This document shows positions 1 to 64,000 of a stretch of 64,000 bases of DNA, in pieces (position 1 is the stretch's first letter; each line of letters begins with the position of its first letter). The DNA is taken from sequence record OQ031072; one strand, written 5' to 3'. The position numbers and the translations under genes were made by a program. Under the pieces are notes generated by a model, which was given only the letters and a program-made list of their open reading frames with translations, was not told the DNA's origin and ran no database searches. The DNA is from Shigella phage SFPB.

Positions 1-1104
1 ATGTTGACTAATTCTGAAAAAAGCAGATTTTTCCTTGCTGACTTAACTGGTGAAGTCCAGTCTATTCCAAATACTTACGGATATATCTCTGGTCTGGGAC
101 TGTTCCGTTCTGCTCCACAAACACAGACTACTTTCCTGATGGACTTGACTGATTGGGATATCAGCTTACTGGATGCGGTAGACCGTACCAGCCGTAAAGC
201 TGAGACTAGCGCTCCTGAGCGTGTTCGTCAGATTAGCTTCCCGATGATGTACTTCAAGGAAGTTGAAAGCATCACTCCTGATGAGATTCAGGGTGTTCGT
301 CAGCCAGGCACTGCAAATGAACTGACTACTGAAGCAGTTGTACGTGCTAAGAAGCTGATGAAGATTCGTACCAAGTTTGATATTACTCGTGAGTTCTTGT
401 TTATGCAAGCTCTGAAGGGTAAAGTTATCGACGCTAACGGTGTTCTGTACGCAGACCTGTACAAGCAGTTTGATGTAACTAAGAAGACTATCTACTTCGA
501 CTTGGACAACCCGAACTCTGATATCGATGCACACATCGAAGACCTGCGTATGCACATGGAAGATGAAGCTAAGACGGGTACTGTAATCAACGGTGAAGAA
601 ATTCACATCGTTGTTGACAGAACTTTCTTCAGCAAGCTTATCAAGCATCCTAAGATTCGTGACGCATACCTTGCACAGCAGACTCCACTGGCTTGGCAAC
701 AGATTACTGGTTCTCTGAGAACTGGTGGTACTGACGGTGTTCAGGCTCACATGAACCGTTTCTACTACGGTGGTGTTGTATTCGTACAGTACAACGGTAA
801 GTTCAAAGACAAGCGTGGTAAGACTCATACTCTGGTTAGCATTGACGGTGTATCTGACACTAATATTGGTGTAGGTCACGCATTCCCTAACGTAGCAATG
901 TTGGGTGAAGCTAACAACATCTTCGAAGTTGCTTACGCTCCATGTCCTAAGATGGGTTATGCAAACACTCTGGGTCAGGAACTGTATGTGTTCGAATATG
1001 AGAAAGACCGTGACGAAGGTATTGACTTCGAAGCCCACTCTTACATGCTGCCATACTGCACACGTCCTCAACTGCTTGTTGACGTTCGTTCAGACGCTGA
1101 GTAA
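1..1104 (+). CDS. major capsid protein, lambda gpE-like (Phage_cap_E-type); true 5' end may lie upstream of the window
   Basis: 367-aa ORF; C-terminal half follows the lambda gpE pattern (hydrophobic beta-rich core, conserved G/Y positions); sits directly upstream of head-tail and tail genes. Family call is from memory, not a search. Confidence 0.6.
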   Translation: MLTNSEKSRFFLADLTGEVQSIPNTYGYISGLGLFRSAPQTQTTFLMDLTDWDISLLDAVDRTSRKAETSAPERVRQISFPMMYFKEVESITPDEIQGVRQPGTANELTTEAVVRAKKLMKIRTKFDITREFLFMQALKGKVIDANGVLYADLYKQFDVTKKTIYFDLDNPNSDIDAHIEDLRMHMEDEAKTGTVINGEEIHIVVDRTFFSKLIKHPKIRDAYLAQQTPLAWQQITGSLRTGGTDGVQAHMNRFYYGGVVFVQYNGKFKDKRGKTHTLVSIDGVSDTNIGVGHAFPNVAMLGEANNIFEVAYAPCPKMGYANTLGQELYVFEYEKDRDEGIDFEAHSYMLPYCTRPQLLVDVRSDAE

Positions 1105-1126
1105 TAACTTGAAAGGAGGGTTATAA

Positions 1127-1576
1127 ATGTGTTATACAGGCGACCCCGCTAATAACCCTCTTGATAGAGTTCGAATCCTCTGCACCGATACTGACAACAA
1201 TGAAATCCTCATTGACCAATTGGTGCTAGAGTGGTTCTACCAAGAATCTGGAAAGGATGAAAAGAAAGCAGCCATCAAAGCTCTTAAATATTTACTCTTT
1301 CAAGTAGCCAAGATGGGAGATGAGAAAGTTGGTGGTGTTTATTTACGAAACTCTTCCAGATTCAAATCTCTGAAAGCTGTCTATGACGACCTAGTTAAAA
1401 GCTCTGTTAGTGGCCTCCCTTATGCGGGTGGTATTAGCCAGTGTGATATTGACATGCGTCGTCAAAATCCTTGCTCTGTCAAGAAATATACTGAATATGG
1501 CGATGCTGTTAGATACTACGGTAGAGATTACTGTGAACGTGTCAACGGTGTATTTATTATCGAGCGAGATGAATAA
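1127..1576 (+). CDS. hypothetical head/neck protein (head-tail joining module)
   Basis: ORF with SD AAGGAGGG 8 nt upstream; position between capsid and tail genes. Confidence 0.5.
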   Translation: MCYTGDPANNPLDRVRILCTDTDNNEILIDQLVLEWFYQESGKDEKKAAIKALKYLLFQVAKMGDEKVGGVYLRNSSRFKSLKAVYDDLVKSSVSGLPYAGGISQCDIDMRRQNPCSVKKYTEYGDAVRYYGRDYCERVNGVFIIERDE

Positions 1577-2058
1577 TGGTTAAAAGGGTTATTCACCCCG
1601 CTAGAGCTAAATTAGTCGGGGCTATGAAGAACTTGCATACGGCTAATGCTCAAGTTGGGTATTTTCAGGAACAAGGTCAACATAGCTCTGGTTTTTCTTA
1701 CTCTGCTTTAATGTACTTGCATGAAGTTATTGGTGTACCAGCAGCTTCAGGCAAAGTATATCGTAGGTTGTTTGAAATTACTATGATGTTACACAGACAG
1801 GCCTTGTTAGAGCAGACTAAGAAGAATCTCTATAAGCAATTAAACAGTCTTAATACTGACCCCTCAGATACTTTAGAAGCATTTGCAAAGAGTGCTCAGA
1901 AAGCAATTAAAAGAGGTTTTGGTAATACGGCTATATTGCCTCCTAACGCTCCATCTACAGTTAAAAAGAAAGGTTTCAATGCCCCTCTTGTGGAAACTGG
2001 AGATTTACGAGATAACCTTGCTTATAAAATCTCTACTAAGAAAGGTATTAAAAAATGA
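1576..2058 (+). CDS. hypothetical head-tail connector/completion protein
   Basis: TAATG-coupled to upstream ORF; position. Confidence 0.5.
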   Translation: MVKRVIHPARAKLVGAMKNLHTANAQVGYFQEQGQHSSGFSYSALMYLHEVIGVPAASGKVYRRLFEITMMLHRQALLEQTKKNLYKQLNSLNTDPSDTLEAFAKSAQKAIKRGFGNTAILPPNAPSTVKKKGFNAPLVETGDLRDNLAYKISTKKGIKK

Positions 2059-2456
2059 GACTCTTAAATAGACACAGCTTTGTAGTTAAAAGAAAGGTAT
2101 CTGAAGATGGTTATTACAATGAAGATGGTGATTGGGTAGCTTCACAGGATATTGTATCAATTAACTGCAAAGGTAATATTCAACCTTATATTAAGGGTTC
2201 TGTAAAGAATGGTACACAGATTGTTTTACCTGAAGGTATCAGACTGACAGATACAAGAATCCTTTTCACTGTAGCTGAGTTAAGAACGTCTGATGATGTT
2301 GATTGGACTGAAGCTGATATTGTCATGATTAAGGGACACGAATACGAAGTCTTTATGACAATGGATTGGTCTGAACAATTAGCTCACACATCCCATTATG
2401 AGTATATCATTATTAGAAGGGATAAGATGAATGCAGTTAGAAACAGCAGAACTTGA
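2055..2456 (+). CDS. hypothetical head-tail joining protein
   Basis: ATGA-coupled ORF in structural operon. Confidence 0.5.
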   Translation: MRLLNRHSFVVKRKVSEDGYYNEDGDWVASQDIVSINCKGNIQPYIKGSVKNGTQIVLPEGIRLTDTRILFTVAELRTSDDVDWTEADIVMIKGHEYEVFMTMDWSEQLAHTSHYEYIIIRRDKMNAVRNSRT

Positions 2457-3030
2457 GAAAGGTATTGTCCGAGTTTTGGTTGATGTTATTGGTCACCGTT
2501 TAGCGAGAGACAAGAATAACAGACCAAACGTTATTAGGGCTTACCCTTCAGATAATTCCAATGATAAAGGTCTAAAACCAGACCAGCCTTTTATTACAGT
2601 ATACTGTCAAGATGCTACCACACCTTATGGTTGGGTTCTTGATAAGTTCGTGGAAGATGATGTAGTTTGTTACAGAATTGCTTTCCAGATTCCTGTACTG
2701 ATTACTGTAAATGGTAAAGGTGCTCACAGTATTATGCTTGAGCTAAAACAAAGATTAGAGATGAGTACTACAAGAGATTATCTAGCTGACATGACAGGTG
2801 CTTCAGTACTTGATACAGGGGCTATCCCAAATGATTATACTTATCTCAACACAGATTTTGAAAATTCTGCACCTCTTGTTGTAACCCTTGTAAAAAATTC
2901 AGTATTAAAAGATGAACGTGGAAGTATTATTGAACGTATCATTGTGGATGGTGAATTGGTTTACGAGGAAGGACAGGAGCCACCAGAATATACTATCCAT
3001 CTAGATGTAGACTCCAAAGGGGTAAAATAA
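2431..3030 (+). CDS. hypothetical tail completion/neck protein
   Basis: ORF in structural operon, 199 aa. Confidence 0.5.
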   Translation: MQLETAELEKGIVRVLVDVIGHRLARDKNNRPNVIRAYPSDNSNDKGLKPDQPFITVYCQDATTPYGWVLDKFVEDDVVCYRIAFQIPVLITVNGKGAHSIMLELKQRLEMSTTRDYLADMTGASVLDTGAIPNDYTYLNTDFENSAPLVVTLVKNSVLKDERGSIIERIIVDGELVYEEGQEPPEYTIHLDVDSKGVK

Positions 3031-4382
3031 ATGTGGAATCCAATTGTTAATGTAGATATTACATTGAACACAGCAGGAACTACAAGAGAAGGTTTTGGTT
3101 TACCATTATTCCTTGCTTCAACAGATAACTTTGAAGAAAGAATCCGTGGTTATACTTCATTAACAGAAGTAGCTGAAGACTTTGATGAAAGTACTGCTGC
3201 GTATAAAGCTGCAAAACAGCTATGGAGCCAAACTCAAAAGTAACTCAACTGTATATTGGTAGAAGAACTATGCAATATACTGTTTCTATTCCTGACACAG
3301 TGGCTGAAGGAAGTGAATATTCATTGACAGTTGCTATTGGTGGTGGTGTTTCTCAGCCATTCCAGTACACTGCAAAAGAAAGCGACACAGCACTTATTGT
3401 CTTGAATGAGTTTAAATCACAGATTGAAGCAAGCCCAACAATTAAAGATGGTGTTAATGTTAGTGTAACAGGTACTGGTGCTTCTGCGACGATGATTATT
3501 ACTAAAGCTGGTGATAATGACTTCGTAAAAGTAACGTCTATTACACCTACAACATCTATTGCAGCAACAACTGCTGACACGGCTTCCGCTGCTCTGGCAT
3601 CCATTGAAGCATATTCAACAGATTGGTACTTCATCTCAGCAGAAGACAGAACTCAACAGTTTGTCTTGGCAATGGCTTCAGAGATTCAGGCTCGTAAGAA
3701 GATTTTCTTCACAGCTAATGCTGACGTTAAGGCTCTGCAAGGCACTGATTTGACCTCTGCAACAGATGTTCCGGCACAGTTAGCTAAGAGCAAGTACACT
3801 CGTACAGTTTGCTTGTGGCATCACACAGCCGAGTATGACTACCCAGAAATGGCTTACATCGCATATGGTGCTCCATATGATGCAGGTTCAATTGCTTGGG
3901 GTAACGCTCAATTAACTGGTGTTGCAGCATCTCTACAACCTGCTAACCAGAGACCACTGACAAGCATTCAGAAGTCAGCTTTAGATACCCGTAGCTGTAA
4001 CTTCATTGACCTCGATGGTGGGGTTCCTGTAGTGCGTAGAGGTATCACTTCTGGTGGTGAATGGATTGATATTGTACGTGGTGTTGATTGGCTTGAATCT
4101 GATTTGAAAACATCTCTGAGAGACTTGCTAATTAATCAGAAGGGTGGTAAGATTACTTATGATGATACTGGTATTACCCGTATTCGTCAGGTCATTGAAA
4201 CATCTCTTCAGCGAGCAGTTAACAGAAACTTTTTGTCAACTTACACCGTTACTGTTCCTAAAGCCTCACAAGTTGCATTGGCAGATAAGAAAGCACGTAT
4301 CCTGAAAGACGTTACCTTCCACGGTATTCTTGCAGGGGCTATCTTGGATGTTGACTTGAAAGGCACAGTGGCTTACGAATAA
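3031..4382 (+). CDS. putative tail sheath protein, reading frame changes (-1) between about 3207 and 3243 (70-aa ORF 3031..3243 plus 386-aa ORF 3222..4382)
   Basis: Combined size (~456 aa) and position immediately upstream of the tube gene; the 22-nt out-of-frame overlap is atypical for this genome, where neighbours are TAATG/ATGA-coupled. Adding one A at A-run 3213-3216 or 3236-3239 fuses the ORFs. Confidence 0.4.
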
Positions 4383-4396
4383 AGGAGTAATTAGGA

Positions 4397-4843
4397 ATGG
4401 CTATGTATCAGCAATATTCCCCTAAAGATGTAGTTTGTAGCTGGAATGGCATTGCCATTGAAGGTTTTGCACCAGACTCATTCTTGCGTCTTCAGAGAAC
4501 TTCTCCACTTGTTACGCCAGTTGTAGGTGCAGGTGGTCAAGTAGCTCTGACAAGAAATGCAGACAAGACAGGTACGATTGAGATTGAGCTAATGCAGACT
4601 TCTCTATCTAACCAGATGCTTTCTGCAATTCAAGCTAAACAAGATGACATGGAACTTGAAGAAGACATTTCATCTAACTTCGTAATTTATGACCCATCCG
4701 GTTCAGTACTGGCTACAGGTATCAATGCTTGGTTGCAAGAGCTTCCACAGATTGAACTTGGACGTGACCAGAACTCTAAAACTTGGATTTTCGGTTGTGA
4801 GAAGTTAGACTACGCTTCAACAATCCCTGCGTCAAGCGTTTAA
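4397..4843 (+). CDS. putative tail tube protein
   Basis: 148-aa ORF between putative sheath and chaperone/tape-measure genes; SD AAGGAG. Confidence 0.5.
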   Translation: MAMYQQYSPKDVVCSWNGIAIEGFAPDSFLRLQRTSPLVTPVVGAGGQVALTRNADKTGTIEIELMQTSLSNQMLSAIQAKQDDMELEEDISSNFVIYDPSGSVLATGINAWLQELPQIELGRDQNSKTWIFGCEKLDYASTIPASSV

Positions 4844-4854
4844 CAAATCCTAAT

Positions 4855-4894
4855 AAGGGGAGACTGTAAAAGGTCTTCCCCTTTTGTGTTTTTA
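4855..4894 (+). terminator. rho-independent terminator after tube gene
   Basis: AAGGGGAGAC-tgtaaaag-GTCTTCCCC hairpin followed by TTTTGTGTTTTT. Confidence 0.6.
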
Positions 4895-4918
4895 TACCAG
4901 AACTTTTAAGGAATCACA

Positions 4919-5320
4919 ATGAAAACTGAAACTAAAATGATTAATGGCAAGAAGGTAACTATTATTCTTCTTGGAGCTAGAGATGGTATCCGTATCTCTA
5001 TGAAGCTTGGTAAAGCAGTTGTACCAGCATTTGCACAGATGTTCTCTGGTTTAACCTCTAAAGATGGGGAAGCTAAAATCCCATTTAAAGAACTCGTTGA
5101 AGCTTGCTTTGAAAAGGTTGACGAACTAGATATTGATGCAATGGCAGAGACACTATTTCAGGGGGCAACAGTTAATGACTTCCCACTGAAAATTGATAGT
5201 TACTTCCAAGCGAACTACGGTGAATTTATTGACTTCTTAGCTTTTGCTTTGGAGGCAAACTTCGGAAGTTTTTTCGAGGCAAGCATTTTCAAAAGCCTAA
5301 CTTCTCAGCAGGAAGCTTAA
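4919..5320 (+). CDS. tail assembly chaperone (gpG-like)
   Basis: 133-aa acidic ORF immediately upstream of tape measure gene; conserved synteny. Confidence 0.55.
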   Translation: MKTETKMINGKKVTIILLGARDGIRISMKLGKAVVPAFAQMFSGLTSKDGEAKIPFKELVEACFEKVDELDIDAMAETLFQGATVNDFPLKIDSYFQANYGEFIDFLAFALEANFGSFFEASIFKSLTSQQEA

Positions 5321-5556
5321 GTTATTCTATGCAGACCCCGCTGACTGACGGGGCTGTAAAGGCAACTTATGATGAAGCAGATGAGATGAAATTTGTGCTT
5401 GCTATTTATGGTATGGATGGGTGTAAAGAAACACTCAACCAACTTTTTGATATGACCTTCGTTGATTTATTATCTCTACGTCAATATTTAGAAATCCAGA
5501 AGTCATATAAAGAAGAAATGGCTTACAACGAACTCAGAAAAGCAGGTAAAATTTAA
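5233..5556 (+). CDS. -1 frame extension of tail assembly chaperone (gpGT-like; predicted product 4919..5275 joined at -1 to 5275..5556)
   Basis: -1 frame is open from 5233; canonical slippery heptamer T_TTT_TTC at 5269-5275 in the zero frame; extension ends TAATG-coupled to the tape measure start. Confidence 0.5.
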   Translation, partial: LLSFCFGGKLRKFFRGKHFQKPNFSAGSLSYSMQTPLTDGAVKATYDEADEMKFVLAIYGMDGCKETLNQLFDMTFVDLLSLRQYLEIQKSYKEEMAYNELRKAGKI

Positions 5557-7768
5557 TGGCACAATATACAGTTGATAGTTTTATTGTTGAACTTGGATTC
5601 AGTGAAAAGGTTATTAAGGGTTTGCAAAGAGTTGAGAAAATGGCTATGCAGTCTGCTCAACGTATCGAACGCAATATCAATAAAGCCTTTGATGTGAAGC
5701 CTAATAGAAGTTCACAAGACGCTCTAAACAGACTTGTAAAAAACGCTCAGACTGCTTCAGGCAGAATCAATAAATCCCTAAACAATGCTATGAATTTAGA
5801 TTCACAAGGTGTAAAATCACTTCGTAGATTAGAAACACAGGGTAAGAAAACAGCCAAAGAAATTAATAAGGCTCTAAGACAAGCTATGAATGTTGAAGGT
5901 AAAGTCAATGTTCGTGGTGGAGTTGGTAGAGGCCGTGGTAATACTATCCCTCCGGTTGGAGGTGGTGGTTCACCTAGAGTTAGACCTGATATTGCTCAAA
6001 GACAAATGGAAAGAATGTTTAATAACAACTTCTATTCTGGTTTGACTCGTCGTCTTGAAACAATTGGTGGACAAGGTAACCAAATGGCTACTTCCTTCAG
6101 AGGAAGCTTACAAGGAATCTATAATAAGTACAAAGGTAGTGGTAAAGTTGGTGAGTATGAGATGGAAGTCAAGAAACTCATTGACACTACCAAACGTTGG
6201 GTTATTGCAGAAAATGCTAGACTTAAGGCAGTCAGAGAGTCAGCTTGGTTACAAGACAGAGCAAACTCTTCACTAAGACAGCTTGTAGGTGGTTTTGTTT
6301 CAGCGTATGCTATGCTGGAATTAGCTCAGAAGACTATTGATGCAGGTGTAAAGAGACAGTCTGCACAGTTAGCCTCAACAGCTATCTTTGGAGGGGATAC
6401 ACAGCAAGCTAGAATGTTCGCTGCTACGTTCTCTCACCAGATTGGTCAGAACTACACAGACACTATGAAGCAGTACTCAAACTTTGCTGCTGGTGCTCAG
6501 CCAGAGCTTGGTTTCCAAGGTACTCAGGAGTTCTATAAGAACGCTGCAATGTTCTCACGTATTCGTGGGGCTACTGATGAAGACTTGAAAGGTATCATGA
6601 TTGCTTTCCAGCAGATGGCATCTAAAGGTAAGATTCAGGCTGAAGAACTTCGTGGTCAGTTAGGTGACCGTTTAGCAGGTGCTGTTCAGCTATTTGCTGA
6701 TGCTATTGGGAAGACTCCACAAGAACTCGATAAGATGATGAAAGATGGTAAACTTCTTGCAAAAGATGTTCTACCAAAAGTCTCAGAAAGGATGAGAGAA
6801 CTTGTTGAAGCAGCAGGTGGTATGAATGCAGTTTCTAAGCAGACAGCTACCTCTATGGGTCAAGCCAAAGCTATGTGGGACAACACTCTTGTAGCACTCT
6901 TTAACAACTCTAGTGAAGGTATTTCACAACTTTCTAACTCTATTGCAATGTTCTTGCAAGGTTCACTTGGTACATCTCAGGCACTTGGTACAGGTATTGG
7001 TTACCTTTTGAAAGGTGCTAGTAACTTATTAGACTTCGTGACAGATATTATGTACCGCATTTCTTCATTGTACTACACAGCAATGGGTTATTACAAGGAA
7101 ATGGATGCTGGACAGCAGAAGTTAGTGAAAGAAGCTTCAGAGTTCCTTGCAACGGTTGTTGCTATTGGTGGTGCTGTAGCAACGGTTGCTAAAGTGGCGA
7201 AGCTTATCACTGGATTCTTTGATACAGCAATTGTACGAAAGATTCTTCAGAGATTTGGCATTGAGGTGGCTGAGAAAGTTGCACCAAGAGCAGCTCCATT
7301 TTTAATGCCACCTCAAGTAAAGGTAGCCTTGGCAACAATGGCACTATCTAGGTCTTCTGACCCAAATGCGGGGAAGAGATTTAATGAGGTTAATACACCT
7401 AACCCTTTCAATGAAGCTGTTTCAGGAATCACTAATCCAAAACGTCCTATGTTCTTTGACCAGAATGGACAACTCCAGTTTGCACAATACACTACAGATA
7501 CCTCTGGAAATATTCAGAGAGTTGATAACGGTTTGTCGAATTGGGATATTATCATGAACAACCTGTCTGAGTCTCTAAATAACTTTGCAAATAAGTTTAA
7601 TCAGACACCTATGATGATGACTCCTTCTGGACTCCCATTACAAACTAAGCAGACGCTTAACGTTTCCTTTAATCTGGATGGTAAGCAGATTGCTACTAAG
7701 ATGGTGGATATCACTGACAAGAATCAGGAAGATATTCTTTTAAACTCTAGCTACCCAGAGGATGAATA

Positions 7769-7769
<1 letters not shown>
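5556..7769 (+). CDS. tail tape measure protein
   Basis: 737 aa, Gly/Ala/Gln-rich with predicted helical N-terminus and hydrophobic segments; directly follows chaperone pair. Confidence 0.7.
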
Positions 7770-10530
<2,761 letters not shown>

Positions 10531-10531
<1 letters not shown>

Positions 10532-10947
10532 TGAAAACAGATTTTGCAATTAATCTTGGTGGTGACTACGTAGCTAAATTAGGAAATGATTCTGTATACG
10601 TTGCTCACGGAGATTTAAAAATTACGGGTAATCAGATTAGAATTATCCCAGAAGACGATAAAGCTACTCAGGTAGCTCAAAGATTACATATTAGGTGTCT
10701 TCTAAGGGCTGGAGAGGTATTCTTTAATACATCTGCTGGATTCCCTTATTTACAGCTTGCTAAGTTCAAGCAGAAGACCTCTATTTTTGATAATTATATG
10801 AAAGGTTACCTTGTTGAAACGAGAGATGTAACAAACATCTACAACTACTCTTCAACAATGGATAATGCAATGAGAAAAGTGTCAGTAAGATTTAATGCAA
10901 CGACAACTGCTGACGATGTTGAAATTAATACAGAGGTAAACATTTAA
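10531..10947 (+). CDS. putative baseplate protein (gpW-like position)
   Basis: 138-aa ORF, synteny. Confidence 0.35.
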
Positions 10948-12416
10948 TGGCTGGATTAACAACTACAGGTTTACAAACAAAAAGATATCAAGAAATCTTG
11001 GATGATGTTAAAGCAAGTCTGTATAGAGATATCTCACCAAACCTTGATGTTTCTGAAGATAGCGAACTTGGGTTATTCTTAGCTTCTGTTTGCCGAGGTC
11101 TTGCAGACGTTCATGAAATCTTGTCAGAAATTTATGACGGTGGTACTATTGACAAAGCTGAAGGATTCAGTTTAGATGATGTAACAGCTTTGAATGCTGT
11201 ATACAGATATGTGGCACAGGCTACAAGAGGTCAAGCTGAGTTCACTGGTAATTCTGGTGCTCCTGTACCAGCCACTACAAGACTAAGAAGCACAGCAGGT
11301 AACATCTTTTACCCTGTGTCAACTTTCACGCTGACTCCTTCTTACTGTGTAGAGGCAAACTTAGAAGTTAACTCTTTACGAACAGATGCAAACTATGTTA
11401 TTATCATTGACAACATTGAGTATTCATATCAGCCGACTAGCTCTGACACCATTACAACATTGCTACAGAAACTTGCAGATGCTATCAATGGTGGTATTAT
11501 TGCAAAGGCTGAAGTTATTAATGATGGTTCAGTCCTAAGAATCTATAAAGACACTGGAGATATCATTGCCAGAACTAACCCTATGGTTGTTACTGCAACG
11601 ACATTCTTAACATTTACAAAGATTACTTCAATCAGTGACGTTGTAGCAGATGAAACTGGAGCTATCCAGACTCTGGCAGGAACCTTAATTGAAATTGAAA
11701 CAACTGTAGATGGTCTTGATAGTGTTTTCAACAGATATGACTTGACAACAGGTCGTGATGAGGAAACTGACACAGAACTGAGACAGCGTTACTTAGAATC
11801 TCTGGCTGTTACTGGTGTAGGTACTCTGGATGCTATTGTAGCTGCTGTCAAGAGAGTACAAGGTGTGTCTGATGCTTCTGGTGTAGAAAATGATACTGAG
11901 ACAACAAACGCTGATGGTCTTCCTCCGAAGTCTTTTAAGATTGTTGTAGTTGGTGGTCAGAATGATAATATTGCACAGGCAATCTGGGACACGAAACCTG
12001 CTGGTATTCGCCCATATGGTTCAATCTTTGGGACTGCATATGACTTAGGTTCTCTTCCTCACGACGTTTACTTTAGTAGACCAATGCCTAAATACGTTTT
12101 TGTCAAGGTTACTTACTCTCTTTACGATGAAGAAACTCTTAACATCCCTGAACAGGATATTCATGACAGAATTGTTCAAGGTATTAATGCTTACGGTAGA
12201 ACTTTGAAAGTTGGTAATGATGTAATCCCTAACAGAATCTATGGACATATCTATGATGTAATTCAGGGTATCGAGATTAATGAGATTAAGGTTGCACTTT
12301 CAAATAACCAAGCAATTCCACCTGCTGAGGGGCAGTACACAACTTCAAGAATCACTATTGATGGTGACCAGTACACTGTTTGGGAAAGCTCACAGTATAC
12401 AATTACCAAGGAGTAA
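10947..12416 (+). CDS. putative baseplate wedge protein (gpJ-like)
   Basis: 489-aa ORF at gpJ position. Confidence 0.45.
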
Positions 12417-12418
12417 CA

Positions 12419-13276
12419 ATGTTTAAAAAGATTGAAAACTTTTATGAGAAAACATTGGACGAAAGAACTGTAACTCAATTCAAAGATAAGTTTATTTACA
12501 CAAGTCTATTGAAATCTATCACAGATGAGTTACAATTATTAGAGGATATCAGTAATCAGTTATATACTGAAAGAAATATTCGTGTAGGTGTTGGCACACA
12601 ACTTGATAACATCGGGGCTTTGATTAAAGTCCCTAGACCTATTGGTGCTGATGATGACACTTACAGAGCTATCCTCTACATTCAAATTTTCTTAAGACGT
12701 TCTGACACCACACCAAACTTCTTACAAAGGGCTGTTATGACCCTTTACAACGCATCATTCAGTCAGATTTTTGAGCACATTACGCCAATGACTGGTGGAA
12801 TTGTTATCCGTGTAAACACTCGAAATAACGTGTTAGATACAGCATACACACTTTCTAAGATTGCTGCAACAACTATTGGTTCAGCAGTTATCCTTAGAGA
12901 TGTTACCTTAAATGGTACTGCTTGGACTCCTGTAGAGGTTGCTGATTCATCTCTGGCAATTACTGATGAGAATAACAACTGGTTTGTAACAAACACTAAC
13001 AAGGGTCTTATTACGAACAACACAGGTGGCTCTCTAGAAGCAAATAAATTAGGTAGTTTTGCAGATGCAGGTGTAAGAGATGGTTATGTAAGAGTGGATA
13101 AAACTGGTGGAAGTACCAGTAAAGATTATTTAAAAGTCAGCAAAACAAACAATAGCAACGACTATTTCATTGCTGGTAAAGAAACAGTAGCAGGTGGTGA
13201 TTATGGGATTATGGCAGAAGTCGCCCAAATCGTCAAAGGCAGAAAAGATAAATCTCAACAAGAAGGAAGTTCATAA
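12419..13276 (+). CDS. putative baseplate/tail-fibre attachment protein; start trimmed to SD-preceded ATG
   Basis: AAGGAG SD then ATG at 12419; in frame with track ORF 12380..13276. Confidence 0.45.
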
Positions 13277-13590
13277 TGTCTCTTTCATGGTCTACAGACA
13301 CAGTTGATGCTGATGGTAACCAGCTTAAAGTTTTACCACCTCCAGAAATTCAAGCCACTGGCCTATTAAGAGGTGAACCTATGGGTCGTCAGTGGTTTAA
13401 CTATATTATCAACTATTTGCTTAACAAAGTAAATGGTACGGTTGGAGAGGTTCGTTCATTTGCTACGGAGCAACCTGATTTAGTTTCCAATGGTTGGGAA
13501 TTAATTGACACAGTAACAGGAACTGCACACACCAGCACGACTAACCTTTACACATATGAATATAAAGGAGCTAATAATGGCAGTCGGTGA
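13276..13590 (+). CDS. hypothetical structural protein
   Basis: 104-aa coupled ORF. Confidence 0.4.
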
Positions 13591-14752
13591 AATTCAAATT
13601 AGTGCATTGCCTCAAGCCTCGTTGCCTATTGATTTAAGTGATATCTTTCACCTTAAGCAAGGTATTGAGGATAAACGATGCACACTTGAGCAATTACTTG
13701 CTCCACACGCATCTTTAAGAAATAACCCACACGGCGTTACAAAGGTTCACGTAGAACTTGGTAATGTTATTAACGCGCTCCAATTAGTGGCTGCTAATAA
13801 CTTGTCAGACGTGGTTAGTGTTGAAGAGGCTAGACAGAACCTTAATATTCTATCAAGTGATGAAGTTAATGCCCTTATTCAAAATCACATTAATGACAAG
13901 AATAACCCTCACAACACTAACAAGATTCAAGTAGGTTTGTCTAATATTCAAAACTGGACATATTCAAACTCTTACTCTGAAGATGCTGATAAGTATGCTA
14001 CTGCAAAAGCTGTGAATGCTTTATATAGAGCTATCCAGAATAGCTATCCAATTGGTACTATTCATTTGTCAGTTAACCCTGCAAACCCATCTACATATTT
14101 ACTTTGTGGTGGTACTTGGGAGTTAGTTTCTAAAGGAAGGTCTCTTGTCGGTTATGACACAGATACAAGACCTGTAGAATCAGTATTTGGTTCTGCTACT
14201 GTAACACTTACACAAAATAACATTCCAAGTCACACACACTCTGTGTTGTTAACTGGTGGTGGACACTCCCATAATGCAACAGTAGTAATTTCTAGCTTTG
14301 ACTATGGGACTAAGAGCACATCAAGTTTTGATTATGGTTCTAAGGCCACAAACGACTCTGGAAGCCACGCTCATAATGTTAATGGTTCTGTAAGCAGTGC
14401 TGGTAGTCACAGCCACAGGATTCCATTGAGGGGTTCTGACAGGGGTGGTGTAAACGCTATTACGGCAACGGCTGATGCAGGTGTTGGTAATGCGTCATAT
14501 ACAGACTTTGATGGGGTTCACACACATACCTTCAACGTTAACTCTTCAGTTGGTGGTAACCACTCTCACAGTGTGTATATCGGAGCACATGGACACAGCG
14601 TTGCAATTGGTTCACATGGACACTCAGGTACTGTGACAGTTCAATCTTCTGAGCACACTCACTCAGGTACAACTGGTGCATTTGGTGCTGGACAAGCATT
14701 TAATATTGAGCAACCTTCTTATGTTGTATATGTTTGGAAGAGAACTGCGTAA
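13577..14752 (+). CDS. tail fibre protein with NPH-type fibre repeats, collar-like domain and His-rich (HxH) C-terminal region
   Basis: Repeats ...[16 protein letters not shown]... / ...[16 protein letters not shown]...; collar-like [15 protein letters not shown]...WEL; many H-x-H motifs; C-terminal VWKRTA. Confidence 0.65.
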
Positions 14753-14762
14753 TTATTTATAA

Positions 14763-14778
14763 GGGGCTACACAGCCCC
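14763..14778 (+). other. intergenic GGGGCT-N4-AGCCCC hairpin without U-tract
   Basis: perfect 6-bp stem, ACAC loop, between the two fibre genes. Confidence 0.4.
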
Positions 14779-14796
14779 TAGAAAGAGGATTTATAA

Positions 14797-17175
14797 ATGG
14801 CTGAATATAAGCTAAGTGAGCTAAACAGTATTGATACAGTTCGCTCAGAAGATTTACTTCACCTAAGAATTATCAAAAGGTCTGATATGCTAGGTGATGA
14901 AGACCGTAAAATGACCTATGCAAATTTCCTTGCCTCTTTCAAACTAGAAAGATTCTTACAACTAACTGGTGGGGATATGACAGGGAATCTTGGCATCGTC
15001 AAATTAAGATACGGTGGAAAAGACTTATTAGACCCAACAGGTTCTTCTGAGGTTATTCTCGGTGACACTGCCAAGACCTTTAGAATTAATGCGAGTGCTT
15101 TAAGATTAACTGTAAACGATGCCACAAGGTCTGCAACAGTTTATCACACACTTAATAAACCATCTCCTAATGAATTAGGTATGAGAACTAATACTGAAAA
15201 TGATGCAAGATATGCTATGAAGGAAACTGAAAATACTTTCTTGGCAAGACAAATCATTAATATCAACGGTGTTGGTCTAACACTTAAAAGTGTCTTACCA
15301 GATGGTGGAGCATATATTGAAGCAAGAGATTCAAATAATGCTTTGAGATTCACAGTTGGTAACTTGACTTCTGGTACTGATGTTACATTAGTTAATAGTA
15401 AGGGTGCTACGTTGACTCTTGGCACAAACTCTGTTAGTGTTGATAAGAATTTTGAAATCAATGGGCAGGTCCAGCCTAATAACTGGAATAACCTTGATGC
15501 AAGATTCTTTACACAGACTGCTGCTGACCAGAGATTTGCAAGACTTAATGCAAGTAATCACTTTGTTGGTGTTAATAACTTCAATGGTAAGACTTATGTT
15601 ATTGCAGATAGTAATGCACTTAACTTAAGAGCGACTACAGAGAATGCTGCATTGTTTATGCGTGGTTATAACAGTGCTGGGACAGGAACTTGGTATGTAG
15701 GTCAACCAGATGGTACGCAGTCTGAGATTGTTTTAGCAAACCAGATGACAAATGTTAACTTGAAAATTGCTACAGAGTTTTCATTTAACAAAGCTATCAA
15801 TGTAACTGGTCAGGTGAAACCAAGTGACTTTTCTAACTTTGATACAAGATATGTTCCAAGCTCTTTAACGAACGTTCTTGCAAGAACTAATGCTGCAAAC
15901 GTTTTTACTAACCCACAAACTATTGTTACTACAGATGCGGCTTTCACATTGCAAAGTGGGACAGCTAATTCACCACTGTATATTGTTGGTGCTAATGCAG
16001 ACGGAAACAGACGTTGGTATGTTGGTAACGGTGAAGGTAGTAGACCAAATTCTCTATTTCTATACAACTACTCAAGCGGTGGTGTACAGTTAGAAATTGC
16101 TGATACTTTCATGTTCAATAGAAGCGTATTAGTAACTGGTCAGGTTCAGCCTACAGATTGGACAAACTTTGATACAAGATACTACACACAATCTGCTGCA
16201 AACTCAAGGTATATGCTATCTGGTGTATCTGGAACGGGAACCGAAGTTGGTGATGCAACAGGTATTGCTTGGAATGCAAAAACAGGTTTGTACAGTGTTA
16301 CAAATTCAACTGGTGGGTCTACTCACTTAGTTTACCAAATGTACCTTGGAGTTGGCGCATCTACACCAACTGCACAGTTTAAATTTAACTACAAGAATAC
16401 TGGAATCTATTATAGAACAGCAAGGGATGAGTTTGGTTTTGAAGAGGCTTGGGCTAAAATCTACACCGACAAAGACAAACCTACACCCTCTGAACTTGGT
16501 GCTTACACCAAGGCTGAAGTGGACCAACGTATTGCTTCCGCTGTAACTGATGCTACAGACCTTAAGAAAGTGTATCCGGTTGGTATTGTGACGTTCTTTG
16601 CTTCTAATGTCAACCCAAATACAGCTTTCCCAGGCACTACTTGGACTTACTTAACTGAGGGTGCAAACAGAACTATTAGGATTGGTTCTGAAAATGGTTC
16701 TGATGTGAAGGGTCTTGGTGGTGCTGATACGGTTGCATTAAGTGTTGGTCATATCCCTGCACACACTCACGGCTTCTCTGGAACAACTTCTTGGTTTGAC
16801 TATGGAACTAAGTACACAGATGGTCAGGGTGCTCACGACCATGACAGAGGTAATATGGAAATCTCTGGTAACTTTGGATGGTTTAGAAGTGATAATAACT
16901 CGTTCTACGTTGCAGACGGTGCTTTTGCAATGAGTGGTAGCCAAGGTGGGCATAGCTGGACAGGTTCTAACTTCACTTATGGTGCGCCAGTTAACTTCTA
17001 TGCTTCCAGAACTTGGACAGGTAGAACTAGTTGGGTAGGTGCTCATGCTCACGGTGTAGGTATTGGTGGACACAACCACACATTCAGTGGTAACACTGGG
17101 GCAACTGGTTCTGGTGCAGCATTCAGTGTTCTTAACACTTACATTAAACTAATGGCTTGGGTAAGAACTGCATAA
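14797..17175 (+). CDS. long tail fibre protein with three internal ~150-aa repeats and a collar/His-rich C-terminal domain paralogous to 13577..14752
   Basis: Motif (V/I)xGQVxPxxWxNxDxR(Y/F)xTQ(S/T)AA occurs three times; C-terminal HxH motifs; ends AWVRTA like the upstream fibre. Confidence 0.65.
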   Translation: MAEYKLSELNSIDTVRSEDLLHLRIIKRSDMLGDEDRKMTYANFLASFKLERFLQLTGGDMTGNLGIVKLRYGGKDLLDPTGSSEVILGDTAKTFRINASALRLTVNDATRSATVYHTLNKPSPNELGMRTNTENDARYAMKETENTFLARQIININGVGLTLKSVLPDGGAYIEARDSNNALRFTVGNLTSGTDVTLVNSKGATLTLGTNSVSVDKNFEINGQVQPNNWNNLDARFFTQTAADQRFARLNASNHFVGVNNFNGKTYVIADSNALNLRATTENAALFMRGYNSAGTGTWYVGQPDGTQSEIVLANQMTNVNLKIATEFSFNKAINVTGQVKPSDFSNFDTRYVPSSLTNVLARTNAANVFTNPQTIVTTDAAFTLQSGTANSPLYIVGANADGNRRWYVGNGEGSRPNSLFLYNYSSGGVQLEIADTFMFNRSVLVTGQVQPTDWTNFDTRYYTQSAANSRYMLSGVSGTGTEVGDATGIAWNAKTGLYSVTNSTGGSTHLVYQMYLGVGASTPTAQFKFNYKNTGIYYRTARDEFGFEEAWAKIYTDKDKPTPSELGAYTKAEVDQRIASAVTDATDLKKVYPVGIVTFFASNVNPNTAFPGTTWTYLTEGANRTIRIGSENGSDVKGLGGADTVALSVGHIPAHTHGFSGTTSWFDYGTKYTDGQGAHDHDRGNMEISGNFGWFRSDNNSFYVADGAFAMSGSQGGHSWTGSNFTYGAPVNFYASRTWTGRTSWVGAHAHGVGIGGHNHTFSGNTGATGSGAAFSVLNTYIKLMAWVRTA

Positions 17176-17183
17176 TTACCTTG

Positions 17184-17239
17184 TTGACTAACTGTCAAGA
17201 TGGTGTTAATATTTCTTAGTAGGTATTCTCACCATCTTG
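17184..17239 (+). promoter_or_regulatory. sigma70-like promoter (TTGACT-17-TAATAT) embedded in a 10-bp inverted repeat
   Basis: -35 17184-17189, -10 17207-17212; CAAGATGGTG 17196-17205 and CACCATCTTG 17230-17239. Confidence 0.4.
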
Positions 17240-17261
17240 GCTCAAGAAGTAAGGTGATTAA

Positions 17262-17456
17262 ATGCCAACCATTCTAGCAATCCTCTTGAAAAATCTTGGG
17301 GCATTCTTCTGGAAGCTTCTACTTTCTCTTCTTAGCGAATACATGATTGAAAAAGTGTTCTTCAAGCTTGCAAGATACCTTGCGAGTAAAACAGACACAC
17401 CTATTGATGATGAATTTGTAGATACCTTGGAAAAGGCTTTTAAGGGTGAAAAATAA
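17262..17456 (+). CDS. small hydrophobic protein (possible membrane/lysis-associated)
   Basis: 64 aa, N-terminal hydrophobic segment. Confidence 0.4.
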   Translation: MPTILAILLKNLGAFFWKLLLSLLSEYMIEKVFFKLARYLASKTDTPIDDEFVDTLEKAFKGEK

Positions 17457-17830
17457 TGAAGTGGATTGAAGATGCTTTTAAGAACAATATTGGTGCAATC
17501 GTTGTAGGTATTTTCAGTGTAATTGGTATGTACACTACAATGCAGGTCTCTGATGGTAAACAGGAAGTGTCTATCACAAATAAGTTACAGCAGTTGGATG
17601 GTTACTCAAAAGGTAACTATTCAGCTATTCGTGACTTACAATCTGATATGAAGCTCCTACAATTAGGGATGGAGAACCAGAAAGTTCAGCTAGAGAATGT
17701 TAAGGGAGAAAACGCTAAGTTGACTAAGACCCTTGATAAGTTCTCTGACAGTGTTAACAACTTAGCACAATCTGTATCAGCTTTGCAAGCAATTACAGAA
17801 CAAAATACCCAAAGCACTAAAAAGAAATAA
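17456..17830 (+). CDS. N-terminal transmembrane plus coiled-coil protein (holin/antiholin- or spanin-like topology)
   Basis: TM segment IGAIVVGIFSVIGMYTTM followed by heptad-rich region; located after the tail fibre genes. Confidence 0.4.
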   Translation: MKWIEDAFKNNIGAIVVGIFSVIGMYTTMQVSDGKQEVSITNKLQQLDGYSKGNYSAIRDLQSDMKLLQLGMENQKVQLENVKGENAKLTKTLDKFSDSVNNLAQSVSALQAITEQNTQSTKKK

Positions 17831-17834
17831 TTCT

Positions 17835-17862
17835 AAGGCTCCTTTTTACGGGAGCCTTTTTT
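17835..17862. terminator. bidirectional rho-independent terminator between convergent gene blocks
   Basis: AAGGCTCC-N8-GGAGCCTT stem flanked by T-run; plus and minus operons converge here. Confidence 0.6.
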
Positions 17863-17866
17863 GTTT

Positions 17867-18765
17867 CTACTTACCTACTGATAAAGGTGCTTCAATCTTA
17901 CCAGCATGTTTATACCCTTTCAACCCACCTAGAAAGTCATCTGCTGTCATATGTCTCAAGTCTTCAAGAGACTTCAAATCTTGATGAATTTCAAACTTAG
18001 GTGCTGGAAACTCTTCATTACCAAGAAGTTGAAAAACCTGCGACATATGGTTCTGGTATATTTGAGTATCACCATAAGTCCCTATCAGATATCGCGGTGT
18101 ATATCCCGTCAGTTTACACAACACTTCCAAGATAAAGGCATAGGAAGCGATGTTAAACGGTAACCCTAAGAACGTATCACAAGAACGCTGATACCATTTT
18201 AAATCCACCTCATTAGTGTTCGAGATATAAATCTGAAAAAGTACATGACAAGGTGCTAATGCCATAGAGTTACTTGAGATATCTGCTGCATTCCATGCGT
18301 TAACGAGCATGTAACGGTCTGTAGGGGACTTTCTCATCTTCTCTACAAGATTACTCAACTGGTCTACAACAACACCACCATGACCTTCGTAGGCTCTCCA
18401 TTGGACTCCGTAGATTCTTCCTCCAGCGTCCTCCAGCCAATCATTCTCTGTAGCATAGGTTGTTTTCAACCAACGTTTAAAATCATCTGTCCAGATAGTC
18501 CAACGCTCTCCGTCGTTCTCCCCCAAGTTCTGTAACGCAAATGGCCTAGTTGGTTTTCACCGTTCATAAACCATAATGCTTCACCGAGGACTTGACGCAT
18601 AAATGTTTGTTTTGAGGTGATTAATGGGAATCCACTACGCATATCAAAACGGAACTCAGGTGGAGCAAAGGTCGAAATCACTGAGCCAGTTCGGGTTTTA
18701 CGCAACTCACCAACTGATAAAACATGGTTTAAAATAGCTTTGTAGCTTACATCTGCTTGTGACAT
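17867..18765 (-). CDS. thyA: thymidylate synthase, frame interrupted (N-terminal ORF 18466..18765, C-terminal ORF 17867..18526); apparent 1-nt deficit at the G5/C5 run 18520-18524
   Basis: N-terminal part has RTGxG...FPLITSK...LWF; C-terminal part has ...WNAADISSNSMALAPCH...FQ..Y and LGLPFNIASYA; the two ORFs are in different frames. Confidence 0.85.
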
Positions 18766-18780
18766 ATTAGAAACGTCCTC

Positions 18781-19311
18781 TTACTTGTGGAACATAGGTA
18801 TCAAACACCACAGACTTATCTTCTGAGGTTTGGACTGTACTTTAGCAAATAACTCTGTGTCATACAAGTACTGGAAGAAACCCTCATAAGGTAGCTTGAC
18901 AGTAGCCTCTTCAGTAACTTCCTTAATAACACTGTGGAAAACTACGTCAGCATACGGCAAAGCTGAGATTAAGATATTGGCTCCACCGATTACTAAAACA
19001 TCTTCCTCAATAGAACTATCAATATACTTTAGGAAAGCCCCAAAAGCTTCAGACTTAACTCTTGCTTTGCAATGAGAGTCATCTTTAAAGTCCAGACCAT
19101 AAAAGTCAAGAGAGTTTGTTAAGACAAGGTTCTCACGGTTTGGCAAAGGTTTGCTCCCAAGAGTCTTCCAAGTTTCGCTACCCATCAAGACTAACTGGTT
19201 AACAGTCTGCTTCTTAAACTCTGCCATATCTTGTTTATTACGAGGCCAAGGCATTCCAGTAGCTGTGCCAAACTCCCCGTTAATACCACTTGCAAAAATT
19301 AACTTAATCAT
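18781..19311 (-). CDS. frd: dihydrofolate reductase
   Basis: MIKLIFASGINGEFG..MPW N-terminus typical of DHFR; adjacent to thyA as in T4-type phages. Confidence 0.75.
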   Translation of the reverse strand: MIKLIFASGINGEFGTATGMPWPRNKQDMAEFKKQTVNQLVLMGSETWKTLGSKPLPNRENLVLTNSLDFYGLDFKDDSHCKARVKSEAFGAFLKYIDSSIEEDVLVIGGANILISALPYADVVFHSVIKEVTEEATVKLPYEGFFQYLYDTELFAKVQSKPQKISLWCLIPMFHK

Positions 19312-19580
19312 TTTGTAAATCCTTTGATAATGAACCAGTTTAGAACACGCTTCACAATCCTGTTCGGATGGTAAATAAGGTGAGGCTGTGGTTCATAACT
19401 TCCATAAGCCCAAAAAGATAAAATCTTTCCACATCCACAGCAACGGGTGTACCCTTCAGCGATATTGCCAGAGACAATCTCTGAAACTTCACCTTGGAAG
19501 TTCTCACCTCCACAATGGCAGCATTTAACTGGCTCACCATTATTCATGTAACACTGTGATACTCCGCTTAAGATTTTCAT
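19308..19580 (-). CDS. Cys-rich zinc-binding small protein
   Basis: CCHCGG...CCGCG motifs; ATGA-coupled. Confidence 0.4.
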   Translation of the reverse strand: MKILSGVSQCYMNNGEPVKCCHCGGENFQGEVSEIVSGNIAEGYTRCCGCGKILSFWAYGSYEPQPHLIYHPNRIVKRVLNWFIIKGFTK

Positions 19581-20092
19581 TTTTTGTTTACCTTAAAAGT
19601 GCGTTCAAATTTTAGTATGAAATCAAGGTCATCAACTTCACTTGACAGAAAATCTTCAAAGTGTTTTGGCACAAAGTCTAAGAAACTCATAGAACCAAAG
19701 TCACCTGTCAGTTTGATAGTTCCTTGTTCATACTCAGCAGTTACTACATGACCACCTTCAGTCTGCTTAACAATCTCTACAATATCAGCTATGAAGATGT
19801 TTAGCAATGCTTTAAAACTTCTTGGATACTGTGTATCTGAGTACAGTTCAATACTTGGCTCCAGATTAACTTCAATAGAACGACTATCCCGTAGCTCTGG
19901 AGTAAATAAGTGAGCAGGAAGAACACACAGAGAGTCAGCAGTGTCTTCATCGATGAACTCAATAGTTCCTGCATCATAGTTTGTATCAATCAAGAATGTC
20001 TTCTCAGTATGATATGTAGCTTTCATATGCTCAGACAACATTGATTTCAAGAATTCTGCTTCAGGCTGGCAAAGGGTAATTCCAATTTTCAT
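19577..20092 (-). CDS. hypothetical protein
   Basis: 171-aa coupled ORF. Confidence 0.45.
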   Translation of the reverse strand: MKIGITLCQPEAEFLKSMLSEHMKATYHTEKTFLIDTNYDAGTIEFIDEDTADSLCVLPAHLFTPELRDSRSIEVNLEPSIELYSDTQYPRSFKALLNIFIADIVEIVKQTEGGHVVTAEYEQGTIKLTGDFGSMSFLDFVPKHFEDFLSSEVDDLDFILKFERTFKVNKK

Positions 20093-20093
20093 G

Positions 20094-20597
20094 TTAAACC
20101 TCTACAAAAGTATCCTTGTCATTATCGTACTTGAAGAATTTTATACACTTTTGTGTATTCCAGTCAACCTTTTCATCATAAGCAAGACCTTTTGCTACAC
20201 GCTTTCCAATAGTCTGTATGATGATTTCACGGAGTTTCATATACTCCTTCCAAGCTCTGGAGCCAATAGTTATATTAAATTTATTATAGCTCTCAACAGC
20301 TTGCTCATTCCAACGAATCTCATTTGGTCTTACAGGTTTGTAAAGACGTGGAAGCATTTCATAGCCCATATGACCTTCTTCTTTGGCTAGTTCGAGTTGG
20401 TGAAGATACTCATTCAACCGTCCATCTTCCTCAAGCCACCTGTGAAGTGTCTGCAAGCCTAAGATGTTGTTGTTAAAGTGTGATGCACGTTTCACAGAAC
20501 CTAAATCACAACGATAATCTGACTTTGGTAGTGATAGTATGCTGCCTTGCAATACACTGTACCCAAAGTATAAATCGAGTTTTAAGGGAAGAGACAT
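20094..20597 (-). CDS. hypothetical protein
   Basis: 167-aa ORF. Confidence 0.45.
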   Translation of the reverse strand: MSLPLKLDLYFGYSVLQGSILSLPKSDYRCDLGSVKRASHFNNNILGLQTLHRWLEEDGRLNEYLHQLELAKEEGHMGYEMLPRLYKPVRPNEIRWNEQAVESYNKFNITIGSRAWKEYMKLREIIIQTIGKRVAKGLAYDEKVDWNTQKCIKFFKYDNDKDTFVEV

Positions 20598-20941
20598 TTG
20601 ATATCCTCATTTTTAAACACAAAAGTTGTGTAGTTGTGACCATCAACATCTAACCAGACAGCCTTAACATCAACACCATCTAGATTCTCTGACAACTCTT
20701 TGATGAAGTGGTCTCGTACCTTTTTGGCACTGGTGGTTTCAAGTTTGATGTTAGAGATTGCAGAGCCAATTGCCATATAACCTCTTACACGGTTTGCTTC
20801 AGTATGCTTCATACCACCAGTTGTGTAAACCTCTTTCAAGGTCTCCAGAATTGCATTACCATAAAGCTTCTCTGCTGGAGTTGGTTTACCATAGAAGCCA
20901 ATTGCAAAGTTATCGTTAAAGATTGCATTTTCACGTTTCAT
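20582..20941 (-). CDS. hypothetical protein
   Basis: 119-aa ORF. Confidence 0.45.
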   Translation of the reverse strand: MKRENAIFNDNFAIGFYGKPTPAEKLYGNAILETLKEVYTTGGMKHTEANRVRGYMAIGSAISNIKLETTSAKKVRDHFIKELSENLDGVDVKAVWLDVDGHNYTTFVFKNEDIKCLFP

Positions 20942-20942
20942 A

Positions 20943-21242
20943 TTAATCTGCCAGCCTTAAGTTAAAATTTACACCAAGTTTTGTACAAGCATTAAGCATG
21001 TACTCTAAAGAAATCTTTTGAGGGTCGTTAATGATATTTGATACACGACTCTGTGAGATTTCACAAACAGTTGCTACTTGAGCCTGAGAAAGTTTTAGCT
21101 TCTCAATCTCTTTAGAGAATCTGAAAGATACAAAGTCTTTCATCTCTTCTATATCCATTGGACAGACATAACTCTCCATTTCAGCCTCTCTATCAGCCTC
21201 CCAAGAATCTTGAGGTGCATATGGGTCAAAGACTTCATTCAT
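20943..21242 (-). CDS. XRE/Cro-type helix-turn-helix transcriptional regulator
   Basis: LSQAQVATVCEISQSRVSNIIN...LEYMLNACTKLGVNFNL is a classic Cro/CI HTH. Confidence 0.6.
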   Translation of the reverse strand: MNEVFDPYAPQDSWEADREAEMESYVCPMDIEEMKDFVSFRFSKEIEKLKLSQAQVATVCEISQSRVSNIINDPQKISLEYMLNACTKLGVNFNLRLAD

Positions 21243-21438
21243 CTTTTTTTCTCCGTTTTCGAGAAGTGTCTATTAACGAATCAAGATTAGTTGCTCTGAC
21301 GTTTTCACGAGTCCCATTAATGTAGTTATCTAAAGACTCTACAACGGTTGCAAAATCATTAGCCCAAACTCTGTAAATAACTACTCCGTCATCATCGACC
21401 ACTTCACCATAGTCTGTTCTACAGATGTTCTTCCTCAT
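21235..21438 (-). CDS. hypothetical small protein
   Basis: 67-aa ORF with basic C-terminus. Confidence 0.4.
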   Translation of the reverse strand: MRKNICRTDYGEVVDDDGVVIYRVWANDFATVVESLDNYINGTRENVRATNLDSLIDTSRKRRKKDE

Positions 21439-21440
21439 GA

Positions 21441-21821
21441 TTATAAACCCATGCAGTGACGATTTTCAATAAAGTATTGAACACCTTTGAAAGACTCACG
21501 CATAAAGTTGTCTTTCACATCTTCTACAGTCTCAATACCTTTGCTATCAAGAAGGTCAACGTTCTGAGTGACCATCTCATCTGCTAATCTGTCATAGTAA
21601 TCTCCCATAAAATGGTAGTTGTAGTCAACCATCTTATCAGTCATTTCTTGAACAGTCTGAGCAGACAACGGTTTAGTCAACTCTCCAGCATTTGAAGCGA
21701 TTTTCTGTACAATCTTACAAGATTCTAAAGCGACACCATTAAAGTTTGCTTCAGGCATCTTCATAGCTGCTGCACTAAAACTCATACCAATAGCAATGAC
21801 ACCAACAAGTAACTTTTTCAT
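21441..21821 (-). CDS. secreted/periplasmic protein with signal peptide; start trimmed to ATG after GGAGG
   Basis: MKKLLVGVIAIGMSFSAAAM signal peptide; SD GGAGG 7 nt upstream. Confidence 0.5.
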   Translation of the reverse strand: MKKLLVGVIAIGMSFSAAAMKMPEANFNGVALESCKIVQKIASNAGELTKPLSAQTVQEMTDKMVDYNYHFMGDYYDRLADEMVTQNVDLLDSKGIETVEDVKDNFMRESFKGVQYFIENRHCMGL

Positions 21822-21838
21822 AAACACCTCCGAGGTTT

Positions 21839-21899
21839 CTGACGGGTTCCTATATAATTTTCTATATAGGTAGTATACCCGTCAGGTTACTCATGTCAA
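21839..21899 (-). promoter_or_regulatory. sigma70-like promoter (TTGACA-16-TATACT, minus strand) overlapping a nested palindrome
   Basis: -35 rc at 21894-21899, -10 rc at 21872-21877; palindrome CTGACGGGT 21839-21847 / ACCCGTCAG 21877-21885 with inner CCTATATA/TATATAGG. Confidence 0.45.
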
Positions 21900-22062
21900 C
21901 AATTTTATACTAAATACATTCTAACTGCTGCATTTACTGCAAATGACAACAGAGTAAGGGCTAAGGCTGCTTTGTATGTTATACTTAAAAGTTTACTTAT
22001 GAAGTAAGATAATGATAAAACAACAAAAACAAACAGGATAATTGTGCTAAACATGCTAACCT

Positions 22063-23163
22063 CTATTCATAGTCTCGAATTACTATCCCAACAGGGAACT
22101 GTAAAGAACCCTTACGAGTCATCTTCTGGAACTGAACCGTTAAAGGCTTCCCGATAAACTCTTCAGGATGTTCAGCAAGATACTTTTTCTTCTCGTGTGT
22201 AGTTTTCCATGAAACATCTACAAAGACGTTAGGAAGAGTCTCTACAACGAACTTACCATGACCACGTTTATCAGTCTTTACACCAGTTACTTTAAATTCC
22301 TGTGTGTGCATCTTCTTGTGCTTAATCAGGAAGTAAGAGCGATGACCACACTCATAGAACGAATCTGGTGAGATTGACCGATACATTGCCCCTTCAAACT
22401 TGAGTTTAACCCAATTGTCATGAGCATTATCAAATTCTTCCCAAGAGTTAACACGGATTGTCTGAACAGGTACAACCCTGCAAGCATCACCGAGTTCAAC
22501 GATTGGTGAATTATCAATAACTTCACGACGCTCAGGCCAAGATTTAGTCTTGTCACAGATATCATACCAGTAGAATTTAAGAAGGTGACGGTCTGGATTG
22601 TCAGCATTCTTAATCATAGATACAATATCTTCCAAGTCCCAACCATGAGCATAAATCTCCCCGTCGAAATCCTCAACATCTTTGTGCAGTTTCAGCATAA
22701 GAAGAACATCAGGAATCAACTCTACAGGAATGTTGTATACCGTGTTCTCACGAGAATATGCCGTAAAACTTTCTGAGTCAGCATCTCTTGAAATCCTGCA
22801 ACGAACACCATCAAGTTTAGGTTGAGCATCGGCAGGGAATACCAGATACTTCTTGTGACTTATCTTGGAAGCATCCTGAGCAAGCTGTACACCAACCTTC
22901 TCAACATTCTCTGCTTCAGATTTTGTGTAAGCATATCCTTTACGGTCAACCTGCTTCTTGTACTTAGCAGCAACTTCAAAGAGAGCTTGCTGTTCAGCAT
23001 TACGCTCATTCTTTTTACCGATGTTCTTAGGTTCTGCTGTGTACTCTTCAAACATCATCTTGCCATTCTCTTTACCATAAGTTGTGACGACTTTATCACC
23101 TACAGCAACACATGACCAGACGTTGAAAGAACCATCTTTGTTTTGTTTGTACAGAATTGTCAT
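22063..23163 (-). CDS. ATP-dependent DNA ligase
   Basis: Adenylation motif PKLDGVRC (KxDG); ~366 aa as for T7-type ligases. Confidence 0.75.
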   Translation of the reverse strand: MTILYKQNKDGSFNVWSCVAVGDKVVTTYGKENGKMMFEEYTAEPKNIGKKNERNAEQQALFEVAAKYKKQVDRKGYAYTKSEAENVEKVGVQLAQDASKISHKKYLVFPADAQPKLDGVRCRISRDADSESFTAYSRENTVYNIPVELIPDVLLMLKLHKDVEDFDGEIYAHGWDLEDIVSMIKNADNPDRHLLKFYWYDICDKTKSWPERREVIDNSPIVELGDACRVVPVQTIRVNSWEEFDNAHDNWVKLKFEGAMYRSISPDSFYECGHRSYFLIKHKKMHTQEFKVTGVKTDKRGHGKFVVETLPNVFVDVSWKTTHEKKKYLAEHPEEFIGKPLTVQFQKMTRKGSLQFPVGIVIRDYE

Positions 23164-23699
23164 TTATTTTTCTTCTCCCACGTCTTTTTTAATTTTTCAA
23201 CAGAAACAATATTCCCAGAGTGCGTCATTGCATTGCTAGATAAGGAAAAGGAGCTATCTGGGTATGGTAGTCTCAATCTAGTATAAAAATCATAGTAGTT
23301 ATCACACAGGTCTTTGTATGCAATTTTTATGTTACCATTAGACATGTATGAGAGCAGAACAAGTGACCCATCTGGGTATTTTAAGCACTCCCCAAACTGT
23401 TTCTCGTATAAGTATCCAGCAAAATCTTTATACAAATCCTTCAAATGTTCAATGATATTATCAACTTGTCTTGCACCAAGACTTTTACAAATACGCGCAT
23501 ATTCCATGTTGTCAAATTGGTATGGCGTAGCTCCAGTTTCATGCCAAAACTCCAGTACAGAGAGTTTTACAGGTTGATATATAAAAGGGTTTGAATACTG
23601 TTTTTTCTTATCTTCATACCAAGGTATTGAGTAGCCTTGATAACCCATCTTCAGATTACTGTAGGACTCTTTGAATAACCTTTTTTCACTCATTGCCAC
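23160..23699 (-). CDS. hypothetical protein
   Basis: 179-aa ATGA-coupled ORF. Confidence 0.45.
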   Translation of the reverse strand: MAMSEKRLFKESYSNLKMGYQGYSIPWYEDKKKQYSNPFIYQPVKLSVLEFWHETGATPYQFDNMEYARICKSLGARQVDNIIEHLKDLYKDFAGYLYEKQFGECLKYPDGSLVLLSYMSNGNIKIAYKDLCDNYYDFYTRLRLPYPDSSFSLSSNAMTHSGNIVSVEKLKKTWEKKNK

Positions 23700-23947
23700 T
23701 TACCTTTTAAATACACATTTACAACTTGGTGGTCATAACCATCTTTAAGTTTATGCTTGACCTCTTCAACTCTGTAGTTCCAATCATTAATCTCAACAGT
23801 CTCCCCTTCTCGTGGAATAACTGGATTGCGTTGAGCTACAGTCATAGTGCTGAAGATGTTTTCATACTTATAGATAAAGTTTACCAGAACCTGCATATTA
23901 ATATCCCCCATCAAAAACTGTGGTGTGTGACTGACTATTCTTCCCAT
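23690..23947 (-). CDS. hypothetical protein
   Basis: 85-aa ORF. Confidence 0.4.
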   Translation of the reverse strand: MGRIVSHTPQFLMGDINMQVLVNFIYKYENIFSTMTVAQRNPVIPREGETVEINDWNYRVEEVKHKLKDGYDHQVVNVYLKGKWQ

Positions 23948-24143
23948 ACTTGTAAGAAGTTGTCGTCTGAGAATTTGGGCAGCGAACTACAATAACATCC
24001 CTGCTAATGGCATCACCATTAAGTTTATAAATCTTGCAGTCTTGCATTTCTGGAGGAAGTCTGTAAGAAGCATCCTTATTCTCATAAGAAGGGTTACATC
24101 CAACCAGTAGGACTACTAAAGCTGGTATCAATAATTTTAACAT
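23898..24143 (-). CDS. small lipoprotein
   Basis: Signal peptide with lipobox LLVGC. Confidence 0.45.
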   Translation of the reverse strand: MLKLLIPALVVLLVGCNPSYENKDASYRLPPEMQDCKIYKLNGDAISRDVIVVRCPNSQTTTSYKYGKNSQSHTTVFDGGY

Positions 24144-24153
24144 TTCAAACCTC

Positions 24154-24405
24154 TCAATAAAATAAATCTGAAGCTTTTGAATTTACAGGATTCAAAGAAC
24201 CTTCGTAATGTTCTTCATAACCCTCTTGGCAGATATTATACAGTTCTTTGAATCGGGTTTCATCAACTGGTTTAACATCTTTCTTAGCGCATAAGAAGAG
24301 ATACCAATCATACCCCAAATCCCTGCACCAAGCCTCTGAGACAAAAGCTATTGATTTGTCTTCGCTCTTGAAGATTGCTAAAGCTTCTTGCTCTTTATTG
24401 CTCAC
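24154..24405 (-). CDS. hypothetical protein
   Basis: 83-aa ORF. Confidence 0.4.
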   Translation of the reverse strand: MSNKEQEALAIFKSEDKSIAFVSEAWCRDLGYDWYLFLCAKKDVKPVDETRFKELYNICQEGYEEHYEGSLNPVNSKASDLFY

Positions 24406-24616
24406 GATACTCTACCTCTCTAAAAGTTTTATGGTAATAGATTTTGTAGTAAGCTATCTCGTTACTTTTAACATTTGTTTTAAGAAGAGTCCAGTCATAA
24501 CCTTCACCAACTCTTCCCCAAATGCTATAAAGTTTCATTAAAGATACTCCATCCAGTTTTCTGCCAAGGTTCCCCCTTGTACCATGCAGCCATTGGGTAA
24601 CCCATTTCACATACAA
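24395..24616 (-). CDS. hypothetical small protein (start uncertain, overlaps upstream ORF)
   Basis: ORF track only. Confidence 0.25.
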   Translation of the reverse strand: MYVKWVTQWLHGTRGNLGRKLDGVSLMKLYSIWGRVGEGYDWTLLKTNVKSNEIAYYKIYYHKTFREVEYREQ

Positions 24617-24731
24617 CCTTTCCGTCTTTTATTTCAAAGAACTCATCAGATGTGAAATTTTCATTTCGAACTTTCTTGCCCTGTTTCATAGCTTCGAGAG
24701 CTTCTTCGTATGTCATTTTTGGTGTCTCCAA
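24525..24731 (-). CDS. hypothetical protein
   Basis: 68-aa ORF. Confidence 0.4.
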   Translation of the reverse strand: METPKMTYEEALEAMKQGKKVRNENFTSDEFFEIKDGKVVCEMGYPMAAWYKGEPWQKTGWSIFNETL

Positions 24732-24922
24732 AATTCAATGTCAATAAGTTCCTGTGCAATACTCTTCAGATTCCCTTTCAAGAAAACCTTTTCAGAGTTA
24801 GGTAGGCTTGCATTATCGATGAGTCTATTCATTCTGTCAAAAAGAGTTTTCTTCCGATTCTTGATAGTCTCTTTTGAAGCACCTTGCATCATGGCGAGAT
24901 GAGTTCTTCCACGATGGCTCAT
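24713..24922 (-). CDS. hypothetical small basic protein
   Basis: 69-aa ORF; ATGA-coupled. Confidence 0.4.
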   Translation of the reverse strand: MSHRGRTHLAMMQGASKETIKNRKKTLFDRMNRLIDNASLPNSEKVFLKGNLKSIAQELIDIEFWRHQK

Positions 24923-25119
24923 AGACGTTCACCTTTAAGGTAGCCTGTCTTATCCTTGATAATCTTACCTCCAGCAATAAAAATATCAACCTTGCGAAGA
25001 TTTTCATTAGAAAGCTTGAGGTGCTTATGGCTACTGCAAATGATGATGCACATAGCCTCAATCTCACTTTGAGAATATCCAGCACATTGCAGTTGAACTT
25101 CAATTTCTGAAATAGTCAT
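24919..25119 (-). CDS. hypothetical small protein
   Basis: 66-aa ORF. Confidence 0.4.
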   Translation of the reverse strand: MTISEIEVQLQCAGYSQSEIEAMCIIICSSHKHLKLSNENLRKVDIFIAGGKIIKDKTGYLKGERL

Positions 25120-25180
25120 ACAAGTCTCCTATACAATATATAGTATAAGGTACTCTTCCATGAGCACCTTGTCAACACTA

Positions 25181-27880
25181 TTAGTGGACTTCAAGCCACG
25201 ATTTACCAACTTTCCCTGCACCTGTGACCAATGTCTCTTTTCTTAGCCCAAGGTTCTTAGATGCTTGACCATAATACCAGTCAGTTACTGCTTTCACATC
25301 TGCTGTCATGCTCTCTGGACATTCCCAGCTTGTTTCATCGTGGTAAGCACAGAGTAAGCGAGCACCAATAGCTGGTTTACGACCATTCAACTTCATCAAA
25401 CCCTCATCAATCATACGACGACATGCAAGGTTGATTGCTTCATTCTGAACTTGTGCTTCTGAACCCATCAGCAAATAGTTCAAGAGTTTGTGTGGAGACT
25501 TACACCACAGCCAAGCCCCAGCAACCTTCACAAAACCACCTTTAGCTATTGCAGCAGTTTTACCAAACACCTCTTCAAGTGCTTTCTTAGTTGCTTTGAA
25601 ATCAGCTTCCAAGTTGTCTAACAGTTTCTTAATCTTCGGTAAACGCACAAAGTAAGTCTGCTTAGTCAATGCACCTTCCTGAGTAGTTGCTGCTTTAATT
25701 GTTTTAGCAAACTTCTCATCACCTGCACCGAACAACAGGGCATAGATACCATTCTTAGCTTTCTTACGCCCCTTGCTAATCTCATGAAGAAGATTCTCAT
25801 CCTGAGTAGCACGACAAGTCAAGATATCTTGCTCATCATTAAGGCTGAAGTAGATACTGTTCAGAGTGTGAGCATCAGTCCCTGAGTAAACTACGTACAA
25901 ATCGTTTTCAGAGTCGTAACGCAGATACTTGTCAATCTCTGGATTCAGATACTGGTCAAAGTGTTTACAGTAGTATCTTCCATCCTCTTGACGGACAAAC
26001 TCAATCTCTTCTTTACCCTCTGTTACCGCTTTGGTGAAGTCTTTATCACCCATGAAGTTACAGAGTAGTACAAGCTGTGCAGAGTTCATATCAACAGATA
26101 CTACGTTGGTTCCCTCTTCACAAATCCACACTGCCCTCATTGGCTCACCGTACACGGCAGCACCAGAAGGTACGTTTACAATACCATACTGAGTCATACG
26201 TCCAGTAGAAGTACCAAACACCATTGCACCTGCACTCAAACGACCATCTGGACGAATCTGGTTCAGCCAACCTTTCTCATCATCCTTTGAGTTCTCAATA
26301 GTCCTGCGTCGGTGCATCAAAGTATAGTACTTCGCAATCTTCTGTCCAAGCTCACCTTCGATTGTATCATAAGAAGACTCTGTAAGCTTTGGTGAAGTCC
26401 TAATCAAGCAAGGCTCAAGCACATCTGTGTACTTCTTAACAGACCAGTTATGCTCAATGTAATAGACACCTTCATGCTCAATGTAATTCAATCCACAACG
26501 TTCAACCATCTCATCCCACTTAGGATGTTTGCGAATCATCTTTTTGTTGTCTTTGAATCTGCAAACCTTGATAGGACGACCATCAGAATCTTTTTTATAG
26601 TTCCAATCATCAGGAATCCAACCAACGGATTTTAAGTAATCCTTCACCACAGCTACCTGAGTCATTCGTGAAACTTCAAACTCAATTGGTGTAAATGGTG
26701 CATCAATCAAACCAGTGTAGCGACTAGACTCTAATTCAAAGTGATTAACAACGTGAACGTTGTAGTACTTCACAGTTTTCACAGTCTTAACTGGCTTCCA
26801 ATCTTTACACTTCTTGCCAATCTTCTCATTCAGTTCATTACAAACTGCACGAGCATCTTTCATTGCTACAAAACCTTCAGGGTACTCTTCTTTTGTGACC
26901 GTGTTAGTTGGAGTGTAGCAGTTGCGCTTCTCAACATTAAAAATCTTTGTAGTTGGCTTACCATACGGCTTGATAGGGTACTGCTTCAACTCACCTTCAC
27001 GCATCTGTTCACGATACTTTGTCTTAGGGTACTTGGTAATCCTTTTCAAACCATCAACGTGACCAAATGTATCTACATACTCGTTCCAAGACTTGGCAAA
27101 TTCTTCACCTGTGACTTTACCTTTTGTCTTAATAGTTGGTGGAAGGTGTGGTTCAACCTCAGCAGCCAACTCGTTAGTTAACTTGTCAAGTTCTTTAACG
27201 TGGAACTGCATAAGTTCTACATCAGCTTTCCAACCGTTGATAGCTTGCTGACTCATCCAGAAGGATGTTTCTTTAGCTCGCATGTAGGTTTCATAAGTGT
27301 CAACACCACACTTCTTAAGTTTGAGGTACTCATTATCAAGAGCACGTTTAGTTTTGGCGTTAATCTTAATATCTTCTACAACACGAGTAAGAATCTCTGC
27401 ATTCCAGACACCCCACTCTTCAATCTCTGGTTTACGGACACCTACACGAGCACCCCATGCAGCTAAACCATGAGCACCTTTGTAACCTTTTGGCGTAGGT
27501 CTATCCATCCACTGTACGCGAGATTGGATAAGTGAATCCTGAAAGAAGTCACCCCAAGGCTTACACTTAGTATTCTCAAAGTTCCACAGGTCAGGTGCAA
27601 TGTGATTAAACACCCACCAGTCATAACCAAGACCATTGTGGATACAAAGACGTTTAGCTTTCAGTGCAAACTCAACACCTTCACGCAGACCACCTTTGAT
27701 GTATTTTGTATACTTGTGACCAAGAATAGGCTCATCAGTGAAAACCCACACAGCAGGTTCATCACTGTCATCTTTATAGTCTGCGAAAGCCATTACGTGT
27801 GCTTTTGTAAACTCAAGGAGCAACCCATCAGTTTCTGTATCACCAACCAAATGTAATTTTTCGAAATCTACATTGTCCAT
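25181..27880 (-). CDS. DNA polymerase, family A, with 3'-5' exonuclease domain; start trimmed to ATG after GAGGAG
   Basis: Exo I motif VGDTETDGL; family-A motifs DMNSAQL (A), KNGIYALLFGAG (B), YHDE (C). Confidence 0.85.
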   Translation of the reverse strand: MDNVDFEKLHLVGDTETDGLLLEFTKAHVMAFADYKDDSDEPAVWVFTDEPILGHKYTKYIKGGLREGVEFALKAKRLCIHNGLGYDWWVFNHIAPDLWNFENTKCKPWGDFFQDSLIQSRVQWMDRPTPKGYKGAHGLAAWGARVGVRKPEIEEWGVWNAEILTRVVEDIKINAKTKRALDNEYLKLKKCGVDTYETYMRAKETSFWMSQQAINGWKADVELMQFHVKELDKLTNELAAEVEPHLPPTIKTKGKVTGEEFAKSWNEYVDTFGHVDGLKRITKYPKTKYREQMREGELKQYPIKPYGKPTTKIFNVEKRNCYTPTNTVTKEEYPEGFVAMKDARAVCNELNEKIGKKCKDWKPVKTVKTVKYYNVHVVNHFELESSRYTGLIDAPFTPIEFEVSRMTQVAVVKDYLKSVGWIPDDWNYKKDSDGRPIKVCRFKDNKKMIRKHPKWDEMVERCGLNYIEHEGVYYIEHNWSVKKYTDVLEPCLIRTSPKLTESSYDTIEGELGQKIAKYYTLMHRRRTIENSKDDEKGWLNQIRPDGRLSAGAMVFGTSTGRMTQYGIVNVPSGAAVYGEPMRAVWICEEGTNVVSVDMNSAQLVLLCNFMGDKDFTKAVTEGKEEIEFVRQEDGRYYCKHFDQYLNPEIDKYLRYDSENDLYVVYSGTDAHTLNSIYFSLNDEQDILTCRATQDENLLHEISKGRKKAKNGIYALLFGAGDEKFAKTIKAATTQEGALTKQTYFVRLPKIKKLLDNLEADFKATKKALEEVFGKTAAIAKGGFVKVAGAWLWCKSPHKLLNYLLMGSEAQVQNEAINLACRRMIDEGLMKLNGRKPAIGARLLCAYHDETSWECPESMTADVKAVTDWYYGQASKNLGLRKETLVTGAGKVGKSWLEVH

Positions 27881-28138
27881 TTTTACTCCTCTCAAATCAT
27901 TCTGGATAATACCCTACAGCAATTTTCTTCAAAAAGCAAGTTGACAAACTACTTGACAAGGTGTTAGTCTTTTCGAAGTGGGTTTTATCTTAATAGACTC
28001 CCTTTATAGATTAACTATACAGTTTCTTTAAAAGTCTTAAAAGATTTTTAATAGCTTTTAAAAAGCTTTAAAGTTATATGTATAACATACATAAAGATAA
28101 GAGATTAAAATCTTTATAGATACTTAACAGAGGCAATC

Positions 28139-28579
28139 ATGCAGAGGATGTACGTTCACCCAGATATCAATAACCTTGTCCAAGCTTTAGAAAAAGTTGA
28201 AGCACTTTACATTGAGGCTCAGAAGGAGTATGCTTATCAACATCGTCGAATGGTTGATGTTCAGCATGAGATAGAACTATCAAGTGGATATGACGAAGGT
28301 TTAAAGTGCTCGGTATTTGAGCACATGAAAGAGATATCTTCAGAAAGACGTAAAGCGAAAGACACAATCTTTTTGATAGATACCTTAAAAAATAAGTTGC
28401 AAAATGGAACGGACTTAGATAGTCTATCCCAACTGCTTCAGGATGCAGAGAATACATGGGACAGAAATTACTTCCCACGGTCTGAAAAAGGGCTTGACTT
28501 CTCTTCACAAGAAAGCTTAAGATTATCACGACTTACTATTAACAAAATGAGAGAGATTAAAGATGAAAACTGTAAATGA
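28139..28579 (+). CDS. hypothetical protein
   Basis: 146-aa ORF, first gene of rightward block. Confidence 0.45.
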   Translation: MQRMYVHPDINNLVQALEKVEALYIEAQKEYAYQHRRMVDVQHEIELSSGYDEGLKCSVFEHMKEISSERRKAKDTIFLIDTLKNKLQNGTDLDSLSQLLQDAENTWDRNYFPRSEKGLDFSSQESLRLSRLTINKMREIKDENCK

Positions 28580-29357
28580 GATTCTGGAAGAAAAAGGTAT
28601 TGACGAAGCATTCATGCTGAACACCGTTGAGACTCTTGCTATCATTATGCGTAGCAACTCACTGTCAGGAAAATTTATCCCTGAATCTCTGCGTGTTGTA
28701 AAAAACGCTGTAGAGAATGACGAAGATTTCCGTAAAGAGGTTGAATACCTGCTGTCTAATAAGACTGATGCTCTGAAGACCATCTTCATTGGTGTTGATG
28801 CCTTTGCAGCATACATCTTTGATGAAATGTATTCAGGTGGATACATCCAGATTACTGAGCAGGGTATTAAAGAACTTGATAACATGAGTGATGAAGACCT
28901 TCTGAAAGGTATTTGTACACCAGTTGCTGCTGTAATGGCATCGCTAGAGAAGCGTATGAATGATAAGTCACCACGTTATGCAAAACTGGATTGGGGCTTT
29001 GATGAAGTCTCTGACAAGGCAATTCAGTACGCTGATGAGACAATGAATAAGCTGTCAGAGATTACTAATGGTCTCTCTTTAGACCCTATTCAGGTTAAGG
29101 TAACTTCACTGTTAAACGCTATCTTTAGTATCATGGGTATCCATGCTTTACTTGAAGTGTCAAAAATGTTAGAGTCTGACCCAAGCTTTGTAGAGAGCAT
29201 TTCACAAGGTGCTCATACAGCAGCACTCGGGGATGTATTTAGCCAAACTGGTGCAGCAGTTCTTAGCACCAAGATTGCAATCAACTTCGGTGAAGAGTTT
29301 GTTCAGCAGTTAGAAGCAATGTCTGAGCGTGAACTCACTGGTTCTCAACTACAATAA
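28563..29357 (+). CDS. hypothetical protein
   Basis: 264-aa ORF. Confidence 0.5.
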   Translation: MKTVNEILEEKGIDEAFMLNTVETLAIIMRSNSLSGKFIPESLRVVKNAVENDEDFRKEVEYLLSNKTDALKTIFIGVDAFAAYIFDEMYSGGYIQITEQGIKELDNMSDEDLLKGICTPVAAVMASLEKRMNDKSPRYAKLDWGFDEVSDKAIQYADETMNKLSEITNGLSLDPIQVKVTSLLNAIFSIMGIHALLEVSKMLESDPSFVESISQGAHTAALGDVFSQTGAAVLSTKIAINFGEEFVQQLEAMSERELTGSQLQ

Positions 29358-29371
29358 TTGTGGCATACCCT

Positions 29372-29399
29372 TAAGCCTCCTTAATTGGGGGCTTTTTAT
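29372..29399 (+). terminator. rho-independent terminator
   Basis: AAGCCTCC-ttaatt-GGGGGCTT then TTTTATT. Confidence 0.55.
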
Positions 29400-29414
29400 T
29401 ATGGAGTGACTTAT

Positions 29415-30155
29415 ATGAAAAGTGTTATTGCATTTACTGGAAAAGCTCGTTCTGGAAAGGATACGTCTTGCAGCATTGTAAAAAATCTATTGAATGAGGC
29501 TGGATACACTGTTAAAGTATTTGCGTTTGCCGATAACTTAAAAGCAACTGCTGGATTTATCTTTGACTTAAACTGGCACGACCTATATGGTGATACGAAA
29601 GAAACACCTAAAAAGTTTAGCTTAGATTTTGACAATCTTAACTCCCGTGTGGCATGGGCTTTCAATATAAACATGAAAAGCAAAGGCATACAAGATGATG
29701 CAAAACTTTGTGGGGAAATCACAGACAGGCTTATCAAAGAGTTAAAGAAAGTTGGTAAACCTACATTGCTTACAAAGCTTGGTTTGAAAAATGAATATAT
29801 GATTTCCTCAAGACAAATACAGCAAGTCTGGGGTAGTGAGGTTATCCGTAAAATTCTTGGAGAGCGTTTCTGGATTACAGATTTGGCAGAACGTATTGAA
29901 AAATTCTATGGTGATTGCGTTAAGAAAAGTCACATAGGTATTGCACTGGTATGTGATTTAAGGTTTGATATTGAAGCTGAGTTCCTTCAAAGCTATGATA
30001 GTCAGATAATTGAGATTACAAGAAAAGATGCTATTCAGGTGGCTTCCCATAGCTCTGAACGTGGTATCTCCACTAACTTCTCTCGTGATATTATCCAGAA
30101 TAATGGAACGATGGAAGAATTAGAGAGCAAACTTAAAACCATTATCAATCTGTAA
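29415..30155 (+). CDS. deoxynucleoside monophosphate kinase (T4 gp1-like); start trimmed
   Basis: P-loop FTGKARSGKDT at N-terminus; SD GGAGTG. Confidence 0.7.
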   Translation: MKSVIAFTGKARSGKDTSCSIVKNLLNEAGYTVKVFAFADNLKATAGFIFDLNWHDLYGDTKETPKKFSLDFDNLNSRVAWAFNINMKSKGIQDDAKLCGEITDRLIKELKKVGKPTLLTKLGLKNEYMISSRQIQQVWGSEVIRKILGERFWITDLAERIEKFYGDCVKKSHIGIALVCDLRFDIEAEFLQSYDSQIIEITRKDAIQVASHSSERGISTNFSRDIIQNNGTMEELESKLKTIINL

Positions 30156-30167
30156 AAGGTGTTGAAG

Positions 30168-30359
30168 ATGAGAGAGAATAACTTTAAAGTAATTGACCAC
30201 CGTACAGTGGAACTCTCATCTCTTTCCAAAGAAGTTATGATGGAGCGACTTGAAAGGGTCGCTTCAAGAAGGAAAGAGATTGCAGAAGAAATCCATGAGC
30301 TTGATAAGATTGAAAACGGTCTTAAGGCAGAACTACAACGAAGAGGTGTGAATGGCTAA
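30168..30359 (+). CDS. hypothetical small protein; start trimmed
   Basis: ORF with SD AAGGTG. Confidence 0.4.
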   Translation: MRENNFKVIDHRTVELSSLSKEVMMERLERVASRRKEIAEEIHELDKIENGLKAELQRRGVNG

Positions 30360-32342
30360 ACAGAGAAAACTGAAAGATGCTGGAACATTTGTAGGTCACT
30401 GTGCATGTCCACGCCCTCAATGTTTATCTTCAGATGCAGGTTCTATATATCGTCATGATGACGGTTCATATTCAATGACATGTTTCAGTTGTGGAAAAGG
30501 TTTTCCAGAGTGGGATTTTGATAAAGGGCAGATTGTGAGTACTCATACTTCAGGTTCAGAGAATAAAAACCGTACATTTCGTGGTATGGATTTAGATGAT
30601 GTGAAAGAAAACCTAGAAGCAATGGATTTAAAAGACAGGAAGATTCCTGCAAAAGTCCTTGAGCGCCTTGGTATTAAAGTTGATATTGACGACAATGGTG
30701 ACATTGATGCGCACTTCTATCCAACATACAAAAAAGATGAAGATGGTAAGTTGCAACATGTAGGTTATCGTGTTCGTCACAAATATCCAGATGATTATCA
30801 CAAAGAGCACTTACGTGGGAAGTTGAAAGACTTTTCTGGTGGTGTCGGAGATATCAAAGGTGAACTGGCTATGTTCGGTTCATGGATTGCTCCAGAAGGT
30901 GGTAACCGTCTTTTCATCTGGGAAGGTGAGATGGAATGTGCTACAGCAATCTACATGACTTCTTTAGCAATTAAAGATAAGTCTAGACGTAAGAATTACT
31001 GCCACGTTTCTGTACCATCCGGTGCTAATGTTAAGTCTATCAAAGAGAACTATCAGTATATTACTTCCTTTGATGAGATTTACCTATGCTTTGATAATGA
31101 TGAAGCAGGGGCTAAAGCAACTAAGGAAGCTGCTGGTATCTTACCTATTGAAAAAGTAAGACTGTTCCAGTATCCTGAAGGTATTAAAGACCTTAGTGAG
31201 TGGTGGACTAAGTTCTTCAAAGACAAAGATACAGTCTTGGAAGGATTTAAACAACGAATCTACAATGCACCTCGTTACTGCCCTGCTGGTATCAAGAACT
31301 TTGCAGATGGTTTCGATGCTATGAAGAATCGTGGTCAGATTCCTTTAATTCCTTTCCCAGATTCTTTCGGGGATTTGAATAAGTTGACTTATGGCGGGTA
31401 TGGTTTAGGTGAGATTACAACCCTTGCTGCACCTTCATCTGTAGGTAAGTCTGCATATACTCGTGAAATGATTTACAAAGCATGGAAAGATACTGAGTAC
31501 AACATCGGTGTAATTCCTGTAGAAGACACTTACGAAGAACTTATGGAAATGCTCTGTGCAATCCATCTTAGTAAGCAGATTTCAGAGATTCCTTACGATG
31601 AGCGTAATTGGGATGAGATTAAGGTTGCACATGCTGAGTTGTCAAAAGGTCGTCGTATTCACATCGTAGACCACCAAGGGGCAATTGACCAAGATAACCT
31701 GCTGGAGTTTGTTGACTATCTGGTTAACAGCCTTGATTGTAAGATTATCATTCTTGACCCTATTACATTGGCGCTGTCACGCTCTGATACAGATGAAGAA
31801 GAAGTTCTGTCTGAGTTACTTCGTCGCTGTAAGCGTTATCAGTATGCTCAGGTAAACGTGTGTCACGTTCGTAAGAGTGCAGGTGGTCAAAAGGCCAACT
31901 CTGAAGGTGGTGATATTTCTGAAGAAGATATCAAGGGTTCTGGTGCATACTTCCAGATTTCCATGAACAACATTTTGCTTATGCGTAACAAGGTTGACCC
32001 AGACCCTGTTAAAAAGAACTTGACAAAATCAAGTTAACGAAATGTCGTCGTCATGGTAAATCAACTGGTATTGCTGGTCACACTTGGTACAATCCAGATA
32101 CAGGCCGTCTTGTAAAGGCTGCTGGATGTGGTGTTGATATTGATGGTGCAGCAGAGAATATTCGTCAGCAGTTTGGTATTGGTGAGGCTGAAGACCATTA
32201 TGATGACTCTATGCCACACTATGAAGATGTTGATTTTGACCGTGAATCTGGAGAGATTTACACACAAGAGCAACGTGAAAGCTCCACCATTCCACCTGTG
32301 ATTAACGAGGATAATGATGACTGTCCGTTCGAAACTGATTGA
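30352..32342 (+). CDS. T7 gp4-like primase-helicase; frame interrupted at A5 run 32011-32015 (frame A ends 32037, C-terminus continues in -1 frame to 32342)
   Basis: N-terminal Cys4 zinc finger; primase acidic motif FIWEGEMECATA; Walker A GLGEITTLAAPSSVGKSAYT; the -1 frame after the A-run encodes KLTKCRRHGKSTGIAGH..., matching the T7 gp4 C-terminus. Confidence 0.85.
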
Positions 32343-32595
32343 TAGTTATCTGAAGGAGGGTTTTGAACCCTTCTATTCAGAAGAAAGTAGAAAAAAATTT
32401 GTAAAAGAGTGCTTGACTAAGATAGAGCAGTTCGGTAAAGTACTCATCAACAAGGGACATGAAGTAAAGTTTGAGCACTTATCAAAAGATAATGTTGAGC
32501 AGTTTGCATTAGCGATTGATGGTTTATCTACAGTTTACATCTTTACCTTGACTAATAAACATTTTGAATATGAAATATATCGGAGAGATTCATGA
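32314..32595 (+). CDS. hypothetical protein
   Basis: 93-aa ORF. Confidence 0.4.
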   Translation: MMTVRSKLIDSYLKEGFEPFYSEESRKKFVKECLTKIEQFGKVLINKGHEVKFEHLSKDNVEQFALAIDGLSTVYIFTLTNKHFEYEIYRRDS

Positions 32596-32729
32596 AACAT
32601 TCTAAAGCATTCGAGAAAGTATTTGGTGATTCCATGAAAGCAACTGCTGGTAAACCTGCTGAATACTATGTACAGAAGCGAGTTCGCATGGGTAAGACGG
32701 CTCGTAAAGCAGCTAAGAAATCTGCTTAA
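32592..32729 (+). CDS. small basic protein (45 aa), not in ORF track
   Basis: ATGA-coupled; SD GGAGAG 5 nt upstream; Lys/Arg-rich. Confidence 0.3.
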   Translation: MKHSKAFEKVFGDSMKATAGKPAEYYVQKRVRMGKTARKAAKKSA

Positions 32730-32734
32730 AGTGT

Positions 32735-32771
32735 TTGACAAGGGAGTACGAAGTCTGTAAGATTGTACTCC
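32735..32771 (+). promoter_or_regulatory. sigma70-like promoter TTGACA-17-TAAGAT with 7-bp inverted repeat GGAGTAC/GTACTCC
   Basis: -35 32735-32740, -10 32758-32763; upstream AAGTGTTTGACA resembles the early cassette -35 context. Confidence 0.45.
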
Positions 32772-32814
32772 TTGATAGTTGAGTTGAAAGTTAATTTGAG
32801 AAAGAGGTATTAAA

Positions 32815-33222
32815 ATGTCTAAAGTTGTTAAAATGAAAGCTCCGGTAGAGAAGTACAATGGTCAAGAACGTGAGACTCTGCGTTACCTACTGAAAGATGT
32901 TTGGTTCTATTACCTGAACACTATTCCACGTCCTCAAAAGGGTAAATCTGTGGATAAGCATTTTCCGGGCAAAGATTGTAACTACAGCGTTTCAATTCTG
33001 GCAAAAGATGGTAACAAGCTCTTTAAAGAGTTCACCAAATCCAAGCGCAATGCTGAAGGTTGGGATAAAGTTACTACAGAGGCTGTTGATGCAGATGACT
33101 TCGAAGAGAAGTTTGGTTGTGAGCCTCCGTTTGAAGCTGACACCTATCACATCCTGAAGGTTAGCCGTTCAGCAGCATATAAAGACGGTGCTGTGTGGTC
33201 AGCAAAACAGAGTTTCCTGTAA
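32815..33222 (+). CDS. hypothetical protein
   Basis: 135-aa ORF with SD. Confidence 0.5.
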   Translation: MSKVVKMKAPVEKYNGQERETLRYLLKDVWFYYLNTIPRPQKGKSVDKHFPGKDCNYSVSILAKDGNKLFKEFTKSKRNAEGWDKVTTEAVDADDFEEKFGCEPPFEADTYHILKVSRSAAYKDGAVWSAKQSFL

Positions 33223-33674
33223 TGCTGGTTGAAGAAATCAACGGTAAGCGTGTTGCAGTTAAGCAGCCTATGAAGAAAATCAAGGCAGCAAAATCTGATA
33301 AGCACGATGATGATAAGACTTACGATGTAATTCATCCAGATATTGCAGTTGGTAACGGCTCATTTGGTAGTGTGATTCTGGCGACTCACTTCTACACATT
33401 TGAAGGTAACGTTCTGACCAAGCCAATTCAGGAACAATTTATCATTGATACTCTGGTTCCTTACACTGGTGGTACTGGTGGTGCTACTGAGACTGAACTG
33501 GATGAAGATGAACTGGCAATGCTTGGTCTTGCAGGTGTTGAAGACAACGGTGAAATCACTGAAGAAGATGCAAAAGATTCTGGTGATGAAGGTAAAGGTG
33601 GTGATGACGATGACGACGACCTACCAAACCCAGATGATGACGACGAAGATGATTTCGAAACTGACGACGAGTAA
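33222..33674 (+). CDS. protein with long acidic C-terminal tail (possible ssDNA-binding or replisome-interacting protein)
   Basis: C-terminus ...DDDDDDLPNPDDDDEDDFETDDE; TAATG-coupled; sits between helicase and flap endonuclease. Confidence 0.35.
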   Translation: MLVEEINGKRVAVKQPMKKIKAAKSDKHDDDKTYDVIHPDIAVGNGSFGSVILATHFYTFEGNVLTKPIQEQFIIDTLVPYTGGTGGATETELDEDELAMLGLAGVEDNGEITEEDAKDSGDEGKGGDDDDDDLPNPDDDDEDDFETDDE

Positions 33675-33691
33675 TAGTCAGTAACTACTAC

Positions 33692-33721
33692 AAAGCCCTG
33701 TACAGACGTATGGGGCTTTTT
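33692..33721 (+). terminator. rho-independent terminator
   Basis: AAAGCCC-N14-GGGCTTT then TTTTT. Confidence 0.55.
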
Positions 33722-33736
33722 CGTATGGAGAGTACA

Positions 33737-34777
33737 ATGGAACAATACACCTTAACAAAGCTCCCAGAGAGCGTTACACACGTCTTTATTGACTCTGATA
33801 GCATTGCTTACAAAGGTGCTTGTGTAGTTGAAAAAGCAAAGTACAAGTATGTGAATAAAATCACTGCTGAAGAATCCGACGCTTTTGATAGTGCAAAACT
33901 GGCAGCACAATGGCTGTCTGACCAAAGAGTTTTAACTGAAGAGTTAGGACTTGACTTTGATGAAGATGAATGGGAAAGACAGACTTGGAAGGAGGCTAAG
34001 AGTGAAGCTGAAGCAATTATGGCTACACAGCAAGTTCTTCAGGAGTGGTTGAAAGTCGTTGGTAAAGAACGCAAATGGATGGGTTACCTTACTGAGAAAG
34101 GTGTTCACAAACACAAGGATATCAAAGGTCTTGAACACCAATATCAAGGTAACAGAAAAGAAGCTGTAACACCTACACACCTAGTTGCTTGTCGTGAGTA
34201 TCTTCTGTCACGACCAGAGTTTAAGCTCTTAAAAGGGGGCTTCGAAGCAGACTCTATCGTTATTGCAAAAGCTGAGAAGATGGGGAAAAAAGCTGCTCTG
34301 ATGAGTATTGATAAAGACCTTCGTCAAGCTGAAGGAACTTACTGTATTGATATGACTTACGAGAAAGCTCCATTAATTTTCATTGCAGATAATAACGTTG
34401 GTGAGATTTGGGATTGCCCTATCAAATCTAAACCGAAAGCTAAGAAGACAGTCGGAGTAGGTTTTAAATTCCTCTGCTATCAAGCTGTAGCAGGTGATAA
34501 TGCAGACAACTACTTCGGTTTAAAAGGTGCTGGTAAGGTTGCGGTGATGAATGCACTGGAAGGTAAAACTACCTACAAAGAGTGCTTAGATGCCATCTAT
34601 GAACTTTATGCTAAGAAAGAGTCATACACTTATGAATCGTGGGATGGTCAGATTGTGACAAGAACTCCACTAGAATTAATGGAGCAACACTTCTGGATTG
34701 CTTATCAAGAACGAAATCCTAAAGATGATTTTACGTTTAAAAAATACAATTGGGAGCCAGTTATGAATGAAGATTAA
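33737..34777 (+). CDS. 5'-3' exonuclease / flap endonuclease (RNase H-like); start trimmed
   Basis: H3TH-like segment LCYQAVAGDNADNYFGLKGAGKVAV; N-terminal acidic nuclease fold residues. Confidence 0.6.
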   Translation: MEQYTLTKLPESVTHVFIDSDSIAYKGACVVEKAKYKYVNKITAEESDAFDSAKLAAQWLSDQRVLTEELGLDFDEDEWERQTWKEAKSEAEAIMATQQVLQEWLKVVGKERKWMGYLTEKGVHKHKDIKGLEHQYQGNRKEAVTPTHLVACREYLLSRPEFKLLKGGFEADSIVIAKAEKMGKKAALMSIDKDLRQAEGTYCIDMTYEKAPLIFIADNNVGEIWDCPIKSKPKAKKTVGVGFKFLCYQAVAGDNADNYFGLKGAGKVAVMNALEGKTTYKECLDAIYELYAKKESYTYESWDGQIVTRTPLELMEQHFWIAYQERNPKDDFTFKKYNWEPVMNED

Positions 34778-35267
34778 AGGATTTGGAAATTGCCCTGTTT
34801 ATGGACATTGGGTTTCACTGTGCGGGGAAATTGACCCCGCTAACTATTTTGGTTTTGTCTATTTAGTATACTGTAAGAAAACTGGACAATATTATATTGG
34901 GAAGAAACAATTTAATAACGTCACTAAGAAAAAGGTTGCTGGAAAGACCAGACGTAAAGTCGTGACAAAAGAAAGTGATTGGATGACTTATCAAACATCT
35001 TCTGAGTACATTAAGAAGGATATTGAATCTTTTGGTGAAAAAGAGTTTGACTTCTACATCATCCAGACTTACTATACGCGAGGTGGCTTAGTTTATGGCG
35101 AAGCTAACCTACAACATAAGTTTGACGTCATGACAAAAAGGATTGACTCTAAGCTTCGACTCTTCTACAATGCGAACATTGCAGCAATCAAGTTTCTTAC
35201 AAAAGAGACTTATGATGAAGCTGAGAAGAGAATCACTAAAATCATGAAACTTAATGAGAGAGTTTAA
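34767..35267 (+). CDS. GIY-YIG homing endonuclease-like protein
   Basis: FGFVYLVYCKKTGQYYIGKK matches GIY-(N10)-YIG. Confidence 0.55.
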   Translation: MKIKGFGNCPVYGHWVSLCGEIDPANYFGFVYLVYCKKTGQYYIGKKQFNNVTKKKVAGKTRRKVVTKESDWMTYQTSSEYIKKDIESFGEKEFDFYIIQTYYTRGGLVYGEANLQHKFDVMTKRIDSKLRLFYNANIAAIKFLTKETYDEAEKRITKIMKLNERV

Positions 35268-35268
35268 A

Positions 35269-35484
35269 ATGTTTAATAAAATCAAAAATGACCATGTTTC
35301 TAAAATCCAGAGTGGCGTAGCAGCACTGAAGGAAACTATCAGTAAAGCTAAGTCAGCTACAGAAGCTGAGATGGATGCTCTGGAATCACAAATTCAACAT
35401 CTGTTAAGCAAACGTGTTGAACTCAAAGAACGAATGGACTATATTGAGTCTCAACAAAAGTTGTTTGAAGATAAGGAGGCTTAA
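35269..35484 (+). CDS. hypothetical coiled-coil protein; start trimmed
   Basis: SD GAGAG; 71 aa. Confidence 0.4.
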   Translation: MFNKIKNDHVSKIQSGVAALKETISKAKSATEAEMDALESQIQHLLSKRVELKERMDYIESQQKLFEDKEA

Positions 35485-36239
35485 TGTTTAATTCCAGAGA
35501 ATCCGTAAGAAATTGGAATCTACGTTGTGGCAATAATCCAAAAGAGCCATACAGTACAGAGTATTGGGAATCACTGAAAAGTCAATCTCTGTGTATGATT
35601 GAAGAAGCTAGAGAGTTAGTCGCAGCAGTAGAAGCCAAAGACCCTGTTGAGACCCTTGATGCTCAAGCTGATTTGCAGTATGTACTTGACGGTTTAATTT
35701 TCCTGACACAACATGACCATGATGGTGCTATTAAGGCTGTTTGTGAAAACAACAACCTCAAATACACAGATGACTATCAAGAAGCTTTACAGCGAATGTT
35801 TGATATTGAGAAACGTACTGGTGATGAATGTTACCTGCGTCAATCAATTATTGAAGGTAAAGAGTGGTTTGCGATTATTCGCAAGTCTGATGGTAAGATT
35901 ATGAAACAGTCTAATCTTCCAAAAGTTCAACTTGAAAGTTTTATTGCAGAAGTTGACGCAAAAGAATTATTTGTGGTAACATCTGACACATGCGTTATCT
36001 GCCAAGGACTGATTGGAAGTCTTGGTAGTCTTGGCATTAAAAACTTTTCTAAAGTTGAACCAATCTCTTCAAAAGCAGATAAAGACTTCTGCCGTGAGAA
36101 TGGATTATGGCTTGCGGATATTGTGTACTATGATGGTGAGAAGTTCCATGTAACCTCATATCCGAAATTGAATTATGATGCAATCAACCTCAAGCAGTGG
36201 TTGAAAGGAGTCGGTTATAATGGATTCACAGAACATTAA
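35484..36239 (+). CDS. MazG-like nucleotide pyrophosphohydrolase domain fused to a CxxC-containing C-terminal domain
   Basis: N-terminal LCMIEEARELVAAVEAKDPVETLDAQADLQYVLDGLIF resembles MazG/HisE helices; C-terminal CVICQG. Confidence 0.45.
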   Translation: MFNSRESVRNWNLRCGNNPKEPYSTEYWESLKSQSLCMIEEARELVAAVEAKDPVETLDAQADLQYVLDGLIFLTQHDHDGAIKAVCENNNLKYTDDYQEALQRMFDIEKRTGDECYLRQSIIEGKEWFAIIRKSDGKIMKQSNLPKVQLESFIAEVDAKELFVVTSDTCVICQGLIGSLGSLGIKNFSKVEPISSKADKDFCRENGLWLADIVYYDGEKFHVTSYPKLNYDAINLKQWLKGVGYNGFTEH

Positions 36240-36546
36240 TAAAGGTGAAGAAGTGGTGGCAAAAAGCCACTTCTCCAACTACAACCTCTCTATGACAGTG
36301 TTTATGAATGATTCACTGTTAGACAAGTACGGAGAGAAGCCAGAAACGATTCTGGATAATGAACAAGTATTAGCAGCAGTGTTGTATAAGTATGGCTTAA
36401 ATATTGATAAACCGTACTCTTACGAGATTTGCCAGCATAGAAATACTTTTGGTAAAGTTGTTGTAGCCCCCCTGTTCATGGGTGTAGAGCGCACAGATGA
36501 CCAGTGGATTTACTTGAAACGAAACTTGGATAGATACCATGTCTAA
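36220..36546 (+). CDS. hypothetical protein
   Basis: 108-aa ORF. Confidence 0.4.
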   Translation: MDSQNINKGEEVVAKSHFSNYNLSMTVFMNDSLLDKYGEKPETILDNEQVLAAVLYKYGLNIDKPYSYEICQHRNTFGKVVVAPLFMGVERTDDQWIYLKRNLDRYHV

Positions 36547-36874
36547 AACGAAAAAGTTAACTAAAGAAGAAATTAAATCTGGCGAAGAATTAGGCACTGA
36601 TAAGTTTGGTGAGACATTACGTCATGGTGACTTTGTAATGTACACTGAAGATTGCAAAGGTCGCAGCGATATCAAATTTGGAAGAGTTGTCTGCAAAGTC
36701 CGTGGTAACTTTTCAATTGCACGACTTGAAGATGATGTTAGTGAAAAACTTGATATGGCATTCGATGATGGTATGCGTTACTGGTACATGAATGCAATGT
36801 CTAAAGGTTCACTGACAAAAGTATCACAGAAGTTCGTTGAACTCTGGGTAAGTAAAAAGATTTTTAGCATTTAA
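36539..36874 (+). CDS. hypothetical protein
   Basis: 111-aa ORF. Confidence 0.4.
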   Translation: MSKTKKLTKEEIKSGEELGTDKFGETLRHGDFVMYTEDCKGRSDIKFGRVVCKVRGNFSIARLEDDVSEKLDMAFDDGMRYWYMNAMSKGSLTKVSQKFVELWVSKKIFSI

Positions 36875-36881
36875 TCTCTAA

Positions 36882-36905
36882 GGGGTCTCTTCGGAGACCC
36901 TTTTT
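36882..36905 (+). terminator. rho-independent terminator (GGTCTC-TTCG-GAGACC type)
   Basis: GGGGTCTC ttcg GAGACCC then TTTTT. Confidence 0.6.
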
Positions 36906-36925
36906 CACCTGTAGGATTTAATATA

Positions 36926-39160
36926 ATGATTACTACTATTCGCAAATCAGACGGTACAATCGTACCATTCGAACCAGAGCGTTTAAATAAATGGGCTTCA
37001 TGGGCTGACAAGAGAGGAATTATCTGGTCAGAGGTTGTCATGGAAGCTATGAAGCGTGTCTATGAAGGTTGTACAACAAAAGAAATGCACCAAGCTATGA
37101 TTGACGTTTGTATTGATAAGCAAACTCAAGAGTACTCTGATATGGCTGGGAGACTACTTCTTGGCATTATCTACAAAGAAGCTTTTGGTGGATTTACAAA
37201 GGTTCCTCAGTTACTTCCATTTGTGATGAAGATGGAGCAGATGGGGCTTTGGGAACATATGGATTACACACCTGAAGAGATTGACTACTTACAAGGTCAC
37301 ATCGTACATTCAAAAGATATCTCTTATGGGTATGCAGTGCTGAAGCAGTTCCGTGATAAGTATGGAATCCGTGACATTAAAAGTGGTAAACTGTTTGAGT
37401 CTCCACAGTTTATGTTCATGGGTATGGCTATGAAAGCCTTTGAAAGACAGCCTAAACAGCGTCGTTTAGATGATGTTATTAAGCTCTACACATATCTATC
37501 TGACCTGAAGATTAATGCTCCTACACCGTACCTGAACGGTCTGAGAGCTACAAAATCTGGCTATGCTTCTTGCTGCCTAATTAAAGCAAATGATACTGCT
37601 GAATCTCTTGGCATTGCTACAAAAGTAGCTTATGACATGACCACTAAGCAAGCAGGTATTGGTATGCTGATGGAGACCAGAACAATTGGTGATGGAATCC
37701 GACAAAACACTATTGAGCATATGGGAAAACTCCCTTATTATAAGCTGGTACGTGCTGCTGTAGAGGCTAATAAGCAGAAGAGTCGTGGTGGTTCAGCGAA
37801 CAACTTCTACACTGCTCTTGACCCTCAGATTGAAGATTTACTTCGTCTGAAGCACCCTACAACGGTTACTTCAAAGCGTATTAATGAGATGGATTACTCA
37901 TTTGGAACAAACGATTACTTCTGGCAATGTGTGCAGTACGATACAGATTGGCTACTATTCTCTTACAAGGACGCTCCAAAATTGTATGATATGTTCTACA
38001 CAGCAAGTGCAGATGAGTTTGCAATGGCTGTTGGACATGCGGTTCACACTGGTGTTAAACATAAGCGAGTAAAAGCTCGTGAGATTGCTAAGTTGTTTAT
38101 CCAGCAACGTTATGCAACTGGTCGTGTTTATCCGTTCTTTACGAACAACGCAAACACACATACGCCGTTCAAAGAACCTTTGAAAATGTCTAACCTGTGC
38201 ATGGAAATTATATTGCCAGTTTATGGATTTGAGAAAGAGACAGACCTTTACAGCTACAATGCTGCTAAAGAAGATGGTGAAGTAGCTCTTTGCTTCCTAG
38301 CTAGTTTGGTTGCAGGGAGAATTTCAGAAGATGAATACGCTGACGTTGCTTATTATGCTCTTGCAATGGTTGACTCCGTTATTGACCTCATGGACTACCC
38401 GTATCCGTCGATGCGTAACCATGTACAGAAACGTCGCTCTGTTGGGATTGGCCTTACAAATGTGGCTCATTACCTTGCAAAGAACTACGTGAACTACTCT
38501 TCAAGGGCTGGTAAAACGAAGCTACATGAACTTGCAGAGATGCACTCATTCTATCTGCATGAGGCTTCACTGAGACTGTCTAAAGAGCGTGGTGTGCCTG
38601 AGTACATGAAGTTTACTAAGTACCCTGATGGTTGGGTTCCAACTAAGACAGCTAACAAGAAGATTGATGAAAAACATGATGCAAAACTAAGATATGATTG
38701 GGATGACTTAGCACAACGTATCAAAGAAAATGGTGGAATCCGAAACTCTGTATTAGAAGCTTACATGCCTAACGAGAGTTCTTCACTGGCAACTAACACG
38801 ACAAACGGGCTGTACCCTATTCGTGACTTCATCTTAACTAAGAAGTCTGCAACTGGTAACGTTCTGTTTATTGTACCTGATTATGAAGAGTTGAAGTATG
38901 TATACGAAATTGCTTGGGATATTGACACCTTTGATATGATTGATTGCTATGCAATTGTTCAAAAATTCACTGGTCAAGCTATCTCTTCAGATTTCTATGT
39001 TGACTACTCGAAGTCTAAGAAGGTATCATTAGAGCAAGCTTTGAAGTACATGATTTATGCAAACTCTGTAGGTATGAAAACCATGTACTACCTAAACAGT
39101 CGTATTGGTGTTGGTAAATCAGCACTTCAAGATGCTTACTGCGAAGGTTGTGGTGTTTAG
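36926..39160 (+). CDS. nrdA: ribonucleotide reductase class Ia large subunit
   Basis: ATP-cone-like N-terminus; catalytic SNLCMEI motif; 744 aa. Confidence 0.9.
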   Translation: MITTIRKSDGTIVPFEPERLNKWASWADKRGIIWSEVVMEAMKRVYEGCTTKEMHQAMIDVCIDKQTQEYSDMAGRLLLGIIYKEAFGGFTKVPQLLPFVMKMEQMGLWEHMDYTPEEIDYLQGHIVHSKDISYGYAVLKQFRDKYGIRDIKSGKLFESPQFMFMGMAMKAFERQPKQRRLDDVIKLYTYLSDLKINAPTPYLNGLRATKSGYASCCLIKANDTAESLGIATKVAYDMTTKQAGIGMLMETRTIGDGIRQNTIEHMGKLPYYKLVRAAVEANKQKSRGGSANNFYTALDPQIEDLLRLKHPTTVTSKRINEMDYSFGTNDYFWQCVQYDTDWLLFSYKDAPKLYDMFYTASADEFAMAVGHAVHTGVKHKRVKAREIAKLFIQQRYATGRVYPFFTNNANTHTPFKEPLKMSNLCMEIILPVYGFEKETDLYSYNAAKEDGEVALCFLASLVAGRISEDEYADVAYYALAMVDSVIDLMDYPYPSMRNHVQKRRSVGIGLTNVAHYLAKNYVNYSSRAGKTKLHELAEMHSFYLHEASLRLSKERGVPEYMKFTKYPDGWVPTKTANKKIDEKHDAKLRYDWDDLAQRIKENGGIRNSVLEAYMPNESSSLATNTTNGLYPIRDFILTKKSATGNVLFIVPDYEELKYVYEIAWDIDTFDMIDCYAIVQKFTGQAISSDFYVDYSKSKKVSLEQALKYMIYANSVGMKTMYYLNSRIGVGKSALQDAYCEGCGV

Positions 39161-39215
39161 TTTCAATAACTATGAGGGTCGTAAAAGACCCTCTAAAATT
39201 AACTTTGGAGAGTCT

Positions 39216-39491
39216 ATGATAGACTTAATAGAATCCGCAAGAAATAAAGCAGAAGGTAAATCTGTTTATCTGATGTATAAGCCAAGAAATACACTTTACT
39301 ATGTTGCCAGTACAGAGGTAATGGTAAAGCAGGATGATGATTCTTGGAAGAAATGTGTGAGATATATTGACTGCTTTAATGGCGGCAAAGAATATGTTAG
39401 AGCACCTGAGTTATTTAATATGGAAAACTGGCTAGTCCTTACAAGACAAGCTGCGAGAGATATGTTCAGAACAGGAAAATTACCAGAATGA
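39216..39491 (+). CDS. hypothetical small protein between nrdA and nrdB; start trimmed
   Basis: SD GGAGAG then ATG 39216; ATGA-coupled to nrdB. Confidence 0.4.
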   Translation: MIDLIESARNKAEGKSVYLMYKPRNTLYYVASTEVMVKQDDDSWKKCVRYIDCFNGGKEYVRAPELFNMENWLVLTRQAARDMFRTGKLPE

Positions 39492-40561
39492 TTAATTCAC
39501 ATCCAATCTTCTTAGGTGAAGAACGTAAGACTTTTGATTCACTTAATAAACACTATCCAAAAATCTTTGAACTGTATAAGCAACAGAAAGCTCAAGACTG
39601 GTCTGAAGAGGAATTTCCATTTGAGCAATCACGCTTAGACTTTGAGAGTGTCCCTCAGTCAATGTCTGGTGTAATGCTTGAGATTCTGAAATGGCAATGG
39701 GAAGCAGATACACAGGTTGCTAAGAGTTTAGCTTTTGCATTTGCACCATTCATCTCTGATGATATCTATGCAACTGCTATCATGAAGCAATCAGAAATTG
39801 AGAACCTTCATGCACTAACTTATTCAGAGATTGTTCGTCAGTGTATCAAGAACCCTGAAACAATCCTTGATGAGATTAACCAGAACGCTGCTGTTCAGGA
39901 CAGATTGAAGACTGTGAACAGAGCACTGGCAGAACTTCTTGACGAAGGTATTAACTATCGTTTAAGCTATGTTCGTCAAGAGCTAATGGAGAAAGACCCT
40001 TTACACTTCCACAAAGTAATCTTAAAAGGTCTCTTTGCAGTAACAGCACTTGAGGGTATTTCCTTCATGGCATCCTTTGCATGTACCTTTGCACTTGATG
40101 CACAAGATAAGTTCCAAGGGATTGCACAAGCAGTACAGAAAATTATGCTTGACGAAATCATTCACACAAAGATTGATATCGAAGCATTAAAAGAAACTTT
40201 GAAAGATGAAGAGTGGCAAGAAGCTTTCCGTCAAGTACTCCCAGAAATTAAAGTAATTCTGGATGAGGTAGTTGAAAGTGAAGAGAAATGGTCTTATTAT
40301 ATTTTCTCTGAAGGACGTGCTGTTGTAGGTTTAAATACAAAACTTCTTCACGAATGGGTTTACTACAACGCTGCTCCATTGTATGATATGTTTGGTATTC
40401 CAAGAGACTTCGTAGCTCCTGAAGAACCACCTTTGAAATATATGATTAAGAAGATGGAAATTGATAAAGAGCAAAACGCTAACCAAGAACAACAAAATGG
40501 TGCGTACCTTTTGAATACCGTTGTTGATGATTTAAATTCAGGATTTTTAGAGGTTCCTTAA
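39488..40561 (+). CDS. nrdB: ribonucleotide reductase class Ia small subunit
   Basis: 357 aa; conserved E/H-containing helices; synteny with nrdA. Confidence 0.85.
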   Translation: MINSHPIFLGEERKTFDSLNKHYPKIFELYKQQKAQDWSEEEFPFEQSRLDFESVPQSMSGVMLEILKWQWEADTQVAKSLAFAFAPFISDDIYATAIMKQSEIENLHALTYSEIVRQCIKNPETILDEINQNAAVQDRLKTVNRALAELLDEGINYRLSYVRQELMEKDPLHFHKVILKGLFAVTALEGISFMASFACTFALDAQDKFQGIAQAVQKIMLDEIIHTKIDIEALKETLKDEEWQEAFRQVLPEIKVILDEVVESEEKWSYYIFSEGRAVVGLNTKLLHEWVYYNAAPLYDMFGIPRDFVAPEEPPLKYMIKKMEIDKEQNANQEQQNGAYLLNTVVDDLNSGFLEVP

Positions 40562-40803
40562 TGACTTATGTAATTTACTCAAAAGATGGATGCCCACAGT
40601 GTGTGACTGCTAAGAACTTTGCTCAGGCTCGTGGCTTAGACCATGTTGTTAGAATGCTTGGGAAAGATTATGAGCTAAGTGACCTGATGGATATTGCAAA
40701 GATACCTGTTCGTCAGATGCCTTTCATTATGAAGGTTGAAGACAATGAAATGAAACCTGTTGGAACACTACAGAACTTTATGGCAGAGGTGAATAATGCT
40801 TAA
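40561..40803 (+). CDS. glutaredoxin/NrdH-like redoxin
   Basis: GCPQC active site near N-terminus; 80 aa; adjacent to nrd genes. Confidence 0.65.
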   Translation: MTYVIYSKDGCPQCVTAKNFAQARGLDHVVRMLGKDYELSDLMDIAKIPVRQMPFIMKVEDNEMKPVGTLQNFMAEVNNA

Positions 40804-40996
40804 ACGTTTATGGGATGGTTTTGTTGAAGATGCTCCGATGATTGCTCTGGCATTCATGGTTACTAGCCTGTTTACTGATTTAAAACAAGGTGCTCTATTT
40901 GGAGCTATGCTAGTATGGGTTATCTTTGAGATATTAGATATCAAACATGATTTGAGTGGAAAGCTTAAAAAGCTTATTGAAAAGTTTTCTAAGTAG
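40796..40996 (+). CDS. small membrane protein
   Basis: 66 aa with two hydrophobic segments. Confidence 0.4.
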   Translation: MLKRLWDGFVEDAPMIALAFMVTSLFTDLKQGALFGAMLVWVIFEILDIKHDLSGKLKKLIEKFSK

Positions 40997-41007
40997 AATT
41001 AATATAA

Positions 41008-41030
41008 GGGTCTCTTCGGAGACCTTTTTT
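41008..41030 (+). terminator. rho-independent terminator (GGTCTC-TTCG-GAGACC type)
   Basis: GGGTCTC ttcg GAGACC then TTTTTT. Confidence 0.6.
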
Positions 41031-41045
41031 GCATTAGGAGTCAGA

Positions 41046-43187
41046 ATGGTTAAAGTACAAATTATTAAGAAAGACGGTTCACTGGAAAAGCCAAACGTAA
41101 ATAAAATCGTCGAAGCAGTTACCAAGTCAGCTAATAGAGTTGGCTACAAAGAGTTACCACTAGAAGTTACCCATGCTCTTGAATCAGCCTTTATGAGACT
41201 GCTTGTCAGAGCAACTAATCAGAATGCTATGCTCATCTCTGTAGATGATGTTCACAGTATTGTAGAAGGGACTCTGGCAGAGGTAAACCATGAAATCTAT
41301 GAGTCATATTCAACCTACAGAAACTATCGTAAAGAGGTTGCACAGAATTGGGATGAACTTTACCAGAAAACTAAAGACACACTCTTCTTAGGTGACCGTG
41401 AGAATGCTAACTTTGACAGTAGCTTAATCTCTACAAAAGGTTCAATCATCCGTGGATATTTGACAAAAGAAATCTTTAAGCAGTATCACTTGACACCAGA
41501 AGAAGCAAGTGCTATTGAAGATGGATTCATTTATATCCATGACTTAAGAGACTTAATCTTCGGTGGTATTAACTGTTGCTTGTTTGACATGGGAAGCGTC
41601 TTGAAAGGTGGTTTTGAAATGTCAGGCATCGAATACTGTGAACCAAAGTCTGTACTTTCAGCTTTACAGGTTATTGGTGACGTTGTACTCTCAGCAACTG
41701 CACAGCAATTTGGTGGGTTTACTATCCCAGAGATTGACAAGGTTCTTGTGCCATATGCTAAGAAGTCTTTTGAGTATCATCTGGAGAAAGCAAAGCAGTA
41801 TAATATCCCAAGTAAAGAAGTATACCACTACGCTAAAGAGCAACTTCAGATTGAGCTAACCCAAGGCTTCCAATCTCTGGAAATGAAACTGAATACAGTT
41901 CCTTGCAGCCGTGGTGATTTTGCATTCACAACTTTAACGTTTGGTTTACTCGAACCAGATATGGCTAGTGAAGATAACCGCTTGCAATTTATGATTGCAA
42001 AGACTATTCTTGATGTGAGAATGAATGGTCAAGGCAAGTCTAAGAAGCCTGTTGTATTCCCTAAACTGGTTTACATTTATGATGAGACAAGGCACATGTT
42101 AGACCCTTGGCAGGGAACTCTTTATGACAAAGCTATTGAGTGCTGTTCTAAAGCTATGTATCCAGACTTCTTAAGTGTTTCTGGTCATGGTTCTGTTGCA
42201 GAAGCTTTTGAGCGTTCAGGTGCAGTCATCTCTCCAATGGGTTGTAGGGCTTTCTTATCACCATATTATGATGAAGATGGTAAAGAGTTCTACACAGGGC
42301 GAGCAAATATCGGTGCAGTATCTCTTAATCTGCCAATGATTTACAAGTATTCTGAAGAGAATGGTTTAGACTTCTGGACAGAACTTGACAAATACCTTGA
42401 AATGATTCGAAGCTTCCATAAGAAGCGTTATGAGATGATTGCTAATATGCCAGCAAGCTCTAACCCTTTAGCTTTCACACAAGGTGGATTGTATAAAGGA
42501 CATAAGAAGCCAACTGATAAGATTGGTTGGGATACTGTTAAGTCTTTTACAGCATCTTTTGGCGTGACCGCATTAGATGAATTAACAGTGCTTGCTCAAG
42601 GTAGAAGATTGCATGAGTCTGATGGTGATATTGCAAGCAAGGTTTTAAGCTATCTGAATAGCAAGCTGGAGCAGTTTAAGCAGGAAGACGGCTTCCTGTA
42701 TGCACTTTATGGTACACCTGCTGAGAGTCTTTGTGGTACGCAATTGAAGCAGTTTAGAAATATGTTCGGAGTTGTTAAAGGTGTTTCTGATAAAGAGTAC
42801 TTTACAAACAGTTTCCACATGAATGTTGGTGCAGACATTACACCGTTTGAAAAGCAAGACTTAGAAGAACCTTTCTTCCACTCTTGTAATGGAGGCCATA
42901 TCATCTACTCAAGGTTAGCCAATCCTGAGAACTTGCAAGCTATCAGGGCTTGTGTAACAAGGGGTATGGGTAAAGGATTCTATCAAGGTATCAACTTTGA
43001 CTTAGCAATCTGTGAAAATTGTGGTCACAGACCTAACAAAGATGTTGAACTATGCCCTAAGTGCAACTCCCATGATATCTCTGTGATTAATCGTGTGTGT
43101 GGTTATCTAGGTTGGACTAAGATTAAAGGTACTTCCAGAATGAACGATGCAAAAATTGCAGAAATCAAGGACAGAGTATGTATGTAA
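41046..43187 (+). CDS. nrdD: anaerobic ribonucleotide reductase, class III; start trimmed to ATG after terminator and AGGAG
   Basis: C-terminal glycyl-radical motif RVCGYLG and Cys4 zinc site CENCGH...CPKCNSHD. Confidence 0.9.
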   Translation: MVKVQIIKKDGSLEKPNVNKIVEAVTKSANRVGYKELPLEVTHALESAFMRLLVRATNQNAMLISVDDVHSIVEGTLAEVNHEIYESYSTYRNYRKEVAQNWDELYQKTKDTLFLGDRENANFDSSLISTKGSIIRGYLTKEIFKQYHLTPEEASAIEDGFIYIHDLRDLIFGGINCCLFDMGSVLKGGFEMSGIEYCEPKSVLSALQVIGDVVLSATAQQFGGFTIPEIDKVLVPYAKKSFEYHLEKAKQYNIPSKEVYHYAKEQLQIELTQGFQSLEMKLNTVPCSRGDFAFTTLTFGLLEPDMASEDNRLQFMIAKTILDVRMNGQGKSKKPVVFPKLVYIYDETRHMLDPWQGTLYDKAIECCSKAMYPDFLSVSGHGSVAEAFERSGAVISPMGCRAFLSPYYDEDGKEFYTGRANIGAVSLNLPMIYKYSEENGLDFWTELDKYLEMIRSFHKKRYEMIANMPASSNPLAFTQGGLYKGHKKPTDKIGWDTVKSFTASFGVTALDELTVLAQGRRLHESDGDIASKVLSYLNSKLEQFKQEDGFLYALYGTPAESLCGTQLKQFRNMFGVVKGVSDKEYFTNSFHMNVGADITPFEKQDLEEPFFHSCNGGHIIYSRLANPENLQAIRACVTRGMGKGFYQGINFDLAICENCGHRPNKDVELCPKCNSHDISVINRVCGYLGWTKIKGTSRMNDAKIAEIKDRVCM

Positions 43188-43633
43188 AGGAGCTTCTTTG
43201 CTACAATCCAGAAAATGGTGAAATAAGATGGAAGAGTGACGGCAGCCTTGCTGGAAGTAAAATTTCAGGAGGCTACATTCTCATAACACTTCCAGATGGT
43301 TCCAAAGAATATGCTCACAGACTGGCATTCTTACTTATGGGTGAAGAGATACCTGAGTTAGTAGACCACATCAATGGTATTAGAGATGATAACCGTTGGA
43401 GCAACTTAAGAAGCTCTAACAAGGTTGATAATGCTTGTAATGCTAAATTAAGAGATGACAATAAAACAGGGTATAAAGGTATTTCTTGGGACTCTTCGAG
43501 AAAGAGGTGGAGAGTTTCAATAACCTATAACAAAAGGACAGTTTCCAAGAGATTCAAAAACTTTGAAGATGCTGTAGAGTACATGCAAGACTTAAGATTG
43601 GAACTTCATTCACAGTACTGTAGGTTCAAATAA
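43178..43633 (+). CDS. HNH homing endonuclease-like protein
   Basis: AHRLAFLLMGEEIPELVDHINGIRDDNRWSNL (HNH_3-like); basic C-terminal domain. Confidence 0.6.
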   Translation: MYVKELLCYNPENGEIRWKSDGSLAGSKISGGYILITLPDGSKEYAHRLAFLLMGEEIPELVDHINGIRDDNRWSNLRSSNKVDNACNAKLRDDNKTGYKGISWDSSRKRWRVSITYNKRTVSKRFKNFEDAVEYMQDLRLELHSQYCRFK

Positions 43634-43791
43634 AGTAGTTGACAAGGTGGTGTAGGTCTTGATAGGCTTACATCACCTTTTTATTAGGAATCACAACATG
43701 ATTAAGACATTCTTGTTAGTCACCTTAGTAGGCTCTGTCTTACTAGGTTTCTTGTTAGGGCTTTTATACAACACATTGAAAGGAAAGAGAA

Positions 43792-44184
43792 ATGACTAAA
43801 TTAAATAAAAATCAAATGAACTGGCTTAAAGACTATGCTTTAGAGTGTGGCTCTTGTGAGAAAACTCACAGAAAATACTCAGAGTTTTACATAGCATGTA
43901 CTCTTTTAATAACTGACTCTGTTATTGATGACGCAAAGGATGATGACATTGAACTCCCTACGGAGTTGAGTGATAAAGTCTTAGTAGTAACTGGAACATG
44001 GTCAGATTCATATGGTACAGAAATTGGTGACATGTCTTTCTACAGTATTCAGCAAACAATGAATCCAAAGTATGTTGCTTTGATGACTCGTGCTCAGGAA
44101 GATGAACTGCTTCAGGAATTTATTAAAGAGCATTGTGAAGAGTACGTCACAAAACATGTAAGTTTTGAAGTTGAGGTGTGCTAA
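43792..44184 (+). CDS. hypothetical protein
   Basis: 130-aa ORF. Confidence 0.45.
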   Translation: MTKLNKNQMNWLKDYALECGSCEKTHRKYSEFYIACTLLITDSVIDDAKDDDIELPTELSDKVLVVTGTWSDSYGTEIGDMSFYSIQQTMNPKYVALMTRAQEDELLQEFIKEHCEEYVTKHVSFEVEVC

Positions 44185-44669
44185 TGAACTACATGGAAAT
44201 ACGAAAATTCGATACAGCGAACGGTGAAGGTGCTCGTGTCAGTCTTTTTGTAGCTGGCTGCAAACATCACTGTGAAGGTTGTTTTAACAAGGAATCTTGG
44301 AAGTTTAATGCTGGTAAAGAGTTTACTTATGCAAACCTTTATGGCATTATGCAGATAATGAATGATGATGGAATCAGTGGTCTATCTATCCTTGGTGGAG
44401 AGCCACTTGATGATAGGAATGTTCAGACAGTAACAAATATCTGTAAGCGGATTAAAACCGTATACCCAGACAAATCTATATGGTTATGGACAGGTTACCA
44501 GCTACATGAAAAAATTAACTTAGAAGTGATGAAATATGTTGACGTGGTAATAGATGGTAAGTATGATGCTTCTAAACCAACACACAAACCATATCGTGGG
44601 TCTGACAATCAAATACTTTGGAGAAAAGAATATGGCTGGCAAGGCGACTGTCAATGGAGAGCAGAATAG
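44184..44669 (+). CDS. nrdG: anaerobic RNR activating enzyme (radical SAM); start trimmed
   Basis: RVSLFVAGCKHHCEGCFN cluster near N-terminus; TAATG-coupled. Confidence 0.8.
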   Translation: MNYMEIRKFDTANGEGARVSLFVAGCKHHCEGCFNKESWKFNAGKEFTYANLYGIMQIMNDDGISGLSILGGEPLDDRNVQTVTNICKRIKTVYPDKSIWLWTGYQLHEKINLEVMKYVDVVIDGKYDASKPTHKPYRGSDNQILWRKEYGWQGDCQWRAE

Positions 44670-44952
44670 AGCGGGTTTTCGAAGAGGTGAGATTATGACC
44701 ATTTCTTGCAATAGCTCACTGTTTGGAGAGTATAAGGTTAACCCTAACACTCTTGAAGATTGGCAGAAGTACACAAAGAGTCTTTTTGATACAACTGGAT
44801 TAGACGCTTTAAAAAAGCTTGCAGAAGTTGAAGTTTTCAGAGTAAAATATAAGTCACACATGTCAAACTTCTACGCAACAAATATTGTTGAAGATGACAA
44901 AGTGGTTTCCGTAACAGAAGAAGAACTGAAGCAGTTCTGTATTAAACTTTAA
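44632..44952 (+). CDS. hypothetical protein; start trimmed
   Basis: SD GGAGAAAAG; 106 aa. Confidence 0.4.
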   Translation: MAGKATVNGEQNRAGFRRGEIMTISCNSSLFGEYKVNPNTLEDWQKYTKSLFDTTGLDALKKLAEVEVFRVKYKSHMSNFYATNIVEDDKVVSVTEEELKQFCIKL

Positions 44953-44967
44953 TAGAGAGATATTAAA

Positions 44968-45225
44968 ATGGGAATTTTTTCAAACATGAAAGCAGGTTTC
45001 TTAGCAGCTCTGGCAAAATCAGCAGCTATCGTTTCAATGACTGGTAAGCAGGTTGGAGTAGACGCTTCAGCAGTTGCACAGGTTCTTGCAAGCCAGATTG
45101 AACAGCAACCTTACATCCATGTTGGACGTGGTAAAGGTGGTAAGAAGCAAGCTCATCGCCAAACTGGTGCAGCAGCAATTAAACGTGCAGCTAAAAAAGC
45201 TCGCAACCGTAAACGTAGCAAGTAA
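44968..45225 (+). CDS. small protein with highly basic C-terminus
   Basis: 85 aa; C-terminal KRAAKKARNRKRSK. Confidence 0.45.
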   Translation: MGIFSNMKAGFLAALAKSAAIVSMTGKQVGVDASAVAQVLASQIEQQPYIHVGRGKGGKKQAHRQTGAAAIKRAAKKARNRKRSK

Positions 45226-45236
45226 GGATTATTAAA

Positions 45237-45548
45237 ATGGAAAAGGTTTATAACACTCGTAAAATTCAGATTTCTATCCTGTGCCAGTTTATGGCTGATA
45301 AACACAACTCCCACTATTGTGGTACAGGTTTCCTTACTCTAGGTGGTGGCTACATTAGCTTCAAAGAAGCTGTGAAGATGTATAATGAGCACCCTGAAGA
45401 TGACAAAGAGTTGAAACAACTGAAGCTTACTTATGACAAGAAGCGTAAGAAAATTATCTGCTTGAACAATTTTATCAAGCCAACTGAGAACGTCTATGAT
45501 GCAATTGGTGAAGAAGGCTTCTTCAAAGTCTTGAAATTAACTCAGTAA
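45237..45548 (+). CDS. hypothetical protein
   Basis: 103-aa ORF with SD. Confidence 0.45.
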   Translation: MEKVYNTRKIQISILCQFMADKHNSHYCGTGFLTLGGGYISFKEAVKMYNEHPEDDKELKQLKLTYDKKRKKIICLNNFIKPTENVYDAIGEEGFFKVLKLTQ

Positions 45549-45561
45549 ATGTATATGATTA

Positions 45562-45590
45562 GGGAACTGTAAAAGGTTCCTTTTTATTTT
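45562..45590 (+). terminator. rho-independent terminator with TGTAAAAG loop
   Basis: GGGAAC tgtaaaag GTTCC then TTTTTATTTT; same loop as terminator at 4855. Confidence 0.55.
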
Positions 45591-45599
45591 GGAGAAATC

Positions 45600-46115
45600 A
45601 TGTACCATTCAAATCTGAAACGTGCTGCTGCAATGTCTGTTCTTCGTCTTGATTTTGATGAGCGTCAAGAGTTTATCGATTCACATCAGTATGACCCTTC
45701 AAATTCTAACCACATGGTACTTTGGAACCGTGGTAAGTTTCGTGATAGTGCCTTGTTCCAGTACTACCCTCACTATACTATTGACAACCTCTATGAATAC
45801 TGTGTTGTCAAGAACACTATTGCAACCCTTAATAAGCTTTGTAGATATTCTGGAAAGAAAGCTTTCACATTAGGCCACCATAAGCCCGTGACAAAAGGTG
45901 GAGAGCACCATTGCTCAAACTGGTTTATCCAGACTCAAGAAGATAACCAGAAGCAGGGAGAGAAGCTTCCAGAGGCTCCTAAGATGACTTGGGAGGAACA
46001 GAAAGCATATCTTAAAAATAATATGCCACCAATGCTTGACAGGGAATATGCAGTTCTGGCAATATCACTCTTGTTGAAGCTTGAGACAGTTTATGAGGCA
46101 ACTTATCATGGCTAG
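45600..46115 (+). CDS. HNH endonuclease-like protein
   Basis: LGHHKPVTKGGEHHCSNWFIQTQEDNQKQGEK (HH...GG...N...N..K). Confidence 0.5.
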   Translation: MYHSNLKRAAAMSVLRLDFDERQEFIDSHQYDPSNSNHMVLWNRGKFRDSALFQYYPHYTIDNLYEYCVVKNTIATLNKLCRYSGKKAFTLGHHKPVTKGGEHHCSNWFIQTQEDNQKQGEKLPEAPKMTWEEQKAYLKNNMPPMLDREYAVLAISLLLKLETVYEATYHG

Positions 46116-46386
46116 AGAACAATGGGATATCAAAGAGCTAATTAGCGAAGCTGGAAATGGTAGTGAGATGTATATGATACGTGGTCACGTCCCAGATGCA
46201 CTTGCTATTGAGATGATAGACCACTACTCCAACGGATTCTATAAAGAGTTTGGAGAGCCAAATATTGAACGTACTTGGACAAAACCAGTACCAGACGGAA
46301 CAGGAAACTGTTCAGTTATCTACCATATTGTAGACCCAAAGAAATGTAAATCAGCTATGGCTGTAACATTTGTAACTTTTGATTGA
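46108..46386 (+). CDS. hypothetical protein; start trimmed
   Basis: SD GAGG; 92 aa. Confidence 0.4.
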   Translation: MAREQWDIKELISEAGNGSEMYMIRGHVPDALAIEMIDHYSNGFYKEFGEPNIERTWTKPVPDGTGNCSVIYHIVDPKKCKSAMAVTFVTFD

Positions 46387-46396
46387 GAGAAATATT

Positions 46397-47278
46397 ATGA
46401 AAACTACTATTCGAGTTCTACTTAATTCAAATTCCAAAGGTTCTCATCAAGAGACCTTCAACATTATCCAGTTCCCTTCTGGGGAGATTGGTGGTAACTT
46501 CTCAGAAGACTTAGTAGACTTTGCTGAACATGCTGCTGGTAAGATTGAAAACGTAATATTCACTGTACAAGGTTATGACAAAGACACACTCTTTGCATTG
46601 GCTATGGCTAAAGAAGCAATTGACCGTTTGATTCCTCAGAAAGCAACCCTGAAAACTGTTGTCTTTGGATTCTTACCAAATGCTCGCTATGACCGTCACA
46701 TGTTTAAAGGTGATGCAGCAGCACTTAAAGTCTTTGCAAATCTTGTAAATGCTATGGAGTTCGATGCAGTATGTGCTCTGGATACTCACAGTAATGTTGC
46801 AGAGAATTTGTTTAAGAGCTTCTACAACCTCCCTCAAAAAGAGGCAGCAGTCCACTTTGCAAGTGACCCACGCATTGATTACTTAGTGGCTCCAGATGCA
46901 GGTGCAGCTAAGAAGACTGAAGAGGCTGCTAAAGAGGTTGAGAAACCTTACATTACAATGGCTAAGGTACGAAACCTGAAAACTGGTGAAATCACTGGTA
47001 TGCGAATCCTTGATGATGTAGACTTGACAGGTAAGACCGTCATGATTCTGGATGATATCTGTGACGGTGGTCGAACATTTATCGAGGCTGCAAAGTATCT
47101 TCGTGAAGCTGGAGCAGAACGTGTAGAACTGTATGTCACTCATGGGATTTTCTCTAAAGGTGTTGAAAATCTCCTTGACAATGGTATCGACCATATCTAC
47201 ACTACAAACTCACTAGGGGATGAAAAAGACCGTGGTCTTTCCCACTTCTCACAAGTGACCGTAGCAAATATTGAATAA
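46397..47278 (+). CDS. ribose-phosphate pyrophosphokinase (Prs)-family enzyme; candidate ADP-ribose pyrophosphokinase (Adps-like); start trimmed
   Basis: Prs architecture: N-domain FPSGEI, DTHS segment, phosphoribosyltransferase loop GKTVMILDDICDGGRTF. Confidence 0.7.
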   Translation: MKTTIRVLLNSNSKGSHQETFNIIQFPSGEIGGNFSEDLVDFAEHAAGKIENVIFTVQGYDKDTLFALAMAKEAIDRLIPQKATLKTVVFGFLPNARYDRHMFKGDAAALKVFANLVNAMEFDAVCALDTHSNVAENLFKSFYNLPQKEAAVHFASDPRIDYLVAPDAGAAKKTEEAAKEVEKPYITMAKVRNLKTGEITGMRILDDVDLTGKTVMILDDICDGGRTFIEAAKYLREAGAERVELYVTHGIFSKGVENLLDNGIDHIYTTNSLGDEKDRGLSHFSQVTVANIE

Positions 47279-47286
47279 AAACTTTA

Positions 47287-47302
47287 GGGGCTGAAAAGCC
47301 CC
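47287..47302 (+). other. intergenic GGGGCT-GAAA-AGCCCC hairpin (no U-tract) between Prs-like and Nampt-like genes
   Basis: perfect 6-bp stem with GAAA loop. Confidence 0.4.
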
Positions 47303-47322
47303 ACTTTGAGAGAGATAAAAAG

Positions 47323-49149
47323 ATGACTAAATCAATCTATGCAGTACCAGCAGGTCTTAATGCAGATGCTTATAAAGCGGGTCATATCTATCAGTATCCA
47401 GATGCTACACAGTATCTTATGTTGAACTTAACACCTCGTGGAGATAAATGGTTTAACTCTCCGTTAGAGATTGATGGTGTTGTAGCTTTTGGTATTCAGC
47501 GTTTTGTAAAAGACTATCTGGTAGACCACTGGAATGCAACGTTCTTTGAACGTGATAAGAAAGAAGCCATTGACGAAATCTTGGAAATCATGAATGGTGT
47601 CCTTGGTGCAGATACTATTGGTCGTCAACATTGGGAAGAACTTCATGACTTGGGTTACCTACCTGTTGAAGTCTACTCTGTAGAGGAAGGTACAATTGTC
47701 CCTATGCGTGTCCCGATGATTGTCTTCAAAAATACTGTAGAGGGATTCCATTGGGTAGCTGGTTACCTTGAAGATGCTTTCTCTGCTGAAATCTGGAAAG
47801 CTTGTACGATTGCAACTATTGCACTGCATTACAAACGTATTTGTAAGCAATGGGCTGATTTAACCTGTGACAACGACTCCCATTTACCTTGGCAGTGTCA
47901 TGACTTTGCAATGCGTGGCATGTCTGGCTTCACAGATGATGCGTTTAACGCAGTAGGACACCTGACAAGCTTTAAAGGCACTGACAGCTTCCCTGCTGTC
48001 TACACTGCTAAACGTTCTTATGGTCAGTTTATGGAAGTAAGTGATATCGGCAACTCTGTACCAGCTACTGAACACTCTGTGATGTGCGCAAACATTTCAT
48101 GGAATATGAAAGACTTGTCAGAGGAAGATATTCATTCACAGTACATCATGCGGTCTGATAGCTTGCTGGATGCAAAACGTTGGCGTGGTGAGGTTAAAAC
48201 CTTTGAGCATTTACTGGTAGACGTATATCCAACTGGTATTGCAAGTGTTGTTTCAGATACTTACAACTTCTGGCGTACTGTTACAGAGATTCTGCCAGAG
48301 CTACGTAATGTAATTCTGAATCGTGATGGTAAGTTGGTAATTCGTCCAGACTCTGGAGACCCTGTTCACATTGTTACAGGTTACAAAGCCGTTGAATGGG
48401 AAACTGCTAAGTCAATGTTCTACAAGCACATGAAAGGTCTTGCACCAGATAATACCCATCTGCATGACACAATCTTGAATTGTGAAATGTCTGATATTGG
48501 TTTTGGGTTCTCTGCTTGGTTAATCTCTGAAGGTTATGAGATGGTTGTTGAAAATGAAGATTTTGATTATATTGATACAATCAACCTGATTACCGCTCAG
48601 AAAACTGGACAGTTTACTGTGAAGCGTATGTTAACAGCAGAAATTGATGGAGCTATCCACACGCTGTATAACATATTTGGTGGCACTGTTAACTCCAAAG
48701 GGTACAAAGTACTGGATGAGCACATTGGGCTAATCTACGGTGATTCTATCACTCTGGAAAGGGCTAATGAGATTCTGTCACGTCTTGCTGATAAAGGTTT
48801 TGCAAGTTCTAACGTGGTGTTTGGTGTAGGCTCATATACCTATCAGTACCTGACCCGTGACACCTTTGCATTTGCTGTTAAAGCAACTCTTGCACAGATG
48901 GATGGTCAAGAAATTATGCTGGCTAAAGACCCTAAAACTGACAGTGGTCTTAAGAAGTCTGCTTTTGGTGGGGTTGTCCCTATGTGGGATGGTGACAAGC
49001 TGGTAGCTGTAGATGGTTTTGGATTTGCAGAGTTTGAAGGTGCAATTGACAATTGCCATAGTGCTTTGAAACTGGTATTTAGCAATTCACAGGCTTGTAA
49101 CCGTGTTAACCTGCGTGATGTTCGAAATACTATTGACAAGCAACTTTAA
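47323..49149 (+). CDS. nicotinamide phosphoribosyltransferase (Nampt/NadV)-family enzyme; candidate Namat-like
   Basis: LNADAYKAGHIYQYP, HDFAMRGMSGF...FKGTDSF and IRPDSGDP segments align with Nampt. Confidence 0.8.
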   Translation: MTKSIYAVPAGLNADAYKAGHIYQYPDATQYLMLNLTPRGDKWFNSPLEIDGVVAFGIQRFVKDYLVDHWNATFFERDKKEAIDEILEIMNGVLGADTIGRQHWEELHDLGYLPVEVYSVEEGTIVPMRVPMIVFKNTVEGFHWVAGYLEDAFSAEIWKACTIATIALHYKRICKQWADLTCDNDSHLPWQCHDFAMRGMSGFTDDAFNAVGHLTSFKGTDSFPAVYTAKRSYGQFMEVSDIGNSVPATEHSVMCANISWNMKDLSEEDIHSQYIMRSDSLLDAKRWRGEVKTFEHLLVDVYPTGIASVVSDTYNFWRTVTEILPELRNVILNRDGKLVIRPDSGDPVHIVTGYKAVEWETAKSMFYKHMKGLAPDNTHLHDTILNCEMSDIGFGFSAWLISEGYEMVVENEDFDYIDTINLITAQKTGQFTVKRMLTAEIDGAIHTLYNIFGGTVNSKGYKVLDEHIGLIYGDSITLERANEILSRLADKGFASSNVVFGVGSYTYQYLTRDTFAFAVKATLAQMDGQEIMLAKDPKTDSGLKKSAFGGVVPMWDGDKLVAVDGFGFAEFEGAIDNCHSALKLVFSNSQACNRVNLRDVRNTIDKQL

Positions 49150-49163
49150 AACAGTATGATAAG

Positions 49164-49187
49164 AGGCTCCTACGGGAGCCTTTTTAA
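49164..49187 (+). terminator. rho-independent terminator
   Basis: AGGCTCC tacg GGAGCCT then TTTTT. Confidence 0.6.
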
Positions 49188-49202
49188 TTTGTGGAGAAGA
49201 AT

Positions 49203-49418
49203 ATGAGATTTAACACGGATTTATTTTATACAGATAGCACTGGATTCTTTGGTGGATATTGTGTAGCATCTTGGCAGTTATGGTTCTCAGAAGAGTACAG
49301 GGGTGATATGCAGGTTTTTGTAGAAGATTATAAGTTCCCTACAAAACCTACTAAACGCCAGATTAGAAAGCTTCGCAGAGAGTTTCGTAAAACTTGCAAA
49401 GGGATTAACAGACTATGA
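49203..49418 (+). CDS. hypothetical small basic protein; start trimmed
   Basis: SD GGAGAAG; 71 aa. Confidence 0.4.
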   Translation: MRFNTDLFYTDSTGFFGGYCVASWQLWFSEEYRGDMQVFVEDYKFPTKPTKRQIRKLRREFRKTCKGINRL

Positions 49419-49750
49419 AAATTAAACAGATGAATGTTAATTTAATCATTGAAGAACGTTGGGAAAACATCAAGCGCCATGAAGATGGTCATAAGTTTAT
49501 CAATGAACTGTTTCAAGCAGCACAATCAGAGTTAGCTTCTGAGATTTATACAACGGTTACTTTGAAGGTTTATATCAAAGGTCTTCCACAGAACCATCAA
49601 GAAGCTCTTGATTTGTTTCAAGAAGAATTTTACAATCCAAACAAAAAGATACTTGAGAATAGTTTTGCAGTATCTTCGAGTATTGTCCATGACAGGAGTT
49701 TTGTCCTATTCAGAACTATAGGAGACAAGGTATGCAAGGTTATTGGTTAG
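49415..49750 (+). CDS. hypothetical protein
   Basis: 111-aa ATGA-coupled ORF. Confidence 0.45.
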   Translation: MKIKQMNVNLIIEERWENIKRHEDGHKFINELFQAAQSELASEIYTTVTLKVYIKGLPQNHQEALDLFQEEFYNPNKKILENSFAVSSSIVHDRSFVLFRTIGDKVCKVIG

Positions 49751-49911
49751 AAATTGTTCTTTCACTCGGTTGTATAGTTGCTATTGCAGTATTACTATGC
49801 AAGTACTTCTCAGAGACTGAACCTTGTGATGAATGTGAAGGTTCTGGGGTAGTTGGTATAGGGCATTGTTGCCCTTACTGTAATGGAACTGGAAAGAAAT
49901 TTAAAAAGTAA
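49732..49911 (+). CDS. small membrane-anchored zinc-ribbon protein (59 aa), not in ORF track
   Basis: SD GGAGACAAGG; N-terminal hydrophobic helix; CDECEGSG...CCPYCNGTG. Confidence 0.35.
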   Translation: MQGYWLEIVLSLGCIVAIAVLLCKYFSETEPCDECEGSGVVGIGHCCPYCNGTGKKFKK

Positions 49912-49973
49912 CTTGACAGTGGCATCTATAAAATTATATAGTTTGCCACATCGACAACTAAGGAGATACTCTT

Positions 49974-52346
49974 ATGCGCATGGTAAATGACCACGCAACG
50001 GTAATTAAAAGCTCAAGTACACTGGAAACCTCTCAGGCTCAGATTAAGATGACACCTGAAATGTTCAGTCTTCTAAGCTCAGGTGTTTACACATATAAAG
50101 AACGTGCTGTAATTCGTGAATTGTCATGTAACGCAGTAGATGCTCACATTGATTCTGGTAACGTTGATAAACCTTTCTTGGTTCACTTACCAACTCGTTT
50201 CGAGCCATTCTTTGAAGTTCGTGACTTTGGTACTGGATTGACTCATGATAAAGTAATGGACCTCTACATGAACTACGGAGAGTCAACAAAGAATGATTCA
50301 AATGACTACATCGGAGCTATGGGTATCGGTTCAAAGTCACCGTTTGCGATTGCTCAATCATTTACTGTATCAAGCTACGTTGATGGTGTTGTTAACAAGT
50401 ACTCTGTATATCTTGAGAATGGTATCCCTCAAGTTACTAAGTTGACTACTAACCCAACTACAGAGCCAAATGGTTTAGCTGTTCGAGTAGCGGTATCTGA
50501 TAACCGTATTAACAAGTTTCATGAAGAAGCGAGCAATGTATACTCGTACTTTAAAGTTAAGCCAGAGTGTAATGTTGAGTACTATGACATTCTTGAAGCA
50601 ATGACTTCCATTTCTCGTGAAGATGGTGTCTATGATGCAATGAAGTACAAAGAGAACTGGCGCTCAAATAGTAACAGTGTCCATTTCAACGTAATCATGG
50701 GAGATATTGCTTATCCTGTTGAAATGGGCGAGTTGCTTGGTTCAGAGTTTACAAGTATTCTGCCTCAGTTCTTCCGTAGTGCTGTAGACCTTGTTAATAT
50801 CTACATGCCAATTGGTTCAGTGGCTATTGCTGCATCTCGTGAAGCATTACAGATGAATGAGACCACTAAGACAAAGATTGTTGAAGCCGTGAAGAAAATC
50901 ACTAAGACAATCGTTGAAGATGTGGTTAAAGAGATTGCTAATAAGCCAACGCTGATTGATGCTGCTCAGGCTTATGATACCATGAGGAAAGAGGCTCGTG
51001 AAATCTTTAATCACGTCCAAGATTCTCTGGAGTGGCAAGGTCAGAACTTGAAAAAGCTTGAACAAAAGCTATTGGGTATTCGTCGTGGTCAGTTAACTGA
51101 AGCAGATGGTTCTCCATCATTCTTGAAAGATGATGCAGGTAACTTAAGGCTTGACAAAGACGGTAATCCAGTCCCTAATATTGGTAATCTGTATGAGCCT
51201 GTAGCATATTACAAGTACAGCAGTCTGGAGAATCGTATTCGAGCAACTTCAGCAACATATTCACAAGATGCTGCCATGTTTAGTATCTTTGGTGCAATGA
51301 GTAAAGATAAGTTGAGCAACTATTTGTTCCTTATCAATGACCGTCGAAACAAGAACGGGTCTGAAAAGACGACTGGTAAAAATCAGATTATCCGTGGAGC
51401 TTGCCGTGACCGTGAACAGGAAGATTCTAACTTCCGTCGCTACAATGGTATTGCTTTCTTGTTCAGCAGTCAGCAGCAATTTGATGAATTTGTAGCTCTG
51501 CATATGCTTGACAAGACTCTGTTAAGTGTGCATACAATGTCATCTAAAGAGCACCACTATGAGAAACGTACCATTGTACGTGGAGTGGTGAAGCTGTACA
51601 AAGCATTTATATGTCCAAATACTTACATGATTCGTTATACAGAGGTTAAAGAGAACTTTGATGAGATTGAAGAACCACAACTGTATATCAAAGCACAGAG
51701 TGATGAAGTGATTGGTGGAATCTTCTCATGTTCACCAGAACGTGCTGCAACGTTGATGACAGAGTTAACTGGACAGTCTGTTTATGTCTTCCGTAAAGCC
51801 AACTGGAAAAAGATTCCTGAAGACTGGACAGAAGTCAATGAACAAGTAATGAAAGATTTTATTGATAACACTCATTGGATTGAGTATCACCGTTACTTGA
51901 CTCACCAATATATGACTAATAATCATGATATCACTGATTGTAATGTGATTTCTCGAAACTTTATGTTTGCTGATAAGCGTAAGTCCAGAGGCCACATTTA
52001 CAGTAAAGACTTTAAGAAGACTATTTTCTTAGAGGGGAATGAAGAGGCTATAGAAGCAATGTTTGGACGCTTGGCATATACTGCTGCACCAGTTGCTTAC
52101 AAAGATATTACCAGCACTCTTGATACCATTCGCAGGAATATGAGAGGCTCTTGTAAGCCAAGAAAGGTTCTGGATAACGCTAAGAAGCGTCTTGAAAGTA
52201 AGTTCAAAGATTACTTTGAGAAACGCCGTAAAGAAAACTTCTTGCTTTCTAATCTGGATTGGAATAAAGTATCACCAGTCGAAGTTGGTAAGTTTTTAGG
52301 TTTTGACACTAAGAGCATTCCAGAAGATACTGTATGCTGGGATTAA
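49974..52346 (+). CDS. rIIA: rIIA-like protein with GHKL-type ATPase domain
   Basis: N-terminal ELSCNAVDA, RDFGTGL and GAMGIGSKS motifs; ~790 aa; followed by rIIB-sized gene. Confidence 0.55.
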   Translation: MRMVNDHATVIKSSSTLETSQAQIKMTPEMFSLLSSGVYTYKERAVIRELSCNAVDAHIDSGNVDKPFLVHLPTRFEPFFEVRDFGTGLTHDKVMDLYMNYGESTKNDSNDYIGAMGIGSKSPFAIAQSFTVSSYVDGVVNKYSVYLENGIPQVTKLTTNPTTEPNGLAVRVAVSDNRINKFHEEASNVYSYFKVKPECNVEYYDILEAMTSISREDGVYDAMKYKENWRSNSNSVHFNVIMGDIAYPVEMGELLGSEFTSILPQFFRSAVDLVNIYMPIGSVAIAASREALQMNETTKTKIVEAVKKITKTIVEDVVKEIANKPTLIDAAQAYDTMRKEAREIFNHVQDSLEWQGQNLKKLEQKLLGIRRGQLTEADGSPSFLKDDAGNLRLDKDGNPVPNIGNLYEPVAYYKYSSLENRIRATSATYSQDAAMFSIFGAMSKDKLSNYLFLINDRRNKNGSEKTTGKNQIIRGACRDREQEDSNFRRYNGIAFLFSSQQQFDEFVALHMLDKTLLSVHTMSSKEHHYEKRTIVRGVVKLYKAFICPNTYMIRYTEVKENFDEIEEPQLYIKAQSDEVIGGIFSCSPERAATLMTELTGQSVYVFRKANWKKIPEDWTEVNEQVMKDFIDNTHWIEYHRYLTHQYMTNNHDITDCNVISRNFMFADKRKSRGHIYSKDFKKTIFLEGNEEAIEAMFGRLAYTAAPVAYKDITSTLDTIRRNMRGSCKPRKVLDNAKKRLESKFKDYFEKRRKENFLLSNLDWNKVSPVEVGKFLGFDTKSIPEDTVCWD

Positions 52347-52353
52347 AAATAGT

Positions 52354-52382
52354 TTGACAGGGGCTGAAAAGCCCCTTAGAAT
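52354..52382 (+). promoter_or_regulatory. sigma70-like promoter TTGACA-17-TAGAAT whose spacer is the GGGGCTGAAAAGCCCC hairpin
   Basis: -35 52354-52359, hairpin 52360-52375, -10 52377-52382. Confidence 0.45.
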
Positions 52383-52425
52383 ACGAACCACTAAGTAATT
52401 TTAAACAACAAAGAGAGATATTGAA

Positions 52426-53538
52426 ATGACTACTAAGACTAAAGCACAAATCGACGCAGAAATCTATGCACTGGTTAAAGAAGGTAAACTGACCAAAACT
52501 GCAATCGCTCTGAAGTATAACACTTCAACCCGTTCGGTAGGTCGTGCTGTAGAGCGTCATGAAGCAACGCTGCTGTCAGGGAAAACCAAAGCAAAACCTG
52601 CAAAGACTCTGAAAGATATTGCTAAGAAAGCTAAAGCAACCAAGAAAGTATCTAAGCAGAAAACTGTTGCAAAAGCTGTTAAAGAAGCAGTCAAAACAGA
52701 ACCTGTGAATGCTCTGCATGAAGCAATGCAGAATAACAGCCAGATTGAATACATGATTACTGGTGATTCTGTTATCATGACTTTCGGTGCAGAGTCTGAG
52801 ATTGTTGAGTCAACTCATCCTAACTACACTGATATTGTAATGGCTGTTGTTTCAGGTGAGTACAAGAAAGCTTTTGAACTGATGAACATTCACAAGTCTA
52901 TTGAGAACTTCACTCAAGGTGCTGTAACCATCAAAGGTGACAACCTGTATTACGGTGCTGTTCAGATGCGCTCAACTCTGGTAGACCGTATTCTGGATAT
53001 GATGAAGAAAGGTGATAATGGTTTTGTTCGACTGATTGCATTCTTCGAAAAACTTATGGAAAACCCATCAAAAGATTCTGTAGAACAACTTTGGGGCTTC
53101 GTATCACACCTTGATGTTGAAATTGATGAAGAAGGTTATATCATCGGCTGGAAGAAAGTCACAACCCGTGGTGGTAAACTGTTTGACTCTCGTACCTGCA
53201 AAGTTCCAAATGATTTGGGTAACATTGTAGAGATGCCACGTTGGATGGTTGATAATAACCGTCATGTAACCTGCTCTCAGGGTCTGCACGTTGGTGCTTG
53301 GGATTATGTAACTAGCTTCTCTGGTGACACTATCCTGAAAGTTCGTGTTCATCCTCGTGATGTTGTTTCAGTACCAACTGACTACAACGACATGAAAATG
53401 CGAGCTTCCCGTTATGAAGTTGCAGCGATTGTAAATAGTCGCCGTGAAGTCATCAAAGAGTGGGATGGTTCAGAAGCACTCCACGTAGTTGTAGGTACTG
53501 CTGGTGAACTGATTTCTCAGCGTAAACGTGAAGTCTAA
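52426..53538 (+). CDS. rIIB: rIIB-like protein (by position and size)
   Basis: 370-aa ORF directly downstream of rIIA-like gene; no motif recognised. Confidence 0.4.
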   Translation: MTTKTKAQIDAEIYALVKEGKLTKTAIALKYNTSTRSVGRAVERHEATLLSGKTKAKPAKTLKDIAKKAKATKKVSKQKTVAKAVKEAVKTEPVNALHEAMQNNSQIEYMITGDSVIMTFGAESEIVESTHPNYTDIVMAVVSGEYKKAFELMNIHKSIENFTQGAVTIKGDNLYYGAVQMRSTLVDRILDMMKKGDNGFVRLIAFFEKLMENPSKDSVEQLWGFVSHLDVEIDEEGYIIGWKKVTTRGGKLFDSRTCKVPNDLGNIVEMPRWMVDNNRHVTCSQGLHVGAWDYVTSFSGDTILKVRVHPRDVVSVPTDYNDMKMRASRYEVAAIVNSRREVIKEWDGSEALHVVVGTAGELISQRKREV

Positions 53539-53554
53539 TAAGTAAATTCCTAAA

Positions 53555-53580
53555 GGGGCTGCTTCGGCAGCCTTTTTTAT
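53555..53580 (+). terminator. rho-independent terminator
   Basis: GGCTGC ttcg GCAGCC then TTTTTT. Confidence 0.6.
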
Positions 53581-53608
53581 TTGAAAAATGTGCAGGTTAG
53601 TGTATAAT
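53581..53608 (+). promoter_or_regulatory. sigma70-like promoter TTGAAA-16-TATAAT
   Basis: -35 53581-53586, -10 53603-53608; spacer contains TGTGCAGGT, the iteron core. Confidence 0.5.
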
Positions 53609-53639
53609 TGTCTGCATGTTTAACAAAATAGGAGTGCAA

Positions 53640-54188
53640 ATGAAGAAATTTGTTTTAGGTTTGTGCTTATTCTTTACAGCACATTTAGCTACAGCGTCTG
53701 ACTGTCCAGAGCTTACAATCAGTCAGAAAGTTAATATGTTAAAAGCATATAACTATGGCGAAGGACAGATGGGAAAAGGTTGGGGAATCCCTTTAGCAGC
53801 TATAGCCTTACAAGAGTCACAATTAGGTGTCATGTTAGAAAATAAAAAGACTCATGATTATGGTGTTTTCCAAAATCACTTGAAGACTGTTGTAAAGCGT
53901 AACAAGGTATCTCCAAAGGTTGCTAAGAAGAAGCTAGTAAGTGACTTCCATTACTCAGCGAAAGAGGCTCATAAGGAGCTATTATTCTGGACTAAGGTTC
54001 ATGGTAACCCAGATGGAAAGTACTCTATGAAGCGTGTCCTAGCTTCTTATAATGCTGGTTACAAATACAAGATTCCAAAGGCTAGACAATACTCTCAAGA
54101 TGTGTACAATAACATGAAACTGCTGGCTCAATGTGAGTTTGCAACAAACATTAAAAAGGTAAAATATGAGCGAATCAAAACAATTTGA
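53640..54188 (+). CDS. secreted lytic transglycosylase-like (SLT domain) protein; candidate endolysin; start trimmed
   Basis: Signal peptide MKKFVLGLCLFFTAHLATA; SLT-like core AIALQESQLG...DYGVFQN. Confidence 0.55.
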   Translation: MKKFVLGLCLFFTAHLATASDCPELTISQKVNMLKAYNYGEGQMGKGWGIPLAAIALQESQLGVMLENKKTHDYGVFQNHLKTVVKRNKVSPKVAKKKLVSDFHYSAKEAHKELLFWTKVHGNPDGKYSMKRVLASYNAGYKYKIPKARQYSQDVYNNMKLLAQCEFATNIKKVKYERIKTI

Positions 54189-54861
54189 CATGGTTCTGTG
54201 TCATGCTTATGATATCAAGCCACTTGATTTAGATATCAGTTCTGCAAGTTGGTCAGATATTGCTAAAGCTGACTTTGCAGATACAGCAAGAAATGTTGTG
54301 TGTAGCTTTGAAGACTTCCACTCAACAAAGACACAGATTCCTTGTCAGGATTTGCTAACAGGTAAAACTGTATATGTTGGTCGTAACAGCCTTATCTTGG
54401 TTGCAAAGAACTTGGAAGAAAAACGTAAAATGGTCTTAGCAGACATTGATGGTGTTCTTACAAGTTTTGACAAGAAACTTAATGCAACTCTGTTAGATGA
54501 TGGTACTTACTCACAGTATACTAACTTGGTAGACTCTCGCAGAGCTAAACCAACATATGTTTTTAACATCCTGTGTGGTATATCAAGAAATGCTGATATA
54601 GGATTCTTAACTGCTCGTGGAGAATCACAAAGAGTTGTCACACATCTTTTCCTGAATGAGAATGTAGACAGTGATTTCCTACTGTTTATGCGTGGATTTG
54701 GTGACAATGAGATTAGTGCAGAAAGTTTGAAAGTTCGTATGCTTCAGTCTTGCATTCTACCTTACTATGATGTAGTATGCTTTATAGAAGATACGGTGAA
54801 GAACGTGGCAAAGGTTGAAAGAATCTTACCACACATCAAAACAATGCTTGTTAAAAACTGA
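54166..54861 (+). CDS. HAD-superfamily phosphatase-like protein
   Basis: Motif I-like ADIDGVLT; later LTARG and FIEDT. Confidence 0.4.
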   Translation: MSESKQFDMVLCHAYDIKPLDLDISSASWSDIAKADFADTARNVVCSFEDFHSTKTQIPCQDLLTGKTVYVGRNSLILVAKNLEEKRKMVLADIDGVLTSFDKKLNATLLDDGTYSQYTNLVDSRRAKPTYVFNILCGISRNADIGFLTARGESQRVVTHLFLNENVDSDFLLFMRGFGDNEISAESLKVRMLQSCILPYYDVVCFIEDTVKNVAKVERILPHIKTMLVKN

Positions 54862-54872
54862 GAGAGTAAACC

Positions 54873-55337
54873 ATGCAAAACATTATTACAGTAGCTATCG
54901 ATGCTTCCGGTAACAAATCACAGGTAGTTCGTGAGATTATCAAAAGTAATTTCGATGGTAAAATCTTTCGTGCAGTAAACGTGAAAGCTGATGGTAACAT
55001 TCGTGAGTATCGTGCAATGTTGAATGTTACAAAACACGTTAAGGGTGTTGGTTCAACTACTGCTCATAAAGAAAATCTGATGACTATCTATGATATGGGT
55101 ATGGCTTCAGAGTTAGGTGCAAAAGGGATTGTACAATCTGGTGCTCCTTACCGTTCTTTCAATCTGGAAACTGCTCTTATGCTTTCCTTTACAAGTGGTT
55201 CTCAAACTACCACTTACCTCTTCACAGATACTGCAACGGTTTCTGCGATTAAGGACAATACCATTAAGGCTGGTGTAGCTGCTGCTTCAAAAGCCTCAAC
55301 AATGGCAGCAAATGTCCTTGCGAAAGTTCTTGGTTAA
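54873..55337 (+). CDS. hypothetical protein
   Basis: 154-aa ORF with SD. Confidence 0.45.
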   Translation: MQNIITVAIDASGNKSQVVREIIKSNFDGKIFRAVNVKADGNIREYRAMLNVTKHVKGVGSTTAHKENLMTIYDMGMASELGAKGIVQSGAPYRSFNLETALMLSFTSGSQTTTYLFTDTATVSAIKDNTIKAGVAAASKASTMAANVLAKVLG

Positions 55338-55348
55338 AGTTATTATAG

Positions 55349-55372
55349 AGGCTCCTTCGGGAGCCTTTTTCA
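55349..55372 (+). terminator. rho-independent terminator
   Basis: AGGCTCC ttcg GGAGCCT then TTTTT. Confidence 0.6.
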
Positions 55373-55389
55373 TTTCTAGGAGAAGTTAA

Positions 55390-55737
55390 ATGACGTTTAA
55401 AGAATTTTGTCAAGCAGCTTTTGTAATCATTTTCTTAACAGGTGTTGGTGCTTGGGGAGGTTACACTTACAAGACCAGCCAAGTTAATGAAAAGGAGCTA
55501 ACTAACCAGAGACTTGTAAGCGTTGCTAAAGATGCTTATCAAGAAGGTTTATCAAATCTTAGCTCCAATTACAAAAATGATTTGAAAGATGTGCTTGCTA
55601 AAAACAAACACACCAAAGAGGTATTGAACTATGAAAAAACTAAGACAGTCTTTATTAATGATTGTGCTACTGAGCCTTATGTCAGGGTGTTCAACGAACA
55701 AAGTGAGCAGTACCTTCAAAAACTCCCAAGTAAGTGA
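55390..55737 (+). CDS. inner-membrane spanin (Rz-like)
   Basis: N-terminal TM AAFVIIFLTGVGAWGG then coiled-coil periplasmic domain; contains overlapping lipoprotein gene. Confidence 0.5.
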   Translation: MTFKEFCQAAFVIIFLTGVGAWGGYTYKTSQVNEKELTNQRLVSVAKDAYQEGLSNLSSNYKNDLKDVLAKNKHTKEVLNYEKTKTVFINDCATEPYVRVFNEQSEQYLQKLPSK

Positions 55738-55897
55738 GAGTGACAAGTATACTCAAGAAGAAGCACGTTATGAGGTTAAAGGCACTAAAGGTGAAGACCT
55801 TGCAAGTGCTCTTGAGTTTTATCGTGATGGTTACTATGAATGTACTATTAAGGCAAACAATTTAATTGATATGATTTTGTTAGGGAATAAGCAGTAA
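55631..55897 (+). CDS. outer-membrane lipoprotein spanin (Rz1-like), overlapping the Rz-like gene in another frame
   Basis: Signal peptide with lipobox-like LMSGC; 88 aa; start lies inside 55390..55737. Confidence 0.5.
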   Translation: MKKLRQSLLMIVLLSLMSGCSTNKVSSTFKNSQVSESDKYTQEEARYEVKGTKGEDLASALEFYRDGYYECTIKANNLIDMILLGNKQ

Positions 55898-56166
55898 TGA
55901 CAGAGAAGAATGAAACATTTTTTGTGGAAGGTTATCTTCTGTTACCAAGACCAAGTAACACTTACATGAGATTTGACATTATGCCAACGGTTATGGATTA
56001 TGTAACTTGTCACATCTTTATGCAGGGTGTTTCTGCACAACTTAAACATGTTGGAAGAGATTGCAAAATACGTGTTGACAACCATCCTGAAATCAACGAG
56101 AATCACTACACATGGTTCGGGGAAGATTCTAAAGAAATCTATGCAGTCCTTAAAACAAGGAAGTGA
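55897..56166 (+). CDS. hypothetical protein
   Basis: TAATG-coupled, 89 aa. Confidence 0.4.
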   Translation: MTEKNETFFVEGYLLLPRPSNTYMRFDIMPTVMDYVTCHIFMQGVSAQLKHVGRDCKIRVDNHPEINENHYTWFGEDSKEIYAVLKTRK

Positions 56167-56175
56167 GGGTTAGTG

Positions 56176-56502
56176 ATGCAACTAGATGGTAAGAATTATG
56201 TAGCCGTCTTCTCAGACGGTGAAAAGGAAATTGGTACAGCACAAGTCTGTCACAGTGGTAAAGAGTTTCTCTATGGGGTTGTTGCATTCATTGGTACTCG
56301 TGGTGATATGAAATCTTTTAAAGATTGTGTTGACAAGCTTGAAGAATCCATAGAGAATCATTGGTGTCTGATATGGCTTAATGCAGAGAATGTTAAAGAA
56401 CGCTATGCAAAAGTTGGTATCCATATTGAAAGCATCGAACATGTTGACCTGTTTGAACTAACTGAAAAGGTGATGTATGAAAGCAATTCTGGTAAGAAGT
56501 AA
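56176..56502 (+). CDS. hypothetical protein; start trimmed
   Basis: 108-aa ORF. Confidence 0.4.
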   Translation: MQLDGKNYVAVFSDGEKEIGTAQVCHSGKEFLYGVVAFIGTRGDMKSFKDCVDKLEESIENHWCLIWLNAENVKERYAKVGIHIESIEHVDLFELTEKVMYESNSGKK

Positions 56503-56737
56503 AGTTACACGTCAAGTGTTAGCAGGGGCTATATTTGTTGGACGGGATGAGGTGATGCCATTTGGTTCACGAATCTATAAAGGTTCTGTACTATCACATA
56601 GCCACTTTAAGGCTGGTGATTTTTGTCACTATATTAACAGGGGCTATCTAAGAGAGGAACTCGGATATTGGAAGACCCGCATTAAGGAAAGATACGGTGA
56701 CAGAGTATTCTTACAAGAGGTAATCTCAAATGGCTGA
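56477..56737 (+). CDS. hypothetical protein
   Basis: 86-aa ORF. Confidence 0.4.
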   Translation: MKAILVRSKVTRQVLAGAIFVGRDEVMPFGSRIYKGSVLSHSHFKAGDFCHYINRGYLREELGYWKTRIKERYGDRVFLQEVISNG

Positions 56738-56930
56738 TTTCTGCACTAAGTGTTCTGTTGAGATGTTTGGAAAAGACACAGGGGACTTAAAAGGCCTCTT
56801 TACAAAAGCAGAGTTTGAAGCTGGTTCAGCAATGCCAGTAATCTGTGAAGGTTGTGGTGCTTTATGGGTAGACCATGAAGGTAACCGAGTTAAACCATCT
56901 GAAGATAACGAACGTTGGGAGCATTACTAA
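56730..56930 (+). CDS. small zinc-ribbon protein
   Basis: CTKCS...CEGCG pair. Confidence 0.4.
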   Translation: MADFCTKCSVEMFGKDTGDLKGLFTKAEFEAGSAMPVICEGCGALWVDHEGNRVKPSEDNERWEHY

Positions 56931-56931
56931 T

Positions 56932-57726
56932 ATGGGTATCGTAAAAATTATTAAAGGTGATATCTTTAAAGACTTTGATGGTAAGAAATTTGATATCATT
57001 GGTCACGGTTGCAACTGCATGAACTTGATGGGTGCAGGTATCGCAGCAACAATTGCCAAACGTTACCCAAAAGCTTATGAAACTGATGCTGAAGTTTATG
57101 CTACAGTAGGTGGTGAAAATCATAACCCTAAGCATCTAATGCTTGGTAACATCTCTGTAGCACGTTTTAAGCAGGGTCGAATTGCTAACCTTTACACTCA
57201 GGTTATCACTGGCAAAGATGCACGATACAACGCCTTAGAAGCAGCTTTACAGCGTCTTAACAACTACTGTAAAGTTAATCAACTTAAGAAAGTTGGACTT
57301 CCTATGATTGGTGCAGGGATTGGTGGTCTTGACAGCATGGCTGTGCTGTCTATCATCAATCAGACCATGAAAGATGTTGACGTTTATATGTATGTCTATG
57401 AAGATAAGATGTACAGTCAGTTGACTAGTCCGGTTACTGGTTGGGAAAACTTTAGTGAACCTCAATACTTTGATGGTGTTGCCGTGGTAGGCAAGGATAA
57501 AGTTACTCTCAAGGTGAAGCGTAATGGTAAGGTACACACCAGTTACCCTCCGGTTGATAAGTACAATCGAAGTAACGCTCAAGTTACCCACCCGTTACAA
57601 GGCCATTGTCACAGAGCCGTAACATTTGGTGATGATGCAAGTGTGTATATCGGTGCTGCTACAGAAGAGTTTGCAGAGGATTATATCACACATGAGAATG
57701 TTAACTATGTTGAAGCACGTAACTAA
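56932..57726 (+). CDS. macro-domain (ADP-ribose binding/processing) protein with C-terminal extension; start trimmed
   Basis: GDIF...FDIIGHGCNCMNLMGAGIAATIAK resembles the macro NAAN...GGGVAGAI signature; second Gly-rich loop LPMIGAGIGGLD. Confidence 0.5.
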   Translation: MGIVKIIKGDIFKDFDGKKFDIIGHGCNCMNLMGAGIAATIAKRYPKAYETDAEVYATVGGENHNPKHLMLGNISVARFKQGRIANLYTQVITGKDARYNALEAALQRLNNYCKVNQLKKVGLPMIGAGIGGLDSMAVLSIINQTMKDVDVYMYVYEDKMYSQLTSPVTGWENFSEPQYFDGVAVVGKDKVTLKVKRNGKVHTSYPPVDKYNRSNAQVTHPLQGHCHRAVTFGDDASVYIGAATEEFAEDYITHENVNYVEARN

Positions 57727-57751
57727 TAAGTTACCTAAATAGACATAGACA

Positions 57752-57799
57752 AGCCCTCCAAAGTTTGAGTTTAAAATCTCAGGTAAGGAGGGCTTTTTC
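57752..57799 (+). terminator. terminator-like hairpin (8-bp stem AGCCCTCC/GGAGGGCT, large loop) with U-tract
   Basis: stem arms 57752-57759 and 57787-57794, TTTTT 57795-57799. Confidence 0.45.
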
Positions 57800-57979
57800 A
57801 TTTCAAATTTGTGCAGGTGCAATTGCATAGAACTCTGGACAGATTTCTTTAGCTGAACTCCAAAGGGAAAATTCATTTTCAATTTGTGCAGGTCTAGACT
57901 CCAAAGAGCTTTTTCATTTTCAATCTGTGCAGATGCAGTTGGACTCCAAAGGGAAAATTCATTTTCAATTTGTGCAGGT
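57795..57979 (+). repeat. tandem direct repeats (iterons), 3 full copies plus 1 partial, unit ~40-45 bp, core TTCATTTTCAAT(T/C)TGTGCAG(G/A)T
   Basis: Copies at 57855-57893, 57896-57934, 57941-57979 (first and third near-identical), partial at 57795-57818. Confidence 0.8.
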
Positions 57980-58152
57980 AGGTAGCTATAGGAAGCCAGC
58001 CCCACCATCCCCTCTTACTCCCCTTCCTCCCAAAAGTCAAGAGAAAAATTTGTAGAGAACTAAAAAATAATTCTTGACTAGTTTTCTGTTTTCTGTTAGT
58101 TGCGTACACGCGTTTCATTCACAACATGCCAAAAATATTTTTAAAAATTTTG

Positions 58153-58238
58153 TTGACTCTATGAATCCAGTTTTGTAGTATTTGCATCAACGGGGCAAGA
58201 TAAAGCCCCAACAATCCTAAACTGGAGAATCTAGAATG
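58153..58238 (+). promoter_or_regulatory. early-promoter cassette, variant B: TTGACT-17-TAGTAT, 5'UTR hairpin GGGGC-N8-GCCCC, CCTAAACTGGAGA RBS
   Basis: -35 58153-58158, -10 58176-58181, hairpin 58191-58208, ATG 58236. Confidence 0.6.
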
Positions 58239-58442
58239 TTATATCAACGGGAATTAATGATTGTAGACAATAACAAAACTAAAAAACGTCGCTTCTTTAT
58301 GTTAATCTGTGACGTGTGGCAAAGAATATCTGAAAAGGATTATGACAAGTATGTTGATACATCAATCAGGTCGGATTGTTATTTGACAAATCACACAAGA
58401 CAGTTTACAAGACATACAGCAGTTTACTACTATGACGTTTAA
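58236..58442 (+). CDS. hypothetical small protein
   Basis: 68 aa; canonical cassette spacing. Confidence 0.5.
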   Translation: MLYQRELMIVDNNKTKKRRFFMLICDVWQRISEKDYDKYVDTSIRSDCYLTNHTRQFTRHTAVYYYDV

Positions 58443-58453
58443 AGGGCTTGACA

Positions 58454-58615
58454 ATGATTAAAGAAGGCAATGTAATAAGCTACAAAGATTTAGACGGATA
58501 CCCAAAAATTGGGAAAGTTTTCTACCTTTACAAGTCAGTGATGGATAATGACTGCATAGCCCTAACAAATGGCGACAAGATAACCATGAAAGATTTTATA
58601 AAAATTATTTCATAA
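58454..58615 (+). CDS. hypothetical small protein (53 aa), not in ORF track
   Basis: SD AAAGGG 8 nt upstream; stop abuts next cassette. Confidence 0.35.
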   Translation: MIKEGNVISYKDLDGYPKIGKVFYLYKSVMDNDCIALTNGDKITMKDFIKIIS

Positions 58616-58707
58616 AGTGCTTTACATGGGGTTTAAAAAGGTAGTATCTTAAGCCCCAGATAAAGAGCTTTACCACTAAACAATCCTAAACTGGAGATTC
58701 TAAAATG
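58616..58707 (+). promoter_or_regulatory. early-promoter cassette, variant A: AAGTGCTTTACA(-35) ... TAGTAT, hairpin GGGGTTTAA-N12-TTAAGCCCC, CCTAAACTGGAGA RBS
   Basis: repeat family member; ATG 58705. Confidence 0.6.
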
Positions 58708-59088
58708 AAAAAATATTATATGCCAAAATTCATCAAGAAAGAAAACTTTCGTGATGCTCTGGAAAAATACATGAATGAGCAGTTCAAAGGTAAATTAATT
58801 GTTGTCCACGCATACAATTTTAAGTATGATGTAAATGGAAACAAGACAAATCACTATACCGCTACGATGCTGGATGGTACACTCTCAGGTGAAAAAGCCA
58901 TTATCAATGCACTGGCTGGACGTGGTAAAACGTTGATACGTTGTGATAAACGCCGATATCAGGGCAGTTCTTATGGTTATGAGGATGCAGTCTATCACCT
59001 TGATAACATGGGTTACAATGTCGAAAAAGCTGGCGTGTCTCAAATGATTGGTAGTGATGGATATGTGACAATTTTTAAAATTAACTAA
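58705..59088 (+). CDS. hypothetical protein
   Basis: 127 aa, cassette-driven. Confidence 0.5.
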   Translation: MKKYYMPKFIKKENFRDALEKYMNEQFKGKLIVVHAYNFKYDVNGNKTNHYTATMLDGTLSGEKAIINALAGRGKTLIRCDKRRYQGSSYGYEDAVYHLDNMGYNVEKAGVSQMIGSDGYVTIFKIN

Positions 59089-59090
59089 TA

Positions 59091-59178
59091 AAGTGCTTTA
59101 CATGGGGTTTATAGTTCAATAAGATAAGCCCCAGATAAAGAACTTTATTACTAACCTAAACTGGAGATTCAAAAAATG
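59091..59178 (+). promoter_or_regulatory. early-promoter cassette, variant A
   Basis: AAGTGCTTTACA-17-TAAGAT, hairpin, CCTAAACTGGAGA; ATG 59176. Confidence 0.6.
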
Positions 59179-59433
59179 GCTACCATTAAAAACATCGTAA
59201 TTACTGCAAAATCCCGTGATGATGCTCGTGCAACTGCTAAAAAATTAAATGGTAAAGTGGTTGACAACGGAAAAGATTCTACTGTAAGATGGGGCGTAAA
59301 GACAGACAAAAAATTAACTCTTAAACATAGCTCTTACAATATGTTTAAAGGTGTAAAAACTATCGGTAACACTAACGTGTTTACAAAACAGGGTTACAAA
59401 ATGCACTTAGCATTAATTGGCAATTTAATCTAA
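59176..59433 (+). CDS. hypothetical small basic protein
   Basis: 85 aa. Confidence 0.5.
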   Translation: MATIKNIVITAKSRDDARATAKKLNGKVVDNGKDSTVRWGVKTDKKLTLKHSSYNMFKGVKTIGNTNVFTKQGYKMHLALIGNLI

Positions 59434-59522
59434 AAGTACTTTACATGGGGTTTATAAGTCGATAGTATAAGCCCCAGATAAAGAGCTTTACCAACAATCC
59501 TAAACTGGAGATTCAAAAAATG
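59434..59522 (+). promoter_or_regulatory. early-promoter cassette, variant A
   Basis: AAGTACTTTACA-17-TAGTAT, hairpin GGGGTTTATA/TATAAGCCCC, RBS; ATG 59520. Confidence 0.6.
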
Positions 59523-60032
59523 AAATCAGTCGAAAGCACCTTTGAAGTTCAAAAAGAAAAATTTACTATCATCTTTGAAGCAATGAATGTTTATGAGCCT
59601 TCCCATTGTGTGGATAACTGGCAATTCACTGATGAGCATAAAGGAGGAGTTACAATCAAAGTTAAAAACTCAGAACGTAACGGCTACAAATATGCAATTC
59701 CTATGCACTATGCGCTTTCACAGCTTGCCAGTGATTACGCAAAACAGGGAAGGGATAACCCATCATTAGCCGCTTACAAGAGCTTACAAGATGAACTAGA
59801 AAGGGATTTAGGGGCTAATAGCTACATTCTATACGCCTCAGTAGTTGACGCTGAAGGCAACACGGTTTTAAATAGTTTTTCCCTTGCGTATGGTTTTGAT
59901 TGGTGCTATCTTGACGGGGAAGATTTAGATTCACGCTTAAAAGAGGAAGTAAGCAATTCAGGTGCTGAAGAGGAAGTTTTAGAGCGCTTGGAAGATTTAA
60001 AAGATAGTGTGATGAATATCTTTAATATCTAA
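59520..60032 (+). CDS. hypothetical protein
   Basis: 170 aa. Confidence 0.5.
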   Translation: MKSVESTFEVQKEKFTIIFEAMNVYEPSHCVDNWQFTDEHKGGVTIKVKNSERNGYKYAIPMHYALSQLASDYAKQGRDNPSLAAYKSLQDELERDLGANSYILYASVVDAEGNTVLNSFSLAYGFDWCYLDGEDLDSRLKEEVSNSGAEEEVLERLEDLKDSVMNIFNI

Positions 60033-60120
60033 AAGTACTTTACATGGGGGTTATCAAGTTGCTAAGATAGCCCCAGATAAAGAGCTTTACCAACAATCCT
60101 AAACTGGAGAATCTAAAATG
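60033..60120 (+). promoter_or_regulatory. early-promoter cassette, variant A
   Basis: AAGTACTTTACA-18-TAAGAT, hairpin, RBS; ATG 60118. Confidence 0.6.
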
Positions 60121-60408
60121 AAAATTCCTGCTAATGTACGCTCAAAGTTAAGCCAATTACTACAAAACATTTCTTTTGTAGAATCTCATAGACGTTCACA
60201 GGATGTTATAGAGTGGTATCATGGGAAGATTAACAAGAAAGAAGTTTTAATCTGTATTTGGAACTTTCAAAAAGAACATGGCAAGCCATTGCTTCAGGTT
60301 GACATTTATGATAATACTAGCAAATCAGCAGTAAAATCAAAAGCTGATATGATTGATTCATATGAAATTAGTCACACTGGTAGATTATCACACGTTGGGA
60401 AGGTTTAA
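60118..60408 (+). CDS. hypothetical protein
   Basis: 96 aa. Confidence 0.5.
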   Translation: MKIPANVRSKLSQLLQNISFVESHRRSQDVIEWYHGKINKKEVLICIWNFQKEHGKPLLQVDIYDNTSKSAVKSKADMIDSYEISHTGRLSHVGKV

Positions 60409-60409
60409 A

Positions 60410-60736
60410 ATGTTACTTTCTGGTATCGCAATTCTGATTTCAATTGTGGCGCTATGTAAAGCTTATCAAGCCTCAGCATATGCAGATAAGGCCATCACAA
60501 GGAAAGTTAAAATAAACCTTGTAAGTAGCTTCTTAGAGCGTTTAAGCGTGGAACAATTACAACGTTTAGAGATGGGCTTCAGGTTTAAGGCAGACACTTA
60601 TCAAATCAGTGATGTTTTATCCGGTAACTTTGAGCTTGTTAATGATTACAATACGTTACTAAATGCTATTCAAGCTACTGATTTAAAAGAATATTATCCG
60701 GCTATTGCACAAGAAATTAATAAACGCAAAAAATAG
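60410..60736 (+). CDS. small membrane protein; start trimmed
   Basis: N-terminal TM LLSGIAILISIVALC; in frame with track ORF 60353..60736. Confidence 0.45.
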   Translation: MLLSGIAILISIVALCKAYQASAYADKAITRKVKINLVSSFLERLSVEQLQRLEMGFRFKADTYQISDVLSGNFELVNDYNTLLNAIQATDLKEYYPAIAQEINKRKK

Positions 60737-60737
60737 C

Positions 60738-60822
60738 TTGCAAAGGCAAATCAAAACAAGTAAAGTACTCATCAACGGGGCAAGCAAGCCCCCAACAATC
60801 CTAAACTGGAGAATCTAAGATG
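60738..60822 (+). promoter_or_regulatory. early-promoter cassette, variant B (TTGCAA-17-TAAAGT, hairpin GGGGCAAGCAAGCCCCC, RBS)
   Basis: -35 60738-60743, -10 60761-60766; ATG 60820. Confidence 0.6.
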
Positions 60823-61092
60823 TATACAACTAATAATGGCAGAACTTTAAATGTAACTTTAAAGCACTATGTAGATGGTGTATTAAACTTTGAAGACTTG
60901 CAAGCAGAACAGCACTTGTTAGCTTGGCAAGTAGCAGGATTACAAAAAACCGCCACCGGATATGGGAAGAAAATCCCTACATCTTGGAAAGTTCGATACC
61001 TTGGAAAGTTACGCAGAATTTATCAAGATGTTTACAGTAATAGTGGTGTAAGTTACATTATTGTTAGTGGTAAAAAGTTACATCTTGCTTAA
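60820..61092 (+). CDS. hypothetical protein
   Basis: 90 aa. Confidence 0.5.
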   Translation: MYTTNNGRTLNVTLKHYVDGVLNFEDLQAEQHLLAWQVAGLQKTATGYGKKIPTSWKVRYLGKLRRIYQDVYSNSGVSYIIVSGKKLHLA

Positions 61093-61094
61093 TA

Positions 61095-61182
61095 AAGTGC
61101 TTTACATGGGGTTTATAAGTCGATAGTATAAGCCCCAGATAAAGAACTTTATCACTAACCTAAACTGGAGATTCAAAAAATG
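61095..61182 (+). promoter_or_regulatory. early-promoter cassette, variant A (near-identical to copy at 59434)
   Basis: AAGTGCTTTACATGGGGTTTATAAGTCGATAGTATAAGCCCCAGATAAAGAAC...; ATG 61180. Confidence 0.6.
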
Positions 61183-61581
61183 GCTACGAACAAAGATATA
61201 GCAGTACTGAAAGCACGTTTGACCGTTAACCGTATTAATGCTATCACATCAACCGCACCAGATGAGGTTTTACATAACATTATCGGTAAAATTCAGGGTG
61301 TAATTTTAGACGTTGAAAACATCAGAAATTCACTTGCAAATGTTGCACAGGGTGTTACACTTGACGGCGCACAATATGAAATGGCTGATATGCTTTCAAA
61401 GTCAAAAGTTCTTAATAAAGAATTAGACTTGAAAATGTTTCGATTTGCTGTTAAAGTGTGGTTATCTGTTGAGTTTGATGCTAACTTTGCAATTGCTGAT
61501 TTCTTTGCAACGTGGTTACAACGTAATTTAGAAAAGCAAGATTTTCAAGATATCTGCGATACAATTTACGCAGAACTTTAA
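61180..61581 (+). CDS. hypothetical protein
   Basis: 133 aa. Confidence 0.5.
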   Translation: MATNKDIAVLKARLTVNRINAITSTAPDEVLHNIIGKIQGVILDVENIRNSLANVAQGVTLDGAQYEMADMLSKSKVLNKELDLKMFRFAVKVWLSVEFDANFAIADFFATWLQRNLEKQDFQDICDTIYAEL

Positions 61582-61588
61582 AAAACGT

Positions 61589-61675
61589 TTGACACTAATT
61601 TTTAGATAGATTAAAGTACTCATCAACGGGGCAAGACAGAAGCCCCAACAATCCTAAACTGGAGATTCAAAAATG
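61589..61675 (+). promoter_or_regulatory. early-promoter cassette, variant B (TTGACA-17-TAAAGT, hairpin, RBS)
   Basis: -35 61589-61594, -10 61612-61617; canonical ATG 61673. Confidence 0.6.
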
Positions 61676-61677
61676 AA

Positions 61678-62229
61678 ATGCTTTCACGGAACTACTCAAG
61701 AAAATTTTGTAAACCTGCTGAGTGGTGGAGAAAACCTTCAGGGGCTTGGAATTGCTCAGACAGTGACGGGTGTTTTTATGTTTACCCTGTTAGTAAGTTC
61801 TATGATGTAGAGGATATGGACGCAGAACAAATCACTGAAGAGGGTATTAGAAACGCTCTGGATAGCGCAAGTATCACAGCGGCTTTCCAGATGAAATCAC
61901 AAAAAATCGTTATCTTGGAACTTGATATTCCAGAAGATGAATTACAAGATGACTGGAGCTGTGAGAACATGAGCGATGTTGCAAGCTTTACAGAATACTT
62001 TGATAGGGCTTGGATTAAAAAGATTTACACAACTGAATTTAATGCTATGTATGCACCGTTTTTTGTACCTAACTTGAACAATAGAAATCTGGGCTATGTA
62101 CCTGATGAATTACATAACATTGCTGTAATGATTCAACGTAGCGATGAGATGAATAACGTGTTTTGTGATTTGTGCGACAACTTGCAATCTAACATAACAG
62201 AAAGCACTGTAAGCGACGTTTTAGCGTAA
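61678..62229 (+). CDS. hypothetical protein; start ambiguous (61678 in-frame ATG, or cassette-canonical ATG 61673 in the +1-offset frame joined at T5 run 61774-61778)
   Basis: 183-aa ORF from 61678; alternative 45-codon ORF from 61673 ends at 61810. Confidence 0.45.
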   Translation: MLSRNYSRKFCKPAEWWRKPSGAWNCSDSDGCFYVYPVSKFYDVEDMDAEQITEEGIRNALDSASITAAFQMKSQKIVILELDIPEDELQDDWSCENMSDVASFTEYFDRAWIKKIYTTEFNAMYAPFFVPNLNNRNLGYVPDELHNIAVMIQRSDEMNNVFCDLCDNLQSNITESTVSDVLA

Positions 62230-62292
62230 ACCATACAATCACACTAACAACATTCAAAAGCCCTGTATAGGGGCTTACAAGGGGTTTAAATC

Positions 62293-62529
62293 ATGTTAAC
62301 GACTATCTATCTCATGCTTGCCGTTTGCTCTGGTGCAAATAATTGTCATTATGGCATTATGGAATCTTTCGAAGGCACTAAACAAAATGCAGTAGAGGCT
62401 TGCAATATTGCTAGACAGGACTACCCGAAATCGTCTATAATGGGCTGTTATGTCTTACAAGGTGAAGACGAAAGCACAGAATACTACGAAAACGTTAATG
62501 AAGATGAGTTTTTAGAGATTTACAAATAA
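62293..62529 (+). CDS. small secreted/lipoprotein-like Cys-containing protein
   Basis: Hydrophobic N-terminus MLTTIYLMLAVCSG; 78 aa. Confidence 0.45.
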   Translation: MLTTIYLMLAVCSGANNCHYGIMESFEGTKQNAVEACNIARQDYPKSSIMGCYVLQGEDESTEYYENVNEDEFLEIYK

Positions 62530-62606
62530 AGTACTTTACATGGGGCTTTAAACCTTGCTACTATAAGCCCCAGATAAAGAGCTTTCCTAAACTGGAGATT
62601 CAAATG
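62529..62606 (+). promoter_or_regulatory. early-promoter cassette, variant A (shortened 3' part)
   Basis: AAGTACTTTACA-18-TACTAT, hairpin, CCTAAACTGGAGA; ATG 62604. Confidence 0.55.
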
Positions 62607-62753
62607 ATGACGCATACTATTGAGACAGTTTTTAACAACCCTGTATTCTCAGAGATGATTTTCTCATTTATCATGATGTTACTAGTAAAAATCATGAAAA
62701 AAGCAGAAAAACTACATTTAAAGAAAAAATCTATTGTAAACCGTATTAAGTAA
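62604..62753 (+). CDS. small membrane protein (49 aa), not in ORF track
   Basis: cassette-driven; hydrophobic core FSFIMMLLV then basic tail. Confidence 0.4.
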   Translation: MMTHTIETVFNNPVFSEMIFSFIMMLLVKIMKKAEKLHLKKKSIVNRIK

Positions 62754-62800
62754 AGTTACAGTATCTATCAAGCCCACTTCCTAAACTGGAGAATCTGAAA

Positions 62801-63142
62801 ATGGCACATGTAACCATAATTACTGATAAAGAAAATTCATCTTGGTCTACAAAAGTAAGTGATAAAGTGTCGCCTTTACAGTGCCTAAAATACTTTGAGC
62901 AATGGAATCGCGGCGAGGATGTTAGCCCGTTTCATGTGATGCGTATAGTTCACACTGACAAAGAAGGGAATAAAACAACCTTAAACAGTGAATACTATGC
63001 AACACGATTTGAAACAAAAGTTAACACAATGAAAATATTACGTGAATCCGGCTATGGTCACATTGCCGCTTTAATCTGGAGTGATTTACTCAAAGACCAA
63101 AAAATGACCTATGTCAAGACAGAAAAAATCTTTATAAGCTAA
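62801..63142 (+). CDS. hypothetical protein
   Basis: 113 aa; preceded by CTTCCTAAACTGGAGAATC RBS module. Confidence 0.5.
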   Translation: MAHVTIITDKENSSWSTKVSDKVSPLQCLKYFEQWNRGEDVSPFHVMRIVHTDKEGNKTTLNSEYYATRFETKVNTMKILRESGYGHIAALIWSDLLKDQKMTYVKTEKIFIS

Positions 63143-63269
63143 TCAATGACTTACAAAATTCTTTGAAAAAACTGTTGACAATACCCCTTGACATTGATAG
63201 ATTTGTTCGAGGGGTTTATCTAAAAGGGATTCACTTAAAAGATTCTTTATAGATAAGCGTAAAAAGTAC

Positions 63270-63340
63270 TTGCAAAGGTCTAATCATATCTATATAGTAT
63301 CTTCAAAAGGCAACTTCCTAAACTGGAGAATCACTAAATG
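63270..63340 (+). promoter_or_regulatory. early promoter TTGCAA-17-TATAGT plus CCTAAACTGGAGA RBS module (no hairpin)
   Basis: -35 63270-63275, -10 63293-63298; ATG 63338. Confidence 0.5.
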
Positions 63341-63478
63341 TTAGATATCATTAAAAACCCTATCCTTTGCGGTATGATTGTCTCTGTTGTGTTGCCATTA
63401 GCAATACTCATCATTGGTGAAATCTCAGATAAACTTTTTGATAAAAAACTACTTGCAATACAGAATCAAAACAAGTAA
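63338..63478 (+). CDS. small membrane protein (46 aa), not in ORF track
   Basis: Hydrophobic segment ILCGMIVSVVLPLAILIIG; 3' end overlaps next cassette promoter. Confidence 0.4.
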   Translation: MLDIIKNPILCGMIVSVVLPLAILIIGEISDKLFDKKLLAIQNQNK

Positions 63479-63545
63479 AGTATTTATCAACGGGGAGGAG
63501 ACTTCCCCACTAAAACAAAATTCCTAAACTGGAGAATCTAGAATG
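63453..63545 (+). promoter_or_regulatory. early-promoter cassette, variant B (TTGCAA-17-TAAAGT, hairpin GGGGAGGAGACTTCCCC, RBS)
   Basis: -35 63453-63458; ATG 63543. Confidence 0.6.
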
Positions 63546-64000
63546 AATAAGTTCCAAGCAATTAATCATATCCGTTCCAATGCAGTAATGAGCAAGCCAG
63601 TAAAAGACACCTTCGAATTTCGCTGTAATGACAAGTTGTTTGCAGTCATTACGAAAGGGGAAGATAAAAAGTATTATGTACATCGCCAAAACGTTAAGGC
63701 GGTAACAGCAGATAACTTTATGCAAGCTGTTGCAAAAATTCTACCGGATTTTATGGAACTGGTAGCAGAACTTTGTGAACACTGCATCAAGTCATCAAAG
63801 GCAGAATTAAACCGCTTTAAAATGGCTTATGAGCGTTCTATCAAGTCTCATAACATGTATATCATGCCATTGGCTTTTGGTACTCAGGCAATGGGAACAG
63901 GTTGTCATCCTTGCCACCTTTACGATGTAGAAAGCATTTACCTTAGTGAGACAAAAGATATTGATTTTAGTTTACAGTTAGGACAAGCATTAAACGATAT
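63543..64000 (+). CDS. hypothetical protein, 3' end beyond window
   Basis: ORF open from cassette-positioned ATG to window end. Confidence 0.5.
   Translation, partial: MNKFQAINHIRSNAVMSKPVKDTFEFRCNDKLFAVITKGEDKKYYVHRQNVKAVTADNFMQAVAKILPDFMELVAELCEHCIKSSKAELNRFKMAYERSIKSHNMYIMPLAFGTQAMGTGCHPCHLYDVESIYLSETKDIDFSLQLGQALND

What the first reader, a model, noticed from the sequence alone, without database searches (positions are those of the whole stretch)
21839..21899. Nested palindrome overlapping a strong leftward promoter, upstream of an operon ending in an HTH regulator
Seen: minus-strand TTGACA-16-TATACT promoter; overlapping its -10 and extending to the RBS is a palindrome CTGACGGGT...ACCCGTCAG enclosing CCTATATA-N6-TATATAGG. 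The operon it drives includes an XRE-type HTH regulator (20943-21242). Inference: an operator for autoregulation or timing of this block, or an RNA hairpin in the 5'UTR.
Basis: partly seen in the sequence, partly recalled or inferred. Interest (0 to 1): 0.45.

Follow-up and report, generated by a model that had tools for sequence, protein, structure and literature searches.

The report
Promoter-plus-stem-loop cassette in Felix-O1-like phage
The nested palindrome is real, but it is best read as one copy of a compact promoter-plus-hairpin boundary cassette that recurs across this Felix-O1-like phage genome (as known from T4-like phages), not as a binding site for the nearby helix-turn-helix regulator.

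Summary
On the minus strand, TTGACA-16-TATACT (21899-21872) overlaps a nested palindrome: outer 9 bp at 21885-21877/21847-21839, inner 8 bp at 21870-21863/21856-21849. It ends 7 nt before the SD of a 126-aa gene.

The window is a Mooglevirus, a Felix O1-like phage. In all ~35 related loci the -35, the -10 and the 16-nt spacing are essentially invariant.

- **Outer arms:** they occur in five unrelated sequence versions that stay complementary and sit at the same place (6 of 9 pairs changed on both sides). This is a stem selected for pairing.
- **HTH protein:** its recognition helix is invariant across those versions, so the outer palindrome is not its operator.
- **Own transcript:** RNA from this promoter would start inside the hairpin. 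The stem can therefore fold only in read-through RNA from the upstream polymerase-ligase genes, not in this promoter's 5'UTR.
- **Inner repeat:** it is conserved as sequence, not as pairing. An operator role there cannot be excluded.

The same promoter-in-hairpin layout recurs at 12 or more gaps in the window, and this site is an indel hot spot between relatives. That matches the PeSL (promoter-early stem-loop) cassettes of T4-like phages. I found no description of them for Felix O1-like phages. Interest is modest.

The parts
21905..21907 (-). Stop codon (TAA) of the upstream 49-aa ORF (21905-22054). It lies in the AT-rich stretch just 5' of the -35.
   Evidence: This ORF is absent or replaced in relatives.
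21894..21899 (-). -35 hexamer TTGACA of promoter P1.
   Evidence: Unchanged in nearly all related loci (one locus, L024, has TTGACC).
21872..21877 (-). -10 hexamer TATACT, 16 nt after the -35.
   Evidence: Unchanged in relatives except L011 (TATGCT).
21877..21885 (-). Outer left arm CTGACGGGT. It fills the 3' half of the promoter spacer and ends on the first base of the -10.
   Evidence: Covaries with the right arm.
21839..21847 (-). Outer right arm ACCCGTCAG. It lies about +19 to +27 relative to the predicted start site and ends 7 nt before the SD.
21849..21870 (-). Inner repeat CCTATATA-N6-TATATAGG. It is part of a sequence-conserved AT-rich block (ATATA[C/G]AAAAT..ATATAGGAAC).
   Evidence: Conserved as sequence with no covariation, and pairing is lost in L006, L007 and EcSzw_1.
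21863..21867 (-). Predicted transcription start of P1, 5-9 nt after the -10. It falls inside the inner left arm. This is an inference, not a mapped site.
   Evidence: Standard sigma-70 promoter geometry (established knowledge). RNA from this point has no special fold.
21819..21831 (-). SD GGAGG (21831-21827) and ATG (21821-21819) of the 126-aa signal-peptide-like protein (PHROG 4332).
17867..21821 (-). Tightly packed downstream gene string served by P1: 126 aa, 67 aa, HTH (20943-21242), four unknown genes, DHFR and thymidylate synthase. It runs to the bidirectional terminator at 17835-17858.
17184..17239 (+). Sibling cassette: TTGACT-17-TAATAT. The 10-bp repeat CAAGATGGTG/CACCATCTTG has its left arm in the spacer and -10. 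It lies between the tail-fibre gene and the holin block.
   Evidence: z = -5.9
25142..25175 (-). Sibling cassette after the DNA polymerase gene. In TTGACA-[AGGTGCTC atggaa GAGTACCT]-TATACT the hairpin exactly fills a 22-nt spacer. It is followed by CTATAtattgTATAGGAG.
32735..32773 (+). Sibling cassette: TTGACA, then the stem AGGGAGTAC/GTACTCCTT enclosing the -10 TAAGAT.
49913..49949 (+). Sibling cassette with a nested repeat like the finding: TTGACA GTGGCA t CTATA aaatta TATAG tt TGCCAC.
   Evidence: (z = -3.3)
52354..52382 (+). Sibling cassette: TTGACA [GGGGCT gaaa AGCCCC] t TAGAAT. The hairpin lies inside the spacer.
   Evidence: z = -3.8
58614..62585 (+). Early region holding six copies of a conserved ~58-nt cassette: AAAGTrCTTTACATGGGGyTT-N12-16-AAGCCCCAGATAAAGArCTTT. 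The -35 TTTACA sits in the outer stem and a -10-like box in the loop. Copies start near 58614, 59090, 59435, 60034, 61094 and 62529.
   Evidence: The region is mosaic between relatives.

Best explanation
The element is a composite promoter/stem-loop boundary cassette of the PeSL type, placed between two gene blocks of a Felix O1-like phage.

- **Promoter (inferred from conservation):** a near-consensus sigma-70 promoter (P1) restarts transcription for the 126-aa...HTH...DHFR/ThyA block.
- **Stem (shown to be selected for pairing):** the promoter's sequence-free spacer and the sequence-free part of the 5'UTR have been recruited as the two arms of a 9-10-bp stem.
- **When the stem can form:** the left arm lies upstream of P1's own start site. 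The stem can therefore form only in RNA made by polymerases arriving from the upstream DNA-polymerase/ligase genes.
- **Likely action (inferred):** in that read-through RNA the hairpin marks the end of the upstream transcript, by attenuating or pausing transcription and/or by giving a processed, exonuclease-resistant 3' end. Expression of the downstream block then depends mainly on P1.
- **Evolutionary role:** the conserved promoter also serves as a recombination joint. Relatives differ by insertion or deletion of ORFs and non-coding modules on both sides of it.
- **Inner repeat:** the inner AT-rich 'palindrome' is mainly a conserved sequence at the start of the P1 transcript. It is not a conserved helix.
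For: 1. **Selected stem.** Five lineage-specific arm sequences are all perfectly complementary over 8-12 bp. In all of them the left arm ends at the first or second base of TATACT, and the right arm ends 29-40 nt after the -10.
   - On alignment A1 the outer helix has 6 of 9 pairs changed on both sides. Covariation is 0.248 against 0.147 in shuffles (0 of 500 reach it). Pairing is 84% against 25-45% when partners are slid.
   - Close relatives also compensate at a 10th pair: Michonne has C-G and HP1 has T-A.
2. **Real promoter.** The -35, the -10, the 16-nt spacing and the upstream AAGTTG are conserved while the spacer varies.
3. **Stem absent from P1's own RNA.** Geometry places the start inside the hairpin, and that RNA has z = +0.3 against -6.3 for the full hairpin.
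4. **Read-through is expected.** There is no terminator-like site on the minus strand between the upstream promoters and this site.
5. **Genome-wide architecture.**
   - Twelve or more gaps have a promoter inside or straddled by a hairpin.
   - Intergenic promoter-like sites reach z < -2.5 in 10 of 26 cases, against 1 of 70 intragenic decoys (p = 2e-6).
   - A six-copy cassette family occupies the early region.
6. **Indel hot spot.**
   - The distance from the ligase stop to P1 is 7, 78, ~160 or 185 nt in different relatives.
   - The distance from P1 to the 126-aa gene is ~80, ~270, ~415 or 1670-1980 nt.
[quoted passage not shown] One stem-loop was shown experimentally to terminate, the promoters were shown to be active, and recombination between cassettes was shown to generate indels (PMC2839356; PMC4122927).
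8. **Wobble pairs.** One-sided U.G to U-A or C-G changes occur in stems in the sense orientation: the 9th pair in L006, the 10th pair of the majority P1, and pairs 13-62 and 27-48 of the early cassette.
Against: - **No U-tract.** No U-run follows the stem here or in the sibling cassettes, whereas the genome's clear terminators all have T5 or more. Classical intrinsic termination is therefore doubtful, and the exact RNA-level effect is not established.
- **RNA versus DNA unresolved.** The sense-versus-antisense folding test matched the generic coding-strand bias. The window's own 10th position is C/A, which would be a wobble only on the antisense strand.
- **Not a sequence paralogue of other cassettes.** Apart from the promoter hexamers and a short CTATA..TATAGG motif, this cassette does not resemble the others in the window. 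RB49 PeSLs are a more uniform repeat family.
- **No experimental data.** No transcript-end or start-site data for any Felix O1-like phage could be found.
Confidence: 0.55

Rival explanations
1. Operator for the HTH regulator, restricted to the inner AT-rich motif. The conserved block ATATA[C/G]AAAAT..ATATAGGAAC at about +1 to +22 would be bound by the conserved HTH protein to shut off or time P1. The outer stem would be a separate feature.
For: - The inner block is conserved in sequence across lineages whose 126-aa proteins are only 33-60% identical.
- The HTH recognition helix is equally conserved.
- The position, overlapping the start site, is right for a repressor.
- A related short dyad, CTATA-N5/6-TATAG, sits at two other promoter gaps (2 found against 0.12 expected).
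Against: - The dyad symmetry is not conserved. The left half-site degenerates and the half-site spacing changes between 8 and 10.
- The finding's own repeat has a different spacing from the CTATA-N5/6-TATAG sites.
- The motif does not recur convincingly elsewhere. The 20269 hit is inside a gene.
- AT-rich initial transcribed regions and 5'UTRs are conserved for other reasons as well.
Confidence: 0.15
2. The whole nested palindrome is a duplex-DNA operator for a dimeric or tetrameric DNA-binding protein, whose specificity co-evolves with the arms.
For: Perfect dyad symmetry overlapping the -10 is a classical operator layout.
Against: - Five completely different arm sequences occur, with no conserved positions beyond the promoter elements.
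- The only nearby DNA-binding protein keeps the same recognition helix.
- The arm centres are 38 bp apart.
- The same layout occurs at many other promoters with unrelated arms.
Confidence: 0.04
3. DNA-level structural switch. The inverted repeat extrudes as a cruciform or single-strand hairpin under negative supercoiling or during replication. This destroys or alters the -10 and so couples P1 activity to DNA topology or timing.
For: - The stem is selected for pairing, and its left arm includes the first base of the -10.
- The RNA-versus-DNA tests were inconclusive.
- Some sibling cassettes have hairpins exactly filling over-long 22-23-nt spacers, at 25175-25142 and at P2 in relatives.
- Temporal control in Felix O1 is stated to be unknown (PMC3185647).
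Against: - In most lineages the arms are separated by 24-34 nt with poor inner pairing. By established knowledge of cruciform kinetics, extrusion is unfavourable with such large central spacers.
- G.T wobbles in several sibling stems would be mismatches on one DNA strand.
- No evidence was found for a natural sigma-70 promoter that works this way (my own knowledge).
Confidence: 0.07
4. Specifically an RNase III-type processing site. This is a sub-variant of the best explanation. The ~17-bp, two-helix hairpin with an asymmetric internal loop would be cut in read-through RNA, separating upstream and downstream mRNAs as in the phage T7 early region.
For: - The structure has two helices (9 + 8 bp) with a 6/1-nt internal loop in the window.
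- There is no U-tract.
- The position is between gene blocks.
- T7-type sites have this general shape (my own knowledge).
Against: - The upper (inner) helix is not conserved in the other lineages, so a double-helical substrate of about 20 bp is not a conserved feature.
- Sibling cassettes have varied shapes.
Confidence: 0.12
5. No function of its own. The palindrome would be a by-product or scar of recombination at a promoter hot spot.
For: The site is an indel junction. A single 9-bp inverted repeat is common by chance.
Against: Perfect complementarity is maintained independently in five arm versions at the same position. The nested arrangement is expected only 0.007 times per window.
Confidence: 0.05

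Closest known systems
PeSLs (promoter-early stem-loops) of T4-like phages RB49/phi1, PST/T4 and nt-1/KVP40 (Arbiol et al. 2010, PMC2839356; Comeau et al. 2014, PMC4122927)
   Same: - The element fills an intergenic gap in the same order: upstream stop codon in an AT-rich stretch, near-consensus sigma-70 promoter, stem-loop overlapping the -10 (or between -35 and -10), then SD and ATG.
- There are many copies per genome.
- The cassettes sit at ORF insertion/deletion junctions between close relatives.
   Different: - The host phage group is different: Ounavirinae, not T4-like.
- This copy is not a close sequence repeat of the other copies.
- The stem is long-range (29-nt interior) and nested, rather than a compact polyG/polyC hairpin.
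- Terminator activity is untested, and no U-tract is present.
Intrinsic (rho-independent) terminators
   Same: A stable hairpin in RNA at the end of a gene block. No other terminator lies between the two blocks.
   Different: No U-run follows the stem. The genome's evident terminators (for example 17835-17858, 36892-36915 and 53564-53590) look different.
Cro/CI-type operators of temperate phages (lambda, P22)
   Same: A dyad-symmetric sequence overlapping a promoter, with an HTH_3-family protein encoded in the operon.
   Different: - The outer arms change completely while the recognition helix does not.
- The arm spacing is far too large for one dimer.
- The phage is a virulent Felix O1-like type.
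- There is no set of repeated operator sites.
Phage T7 early-region RNase III sites (my own knowledge)
   Same: A hairpin with an internal loop between co-transcribed genes. Such a site would leave a protective 3' hairpin on the upstream mRNA.
   Different: The upper helix is not conserved in relatives. No cleavage data exist.

Membership tests
PeSL (promoter-early stem-loop cassette) | Fills the gap between the stop codon of a co-oriented upstream gene (in an AT-rich stretch) and the SD/ATG of the next gene | tested here: met
   TAA 21907-21905, AT-rich aaaattg, -35 ... SD 21831-21827, ATG 21821. The gap is 77-83 nt.
PeSL (promoter-early stem-loop cassette) | Near-consensus sigma-70 promoter sequence | tested here: met
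   TTGACA-16-TATACT scores 11 of 12 and is unique in the window. The hexamers and spacing are conserved in all relatives.
PeSL (promoter-early stem-loop cassette) | The promoter is active in vivo | not testable with these tools
   Needs a reporter fusion or start-site mapping. No transcriptomic data were found.
PeSL (promoter-early stem-loop cassette) | Stable stem-loop placed within or overlapping the promoter (between -35 and -10, or overlapping the -10) | tested here: met
   The left arm 21885-21877 ends on the first base of the -10. Folding energy is -22.3 kcal/mol, z = -6.3. The stem covaries.
PeSL (promoter-early stem-loop cassette) | The stem-loop terminates or attenuates transcription coming from upstream | not testable with these tools
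   Only indirect evidence: the stem can form only in read-through RNA. The lack of a U-tract argues against classical termination.
PeSL (promoter-early stem-loop cassette) | Many copies per genome forming a recognisable motif family | tested here: inconclusive
   The architecture recurs at 12 or more gaps and a six-copy sequence family exists. This copy shares only the hexamers and a short CTATA..TATAGG motif with the others.
PeSL (promoter-early stem-loop cassette) | Located at insertion/deletion/replacement junctions between closely related phages | tested here: met
   Matches to Sf17 and Moogle break at the -35. Variable content lies on both sides of P1. The cassette-rich early region is mosaic.
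Cro/CI-type HTH operator | The site sequence is conserved together with the cognate recognition helix (outer arms) | tested here: not met
   Five unrelated arm sequences against an invariant helix, ISQ[AS]RVSNI[IL]N.
Cro/CI-type HTH operator | Conserved dyad of about 14-20 bp with fixed half-site spacing (inner motif) | tested here: inconclusive
   The right half, ATATAGGAAC, is invariant. The left half is degenerate, the spacing is 8 or 10, and pairing or symmetry is lost in three lineages.
Intrinsic terminator | G+C-rich stem followed directly by a U-run | tested here: not met
   The stem is followed by AAACCUCGG. The terminator scan finds nothing here.
Rfam RNA families | Match to any curated covariance model | tested here: not met
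   No hit in the window at gathering thresholds.

The most novel reading that the evidence does not exclude
In Felix O1-like phages most host-type promoters are built into hairpins. The selected pairing between the promoter spacer and the +20 region may be a protein-free timing device rather than a mere transcript-end signal. It could act on the DNA (supercoiling- or replication-dependent extrusion that disables the -10), or through read-through RNA that controls whether the downstream block is expressed from upstream or from its own promoter. Such a device could help explain how a phage with no known polymerase-modifying factors orders its gene expression. The Felix O1 genome paper leaves that question open (PMC3185647).
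Probability: 0.1. Interest if true: 0.65.

Novelty: new member of a known kind. Interest (0 to 1): 0.3.

Why it matters
- **Gene expression in a widely used phage group.** Felix O1-like phages are used for Salmonella typing, biocontrol and therapy, yet their transcription signals are poorly described. The Felix O1 genome paper found only five promoters and left temporal control unexplained.
- **A usable annotation rule.** If promoter/stem-loop cassettes mark their gene-block boundaries, they can be used to locate transcription units.
- **Mosaicism explained.** The cassettes account for why indels cluster at particular intergenic sites.
- **Engineering sites.** They point to natural, tolerated insertion sites for phage engineering.
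- **Broader reach of the PeSL idea.** The concept would extend beyond the T4-like phages.
- **Correction of a plausible error.** The HTH-autoregulation reading of this palindrome looks reasonable but is probably wrong.

Tried and rejected
1. **First viral-collection scan.** TTGTTGACA-N16/17-TATACT was too unspecific and returned unrelated viruses. I discarded it. A stricter 18-base pattern added no new arm variants. It showed that unrelated gut-phage contigs with the same consensus promoter mostly lack the inverted repeat.
2. **Anchor choice.** The 126-aa protein as an anchor found only 2 loci. The ligase worked as an anchor and gave 29 loci.
3. **RNA versus DNA by strand comparison.** Cassette hairpins fold better in the sense strand in 15 of 17 cases. 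Random coding 50-mers show the same bias, so I rejected this as evidence.
4. **Inner motif as a recurring operator.** AAAATTATATAGG occurs at chance frequency. The 20269 hit is inside a gene. The dyad CTATA-N5/6-TATAG is enriched but has a different spacing from the finding.
5. **Outer arm as a dispersed repeat.** There are no other exact copies.
6. **Rfam.** There is no match for the window, or for the insert found in relatives.
7. **Solved structures.** No relative of the HTH protein was found.
8. **Literature.** Searches for start-site or transcriptome data, or for promoter/stem-loop descriptions in Felix O1-like phages, found nothing relevant.
9. **Intrinsic terminator reading.** Rejected because there is no U-tract.

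Full report
**1. What is there.**

On the minus strand the gap between a 49-aa ORF (stop at 21907-21905) and a 126-aa ORF (ATG at 21821) reads:

TAAaattgTTGACAtgagtaacCTGACGGGTATACTaCCTATATAgaaaatTATATAGGaACCCGTCAGaaacctcGGAGGtgtttATG.

- The -35 is at 21899-21894, the spacer is 16 nt and the -10 is at 21877-21872.
- The outer 9-bp repeat is at 21885-21877 / 21847-21839. The inner 8-bp repeat is at 21870-21863 / 21856-21849. Both are 100% complementary.
- It is the only perfect TTGACA-N15-18-TATACT in the window (expected 0.11).
- The full hairpin folds at -22.3 kcal/mol, z = -6.3.
- A lone perfect 9-bp inverted repeat is common (22 observed, 17.9 expected). The nested form is expected only 0.007 times per window.

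Two small corrections apply. The palindrome ends 7 nt before the SD, and the start codon is the ATG rather than the upstream GTG.

**2. Context.**

- The window is a Mooglevirus (Ounavirinae, Felix O1-like myovirus), ~99% identical here to Escherichia phage vB_EcoM_3HA14.
- The gap lies within a long leftward string. The order is DNA polymerase, small genes, DNA ligase, the 49-aa ORF, the gap, then 126 aa, 67 aa, HTH (20943-21242), four unknown genes, DHFR and thymidylate synthase. The string ends at a bidirectional terminator at 17835-17858.
- The HTH call is confirmed (Pfam HTH_3; PHROG 1373). It has no solved relative.
- No terminator-like site lies on the minus strand between the upstream promoters and the gap. 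Polymerases from upstream should therefore read into it.

**3. Comparative evidence.**

I fetched 29 ligase-anchored loci from IMG/VR and seven GenBank phages. Every one has the same promoter right after the ligase block: (A)AAGTTGTTGACA, a 16-nt spacer, then TATACT. The only exceptions are TTGACC in L024 and TATGCT in L011.

Every one also has a perfect 8-12-bp inverted repeat. The left arm ends on the first or second base of the -10, and the right arm ends 29-40 nt after the -10. The arm sequences fall into five unrelated versions:

| Version | Arms | Where found |
|---|---|---|
| 1 | (C/T)CTGACGGGT / ACCCGTCAG(G/A) | window, Sf14, Michonne, HP1 |
| 2 | TAGTGGGT / ACCCACTA | L006, ESh21 |
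| 3 | AAACATAGCAAG(T) / ... | L007, Sf13 |
| 4 | TCCGGTAGTT / AACTACCGGA | Suspvirus EcSzw_1, CHB7 |
| 5 | TGGTGAGTA / TACTCACCA | most Felixounavirus, plus Moogle, Sf17 and SUSP1/2 |

On an alignment of the eight single-cassette sequences, the outer helix has 6 of 9 pairs with changes on both sides. The covariation score is 0.248 against 0.147 for shuffles (0 of 500 reach it). Pairing is 84%, against 25-45% when the partners are slid. This holds even though the Suspvirus stem is one column out of register in that alignment.

The inner helix shows no covariation at all. It is conserved as sequence (ATATA[C/G]AAAAT..ATATAGGAAC) and loses pairing in three lineages.

Conclusion: the outer stem is under selection for base-pairing. 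The inner 'palindrome' is mainly a conserved AT-rich sequence.

**4.

*(a) HTH operator.*
- Across lineages with entirely different outer arms, the HTH recognition helix is unchanged: ISQ[A/S]RVSNI[I/L]N.
- The arm centres are 38 bp apart.
- The outer palindrome is therefore not that protein's sequence-specific operator.
- The conserved inner block remains a possible protein site. Against it, its dyad and spacing are not conserved and it does not recur convincingly.

*(b) 5'UTR hairpin.*
- With a start about 7 nt after TATACT (near 21865; standard sigma-70 geometry), the promoter's own RNA lacks the outer left arm and most of the inner left arm.
- That RNA has no unusual fold (z = +0.3).
- The stem can therefore form only in RNA, or single-stranded DNA, that spans the promoter, meaning read-through transcripts from the polymerase/ligase genes.

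**5. The layout is genome-wide.**

- I folded all intergenic gaps. Promoter-like hexamers sit inside or are straddled by hairpins at 17176-17261, 25104-25180, 32730-32814, 49912-49973 (nested, with a very similar CTATA..TATAG core), 52347-52425 and several early-region gaps.
- Six of the early-region gaps carry a conserved ~58-nt cassette.
- Intergenic promoter-like sites have fold z < -2.5 in 10 of 26 cases, against 1 of 70 intragenic decoys (Mann-Whitney p = 2e-6).
- None of these promoter-associated hairpins has a U-tract, unlike the evident terminators of the same genome.

**6. The site is a recombination joint.**

- BLAST matches of Sf17, Sf18, Sf19 and Moogle break exactly at the -35.
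- Between the ligase and P1 there is nothing, a 49-aa ORF, or one of two other small ORFs. The distances are 7, 78, ~160 or 185 nt.
- Between P1 and the 126-aa gene there are ~80 nt (window type), ~270, ~415 or 1670-1980 nt. The longer versions hold non-coding modules with or without two ORFs of 146 and 195 aa.
- In the long versions a second promoter-like block (P2) with its own hairpin precedes the 126-aa gene. It carries the same TATACT plus AT-rich leader as the window.
- The cassette-rich early region is likewise mosaic. 3HA14 drops from 98.7% identity at the ligase to ~81% over 78% of the query, in 5 pieces.

**7. Comparison with known systems.**

This anatomy matches the published PeSL definition:
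- The upstream stop codon lies in an AT-rich stretch.
- A sigma-70-like promoter follows.
[quoted passage not shown] - One stem-loop reduced lacZ like a strong terminator, and the promoters were active.
- Recombination between cassettes generated ORF indels (PMC2839356; PMC4122927).

PeSLs are described there only for T4-like phages. The Felix O1 genome paper lists five promoters, mentions no stem-loops at them, and states that temporal regulation is unknown (PMC3185647). Further searches found no such description for Ounavirinae.

I therefore file the finding as a PeSL-type cassette in a new phage group: a new member of a known kind. Three caveats apply:
- Terminator activity is untested and no U-tract is present.
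- This copy is not a close sequence repeat of the other copies.
- Whether the stem acts in RNA or in DNA is not settled. My strand-bias test was no better than the coding-strand baseline.

RNA is favoured for three reasons:
- The 24-34-nt interiors with poor inner pairing in most lineages are unfavourable for cruciform extrusion (established knowledge).
- Several stems carry sense-strand U.G pairs that alternate with U-A or C-G.
- The tested PeSL precedent acts on transcription from upstream.

**8. Mechanism, with status of each step.**

| Step | Status |
|---|---|
| The promoter elements are conserved | Shown |
| The outer stem is selected for pairing | Shown |
| The stem is absent from P1's own transcript | Shown, given standard start-site geometry |
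| The architecture recurs across the genome | Shown |
| The site is an indel junction | Shown |
| P1 is active | Inferred |
| The stem folds in read-through RNA and ends, attenuates or stabilises the upstream transcript, so the downstream block depends on P1 | Inferred |
| The cassettes promote modular shuffling | Inferred |

Confidence in this explanation is about 0.55. The rivals are listed separately: an inner-motif HTH operator (0.15), an RNase III site as a sub-variant (0.12), a DNA cruciform switch (0.07), a functionless scar (0.05) and a whole-palindrome operator (0.04).

**9. Verdict.**

It is an instance of a known kind of phage regulatory cassette in a group where it seems undescribed. 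Interest is 0.3. The most novel reading not excluded is hairpin-embedded promoters acting as a protein-free timing device, with probability about 0.1.

Noticed in passing
Relatives only, not in the window: e.g. L032:3608-3878, L012:3608-5460, L160 (Sf17):1323-1679 and 2711-3290: In most Ounavirinae, promoter P1 drives a non-coding insert instead of the 126-aa gene. The insert has 1-5 modules. Each module is a hairpin (CATCACTTAA..TTTAAGTGATG), then a period-5 tract (GGTNN)n of 6-12 or more units, then an H-type-pseudoknot-like motif (GGG-S1-NN-S2-NN(N)-S1'-AUUAAAAU-S2'). Four compensating S1/S2 combinations occur, with ~90 instances against 6 in controls. The last module ends in a terminator-like hairpin plus T5. 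There is no Rfam match, and it looks like an undescribed structured RNA family.
   Followed up: partly
window 17867-18766 (minus), near 18520: The thymidylate synthase gene at the end of this operon has a 1-nt deletion relative to phage 3HA14. This splits it into two overlapping ORFs (18466-18765 and 17867-18526). It is either a sequencing error or a pseudogene.
   Followed up: yes
window 58614-58671, 59090-59147, 59435-59491, 60034-60090, 61094-61151, 62529-62585 (+): Six copies of a conserved early-region cassette: AAAGTrCTTTACATGGGGyTT-N12-16-AAGCCCCAGATAAAGArCTTT. It is a double stem with the -35 TTTACA in the stem and a -10-like box in the loop. Each copy is followed by the conserved leader CCTAAACTGGAGA and an ATG. 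The region is highly mosaic between relatives.
   Followed up: partly
window 58153-58232, 60737-60819, 61582-61677 (+): A second early cassette type. A promoter-like site is followed by CATCAACGGGGCAAG..GCCCCAACAATCCTAAACTGGAGA. The G+C hairpin lies wholly downstream of the predicted start, so here it would be a genuine 5'UTR hairpin.
   Followed up: no
window 25142-25175 (minus); P2 block in relatives (e.g. L012 about 5380-5460): Perfect TTGACA and TATACT hexamers are separated by 22-23 nt, too far for a standard sigma-70 promoter. A hairpin exactly fills the interval at 25169-25148. In the relatives' P2 block the hairpin instead encloses the -35. The layout is conserved across lineages and its meaning is unknown.
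   Followed up: no
window 25129-25143 and 49926-49941: The dyad CTATA-N5/6-TATAG occurs twice (0.12 expected), both times at or after the -10 of promoter gaps. The 25129 site is conserved in relatives upstream of the ligase block. It is a candidate protein-binding site, distinct in spacing from the finding's inner repeat.
   Followed up: partly
window 21905-22054 (minus): The 49-aa hydrophobic ORF between the ligase and the promoter is a variable accessory. In relatives it is absent (P1 starts 7-8 nt after the ligase stop) or replaced by one of two other small ORFs.
   Followed up: partly
IMG/VR loci e.g. L248, L249, L257 (unrelated, 15-60-kb contigs): Several unrelated phage contig groups share the extended consensus AAAAAGTTGTTGACA-N16-TATACT with conserved downstream sequence. 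Most lack the spacer-to-downstream inverted repeat.
   Followed up: no

Follow-up and report, generated by a model that had tools for sequence, protein, structure and literature searches.

It was found that the primase-helicase gene of Shigella phage SFPB (sequence record OQ031072) is divided between two reading frames by the lack of a single A at positions 32025-28 of the 64,000-nucleotide stretch analyzed here, which is called the window below. With high confidence, the apparent split is ascribed to a one-base homopolymer under-call in the assembly and not to a recoding signal. Most likely, the phage has a run of five A residues (A5) at this site, and its primase-helicase is a normal protein of 663 aa. 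The loss of one A, leaving A4, would make the ORF seem to end at 32037 and would place the last 104 codons in the -1 frame. Such a loss would have arisen in sequencing, assembly, or polishing, that is, from a technical rather than a biological cause, and it would be one of a set of one-base deletions along the assembly. This reading is preferred because the missing base was located against three intact 1992-nt genes and the repaired junction matches the relatives exactly. It is also preferred because the A4 allele is private, the deletions in the window are one-directional, conserved genes are broken by them, and a control pair of genomes is clean.

The primase-helicase gene and the site of its break

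By its product, a bifunctional primase-helicase like T7 gp4, the gene is an ordinary Mooglevirus gene of a known type. The window contains a Mooglevirus genome (Ounavirinae, FelixO1-like) with ~97% identity to the Shigella/Escherichia phages Sf15, KPS64, and 3HA14. The best records are ~97% identical to it when compared over 25 kb, and, judged from its sequence, it is a distinct Mooglevirus genome. For the segment 30352-32342 (1,991 nt), 275 phage records gave a match, and in 270 the match covers 80% or more of the segment. All of these records belong to Ounavirinae, the FelixO1-like subfamily, and the top match is Shigella phage KPS64 (Mooglevirus) with 99.1% identity.

When the frame is repaired, the protein has a Toprim primase domain (Pfam Toprim_2, PF13155; E=7e-8, 33.2 bits with a cut-off of 22.1; residues 224-283) and a DnaB/RecA-like helicase domain (Pfam DnaB_C, PF03796; E=1.4e-7, 31.6 bits with a cut-off of 27). 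Both domains are shared with T7 gp4 (PDB 6n7i, 1q57, 1e0j), as is the KCR arginine-finger motif, in which R566 equals R522 of gp4. Residues 151-594 align with residues 120-549 of T7 gp4 (E=4.5e-38), the gp4 primase fragment 1nui can be aligned as well, and the gp4 helicase domain structures 1e0j and 1cr0 match with E~1e-24. The Walker A sequence SSVGKS pairs with the gp4 P-loop GSGMGKS, and the two proteins also have in common an acidic C-terminal tail with an aromatic residue in it. In contrast to T7 gp4, the repaired protein is ~100 residues longer, mostly due to a C-terminal extension ahead of the acidic tail, and its N-terminal zinc-binding region is divergent and lies outside the alignment. 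Thus, the earlier note on this DNA, which took the gene for a gp4-like primase-helicase of ~663 aa after repair, was right about its identity. The features around the break are as follows.

30352..32037, + strand: truncated primase-helicase ORF, 561 aa (ORF list; TAA at 32035-37)
32028..32342, + strand: rest of the gene in the -1 frame, I560-D663 and a TGA stop (translation, tblastn)
32025..32028, + strand: A4 run with one A missing (A5 in relatives), the actual frame break (alignments, indel census)
32011..32015, + strand: A5 run of T_AAA_AAG, in the wild-type state (the same in relatives with an intact gene)
32017..32035, + strand: 7-bp inverted repeat AACTTGA / TCAAGTT with the affected A run in its loop (MFE structure)

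The truncated ORF consists of 559 authentic residues, two out-of-frame codons (Ser-Ser), and the TAA codon, and thus ends at 32037 as had been noticed before. No match to the exact 561-aa product is on record. It had also been claimed that the -1 frame from 32013 encodes the conserved helicase C-terminus. This frame is indeed open to 32342 (110 codons, KELDKIKLTKCRRHGKSTGIAGH...), and its translation aligns up to residue 549 of T7 gp4. By tblastn, residues 1-559 of the 3HA14 primase/helicase correspond to 30352-32028 of the window in frame 1 with 100% identity, and residues 550-663 match frame 3 with 95.6% identity.

The missing base had previously been placed in the A5 run at 32011-15. Inserting one base does restore 663 aa, as was then proposed, but the site was wrong. 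I used as alignment references KPS64, KMM2, and Henu11, each of which has one intact primase/helicase CDS of 1992 nt (663 aa). The sequence GTTAAAAAGAAC (A5, 32011-15) is unchanged between the window and these three intact relatives, while the window has GACAAAATC (A4, 32025-28) in place of their GACAAAAATC. The missing base therefore lies in the A run 10 nt downstream of the run first suspected. An A inserted in 32011-15 yields ...VKKELDKIKL..., which was found in no relative, whereas an A inserted in 32025-28 yields ...VKKNLTKIKL... (...VKKNLTKIKLTKCRRHG...), which is identical to the relatives. A lesson drawn from this gene is that the broken run need not be the run nearest the stop codon.

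The repaired junction is common among relatives. A 100-aa peptide over it is 100% identical to the sequences of Maleficent, HP1, and 3HA14, each matched as one tblastn piece in a single frame, and 257 records are at least 95% identical. The junction is read as a single piece in one frame by all 60 records sampled across the ranking. In the Mooglevirus relatives KPS64, Sf13-Sf19, 3HA14, and KMM2, the primase/helicase gene is 98-99% identical in nucleotide sequence to that of the window across its whole length, and the first 559 residues of the 3HA14 protein are the same as those of the window. The Mooglevirus neighbourhood is also as in the window, with a dNMP kinase gene upstream and small hypothetical genes downstream. 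These relatives have A5 in the second run and one annotated 663-aa CDS, whereas the window has A4.

Is the A4 allele found elsewhere? A 201-nt query (31925-32125) matched 302 records, and each of 60 sampled records, which span Mooglevirus, Felixounavirus, and Kolesnikvirus, is one base longer than the window. The sole exception by length is GE_vB_BS (MG969407), an unannotated record marked 'UNVERIFIED' in GenBank. It has a 2-nt deletion and a 1-nt insertion of its own nearby, yet has A5 at the position equivalent to 32025-28. Exact-pattern scans for the A4 allele gave no match in the metagenome and genome collections and five in IMG/VR. These five matches are all 20-24 nt in length, lie on unrelated contigs with no wider homology, and are probably due to chance. 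The A5 pattern scan retrieved three Mooglevirus genomes whose genes are intact. In the records searched, the A4 allele is private to the window. Three unrelated IMG/VR viral contigs match AAAAGAACTTGACAAAATCAAGTT exactly over 23-24 nt without further homology to the helicase gene; these matches are probably due to chance or to a promoter-like (TTGACA) sequence.

One-base deletions along the window

The window was aligned to the annotated genome of vB_EcoM_3HA14 over the well-aligned first 52 kb, with a few divergent blocks left out. Ten isolated one-base deletions and no isolated one-base insertion were found in the window (sign test, p=0.002). They are listed by position, with the change relative to 3HA14.

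3236: C2 to C1, tail sheath
4861: G5 to G4, intergenic
13569: G3 to G2, last codons of a 99-aa gene
14759: T4 to T3, intergenic
18521: CTCT context, thymidylate synthase
18827: A2 to A1, DHFR
27888: C3 to C2, just upstream of the DNA polymerase start
32025: A5 to A4, primase/helicase
33216: C3 to C2, 287-aa gene
45581: C3 to C2, intergenic

Nine of the ten deletions lie in runs of at least 2 (46.5% of bases expected, p=0.006) and seven in runs of at least 3 (17% expected, p=0.0003). When the 3HA14 proteins were searched against the window by tblastn, five genes were found to be split across two frames, namely those of the tail sheath, thymidylate synthase, DHFR, primase-helicase, and the 287-aa protein. 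The tail sheath gene (phrog_205, E=4e-118) is divided into ORFs at about 3031-3240 and 3237-4379 by the CC to C change at 3236, and this deletion is absent in all 60 sampled relatives, which are one base longer. The conserved gene for the 287-aa protein (phrog_3877, 'rv5 Orf52-like') lies 1.2 kb downstream of the helicase lesion and is divided into ORFs 32815..33222 and 33195..33674; its C3 to C2 deletion at 33216 is not present in 3HA14, Sf15, or KMM4. As a control, Sf15 was compared with 3HA14 over the same ~50 kb. In this independently sequenced pair of similar divergence, no isolated indel of a length not divisible by 3 was found. The marks of a homopolymer artefact are thus found at 32025-28, where a mononucleotide run is affected and the indel is private, and directional indels of the same type break other conserved genes. 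The earlier note had considered a homopolymer error likelier than ribosomal slippage, and the single frame of the relatives and the private one-base losses favour the same order.

Some of the ten deletions may be genuine differences, because half of them (five of ten) are intergenic or at a gene end, which is above the expectation for random errors in a ~90% coding genome. Most of the deletions are in short runs (2-5 nt), several of them of C or G, and 132 runs of at least 5 are otherwise intact. The deletions at 4861, 14759, 27888, and 45581 are in G, C, or T runs within intergenic sequences resembling ribosome-binding sites, such as AAGGGG[G]AG and the GAGGGAG before the DNA polymerase start, and may be errors or genuine variation. 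The deletion in the thymidylate synthase gene (TTCTC[T]CCCC, 18521) and that at 13569 are shared with Citrobacter phage BSwM KMM4 (OP902293), to which the window is only 96-99% identical around these two sites. They may be real shared variants or context-specific or recurrent systematic errors. These caveats leave the reading of 32025 unchanged, because this deletion is private and interrupts an essential gene ahead of the codon for a catalytic residue, and because the private tail-sheath deletion accompanies it.

KMM4 itself resembles the window in that its primase/helicase gene is split by a 1-nt deletion in an A run and many of its other genes are split. Its break is in the first run (A5 to A4), 14 nt upstream of the lesion in the window, whereas the break in the window is in the second run. 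Relative to Sf15, 46 kb of KMM4 contain 27 isolated one-base homopolymer deletions, the majority of them in A/T runs of at least 5. Its annotation gives the DNA polymerase as three pieces and shows nrdD, exonuclease, thymidylate synthase, and primase/helicase as split. Compared with KMM4, the window has fewer deletions in shorter runs, which is not the classic long-homopolymer profile. The idea that the window is merely a close kin of the error-rich KMM4 was rejected, since local identity is 96-99% and the indel sets differ except at two sites. The window, KMM4, and GE_vB_BS have three different indels within ~20 nt, as expected of error-prone homopolymers rather than of a selected signal.

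Possible alternatives: genuine deletion, recoding, or slippage

Alternatively, this genome could truly have lost the base through a recent loss-of-function mutation, as a defective or minority variant or a mutant from laboratory passage, so that the 561-aa protein is the only one made or a trace of the full-length protein arises via unprogrammed slippage. I consider this unlikely. The given sequence does carry A4, the two deletions shared with KMM4 indicate that not every indel need be an error, and thymidylate synthase and DHFR are plausibly dispensable. Against it stands what the truncated product would lack. The gp4 sequence ILKCRFTG pairs with LTKCRRHG of the repaired protein, the KCR being K520-C521-R522 of T7 gp4, and the codon of R566 (32046-32048) corresponds to R522 by alignment. 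R522 is the arginine finger of T7 gp4, and its critical role was confirmed by site-directed mutagenesis (PMC1616965, PMC9371691). Contacts of T7 gp4 with other replication proteins are presumed to be mediated by its acidic C-terminal tail. In the sequence as given, R566 is in the -1 frame beyond the stop codon and hence outside the polypeptide; it joins the same polypeptide only once an A is restored at 32025-28. The break after K559 leaves a 561-aa product without the arginine finger, the remaining domain, and the acidic C-terminal tail. Because the arginine finger and the tail are missing, this product is predicted by analogy with T7 gp4 to be inactive and should not work as a helicase. A genuine deletion is further disfavoured by the privacy of the allele to the window sequence and by the state of the downstream 104 codons, which are intact at the above identity of 95.6% to 3HA14 and show no sign of decay. 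In addition, the tail sheath gene is split in the same genome, and a phage with a broken tail sheath as well could hardly be propagated.

Programmed recoding is far less probable. It would consist of a -1 shift at T_AAA_AAG (32010-16) or of a slip of the P-site tRNA-Lys on the A4 run (ACA_AAA_U to A_AAA), in analogy to dnaX. A_AAG-type motifs are shift-prone in E. coli, and a slip of tRNA-Lys from AAA at 32026-28 to AAA at 32025-27 would re-pair perfectly and reproduce the exact ancestral protein. The likeness of T_AAA_AAG to the A_AAA_AAG site of E. coli dnaX, on which the earlier note had based the conceivable slippage, turned out to be weak, and the slippage idea has no support: the relatives use a single frame, the run is not conserved, and no extra RNA structure was seen. 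The two genes have in common a Lys-Lys AAA_AAG pair in a replication gene, in this case just upstream of the break. Unlike that of dnaX, the heptamer of the window starts with T, has neither a detected Shine-Dalgarno (SD)-like stimulator nor a downstream hairpin, and is not conserved in relatives; it is not a canonical conserved X_XXY_YYZ heptamer. At its position, Felixounavirus has GTT AAG AAA AAC and Kolesnikvirus has GTT CGT AAG AAC, and the second run reads ACN AAG ATT in Kolesnikvirus. Neither A run is conserved at synonymous positions (AAA/AAG swaps, CGT), and both disappear in Kolesnikvirus, while in the protein V[KR]KN[LI]TKIKLTKCRRHGKS is maintained in all of them.

The products of slippage at the heptamer also argue against it. 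In the window, a slip at T_AAA_AAG would give VKKELDK, not the conserved VKKNLTK. In the intact relatives, it would lead only to a short dead-end product (KELDKNQVNEMSSSW and a stop), and a conserved dnaX-like truncating frameshift at this site in those relatives was rejected, since the synonymous positions are not conserved. No split-ORF arrangement was found among the relatives examined: all 60 sampled records have a single piece and all 60 are one base longer, and KPS64, KMM2, and Henu11 have a single CDS. In the upstream stretch 31990-32009, no strong SD-like element can be seen, and no stimulatory structure was found downstream in 32017-32116, where the MFE of -17.9 kcal/mol is close to the mean of dinucleotide shuffles (-17.65; z = -0.09). 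The inverted repeat at 32017..32035 is the only local element; it is present in close relatives and is not significant as a frameshift stimulator. Slippage on the A4 run offers no explanation for the other four broken genes. Efficient transcriptional slippage needs a run longer than A4, and the two forms of T7 gp4 arise by internal initiation, not by frameshifting. Literature relevant to a Mooglevirus primase frameshift was not found.

It is equally hard to credit that A4 is real and that the phage survives by a low-level, unprogrammed -1 slip of tRNA-Lys on A_AAA, regenerating the wild-type 663-aa helicase. The slip site ACA_AAA_UCA lies two codons before the 0-frame stop. tRNA-Lys slippage without stimulators is expected to be inefficient. 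Such a phage, if it exists, would carry a spontaneous frameshift mutation in an essential replication gene and owe its rescue to unprogrammed P-site slippage.

Annotation and other elements of the window

In curation of this assembly, the genes for primase-helicase, tail sheath, thymidylate synthase, DHFR, and the 287-aa protein are best treated as intact genes with consensus errors, and labelling any of the five as a pseudogene or a recoding site should be avoided. Likewise, the split genes of KMM4 (OP902293) and GE_vB_BS (MG969407) should not be read as biology, as both records contain many frame-breaking indels. Comparison with close relatives separates such homopolymer artefacts from programmed frameshifts.

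The tape-measure gene (5556..7769) is preceded by two small ORFs (4919..5320 and 5329..5556), which the 3HA14 annotation calls tape-measure chaperones. The two ORFs are neighbours without overlap, so that the usual arrangement for a G/GT -1 frameshift cannot readily be recognized.

At 57776-57979, a 43-nt unit (...TTCATTTTCAATTTGTGCAGGT) occurs in four tandem-like copies with spacings of 41-75 nt. At 58209-63568, there is a conserved cassette of ~90-110 nt in at least 6-8 copies, each ahead of a small ORF. The elements of the cassette are a TTTACA...TAAGAT resembling a promoter, a hairpin of GGGG...CCCC, and CCTAAACTGGAGATTCAAAAAATG (SD sequence and start codon); it also matches several places in the 3HA14 genome. 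These cassettes look like repeated units of an early-gene promoter and a 5′UTR.

Follow-up and report, generated by a model that had tools for sequence, protein, structure and literature searches.

The GIY-YIG nucleases described so far differ in how their catalytic domain is embedded and in what it serves. In phage T4, SegE is listed as the product of a free-standing mobile endonuclease gene that lies between inh and uvsW and has uvsW as its target (PMC2988022). I-TevI is intron-encoded and carries, beyond its catalytic domain, a long linker, a zinc finger and a HTH DNA-binding domain. T4 endonuclease II (EndoII, DenA) is a domain-only GIY-YIG enzyme that starts the degradation of host DNA, while T4 shields its own DNA by hmC modification; the EndoII gene lies beside nrdB and is not coupled to a gene for a flap endonuclease (FEN). 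In phage T7, gp3 endonuclease I and the FEN-family 5'-3' exonuclease gp6 together break down host DNA and process the branched DNA of the phage, although the fold of gp3 is other than GIY-YIG and the two genes are neither adjacent nor translationally coupled. Slx1 and At-HIGLE, finally, are eukaryotic, structure-specific GIY-YIG enzymes with a RING/PHD C-terminal domain.

Here, we analyse a GIY-YIG gene that follows directly on a FEN-type exonuclease gene in a window of 64,000 nucleotides from Shigella phage SFPB (record OQ031072). A preliminary description of this DNA had proposed a Seg-like free-standing homing endonuclease. The gene is already annotated in related phages, where it bears either the label "GIY-YIG homing endonuclease" or the incorrect label NAD synthetase. 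The features considered here are collected in Table 1.

Table 1. Features of the GIY-YIG gene and its junction with the upstream exonuclease gene (positions in the window; aa, residues of the GIY protein)
Feature	Position	Strand	Basis
FEN-type 5'-3' exonuclease (flap endonuclease) gene, conserved upstream partner	33710–34777	+	phrog_107, E=6e-64; annotation in relatives
Putative translational-coupling junction: GGGAG 34752–34756, GIY ATG 34767, exonuclease TAA 34775–34777	34752–34777	+	Sequence
ORF for 166-aa stand-alone SegE-type GIY-YIG nuclease domain	34767–35267	+	ATG start; stop codon included
Motif A, G29-F-V-Y32 ... Y43-I-G45-K46-K47, strands beta1 and beta2	34851–34907	+	Conservation; model strands 29–36 and 42–48
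Lys/Arg-rich beta-hairpin insertion, aa 50–69, NNVTKKKVAGKTRRKVVTKE	34914–34973	+	Model strands 50–56 and 63–69; gap in SegE
W72-x-x-Y75-x-x-S78-S79 motif, counterpart of T4 SegE Y-x-G-S-G	34980–35003	+	Invariance; aligned to SegE GYLGSG
Glu112 codon, predicted metal-binding catalytic Glu (motif D)	35100–35102	+	E in 160/160; helix 105–118; aligned to SegE YMYEEE region
Tyr134-Asn135 codons (motif E Asn)	35166–35171	+	N in 160/160, Y in 144/160; aligned to SegE YYN
C-terminal amphipathic helix, aa 150–164	35214–35258	+	Model; at start of NUMOD linker of long relatives

Family membership and active-site residues

The open reading frame stands as it was originally delimited, with an ATG start on the plus strand and 166 codons for amino acids, and several observations place its product, hereafter the GIY protein, among the GIY-YIG nucleases of the SegE type. 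First, the endonuclease-like assignment is borne out by profile searches: residues 22–138 match positions 11–123 of the 123 positions of Pfam PF19835 (SegE_GIY-YIG) with E=1.1e-27 and 97.1 bits, well above the curated gathering threshold of 25 bits, and phrog_447 matches with E=1e-47. Second, in the motif peptide FGFVYLVYCKKTGQYYIGKK (residues 28–47), ten residues separate Y32 (FVY) from Y43 (YIG), confirming the GIY-N10-YIG spacing of the preliminary description. Third, the catalytic domain of T4 SegE is homologous (hhalign 96.6% probability, E=6e-10) and has PF19835 in common with the GIY protein; T4 SegE and the long relatives share with it the motifs F-V-Y...Y-I-G-K, Y-x-(G/T)-S-(G/S), E and Y-Y-N. 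Fourth, an AF2 model computed from an 80-sequence alignment has the three-stranded sheet and flanking helices of the GIY-YIG fold. Judged by these sequence comparisons, the nearest characterised relative of the GIY protein is a Seg protein. By contrast, the I-TevI catalytic domain (PDB 1LN0) is 14% identical and aligns with only 7.7% probability in hhalign, and T4 EndoII, a member of PF01541 rather than PF19835, cannot be related to it by sequence (hhalign E 0.14). With the family profile, PDB chains gave chance matches only, and NCBIfam gave sub-threshold matches only.

Two other assignments were rejected. The NAD synthetase label carried by RefSeq copies, by PHROG 447 and by a P-SSM2 record finds no NAD_synthase match, whether in NCBIfam or, at E≤1, in Pfam. 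A putative N-terminal zinc site (Cys9/His14/Cys19) was discarded, as the cysteines are not conserved.

Conservation was counted over 160 family representatives, with NUMOD-bearing long forms included. G29, Y43, G45, K47, W72, Y75, S78, E112 and N135 are invariant, Y32 is found in 159/160, and a Lys or Arg occupies position 46 in 159 and position 105 in 152 of the representatives. The invariance of Asn135 sets the family apart from the Slx1 lineage, which lacks the C-terminal Asn (PMC1564403). No Arg is invariant at motif B; position 54 is Lys here and Arg or Lys in 108/160, and I-TevI Arg27 falls near residues 52–55 in a weak alignment (hhalign, 7.7% probability). Thus, of the catalytic Arg and Glu named in the preliminary description, the Glu is present as Glu112, together with the motif tyrosines and Asn135, while the motif-B Arg could not be placed. 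K47, K/R46 and K/R105 may act as alternative basic residues in its stead. Retention of the Tyr/Tyr/Lys/Glu/Asn active site suggests that the GIY protein is catalytically competent.

The GIY protein differs from its relatives in two elements. In the model, the position of I-TevI helix alpha1 (Arg27/His31) appears to be taken by the beta-hairpin insertion; this 19-aa basic hairpin is missing from T4 SegE, which has a 19-residue gap there in the hhalign alignment, and is a candidate DNA-contact element. Moreover, T4 SegE comprises 205 aa and the long relatives 230–390 aa with C-terminal NUMOD3, NUMOD1 or HTH modules, whereas the GIY protein ends after the nuclease domain and one helix. Each of ten long relatives has a C-terminal match to a NUMOD- or HTH-family Pfam entry, about half of these below the curated cut-off; past residue 138 of the GIY protein, neither Pfam nor NCBIfam yields a DNA-binding module, and the AF2 model holds one helix only.

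Junction, distribution and inheritance of the gene pair

The upstream gene has weak Pfam matches only (E 0.03–0.1) and a strong one to phrog_107, "exonuclease"; relatives annotate it as exodeoxyribonuclease or 5'-3' exonuclease, in keeping with the flap endonuclease type first assigned to it. The 11-nt overlap of the two reading frames (ATGAAGATTAA) was likewise described correctly. The GIY start codon lies inside the upstream gene, with no intergenic insertion, and a Shine-Dalgarno-like GGGAG is located 10 nt 5' of the ATG. The junction TTATGAATGAAGATTAAAGG is kept in relatives, the overlap being 11 nt in Bas63 and 8 nt in Erwinia phage Fifi318. This arrangement points to translational coupling of the GIY gene to the FEN-type exonuclease gene directly upstream. 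Promoter and terminator scans gave nothing above shuffled expectation. A terminator-like hairpin within the ORF, at 34822–34840, shows one compensatory change in Felixounavirus and is disrupted both in L008 and in the Erwinia phage.

The 2.6-kb region compared is matched in 257 phage records. The exonuclease is found at ≥60% identity in 255–257 records and the GIY protein at ≥80% identity in 251, with 46 more at 60–80%; the GIY gene is present in ∼251–257 of the 257 Ounavirinae records. It occupies the same syntenic slot at every inspected locus of the three genera Mooglevirus, Felixounavirus and Kolesnikvirus, and Moogle, Sf17, Fifi318 (Kolesnikvirus) and Bas63 (Felixounavirus) agree in gene order. 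The ∼257 related genomes yielded no gene-less allele, and synteny comparison, with one slot in three genera and no presence/absence polymorphism, speaks against mobility of the GIY gene. An HNH homing endonuclease gene does occur sporadically at this junction, being present in some half of the relatives inspected, and mobility at this locus thus has a visible example.

The GIY gene is under strong purifying selection. Its dN/dS is 0.025–0.058 against seven Moogle/Felixounavirus orthologues (one further orthologue gave no estimate) and 0.22 against the far more divergent Erwinia phage, for which dS is saturated, and its dN of ∼0.08 is the lowest among six neighbouring genes. Identity to the Erwinia phage orthologue is 63% for the GIY protein and 53% for the exonuclease, and GIY identity follows the relationships of the three genera. 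In EC6, a 1-nt insertion that follows an A6 run splits the GIY gene; the gene may therefore be dispensable in culture.

Outside the subfamily, the order of a FEN gene followed by a short GIY gene has been inherited as a pair in at least five divergent phage lineages. In uncultured viral contigs, 33/54 short-form homologues have a FEN-type exonuclease gene immediately upstream, as compared with 1/19 long forms (Fisher p=2.5e-5, which overstates independence, as the contig sample is phylogenetically clustered in ∼5–8 lineages). At 26 of the 54 short-form loci a PF02739/PF01367 exonuclease gene abuts or overlaps upstream, and the remaining FEN genes lie within 700 nt (7) or elsewhere in the locus (5). 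The FEN-linked proteins fall into one near-monophyletic clade, which comprises 56 short and 4 long forms, and pairwise identities of FEN and GIY proteins, taken from multiple alignments, correlate with r=0.95 over 496 pairs. Some other family members adjoin gp46/gp47-type genes. No FEN-GIY fusion protein occurs among the best 120 of 1072 matches.

Alternative explanations

Because the protein is domain-only, fixed in position, low in dN/dS, and linked to and co-varying with FEN, we find the inference of a homing endonuclease unsupported, while the Seg-like part of that proposal is upheld by the match to T4 SegE. The alternative that fares best is nevertheless a form of it: a homing endonuclease that has swept to fixation, whose recognition site would lie in the neighbouring exonuclease gene of genomes without the GIY gene, and which is kept by excluding the markers of co-infecting phages. 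Adjacency to and co-inheritance with the exonuclease would then follow through co-conversion. Membership in the SegE/NUMOD homing-endonuclease family, intact catalytic residues, the annotation of relatives and the location of other family members beside conserved recombination genes agree with this explanation; adjacency to FEN also fits free-standing homing endonucleases, because these cut a neighbouring gene, as do the T4 Seg enzymes, whose genes adjoin their targets (Table 1 of PMC2988022). However, the GIY protein has no DNA-binding domain with which to read a long homing site, and a search of ∼257 genomes found no gene-less allele. Moreover, the decay expected after fixation is absent, with dN/dS at 0.03–0.06 and dN the lowest in the gene block; divergence follows the genome phylogeny in the three genera and FEN in distant lineages; and the start codon lies within the upstream gene, not in an intergenic space. 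Whereas the SegE gene is listed as mobile, the GIY gene is fixed and diverges with its neighbours. We therefore regard fixed homing as unlikely.

It is quite improbable that the GIY protein is an anti-defence or host-takeover nuclease directed against one particular kind of host nucleic acid (for instance retron msDNA, plasmid DNA, prophage DNA or an RNA), with exonuclease adjacency being incidental. Phage nucleases can counter defences, and a preprint attributes activity against retron Ec67 to a Bas63 protein, there called GIY-YIG (PMC11482910). That protein, gp77 (bas63_0077), is the product of a different gene, the orthologue of the GIY gene being bas63_0057, which is not discussed in the text of that preprint. 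We rejected this PhageMaP result for gp77 as functional evidence, since bas63_0077 is unrelated to the ORF, lacks a GIY-YIG Pfam match and has an HNH-like motif. PADLOC gave no match, and counter-defence genes are usually variable, whereas the GIY gene is fixed and is FEN-linked in unrelated lineages.

A catalytically dead GIY-YIG fold with a non-nucleolytic role, e.g., that of an accessory which binds DNA or serves as a scaffold for the exonuclease or replisome, is very unlikely, given that both tyrosines, Lys47, Glu112 and Asn135 are kept in 159/160 or 160/160 representatives, presumably active NUMOD-bearing forms included, and that T4 SegE, listed as active (PMC2988022), shares the Y-x-G-S-G/E/YYN arrangement and, in the alignment, similarly lacks an Arg between YIG and GSG.

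A proposed nuclease partner for the flap endonuclease

A protein that consists of the cutting domain only, is near-universal in its group and is conserved beside a flap-endonuclease gene looks like a working part of the phage DNA machinery and not like a selfish element. The GIY gene is best read as vertically inherited and co-expressed with the flap endonuclease. We favour, as the probable explanation, a catalytically competent, non-mobile nuclease domain of the SegE/NUMOD family without a DNA-binding tail, which is fixed in the core replication/nucleotide-metabolism operon of Felix O1-like phages (Ounavirinae), is coupled to FEN and has a role in incision. We suggest that the GIY protein nicks DNA, either with low specificity or in a structure-specific manner, that it is targeted to DNA by the surface of the basic beta-hairpin and possibly by FEN too, and that its incisions would create entry points for the 5'-3' exonuclease. 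This activity could serve the breakdown of host DNA, feeding the adjacent MazG and ribonucleotide-reductase salvage genes, and/or the trimming of branched replication-recombination intermediates. Such a division of labour would resemble that of T7 gp3 and gp6, to which the likeness is one of functional analogy only, or that of T4 EndoII and the exonucleases downstream of it; EndoII also offers a precedent for a domain-only GIY-YIG enzyme in host-DNA degradation. In Felix O1, hydrolysis of host DNA was expected, yet no DNase was found besides the 5'-exonuclease (PMC3185647), and the annotation of Sf17 shows neither a resolvase nor any further DNase in its replication region.

More tentatively, and with rather less than even confidence, we propose that Felix O1-like phages and several uncultured phage lineages have in common an ancient nuclease module of two genes, passed on vertically, which comprises the FEN exonuclease and the stand-alone SegE-type GIY-YIG domain. 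Within this module, the GIY protein would provide the endonuclease that has long been missing, opening up host or branched DNA to the exonuclease. The GIY protein might then be either a domesticated homing-endonuclease domain or the ancestral housekeeping enzyme behind the NUMOD-bearing homing endonucleases.

Hundreds of deposited Felix O1-like genomes label the gene "GIY-YIG homing endonuclease" or, unsupported, "NAD synthetase", and if the GIY protein is a fixed partner of the flap endonuclease, a widely propagated annotation would be corrected. Felix O1-like phages serve in typing and biocontrol of Salmonella and E. coli, and Bas63 (MZ501086) is genetically tractable, so that the prediction is directly testable. 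If true, it would supply a concrete candidate for the host-DNA-breakdown endonuclease missing from the Felix O1 genome paper, as well as a tractable case of change between the nuclease domain of a selfish element and a housekeeping nuclease, in whichever direction that change took place.

Family assignment and active site

Profile, conserved residues and predicted structure agree that the ORF downstream of the flap-endonuclease-type (FEN) exonuclease gene encodes a GIY-YIG nuclease by family, bearing out the assignment in the preliminary description. Pfam PF19835 (SegE_GIY-YIG) matches residues 22–138 at 97 bits (E=1.1e-27), an exhaustive HMM search (cut-off E≤1e-3) recovered 2275 representative clusters, and T4 SegE, matched by the family profile with 96.6% probability, is the closest characterised relative. 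The ORF is present exactly as first described, as is its 11-nt overlap with the exonuclease gene, and a GGGAG element lies 10 nt 5' of its ATG. The GIY-N10-YIG spacing also holds, because exactly ten residues separate F-V-Y32 from Y43-I-G in the peptide originally quoted (residues 28–47). In a 160-member alignment, G29, F30, Y32, Y43, G45, K47, W72, Y75, S78, E112 and N135 are invariant or nearly so. A shallow alignment gave an AlphaFold model with a poor C-terminal half; the model used was built on an 80-sequence alignment (pLDDT 96, pTM 0.90). Foldseek was in agreement for I-TevI, and the basic hairpin is conserved.

Genes at the exonuclease/GIY junction and elements of the AlphaFold model of the GIY protein
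Feature	Location	Strand	Remarks
GIY-YIG ORF	34767–35267	+	166 aa, ATG start
Exonuclease ORF	33710–34777		upstream of GIY ORF; last codons contain the GIY ATG
HNH(+AP2-like) gene at exonuclease/GIY junction	L002:2666–3004; L088:1573–2064		compared loci (L088, Escherichia phage EC6); also in L007, L008, L010, L012
Motif A strands	residues 29–36 and 42–48		model
Inserted beta-hairpin	residues 50–69		model; Lys/Arg-rich
Helix	residues 80–89		model
Strand	residues 94–102		model
Helix bearing Glu112	residues 105–118		model
Extended segment bearing Asn135			model
Terminal helix	residues 150–164		model

The catalytic residues gave a divided answer: Glu112, Asn135 and both motif tyrosines are present, whereas no invariant Arg for motif B was found in the 160-member alignment, and four of the five superfamily-defining residues (PMC1564403, PMC2988022) are in place. 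I-TevI Arg27 aligns, with low confidence, to residues 52–55; position 54 is Lys in the window protein and Arg or Lys in 108 of 160 relatives. T4 SegE shares F-V-Y, Y-I-G-K, Y-x-G-S-G, the Glu and Y-Y-N but has a 19-residue gap in place of the beta-hairpin, and it too aligns without an Arg between YIG and GSG. Because SegE is nevertheless listed as an active endonuclease (PMC2988022), the GIY protein is, judged by sequence, probably active as a nuclease.

Relatives are variously labelled "GIY-YIG homing endonuclease", "hypothetical protein" and "NAD synthetase". We rejected the last, as no NAD synthase profile matches; carried by RefSeq NC_042076 and NC_027293, PHROG 447, P-SSM2 PSSM2_218 (L004:3944–4381) and many cyanophage records, it seems to be a mislabel that has spread from record to record. 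A short homologue, 30–37% identical, occurs in ~390 cyanomyovirus records. The PhageMaP preprint reports that a Bas63 "GIY-YIG" protein, gp77, counters retron Ec67, and its numbering follows locus tags (g79 and g80, NAD+ biosynthesis; g84 and g85, rIIA and rIIB) (PMC11482910); therefore, gp77 is bas63_0077 (L087:2449–2964). This protein was rejected as an orthologue, being unrelated and without a GIY-YIG Pfam match; it has an HNH-like stretch (GHHKPVTKGGEHHCANW...N), and Sf17 encodes a homologue upstream of its Prs/NAMPT genes. The Bas63 orthologue is bas63_0057, which is not discussed in the preprint text (PMC11482910).

Conservation among Ounavirinae and a mobile gene at the junction

The window comes from a Felix O1-like myovirus (subfamily Ounavirinae, genus Mooglevirus), and the 2.6-kb region at the GIY gene is 99.0–99.5% identical to Shigella phages KPS64, Sf17 and Sf19. 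Here the genes for the exonuclease, the GIY-YIG protein, a small coiled-coil protein, a MazG-like pyrophosphatase, two small proteins and NrdA follow one another in a tightly packed block. For the gene after the GIY ORF, the likely start is the ATG two bases past the stop codon: this is where the gene begins in the Moogle annotation, and the PHROG match covers the listed ORF only from residue 6 onward. By megablast, 257 records of the phage collection match the region. The exonuclease is found at at least 60% identity in 255–257 records and the GIY protein at at least 80% in 251, with 46 more at 60–80%; among these last are the Erwinia phages, in which the identity of the exonuclease drops to 53%. 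A synteny comparison, proposed as a check in the preliminary description, gave one gene order in every locus inspected (Moogle, Sf17, Bas63, EC6, Erwinia Fifi318 and seven IMG/VR contigs): primase-helicase and a 287-aa protein come first, followed by the exonuclease and GIY-YIG genes, a small protein, MazG and NrdA.

The junction itself provides a comparison. An HNH(+AP2) endonuclease gene of ~470–490 bp separates exonuclease and GIY gene in Moogle, EC6 and four further compared loci and is missing from the window, L006, L009, L011, Bas63, Sf17 and Fifi318. The insertion, present in about half of close relatives at the junction corresponding to window 34760–34780, supplants the last codons of the exonuclease and restores the TTATGAATGAAGATTAA junction. 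The HNH gene is a real homing-type element, sporadic at exactly this site, and shows the behaviour of a mobile gene there; the GIY gene does not.

Once fixed, a homing gene is expected to decay. The dN/dS of the GIY gene is 0.025–0.058 against Moogle and Felixounavirus orthologues; for the comparison with the distant Erwinia phage, in which dS is saturated, it is 0.22. Its dN, ~0.08, is the lowest of six block genes (exonuclease, 0.07–0.10; MazG, 0.17; small genes, 0.13–0.49). In EC6 (L088:2061–2562), an A6 run is followed by one additional C, which is why the annotation gives the orthologue as two overlapping ORFs, and 93- and 97-aa fragments of the protein also occur as database clusters; the EC6 split may be a homopolymer sequencing error, or a real pseudogene reflecting occasional inactivation.

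Two further features lie nearby. A terminator-like hairpin (GCGGGG-AAATTGA-CCCCGC, then a T-rich run; window 34822–34850) lies 55 nt into the GIY ORF; Felixounaviruses carry a compensatory pair change (GTGGGG...CCCCAC), the stem is broken in locus L008 and the Erwinia phage, and the hairpin is probably incidental. Upstream, ORFs of 135 and 159 aa (window 32815–33674) together correspond to a single 287-aa gene (phrog_3877) that is unbroken in Sf17, Moogle, L006, Bas63 and the Erwinia phage. In the window it is split by a frameshift near 33216, which comes from one C missing in a CCC run (TTTCCCTG to TTTCCTG) and is either a sequencing error or real. The very acidic C-terminal tail of the 287-aa protein (DDDDDD...DDEDDFETDDE) recalls phage single-stranded-DNA-binding proteins.

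Linkage to the exonuclease in distant lineages

Among 80 IMG/VR loci encoding relatives (short forms below 200 aa, 59 loci; long forms, 19 loci), neighbour-gene clustering gave the upstream gene as the largest family, a 5'-3' exonuclease by Pfam (PF02739 and PF01367) of ~240–260 aa in distant lineages. An HMM built from these neighbours placed a FEN gene abutting or overlapping the short form in 26 of the 54 loci with upstream DNA, within 700 nt in 7 and elsewhere in the locus in 5, compared with 1 of 19 long forms (Fisher p=2.5e-5, in a phylogenetically clustered contig sample). FEN-linked proteins divide into at least five groups at under 50% identity, and in a neighbour-joining tree they make up an almost pure clade, with 56 short forms and 4 long ones. 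FEN and GIY pairwise identities correlate over 32 loci (r=0.95, Spearman 0.75), and primase-helicases or family-A polymerases lie 3' of the pair in these contigs. The behaviour of the pair is therefore that of a stable two-gene unit within a replication module. No FEN-GIY fusion was present among the best 120 of 1072 matches.

Adjacency alone is no proof of partnership. Free-standing homing endonucleases likewise adjoin the conserved gene they cut (PMC2988022), other family members adjoin gp46/gp47-type genes, the long form of Aeromonas phage 65 adjoins nrdA, and the family members of a Stenotrophomonas phage and P-SSM2 lie in unrelated places. In two large T4-like metagenomic contigs (L091:214–4489, L093:1–4507), short members lie just 3' of a Metallophos (gp47/SbcD-like) and AAA_23/SMC_N (gp46/SbcC-like) pair; this is the second recurring link between the family and a recombination nuclease.

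Homing and proposed function

In homing enzymes of this family, the nuclease is linked to a distinct region that reads DNA. A NUMOD- or HTH-family Pfam match lies in the C-terminal region of each of the ten long relatives scanned (263–393 aa), about half of these matches being below the curated cut-off, whereas the window protein has nothing beyond the nuclease domain and one helix. Of the earlier proposal of a Seg-like free-standing homing endonuclease, the Seg-like ancestry stands by the SegE profile match. Mobility does not: because four independent lines (architecture, distribution, selection and co-inheritance with the exonuclease) argue against it, the gene is, on current evidence, not a mobile homing gene and is best described as a fixed, FEN-linked, domain-only GIY-YIG nuclease.

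The protein has an intact GIY-YIG active-site set, the motif-B Arg apart, and no sequence-reading domain, and its gene is translationally coupled to a FEN-type exonuclease in an operon rich in nucleotide-salvage genes. We suggest that it may be a low-specificity or structure-specific nicking endonuclease whose cuts would provide entry points for the 5'-3' exonuclease, the substrate being host DNA, branched phage DNA or both. T7 gp3 with gp6, and T4 EndoII with its downstream exonucleases, divide the work as this pair would; EndoII is itself a domain-only GIY-YIG enzyme, and its gene adjoins nrdB. The Felix O1 genome paper expected hydrolysis of host DNA, and the only DNase it identified was the 5'-exonuclease (PMC3185647). 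Likewise, no resolvase or other DNase is listed in the replication region of the Sf17 annotation. The GIY gene is the obvious candidate for the endonuclease missing from the known Felix O1-like toolkit.

Follow-up and report, generated by a model that had tools for sequence, protein, structure and literature searches.

What is the 151-aa open reading frame (ORF) that begins inside the last codons of nrdD in Shigella phage SFPB, and does it behave as a mobile gene? These questions were addressed by a computational analysis of a 64,000-nucleotide stretch of DNA from this phage (record OQ031072), hereafter the window. The nearest genomes of the window are those of Ounavirinae, namely Mooglevirus and Suspvirus, and the phage is a Mooglevirus (Ounavirinae, Felix O1-like). 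The original prediction had cited T4-type phages as its precedent; a T4-type setting was rejected, since the flanks match Mooglevirus phages at 95-96% identity, and the T4 precedent serves as an analogy only. A literature search for Shigella phage SFPB found no paper.

The HNH-AP2 gene and its neighbourhood

The ORF occupies 43178..43633 on the plus strand and starts with ATG. A 151-aa HNH_3-like frame overlapping the nrdD stop had been predicted from the letters alone, and the ORF was indeed present there, with matches far beyond chance. Its start codon (43178-43180) lies within the terminal nrdD codons GTA TGT ATG TAA, in a reading frame different from that of nrdD; with the nrdD stop at 43185-43187, this gives a 10-nt overlap of the two genes. 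Pfam HNH_3 (PF13392) matched residues 45-86 (43310..43435, plus strand) with an E-value of 6.7e-11 and 42.1 bits, for a gathering cut-off of 24.8 bits, and the PHROG family phrog_99, 'HNH endonuclease', matched the ORF with an E-value of 2.4e-56. The motif HRLAFLLMGEEIPELVDHINGIRDDNRWSNL corresponds to residues 47-77. There was no match to the Pfam HNH family PF01844 in the protein, which carries HNH_3 and AP2 only.

While a single-sequence phmmer search against PDB sequences returned no match, a profile search gave a match to I-HmuI. Residues D63, H64, N76 and N85 of the endonuclease align with D74, H75, N87 and N96 of I-HmuI, which reportedly have catalytic or metal-binding roles (Shen et al. 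2004), and all four are invariant across 32 homologues. The nuclease domain has the beta-beta-alpha-metal fold of the HNH_3/I-HmuI group. Judged from its sequence, the protein belongs to this group of His-Me finger nucleases, and metal-dependent nicking or cleavage of DNA is predicted.

The C-terminal part (residues ~97-144; 43466..43609, plus strand) is an AP2/ERF-type DNA-binding domain, in which a helix packs against a three-stranded sheet and which is homologous, at the profile level, to AP2 domains of solved structure. As a single sequence, the endonuclease scored 17.5 bits against Pfam AP2 (PF00847), below the gathering cut-off of 33.3; precomputed PF00847 matches exist for several of its homologues. 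A confident two-domain fold was obtained for the 151-aa protein. The GC content of the gene (0.375) is close to that of the window (0.39) and not distinctive, so that composition gives no sign of a foreign origin. Paralogues of the HNH-AP2 family were sought in the window and none was found. A protein 100% identical to the ORF is already annotated as 'HNH endonuclease [Shigella phage SFPB]'.

Upstream, nrdD (probable boundaries 41046..43187, plus strand) encodes the large subunit of the anaerobic ribonucleotide reductase, with Pfam matches to NRDD (2.2e-116) and the ATP-cone. This 713-aa form begins at M31 of the listed ORF, in agreement with the Moogle annotation, and a terminator-like hairpin (41006-41027) lies just upstream of it. 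Despite the insertion, nrdD runs uninterrupted to its own stop at the full 713 aa, and the endonuclease gene is outside any intron or intein. Downstream, junction alignments and a terminator scan placed the right junction and the intrinsic terminator of nrdD at 43634..43686 (plus strand): (A)GTAGTTGAC comes right after the endonuclease stop, just as it comes right after the nrdD stop where the site is empty, and a hairpin with a 16-pair stem (43644-43679) is followed by a T tract. Three further plus-strand genes come next. The first two, both outside the insertion, are a 46-aa membrane ORF (43659..43799; phrog_20082, 4.6e-9), whose sequence is also present in the endonuclease-free Moogle, and a 130-aa conserved ORF of unknown function (43792..44184; phrog_4382, 5.6e-68), found in all relatives; the third is nrdG, encoding the activase (probable boundaries 44184..44669; 161 aa as in relatives; Pfam Fer4_12 1.7e-43, phrog_626). 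The claim that the endonuclease ORF separates nrdD from nrdG therefore stood in part: the ORF is between the two genes, but the terminator and the 46-aa and 130-aa ORFs are there too. As the element that splits nrdD from nrdG it was rejected, because endonuclease-free relatives keep the same 158-nt spacer and the 130-aa ORF.

Occupied and empty alleles at the nrdD stop

Comparing the nrdD-nrdG junction in relatives, as the original prediction had proposed, revealed presence or absence of the gene at one precise site. Far from being universally present, the HNH-AP2 gene occupied the nrdD stop in just 2 of the 185 records of related phages, and only two phage records held a protein with at least 60% identity to the endonuclease. 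Moogle provides the precise empty site, with the terminator directly after the nrdD stop codon. All 10 occupied loci examined shared the same site and the same 10-nt overlap with nrdD, and the orthologues, of 64-81% identity, were all at this site. Within the window, no sequence resembling the empty site was found elsewhere. The empty-site DNA pattern had five matches in IMG/VR, which holds too few Ounavirinae for an independent estimate of occupancy, and the occupied-junction pattern had none.

Direct reading of the sequence and an alignment of nrdD 3' ends (9 of the 10 occupied loci and 5 empty loci) defined a recoded nrdD end that is linked to the endonuclease (43167..43187, plus strand). 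The NrdD of the window terminates in KDRVCM instead of (Q/R)DRKSM; the C-terminus KDR(V/I)CM was present in 9/9 occupied loci aligned, and (Q/R)DRKSM in 5/5 empty loci. An AAG codon in the recoded end supplies an SD-like AAGGA (43167-43171), and the endonuclease ATG at 43178 arises from GTA TGT, which stands in place of AAA TCT. In the occupied allele, the insertion and 6-7 linked substitutions together break up the site. A promoter scan around the endonuclease gene gave 13 sites for a shuffled expectation of 12.7, and hence no sign of a promoter of its own. Because there is no detectable promoter, the gene precedes the nrdD terminator, and the SD and ATG lie within nrdD codons, the endonuclease gene is probably transcribed together with nrdD, with its translation coupled to that of nrdD. 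The recoded codons could be needed only for expression, and not for immunity.

A second endonuclease family was found at the same junction. In phiSUSP1, an HNH/NUMOD3 endonuclease gene (ALH46958) has the same insertion point, with the nrdD stop immediately on one side and GTAGTTGAC and the terminator on the other, and gp12 of Mushroom, also an HNH/NUMOD3 endonuclease, lies between nrdD and nrdG. These proteins, classical HNH enzymes with a NUMOD3 motif, are unrelated to the SFPB endonuclease. The phiSUSP1 gene starts 9 nt past the nrdD stop, whereas the SFPB gene overlaps it, and the last 12 nt of the phiSUSP1 gene duplicate the nrdD 3' end (AAATCTATGTAA). One tentative reading, which we hold to be possible rather than probable, is that two unrelated families of endonucleases compete for the nrdD stop/terminator junction of Ounavirinae as a shared landing site, and that each copes in its own way with a place at the end of an essential gene: SD and ATG in recoded nrdD codons for HNH-AP2, a 12-nt nrdD duplicate for phiSUSP1. 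If both families recognise overlapping targets, the junction would be a natural system for homing endonuclease competition or mutual exclusion, and for how these enzymes drive mosaic structure in the anaerobic reductase module of Felix O1-like phages used in therapy.

Recombination tracts, selection and the nature of the gene

Silverhawkium (Mooglevirus) and CHB7 (Suspvirus) share a 933-bp tract of 100% identity, with 0 differences, centred on the endonuclease gene; outside this tract, their nrdD flanks differ by 10-27 mismatches per 100 nt. The same endonuclease allele occurs in three backbones (metagenome contigs L021, L022 and L023) that have a 1.38-kb tract in common and otherwise differ, and the presumed co-converted segment of the window (42897..44277, plus strand) shows 0-2 differences from these contigs. 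ESh20 and Sf17, which carry empty alleles, are otherwise 98-100% identical to the window, but the 3' 800 nt of nrdD are more divergent: positions 42387-43187 had 6-23 mismatches per 100 nt, against 0-4 in nearly all the bins upstream of them and 0-2 in those downstream. This divergent tract is left-skewed, reaching ~800 nt into nrdD and, versus ESh20, <100 nt rightward, which also allows for cleavage within nrdD instead of at the point of insertion.

Identical tracts in diverged phages are the pattern expected from homing with co-conversion; they point to recombination centred on the gene and, taken alone, are no proof that the endonuclease initiated it. Between the window and Silverhawkium, pN and pS were 0.16 and 0.74 for the endonuclease and 0.08 and 0.62 for nrdD. 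Orthologue divergence is about as deep as that of nrdD, and much of the endonuclease history is therefore vertical or ancient; with synonymous sites saturated (pS 0.7-0.9), dS-based dating is unusable.

We consider it very probable that the ORF is a mobile, free-standing HNH-AP2 homing endonuclease gene, located exactly at the nrdD stop of Mooglevirus SFPB. The mobile free-standing insertion originally proposed thus agrees with a gene that has its own ORF and an intact motif, with its rarity, with the empty allele of Moogle and with the identical tracts in diverged phages. The evidence for mobility is strong but comparative only.

A homing mechanism can be proposed on the model of I-HmuI and MobE. 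When a carrier and a non-carrier phage infect the same cell, the AP2 domain would attach to the allele that lacks the endonuclease, around ...GATAGAAAATCTATGTAA|GTAGTTGACAAGG..., and the protein's one HNH site would introduce a nick or a cut in that allele. Recombinational repair from the carrier genome would bring in the gene together with a few hundred bp of nrdD 3' end and downstream DNA, and such copying of flanks with the gene would exclude markers locally. In the carrier genome itself, the target site would be lost through the insertion and the recoded codons. We infer the target site, the nature of the lesion (nick or double-strand break) and preferential inheritance from these analogues.

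Could the gene instead encode a nuclease that, as a domesticated or accessory protein, works for the phage, for example through host DNA degradation, help in packaging or defence against competing phages, its position after nrdD being incidental? Strong purifying selection (dN/dS ~0.06-0.11) and an active site that has stayed intact across deep divergence show that the protein has been kept functional, and homing-endonuclease-like HNH proteins can have phage functions, as exemplified by HK97 (PMC10448857). We nevertheless regard this as very unlikely: the gene is present in only ~1% of related phages, its insertion site is fixed, the identical tracts centre on it in diverged backbones and phiSUSP1 has an unrelated endonuclease at the same point, all of which fit a selfish site-specific element better than an accessory gene.

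Very unlikely, too, is that a once-mobile endonuclease is now without cleavage or targets and is kept only through linkage and normal homologous recombination, with an AP2 domain that perhaps does no more than bind DNA or autoregulate. Homing endonuclease genes commonly decay after fixation, the divergence of the orthologues is old and activity is predicted only. However, none of seven orthologues carried a frameshift or truncation, the D-H...N...N residues are invariant in the 32 homologues and dN/dS is ~0.1; moreover, relatives that co-circulate offer many empty target alleles, and very recent transfers are visible (the 933 bp without a difference). That the ORF reflects mere chance or an error of annotation where nrdD ends has a negligible probability, being suggested by the unusual 10-nt overlap and nothing else, against Pfam and PHROG matches, a confident two-domain fold and conserved orthologues with the same start.

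As a mobile homing endonuclease gene, the SFPB gene would be of modest significance: it adds, beyond the T4 model, a homing endonuclease that is apparently active and well documented by comparison, whose empty site and junctions are defined and whose co-conversion tracts can be seen. It alters no concept of the field. Felix O1-like phages of Shigella, E. coli and Salmonella are used for typing and therapy; mobility of the endonuclease explains the local mosaicism of their nrdD-nrdG module, and makes the region a poor phylogenetic marker.

Comparison with known homing endonucleases

The SFPB endonuclease is a typical member of the known class of HNH-AP2 free-standing homing endonucleases, and as such a selfish, ordinary gene. 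HNH-AP2 endonucleases are a recognised class (PMC10448857; PMC5714182), and Magnani et al. 2004 (PMC520932) is cited for the description of its free-standing homing members; as in the SFPB protein, an N-terminal HNH_3 nuclease is joined to a C-terminal AP2 domain. Few biochemical data on the class were found in the literature, and characterising the SFPB enzyme would provide it with a recognition site; no paper was found that describes an HNH-AP2 lineage at the nrdD stop with its start inside recoded nrdD codons.

The Felix O1-like phage Mushroom, of the same subfamily Ounavirinae, has homing endonuclease genes in and beside nrdD (PMC4392139), and its gp5, gp26 and gp38 are annotated 'HNH homing endonuclease, AP2/ERF domain'. 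Homology of the SFPB endonuclease to gp26 (3.3e-29) and gp5 (7.6e-22) was detected, but the Mushroom HNH-AP2 genes lie elsewhere in the genome and are only distantly paralogous. Outside Ounavirinae, the nearest annotated relatives are the T5-like hegE/F-TflV and F-TflVIII ('HNH nicking homing endonuclease'), with 43-46% identity over ~95% of the length; these belong to siphoviruses and occupy other loci (tRNA region). For the F-Tfl endonucleases, secondary citations point to Akulenko 2004.

I-HmuI of Bacillus phage SPO1 (PDB 1U3E) is an intron-encoded HNH nicking endonuclease that binds DNA via NUMOD/helix-turn-helix modules, whereas the SFPB gene is free-standing and its product, of ~25% identity, is predicted to bind via AP2. 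The best functional analogue is MobE of T4, likewise free-standing and among ribonucleotide reductase genes: this HNH endonuclease gene, between nrdA and nrdB, is promoterless and needs upstream transcription, and the MobE nick is repaired with co-conversion of flanks (PMC2790892). The two differ in kind and in setting, as MobE is a Mob-type HNH protein with a zinc finger, encoded among the aerobic reductase genes of a T4-like phage, and the SFPB protein, which lacks the combination of PF01844-type HNH, zinc finger and Tevenvirinae genome that marks the T4 Mob type, is an HNH_3/AP2 protein encoded among the anaerobic reductase genes of a Felix O1-like phage.

The endonuclease ORF and its neighbourhood

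The protein encoded at 43178..43633 (+ strand, 151 aa, ATG start) shares 100% identity with 'HNH endonuclease [Shigella phage SFPB]'; public records thus already annotate the gene under this description, and the window belongs to SFPB or to a phage nearly identical to it. Pfam HNH_3 matched residues 45-86 with 42.1 bits (cut-off 24.8; E 6.7e-11), the motif quoted in the original prediction corresponding to residues 47-77, and the PHROG match was phrog_99 'HNH endonuclease' (E 2.4e-56). These two matches bear out a 151-aa ORF of HNH type and exclude a spurious or chance ORF. As predicted, the endonuclease start overlaps the nrdD stop: the ATG (43178-43180) sits within the terminal nrdD codons ...AGA GTA TGT ATG TAA, with the nrdD stop at 43185-43187, giving an overlap of 10 nt. 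The assignment of nrdD and nrdG (anaerobic ribonucleotide reductase large subunit and activase) as neighbours was likewise confirmed, nrdD likely starting at 41046 (+; M31 of the listed ORF; Pfam NRDD, 2.2e-116; 713 aa as annotated in relatives) and nrdG likely at ATG 44184 (+; Fer4_12, 1.7e-43; 161 aa). However, the endonuclease gene is not what parts the two, as had been proposed, because a strong terminator-like hairpin (43644-43679; 16 pairs, then a T tract), a 46-aa membrane ORF (phrog_20082) and a 130-aa ORF (phrog_4382) also lie between it and nrdG, and are present in endonuclease-free relatives. Another terminator-like hairpin (41006-41027, +; 9 pairs and a T tract) was observed directly upstream of the probable nrdD start, so that nrdD and the endonuclease gene are bracketed by two terminators.

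With the single sequence, an AP2 match at residues 97-126 remained below the Pfam threshold. In an alignment of 32 homologues (A1), AHRLA (46-50), D63, H64, N72, N76, R78, N85 and N88 were invariant. The A1 profile matched I-HmuI (PDB 1U3E; E 5.6e-9), aligning D63, H64, N76 and N85 with D74, H75, N87 and N96 of that enzyme, which the I-HmuI structure paper is said to describe as metal-binding, general-base and structural residues. The same profile matched the AP2 domains of WRI1 (6.3e-7) and TEM1 (2.5e-4). In a confident AlphaFold2 model based on A1 (mean pLDDT 89.9), strands 61-64 and 77-80 and helix 82-87 form a beta-beta-alpha unit, after which come three strands (102-126) and one further helix (129-144). 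Taken together, the matches and the model indicate a two-domain protein in which an HNH_3 nuclease is joined to a DNA-binding domain of the AP2 type, a homing endonuclease architecture reportedly treated by Magnani et al. in 2004. The family is present in a single copy within the 64-kb window. HNH nuclease plus AP2 is a recognised homing endonuclease architecture (PMC10448857; PMC5714182).

Empty sites and traces of transfer

The original prediction had cited mobile endonucleases next to nrd genes in T4-type phages as precedent. A 4-kb query around the locus showed 95-96% identity to Shigella/Escherichia phages ESh20, 3HA14 and Sf13-Sf19 and ~89% to Moogle, a Citrobacter phage; all of these are Felix O1-like myoviruses (Ounavirinae, genus Mooglevirus). 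The phage is therefore not T4-type, and the T4 precedent serves as an analogy only.

Moogle offers a clean empty site, in which the terminator sequence GTAGTTGACAAGGTGGTG... directly follows the nrdD stop. Compared with Moogle, the window has 446 extra nt between corresponding flanks, and (A)GTAGTTGAC follows the endonuclease TAA exactly as it follows the nrdD stop in empty alleles. When the nrdD-nrdG junction was compared in relatives, the gene was clearly not universally present: it was covered in 2 of 185 phage records matching a 1.3-kb junction query (Silverhawkium and CHB7), the others listed matching the flanks only. By tblastn, protein identity of at least 60% was seen only in the records of these two phages, the next best matches being T5-like hegE/F-Tfl genes (~45% identity) at other loci. 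A pattern search of IMG/VR gave 0 matches for the occupied junction and 5 for the empty site. The orthologous proteins P0002, P0003, P0005 and P0006 (64-81% identity; from a large protein collection) are all encoded at the nrdD stop with a 10-nt overlap, a placement kept even in more distant Ounavirinae with a 717-aa NrdD and other downstream genes. Such site fidelity, with an occupancy of ~1%, makes it unlikely that the enzyme is a domesticated accessory nuclease.

Across the greater part of nrdD, Silverhawkium (Mooglevirus) and CHB7 (Suspvirus) show 10-27 differences per 100 nt, with higher divergence beyond it downstream; although assigned to different genera, they share a 933-bp tract at 100% identity, with the endonuclease gene at its centre (290 bp to the left, the 456-bp gene and 187 bp to the right). 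The window allele was found in three metagenome contigs (L021, L022 and L023) with 0-1 differences. L021 has the upstream backbone of the window and differs at 42378-42896 and 44278-45000, L022 and L023 show 15-41 differences per 100 nt upstream, and window positions 42897-44277 are common to all three at 0-2 differences. ESh20 and Sf17 are the nearest relatives with an empty site; compared with them, the window shows 0-4 mismatches per 100 nt in nearly all nrdD bins (41187-42387), 6-23 over the 800 nt adjoining the endonuclease gene and 0-2 downstream of 43734. Such patterns are expected of gene conversion with flank co-conversion centred on the gene, and they agree with published work that finds nuclease genes at the edges of segments exchanged between phages (PMC10448857).

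Other variation was noted nearby. Window positions 44278-45000 (the 3' part of nrdG and the next ORF) form another mosaic block, in which contigs that match the window exactly on both sides differ from it by 20-67 mismatches per 100 nt; the ORF after nrdG has a 106/132-aa form in the window and a 92-aa form in L021-L023, phiSUSP1 and L005. Just after the nrdD terminator, at the equivalent of ~43690, ESh20 (L002 2259-2620) and Sf17 (L003 2255-2691) carry extra small ORFs of 60, 85 and 34 aa that are missing from the window and from Moogle; the annotation of one of them is a predicted membrane protein. A few dozen nt thus separate this second variable spot from the site of the endonuclease.

Among endonuclease orthologues, pN was 0.08-0.25 and pS 0.5-0.9, with dN/dS of ~0.06-0.11 where dS was estimable, and no frameshifts or truncations were detected. 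The low dN/dS and intact frames suggest that the endonuclease is maintained as a functional protein. Between the window and Silverhawkium, the endonuclease (pN 0.16, pS 0.74) has diverged about as deeply as nrdD (pN 0.08, pS 0.62), which points to a lineage of long standing at the nrdD site that has occasionally been transferred in recent times. It is unlikely that the gene is an inactive relic in decay: its active-site residues are invariant, dN/dS is close to 0.1, empty target alleles abound and transfers are seen that show no differences.

The recoded nrdD end and a proposed homing model

NrdD ends in ...KDR(V/I)CM* in 9/9 aligned occupied loci and in ...(Q/R)DRKSM* in 5/5 empty loci. In occupied loci, the change from CAG/CGT to AAG yields AAGGA, a Shine-Dalgarno-like sequence 6 nt upstream of the endonuclease ATG, and the change from AAATCT to GTATGY makes that ATG. 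With the overlap, this recoding means that endonuclease codons 1-3 are written within the terminal nrdD codons. Near the gene, promoter-like sites were not above shuffled expectation, and the nrdD terminator is positioned downstream of the endonuclease gene; from this we infer that the gene is probably co-transcribed with nrdD and translationally coupled to it, as shown experimentally for the promoterless mobE of T4 (PMC2790892). A target that straddles the junction would, in addition, be broken up by the recoding substitutions together with the insertion, and no empty-site-like sequence (up to 5 substitutions) was found within the 64-kb window.

The prediction of a mobile HNH homing endonuclease insertion was supported by the precise Moogle empty site, the sporadic occupancy and the mosaic identical tracts. 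Adding the intact HNH-AP2 protein, the fixed site and purifying selection, we consider it very probable that the gene encodes a homing endonuclease and is mobile. The enzyme would be expressed from the nrdD transcript and, in a mixed infection, its AP2 domain would bind an empty allele near ...GATAGAAAATCTATGTAA|GTAGTTGACAAGG..., where the single HNH site would either cut both strands or, like I-HmuI and MobE, nick just one; we are evenly divided on whether it is specifically a nickase. Recombination-dependent repair would copy the gene into the recipient along with neighbouring markers, and local marker exclusion could result from the copying of those markers. Since the window tract is skewed leftward, the cleavage site may lie some way inside nrdD and not at the insertion point, as with other free-standing endonucleases such as MobE, which nicks inside nrdB (PMC2790892).

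A shared insertion site and related systems

In Mushroom, another member of the Ounavirinae, nrdD has been described as disrupted by a free-standing endonuclease (PMC4392139); in its record, a NUMOD3 endonuclease (L024 8234-8734) lies between nrdD and nrdG, and three HNH-AP2 genes are listed at other positions. A homologue of that NUMOD3 enzyme was found in phiSUSP1 (L012 2189-2760) at the exact insertion point of the HNH-AP2 gene, directly after the nrdD stop. The phiSUSP1 and Mushroom enzymes (187 and 166 aa) are classical HNH + NUMOD3 proteins unrelated to the HNH-AP2 endonuclease. The last 12 nt of the phiSUSP1 gene, AAATCTATGTAA, repeat the 3' end that nrdD has in empty alleles, so that the C-terminus of its protein, KSKSM*, mimics the ..DRKSM* of NrdD. 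The occurrence of both enzymes at one junction makes the nrdD stop/terminator a hot spot for at least two unrelated endonuclease families. This looks analogous to the T-even phages, in which mobC and mobE are reportedly replaced by segH and hef, to go by the title of Sandegren et al. (2005).

Elsewhere in the window, the ORF at 34767-35264 (+) is strongly similar (E 4e-100) to Mushroom gp25, annotated as a GIY-YIG homing endonuclease, and is a probable second homing endonuclease gene. At 45600-46115 (+), a 171-aa ORF (phrog_3500) has weak HNH-family matches and the motif HHKPVTKGGEHHCSNW; several relatives list the 103-aa ORF at 45237-45548 (+; Pfam DUF7390) as 'putative HNH/homing endonuclease'. 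In contrast to the HNH-AP2 gene, these last two ORFs occur in every relative closely examined.

Two features stand out: the endonuclease start codon lies within nrdD codons that have been recoded, and the co-conversion tracts are very clear. The novelty of the endonuclease itself is low, since it is a typical, uncharacterised member of the known HNH-AP2 class, already annotated, and belongs to the same HNH_3/I-HmuI group as I-HmuI. In its probable mode of working, its closest counterpart is T4 MobE, which is also free-standing, promoterless and located between reductase genes, but the HNH subfamily, DNA-binding domain and phage family all differ, and the enzyme is not a member of the T4 Mob family.
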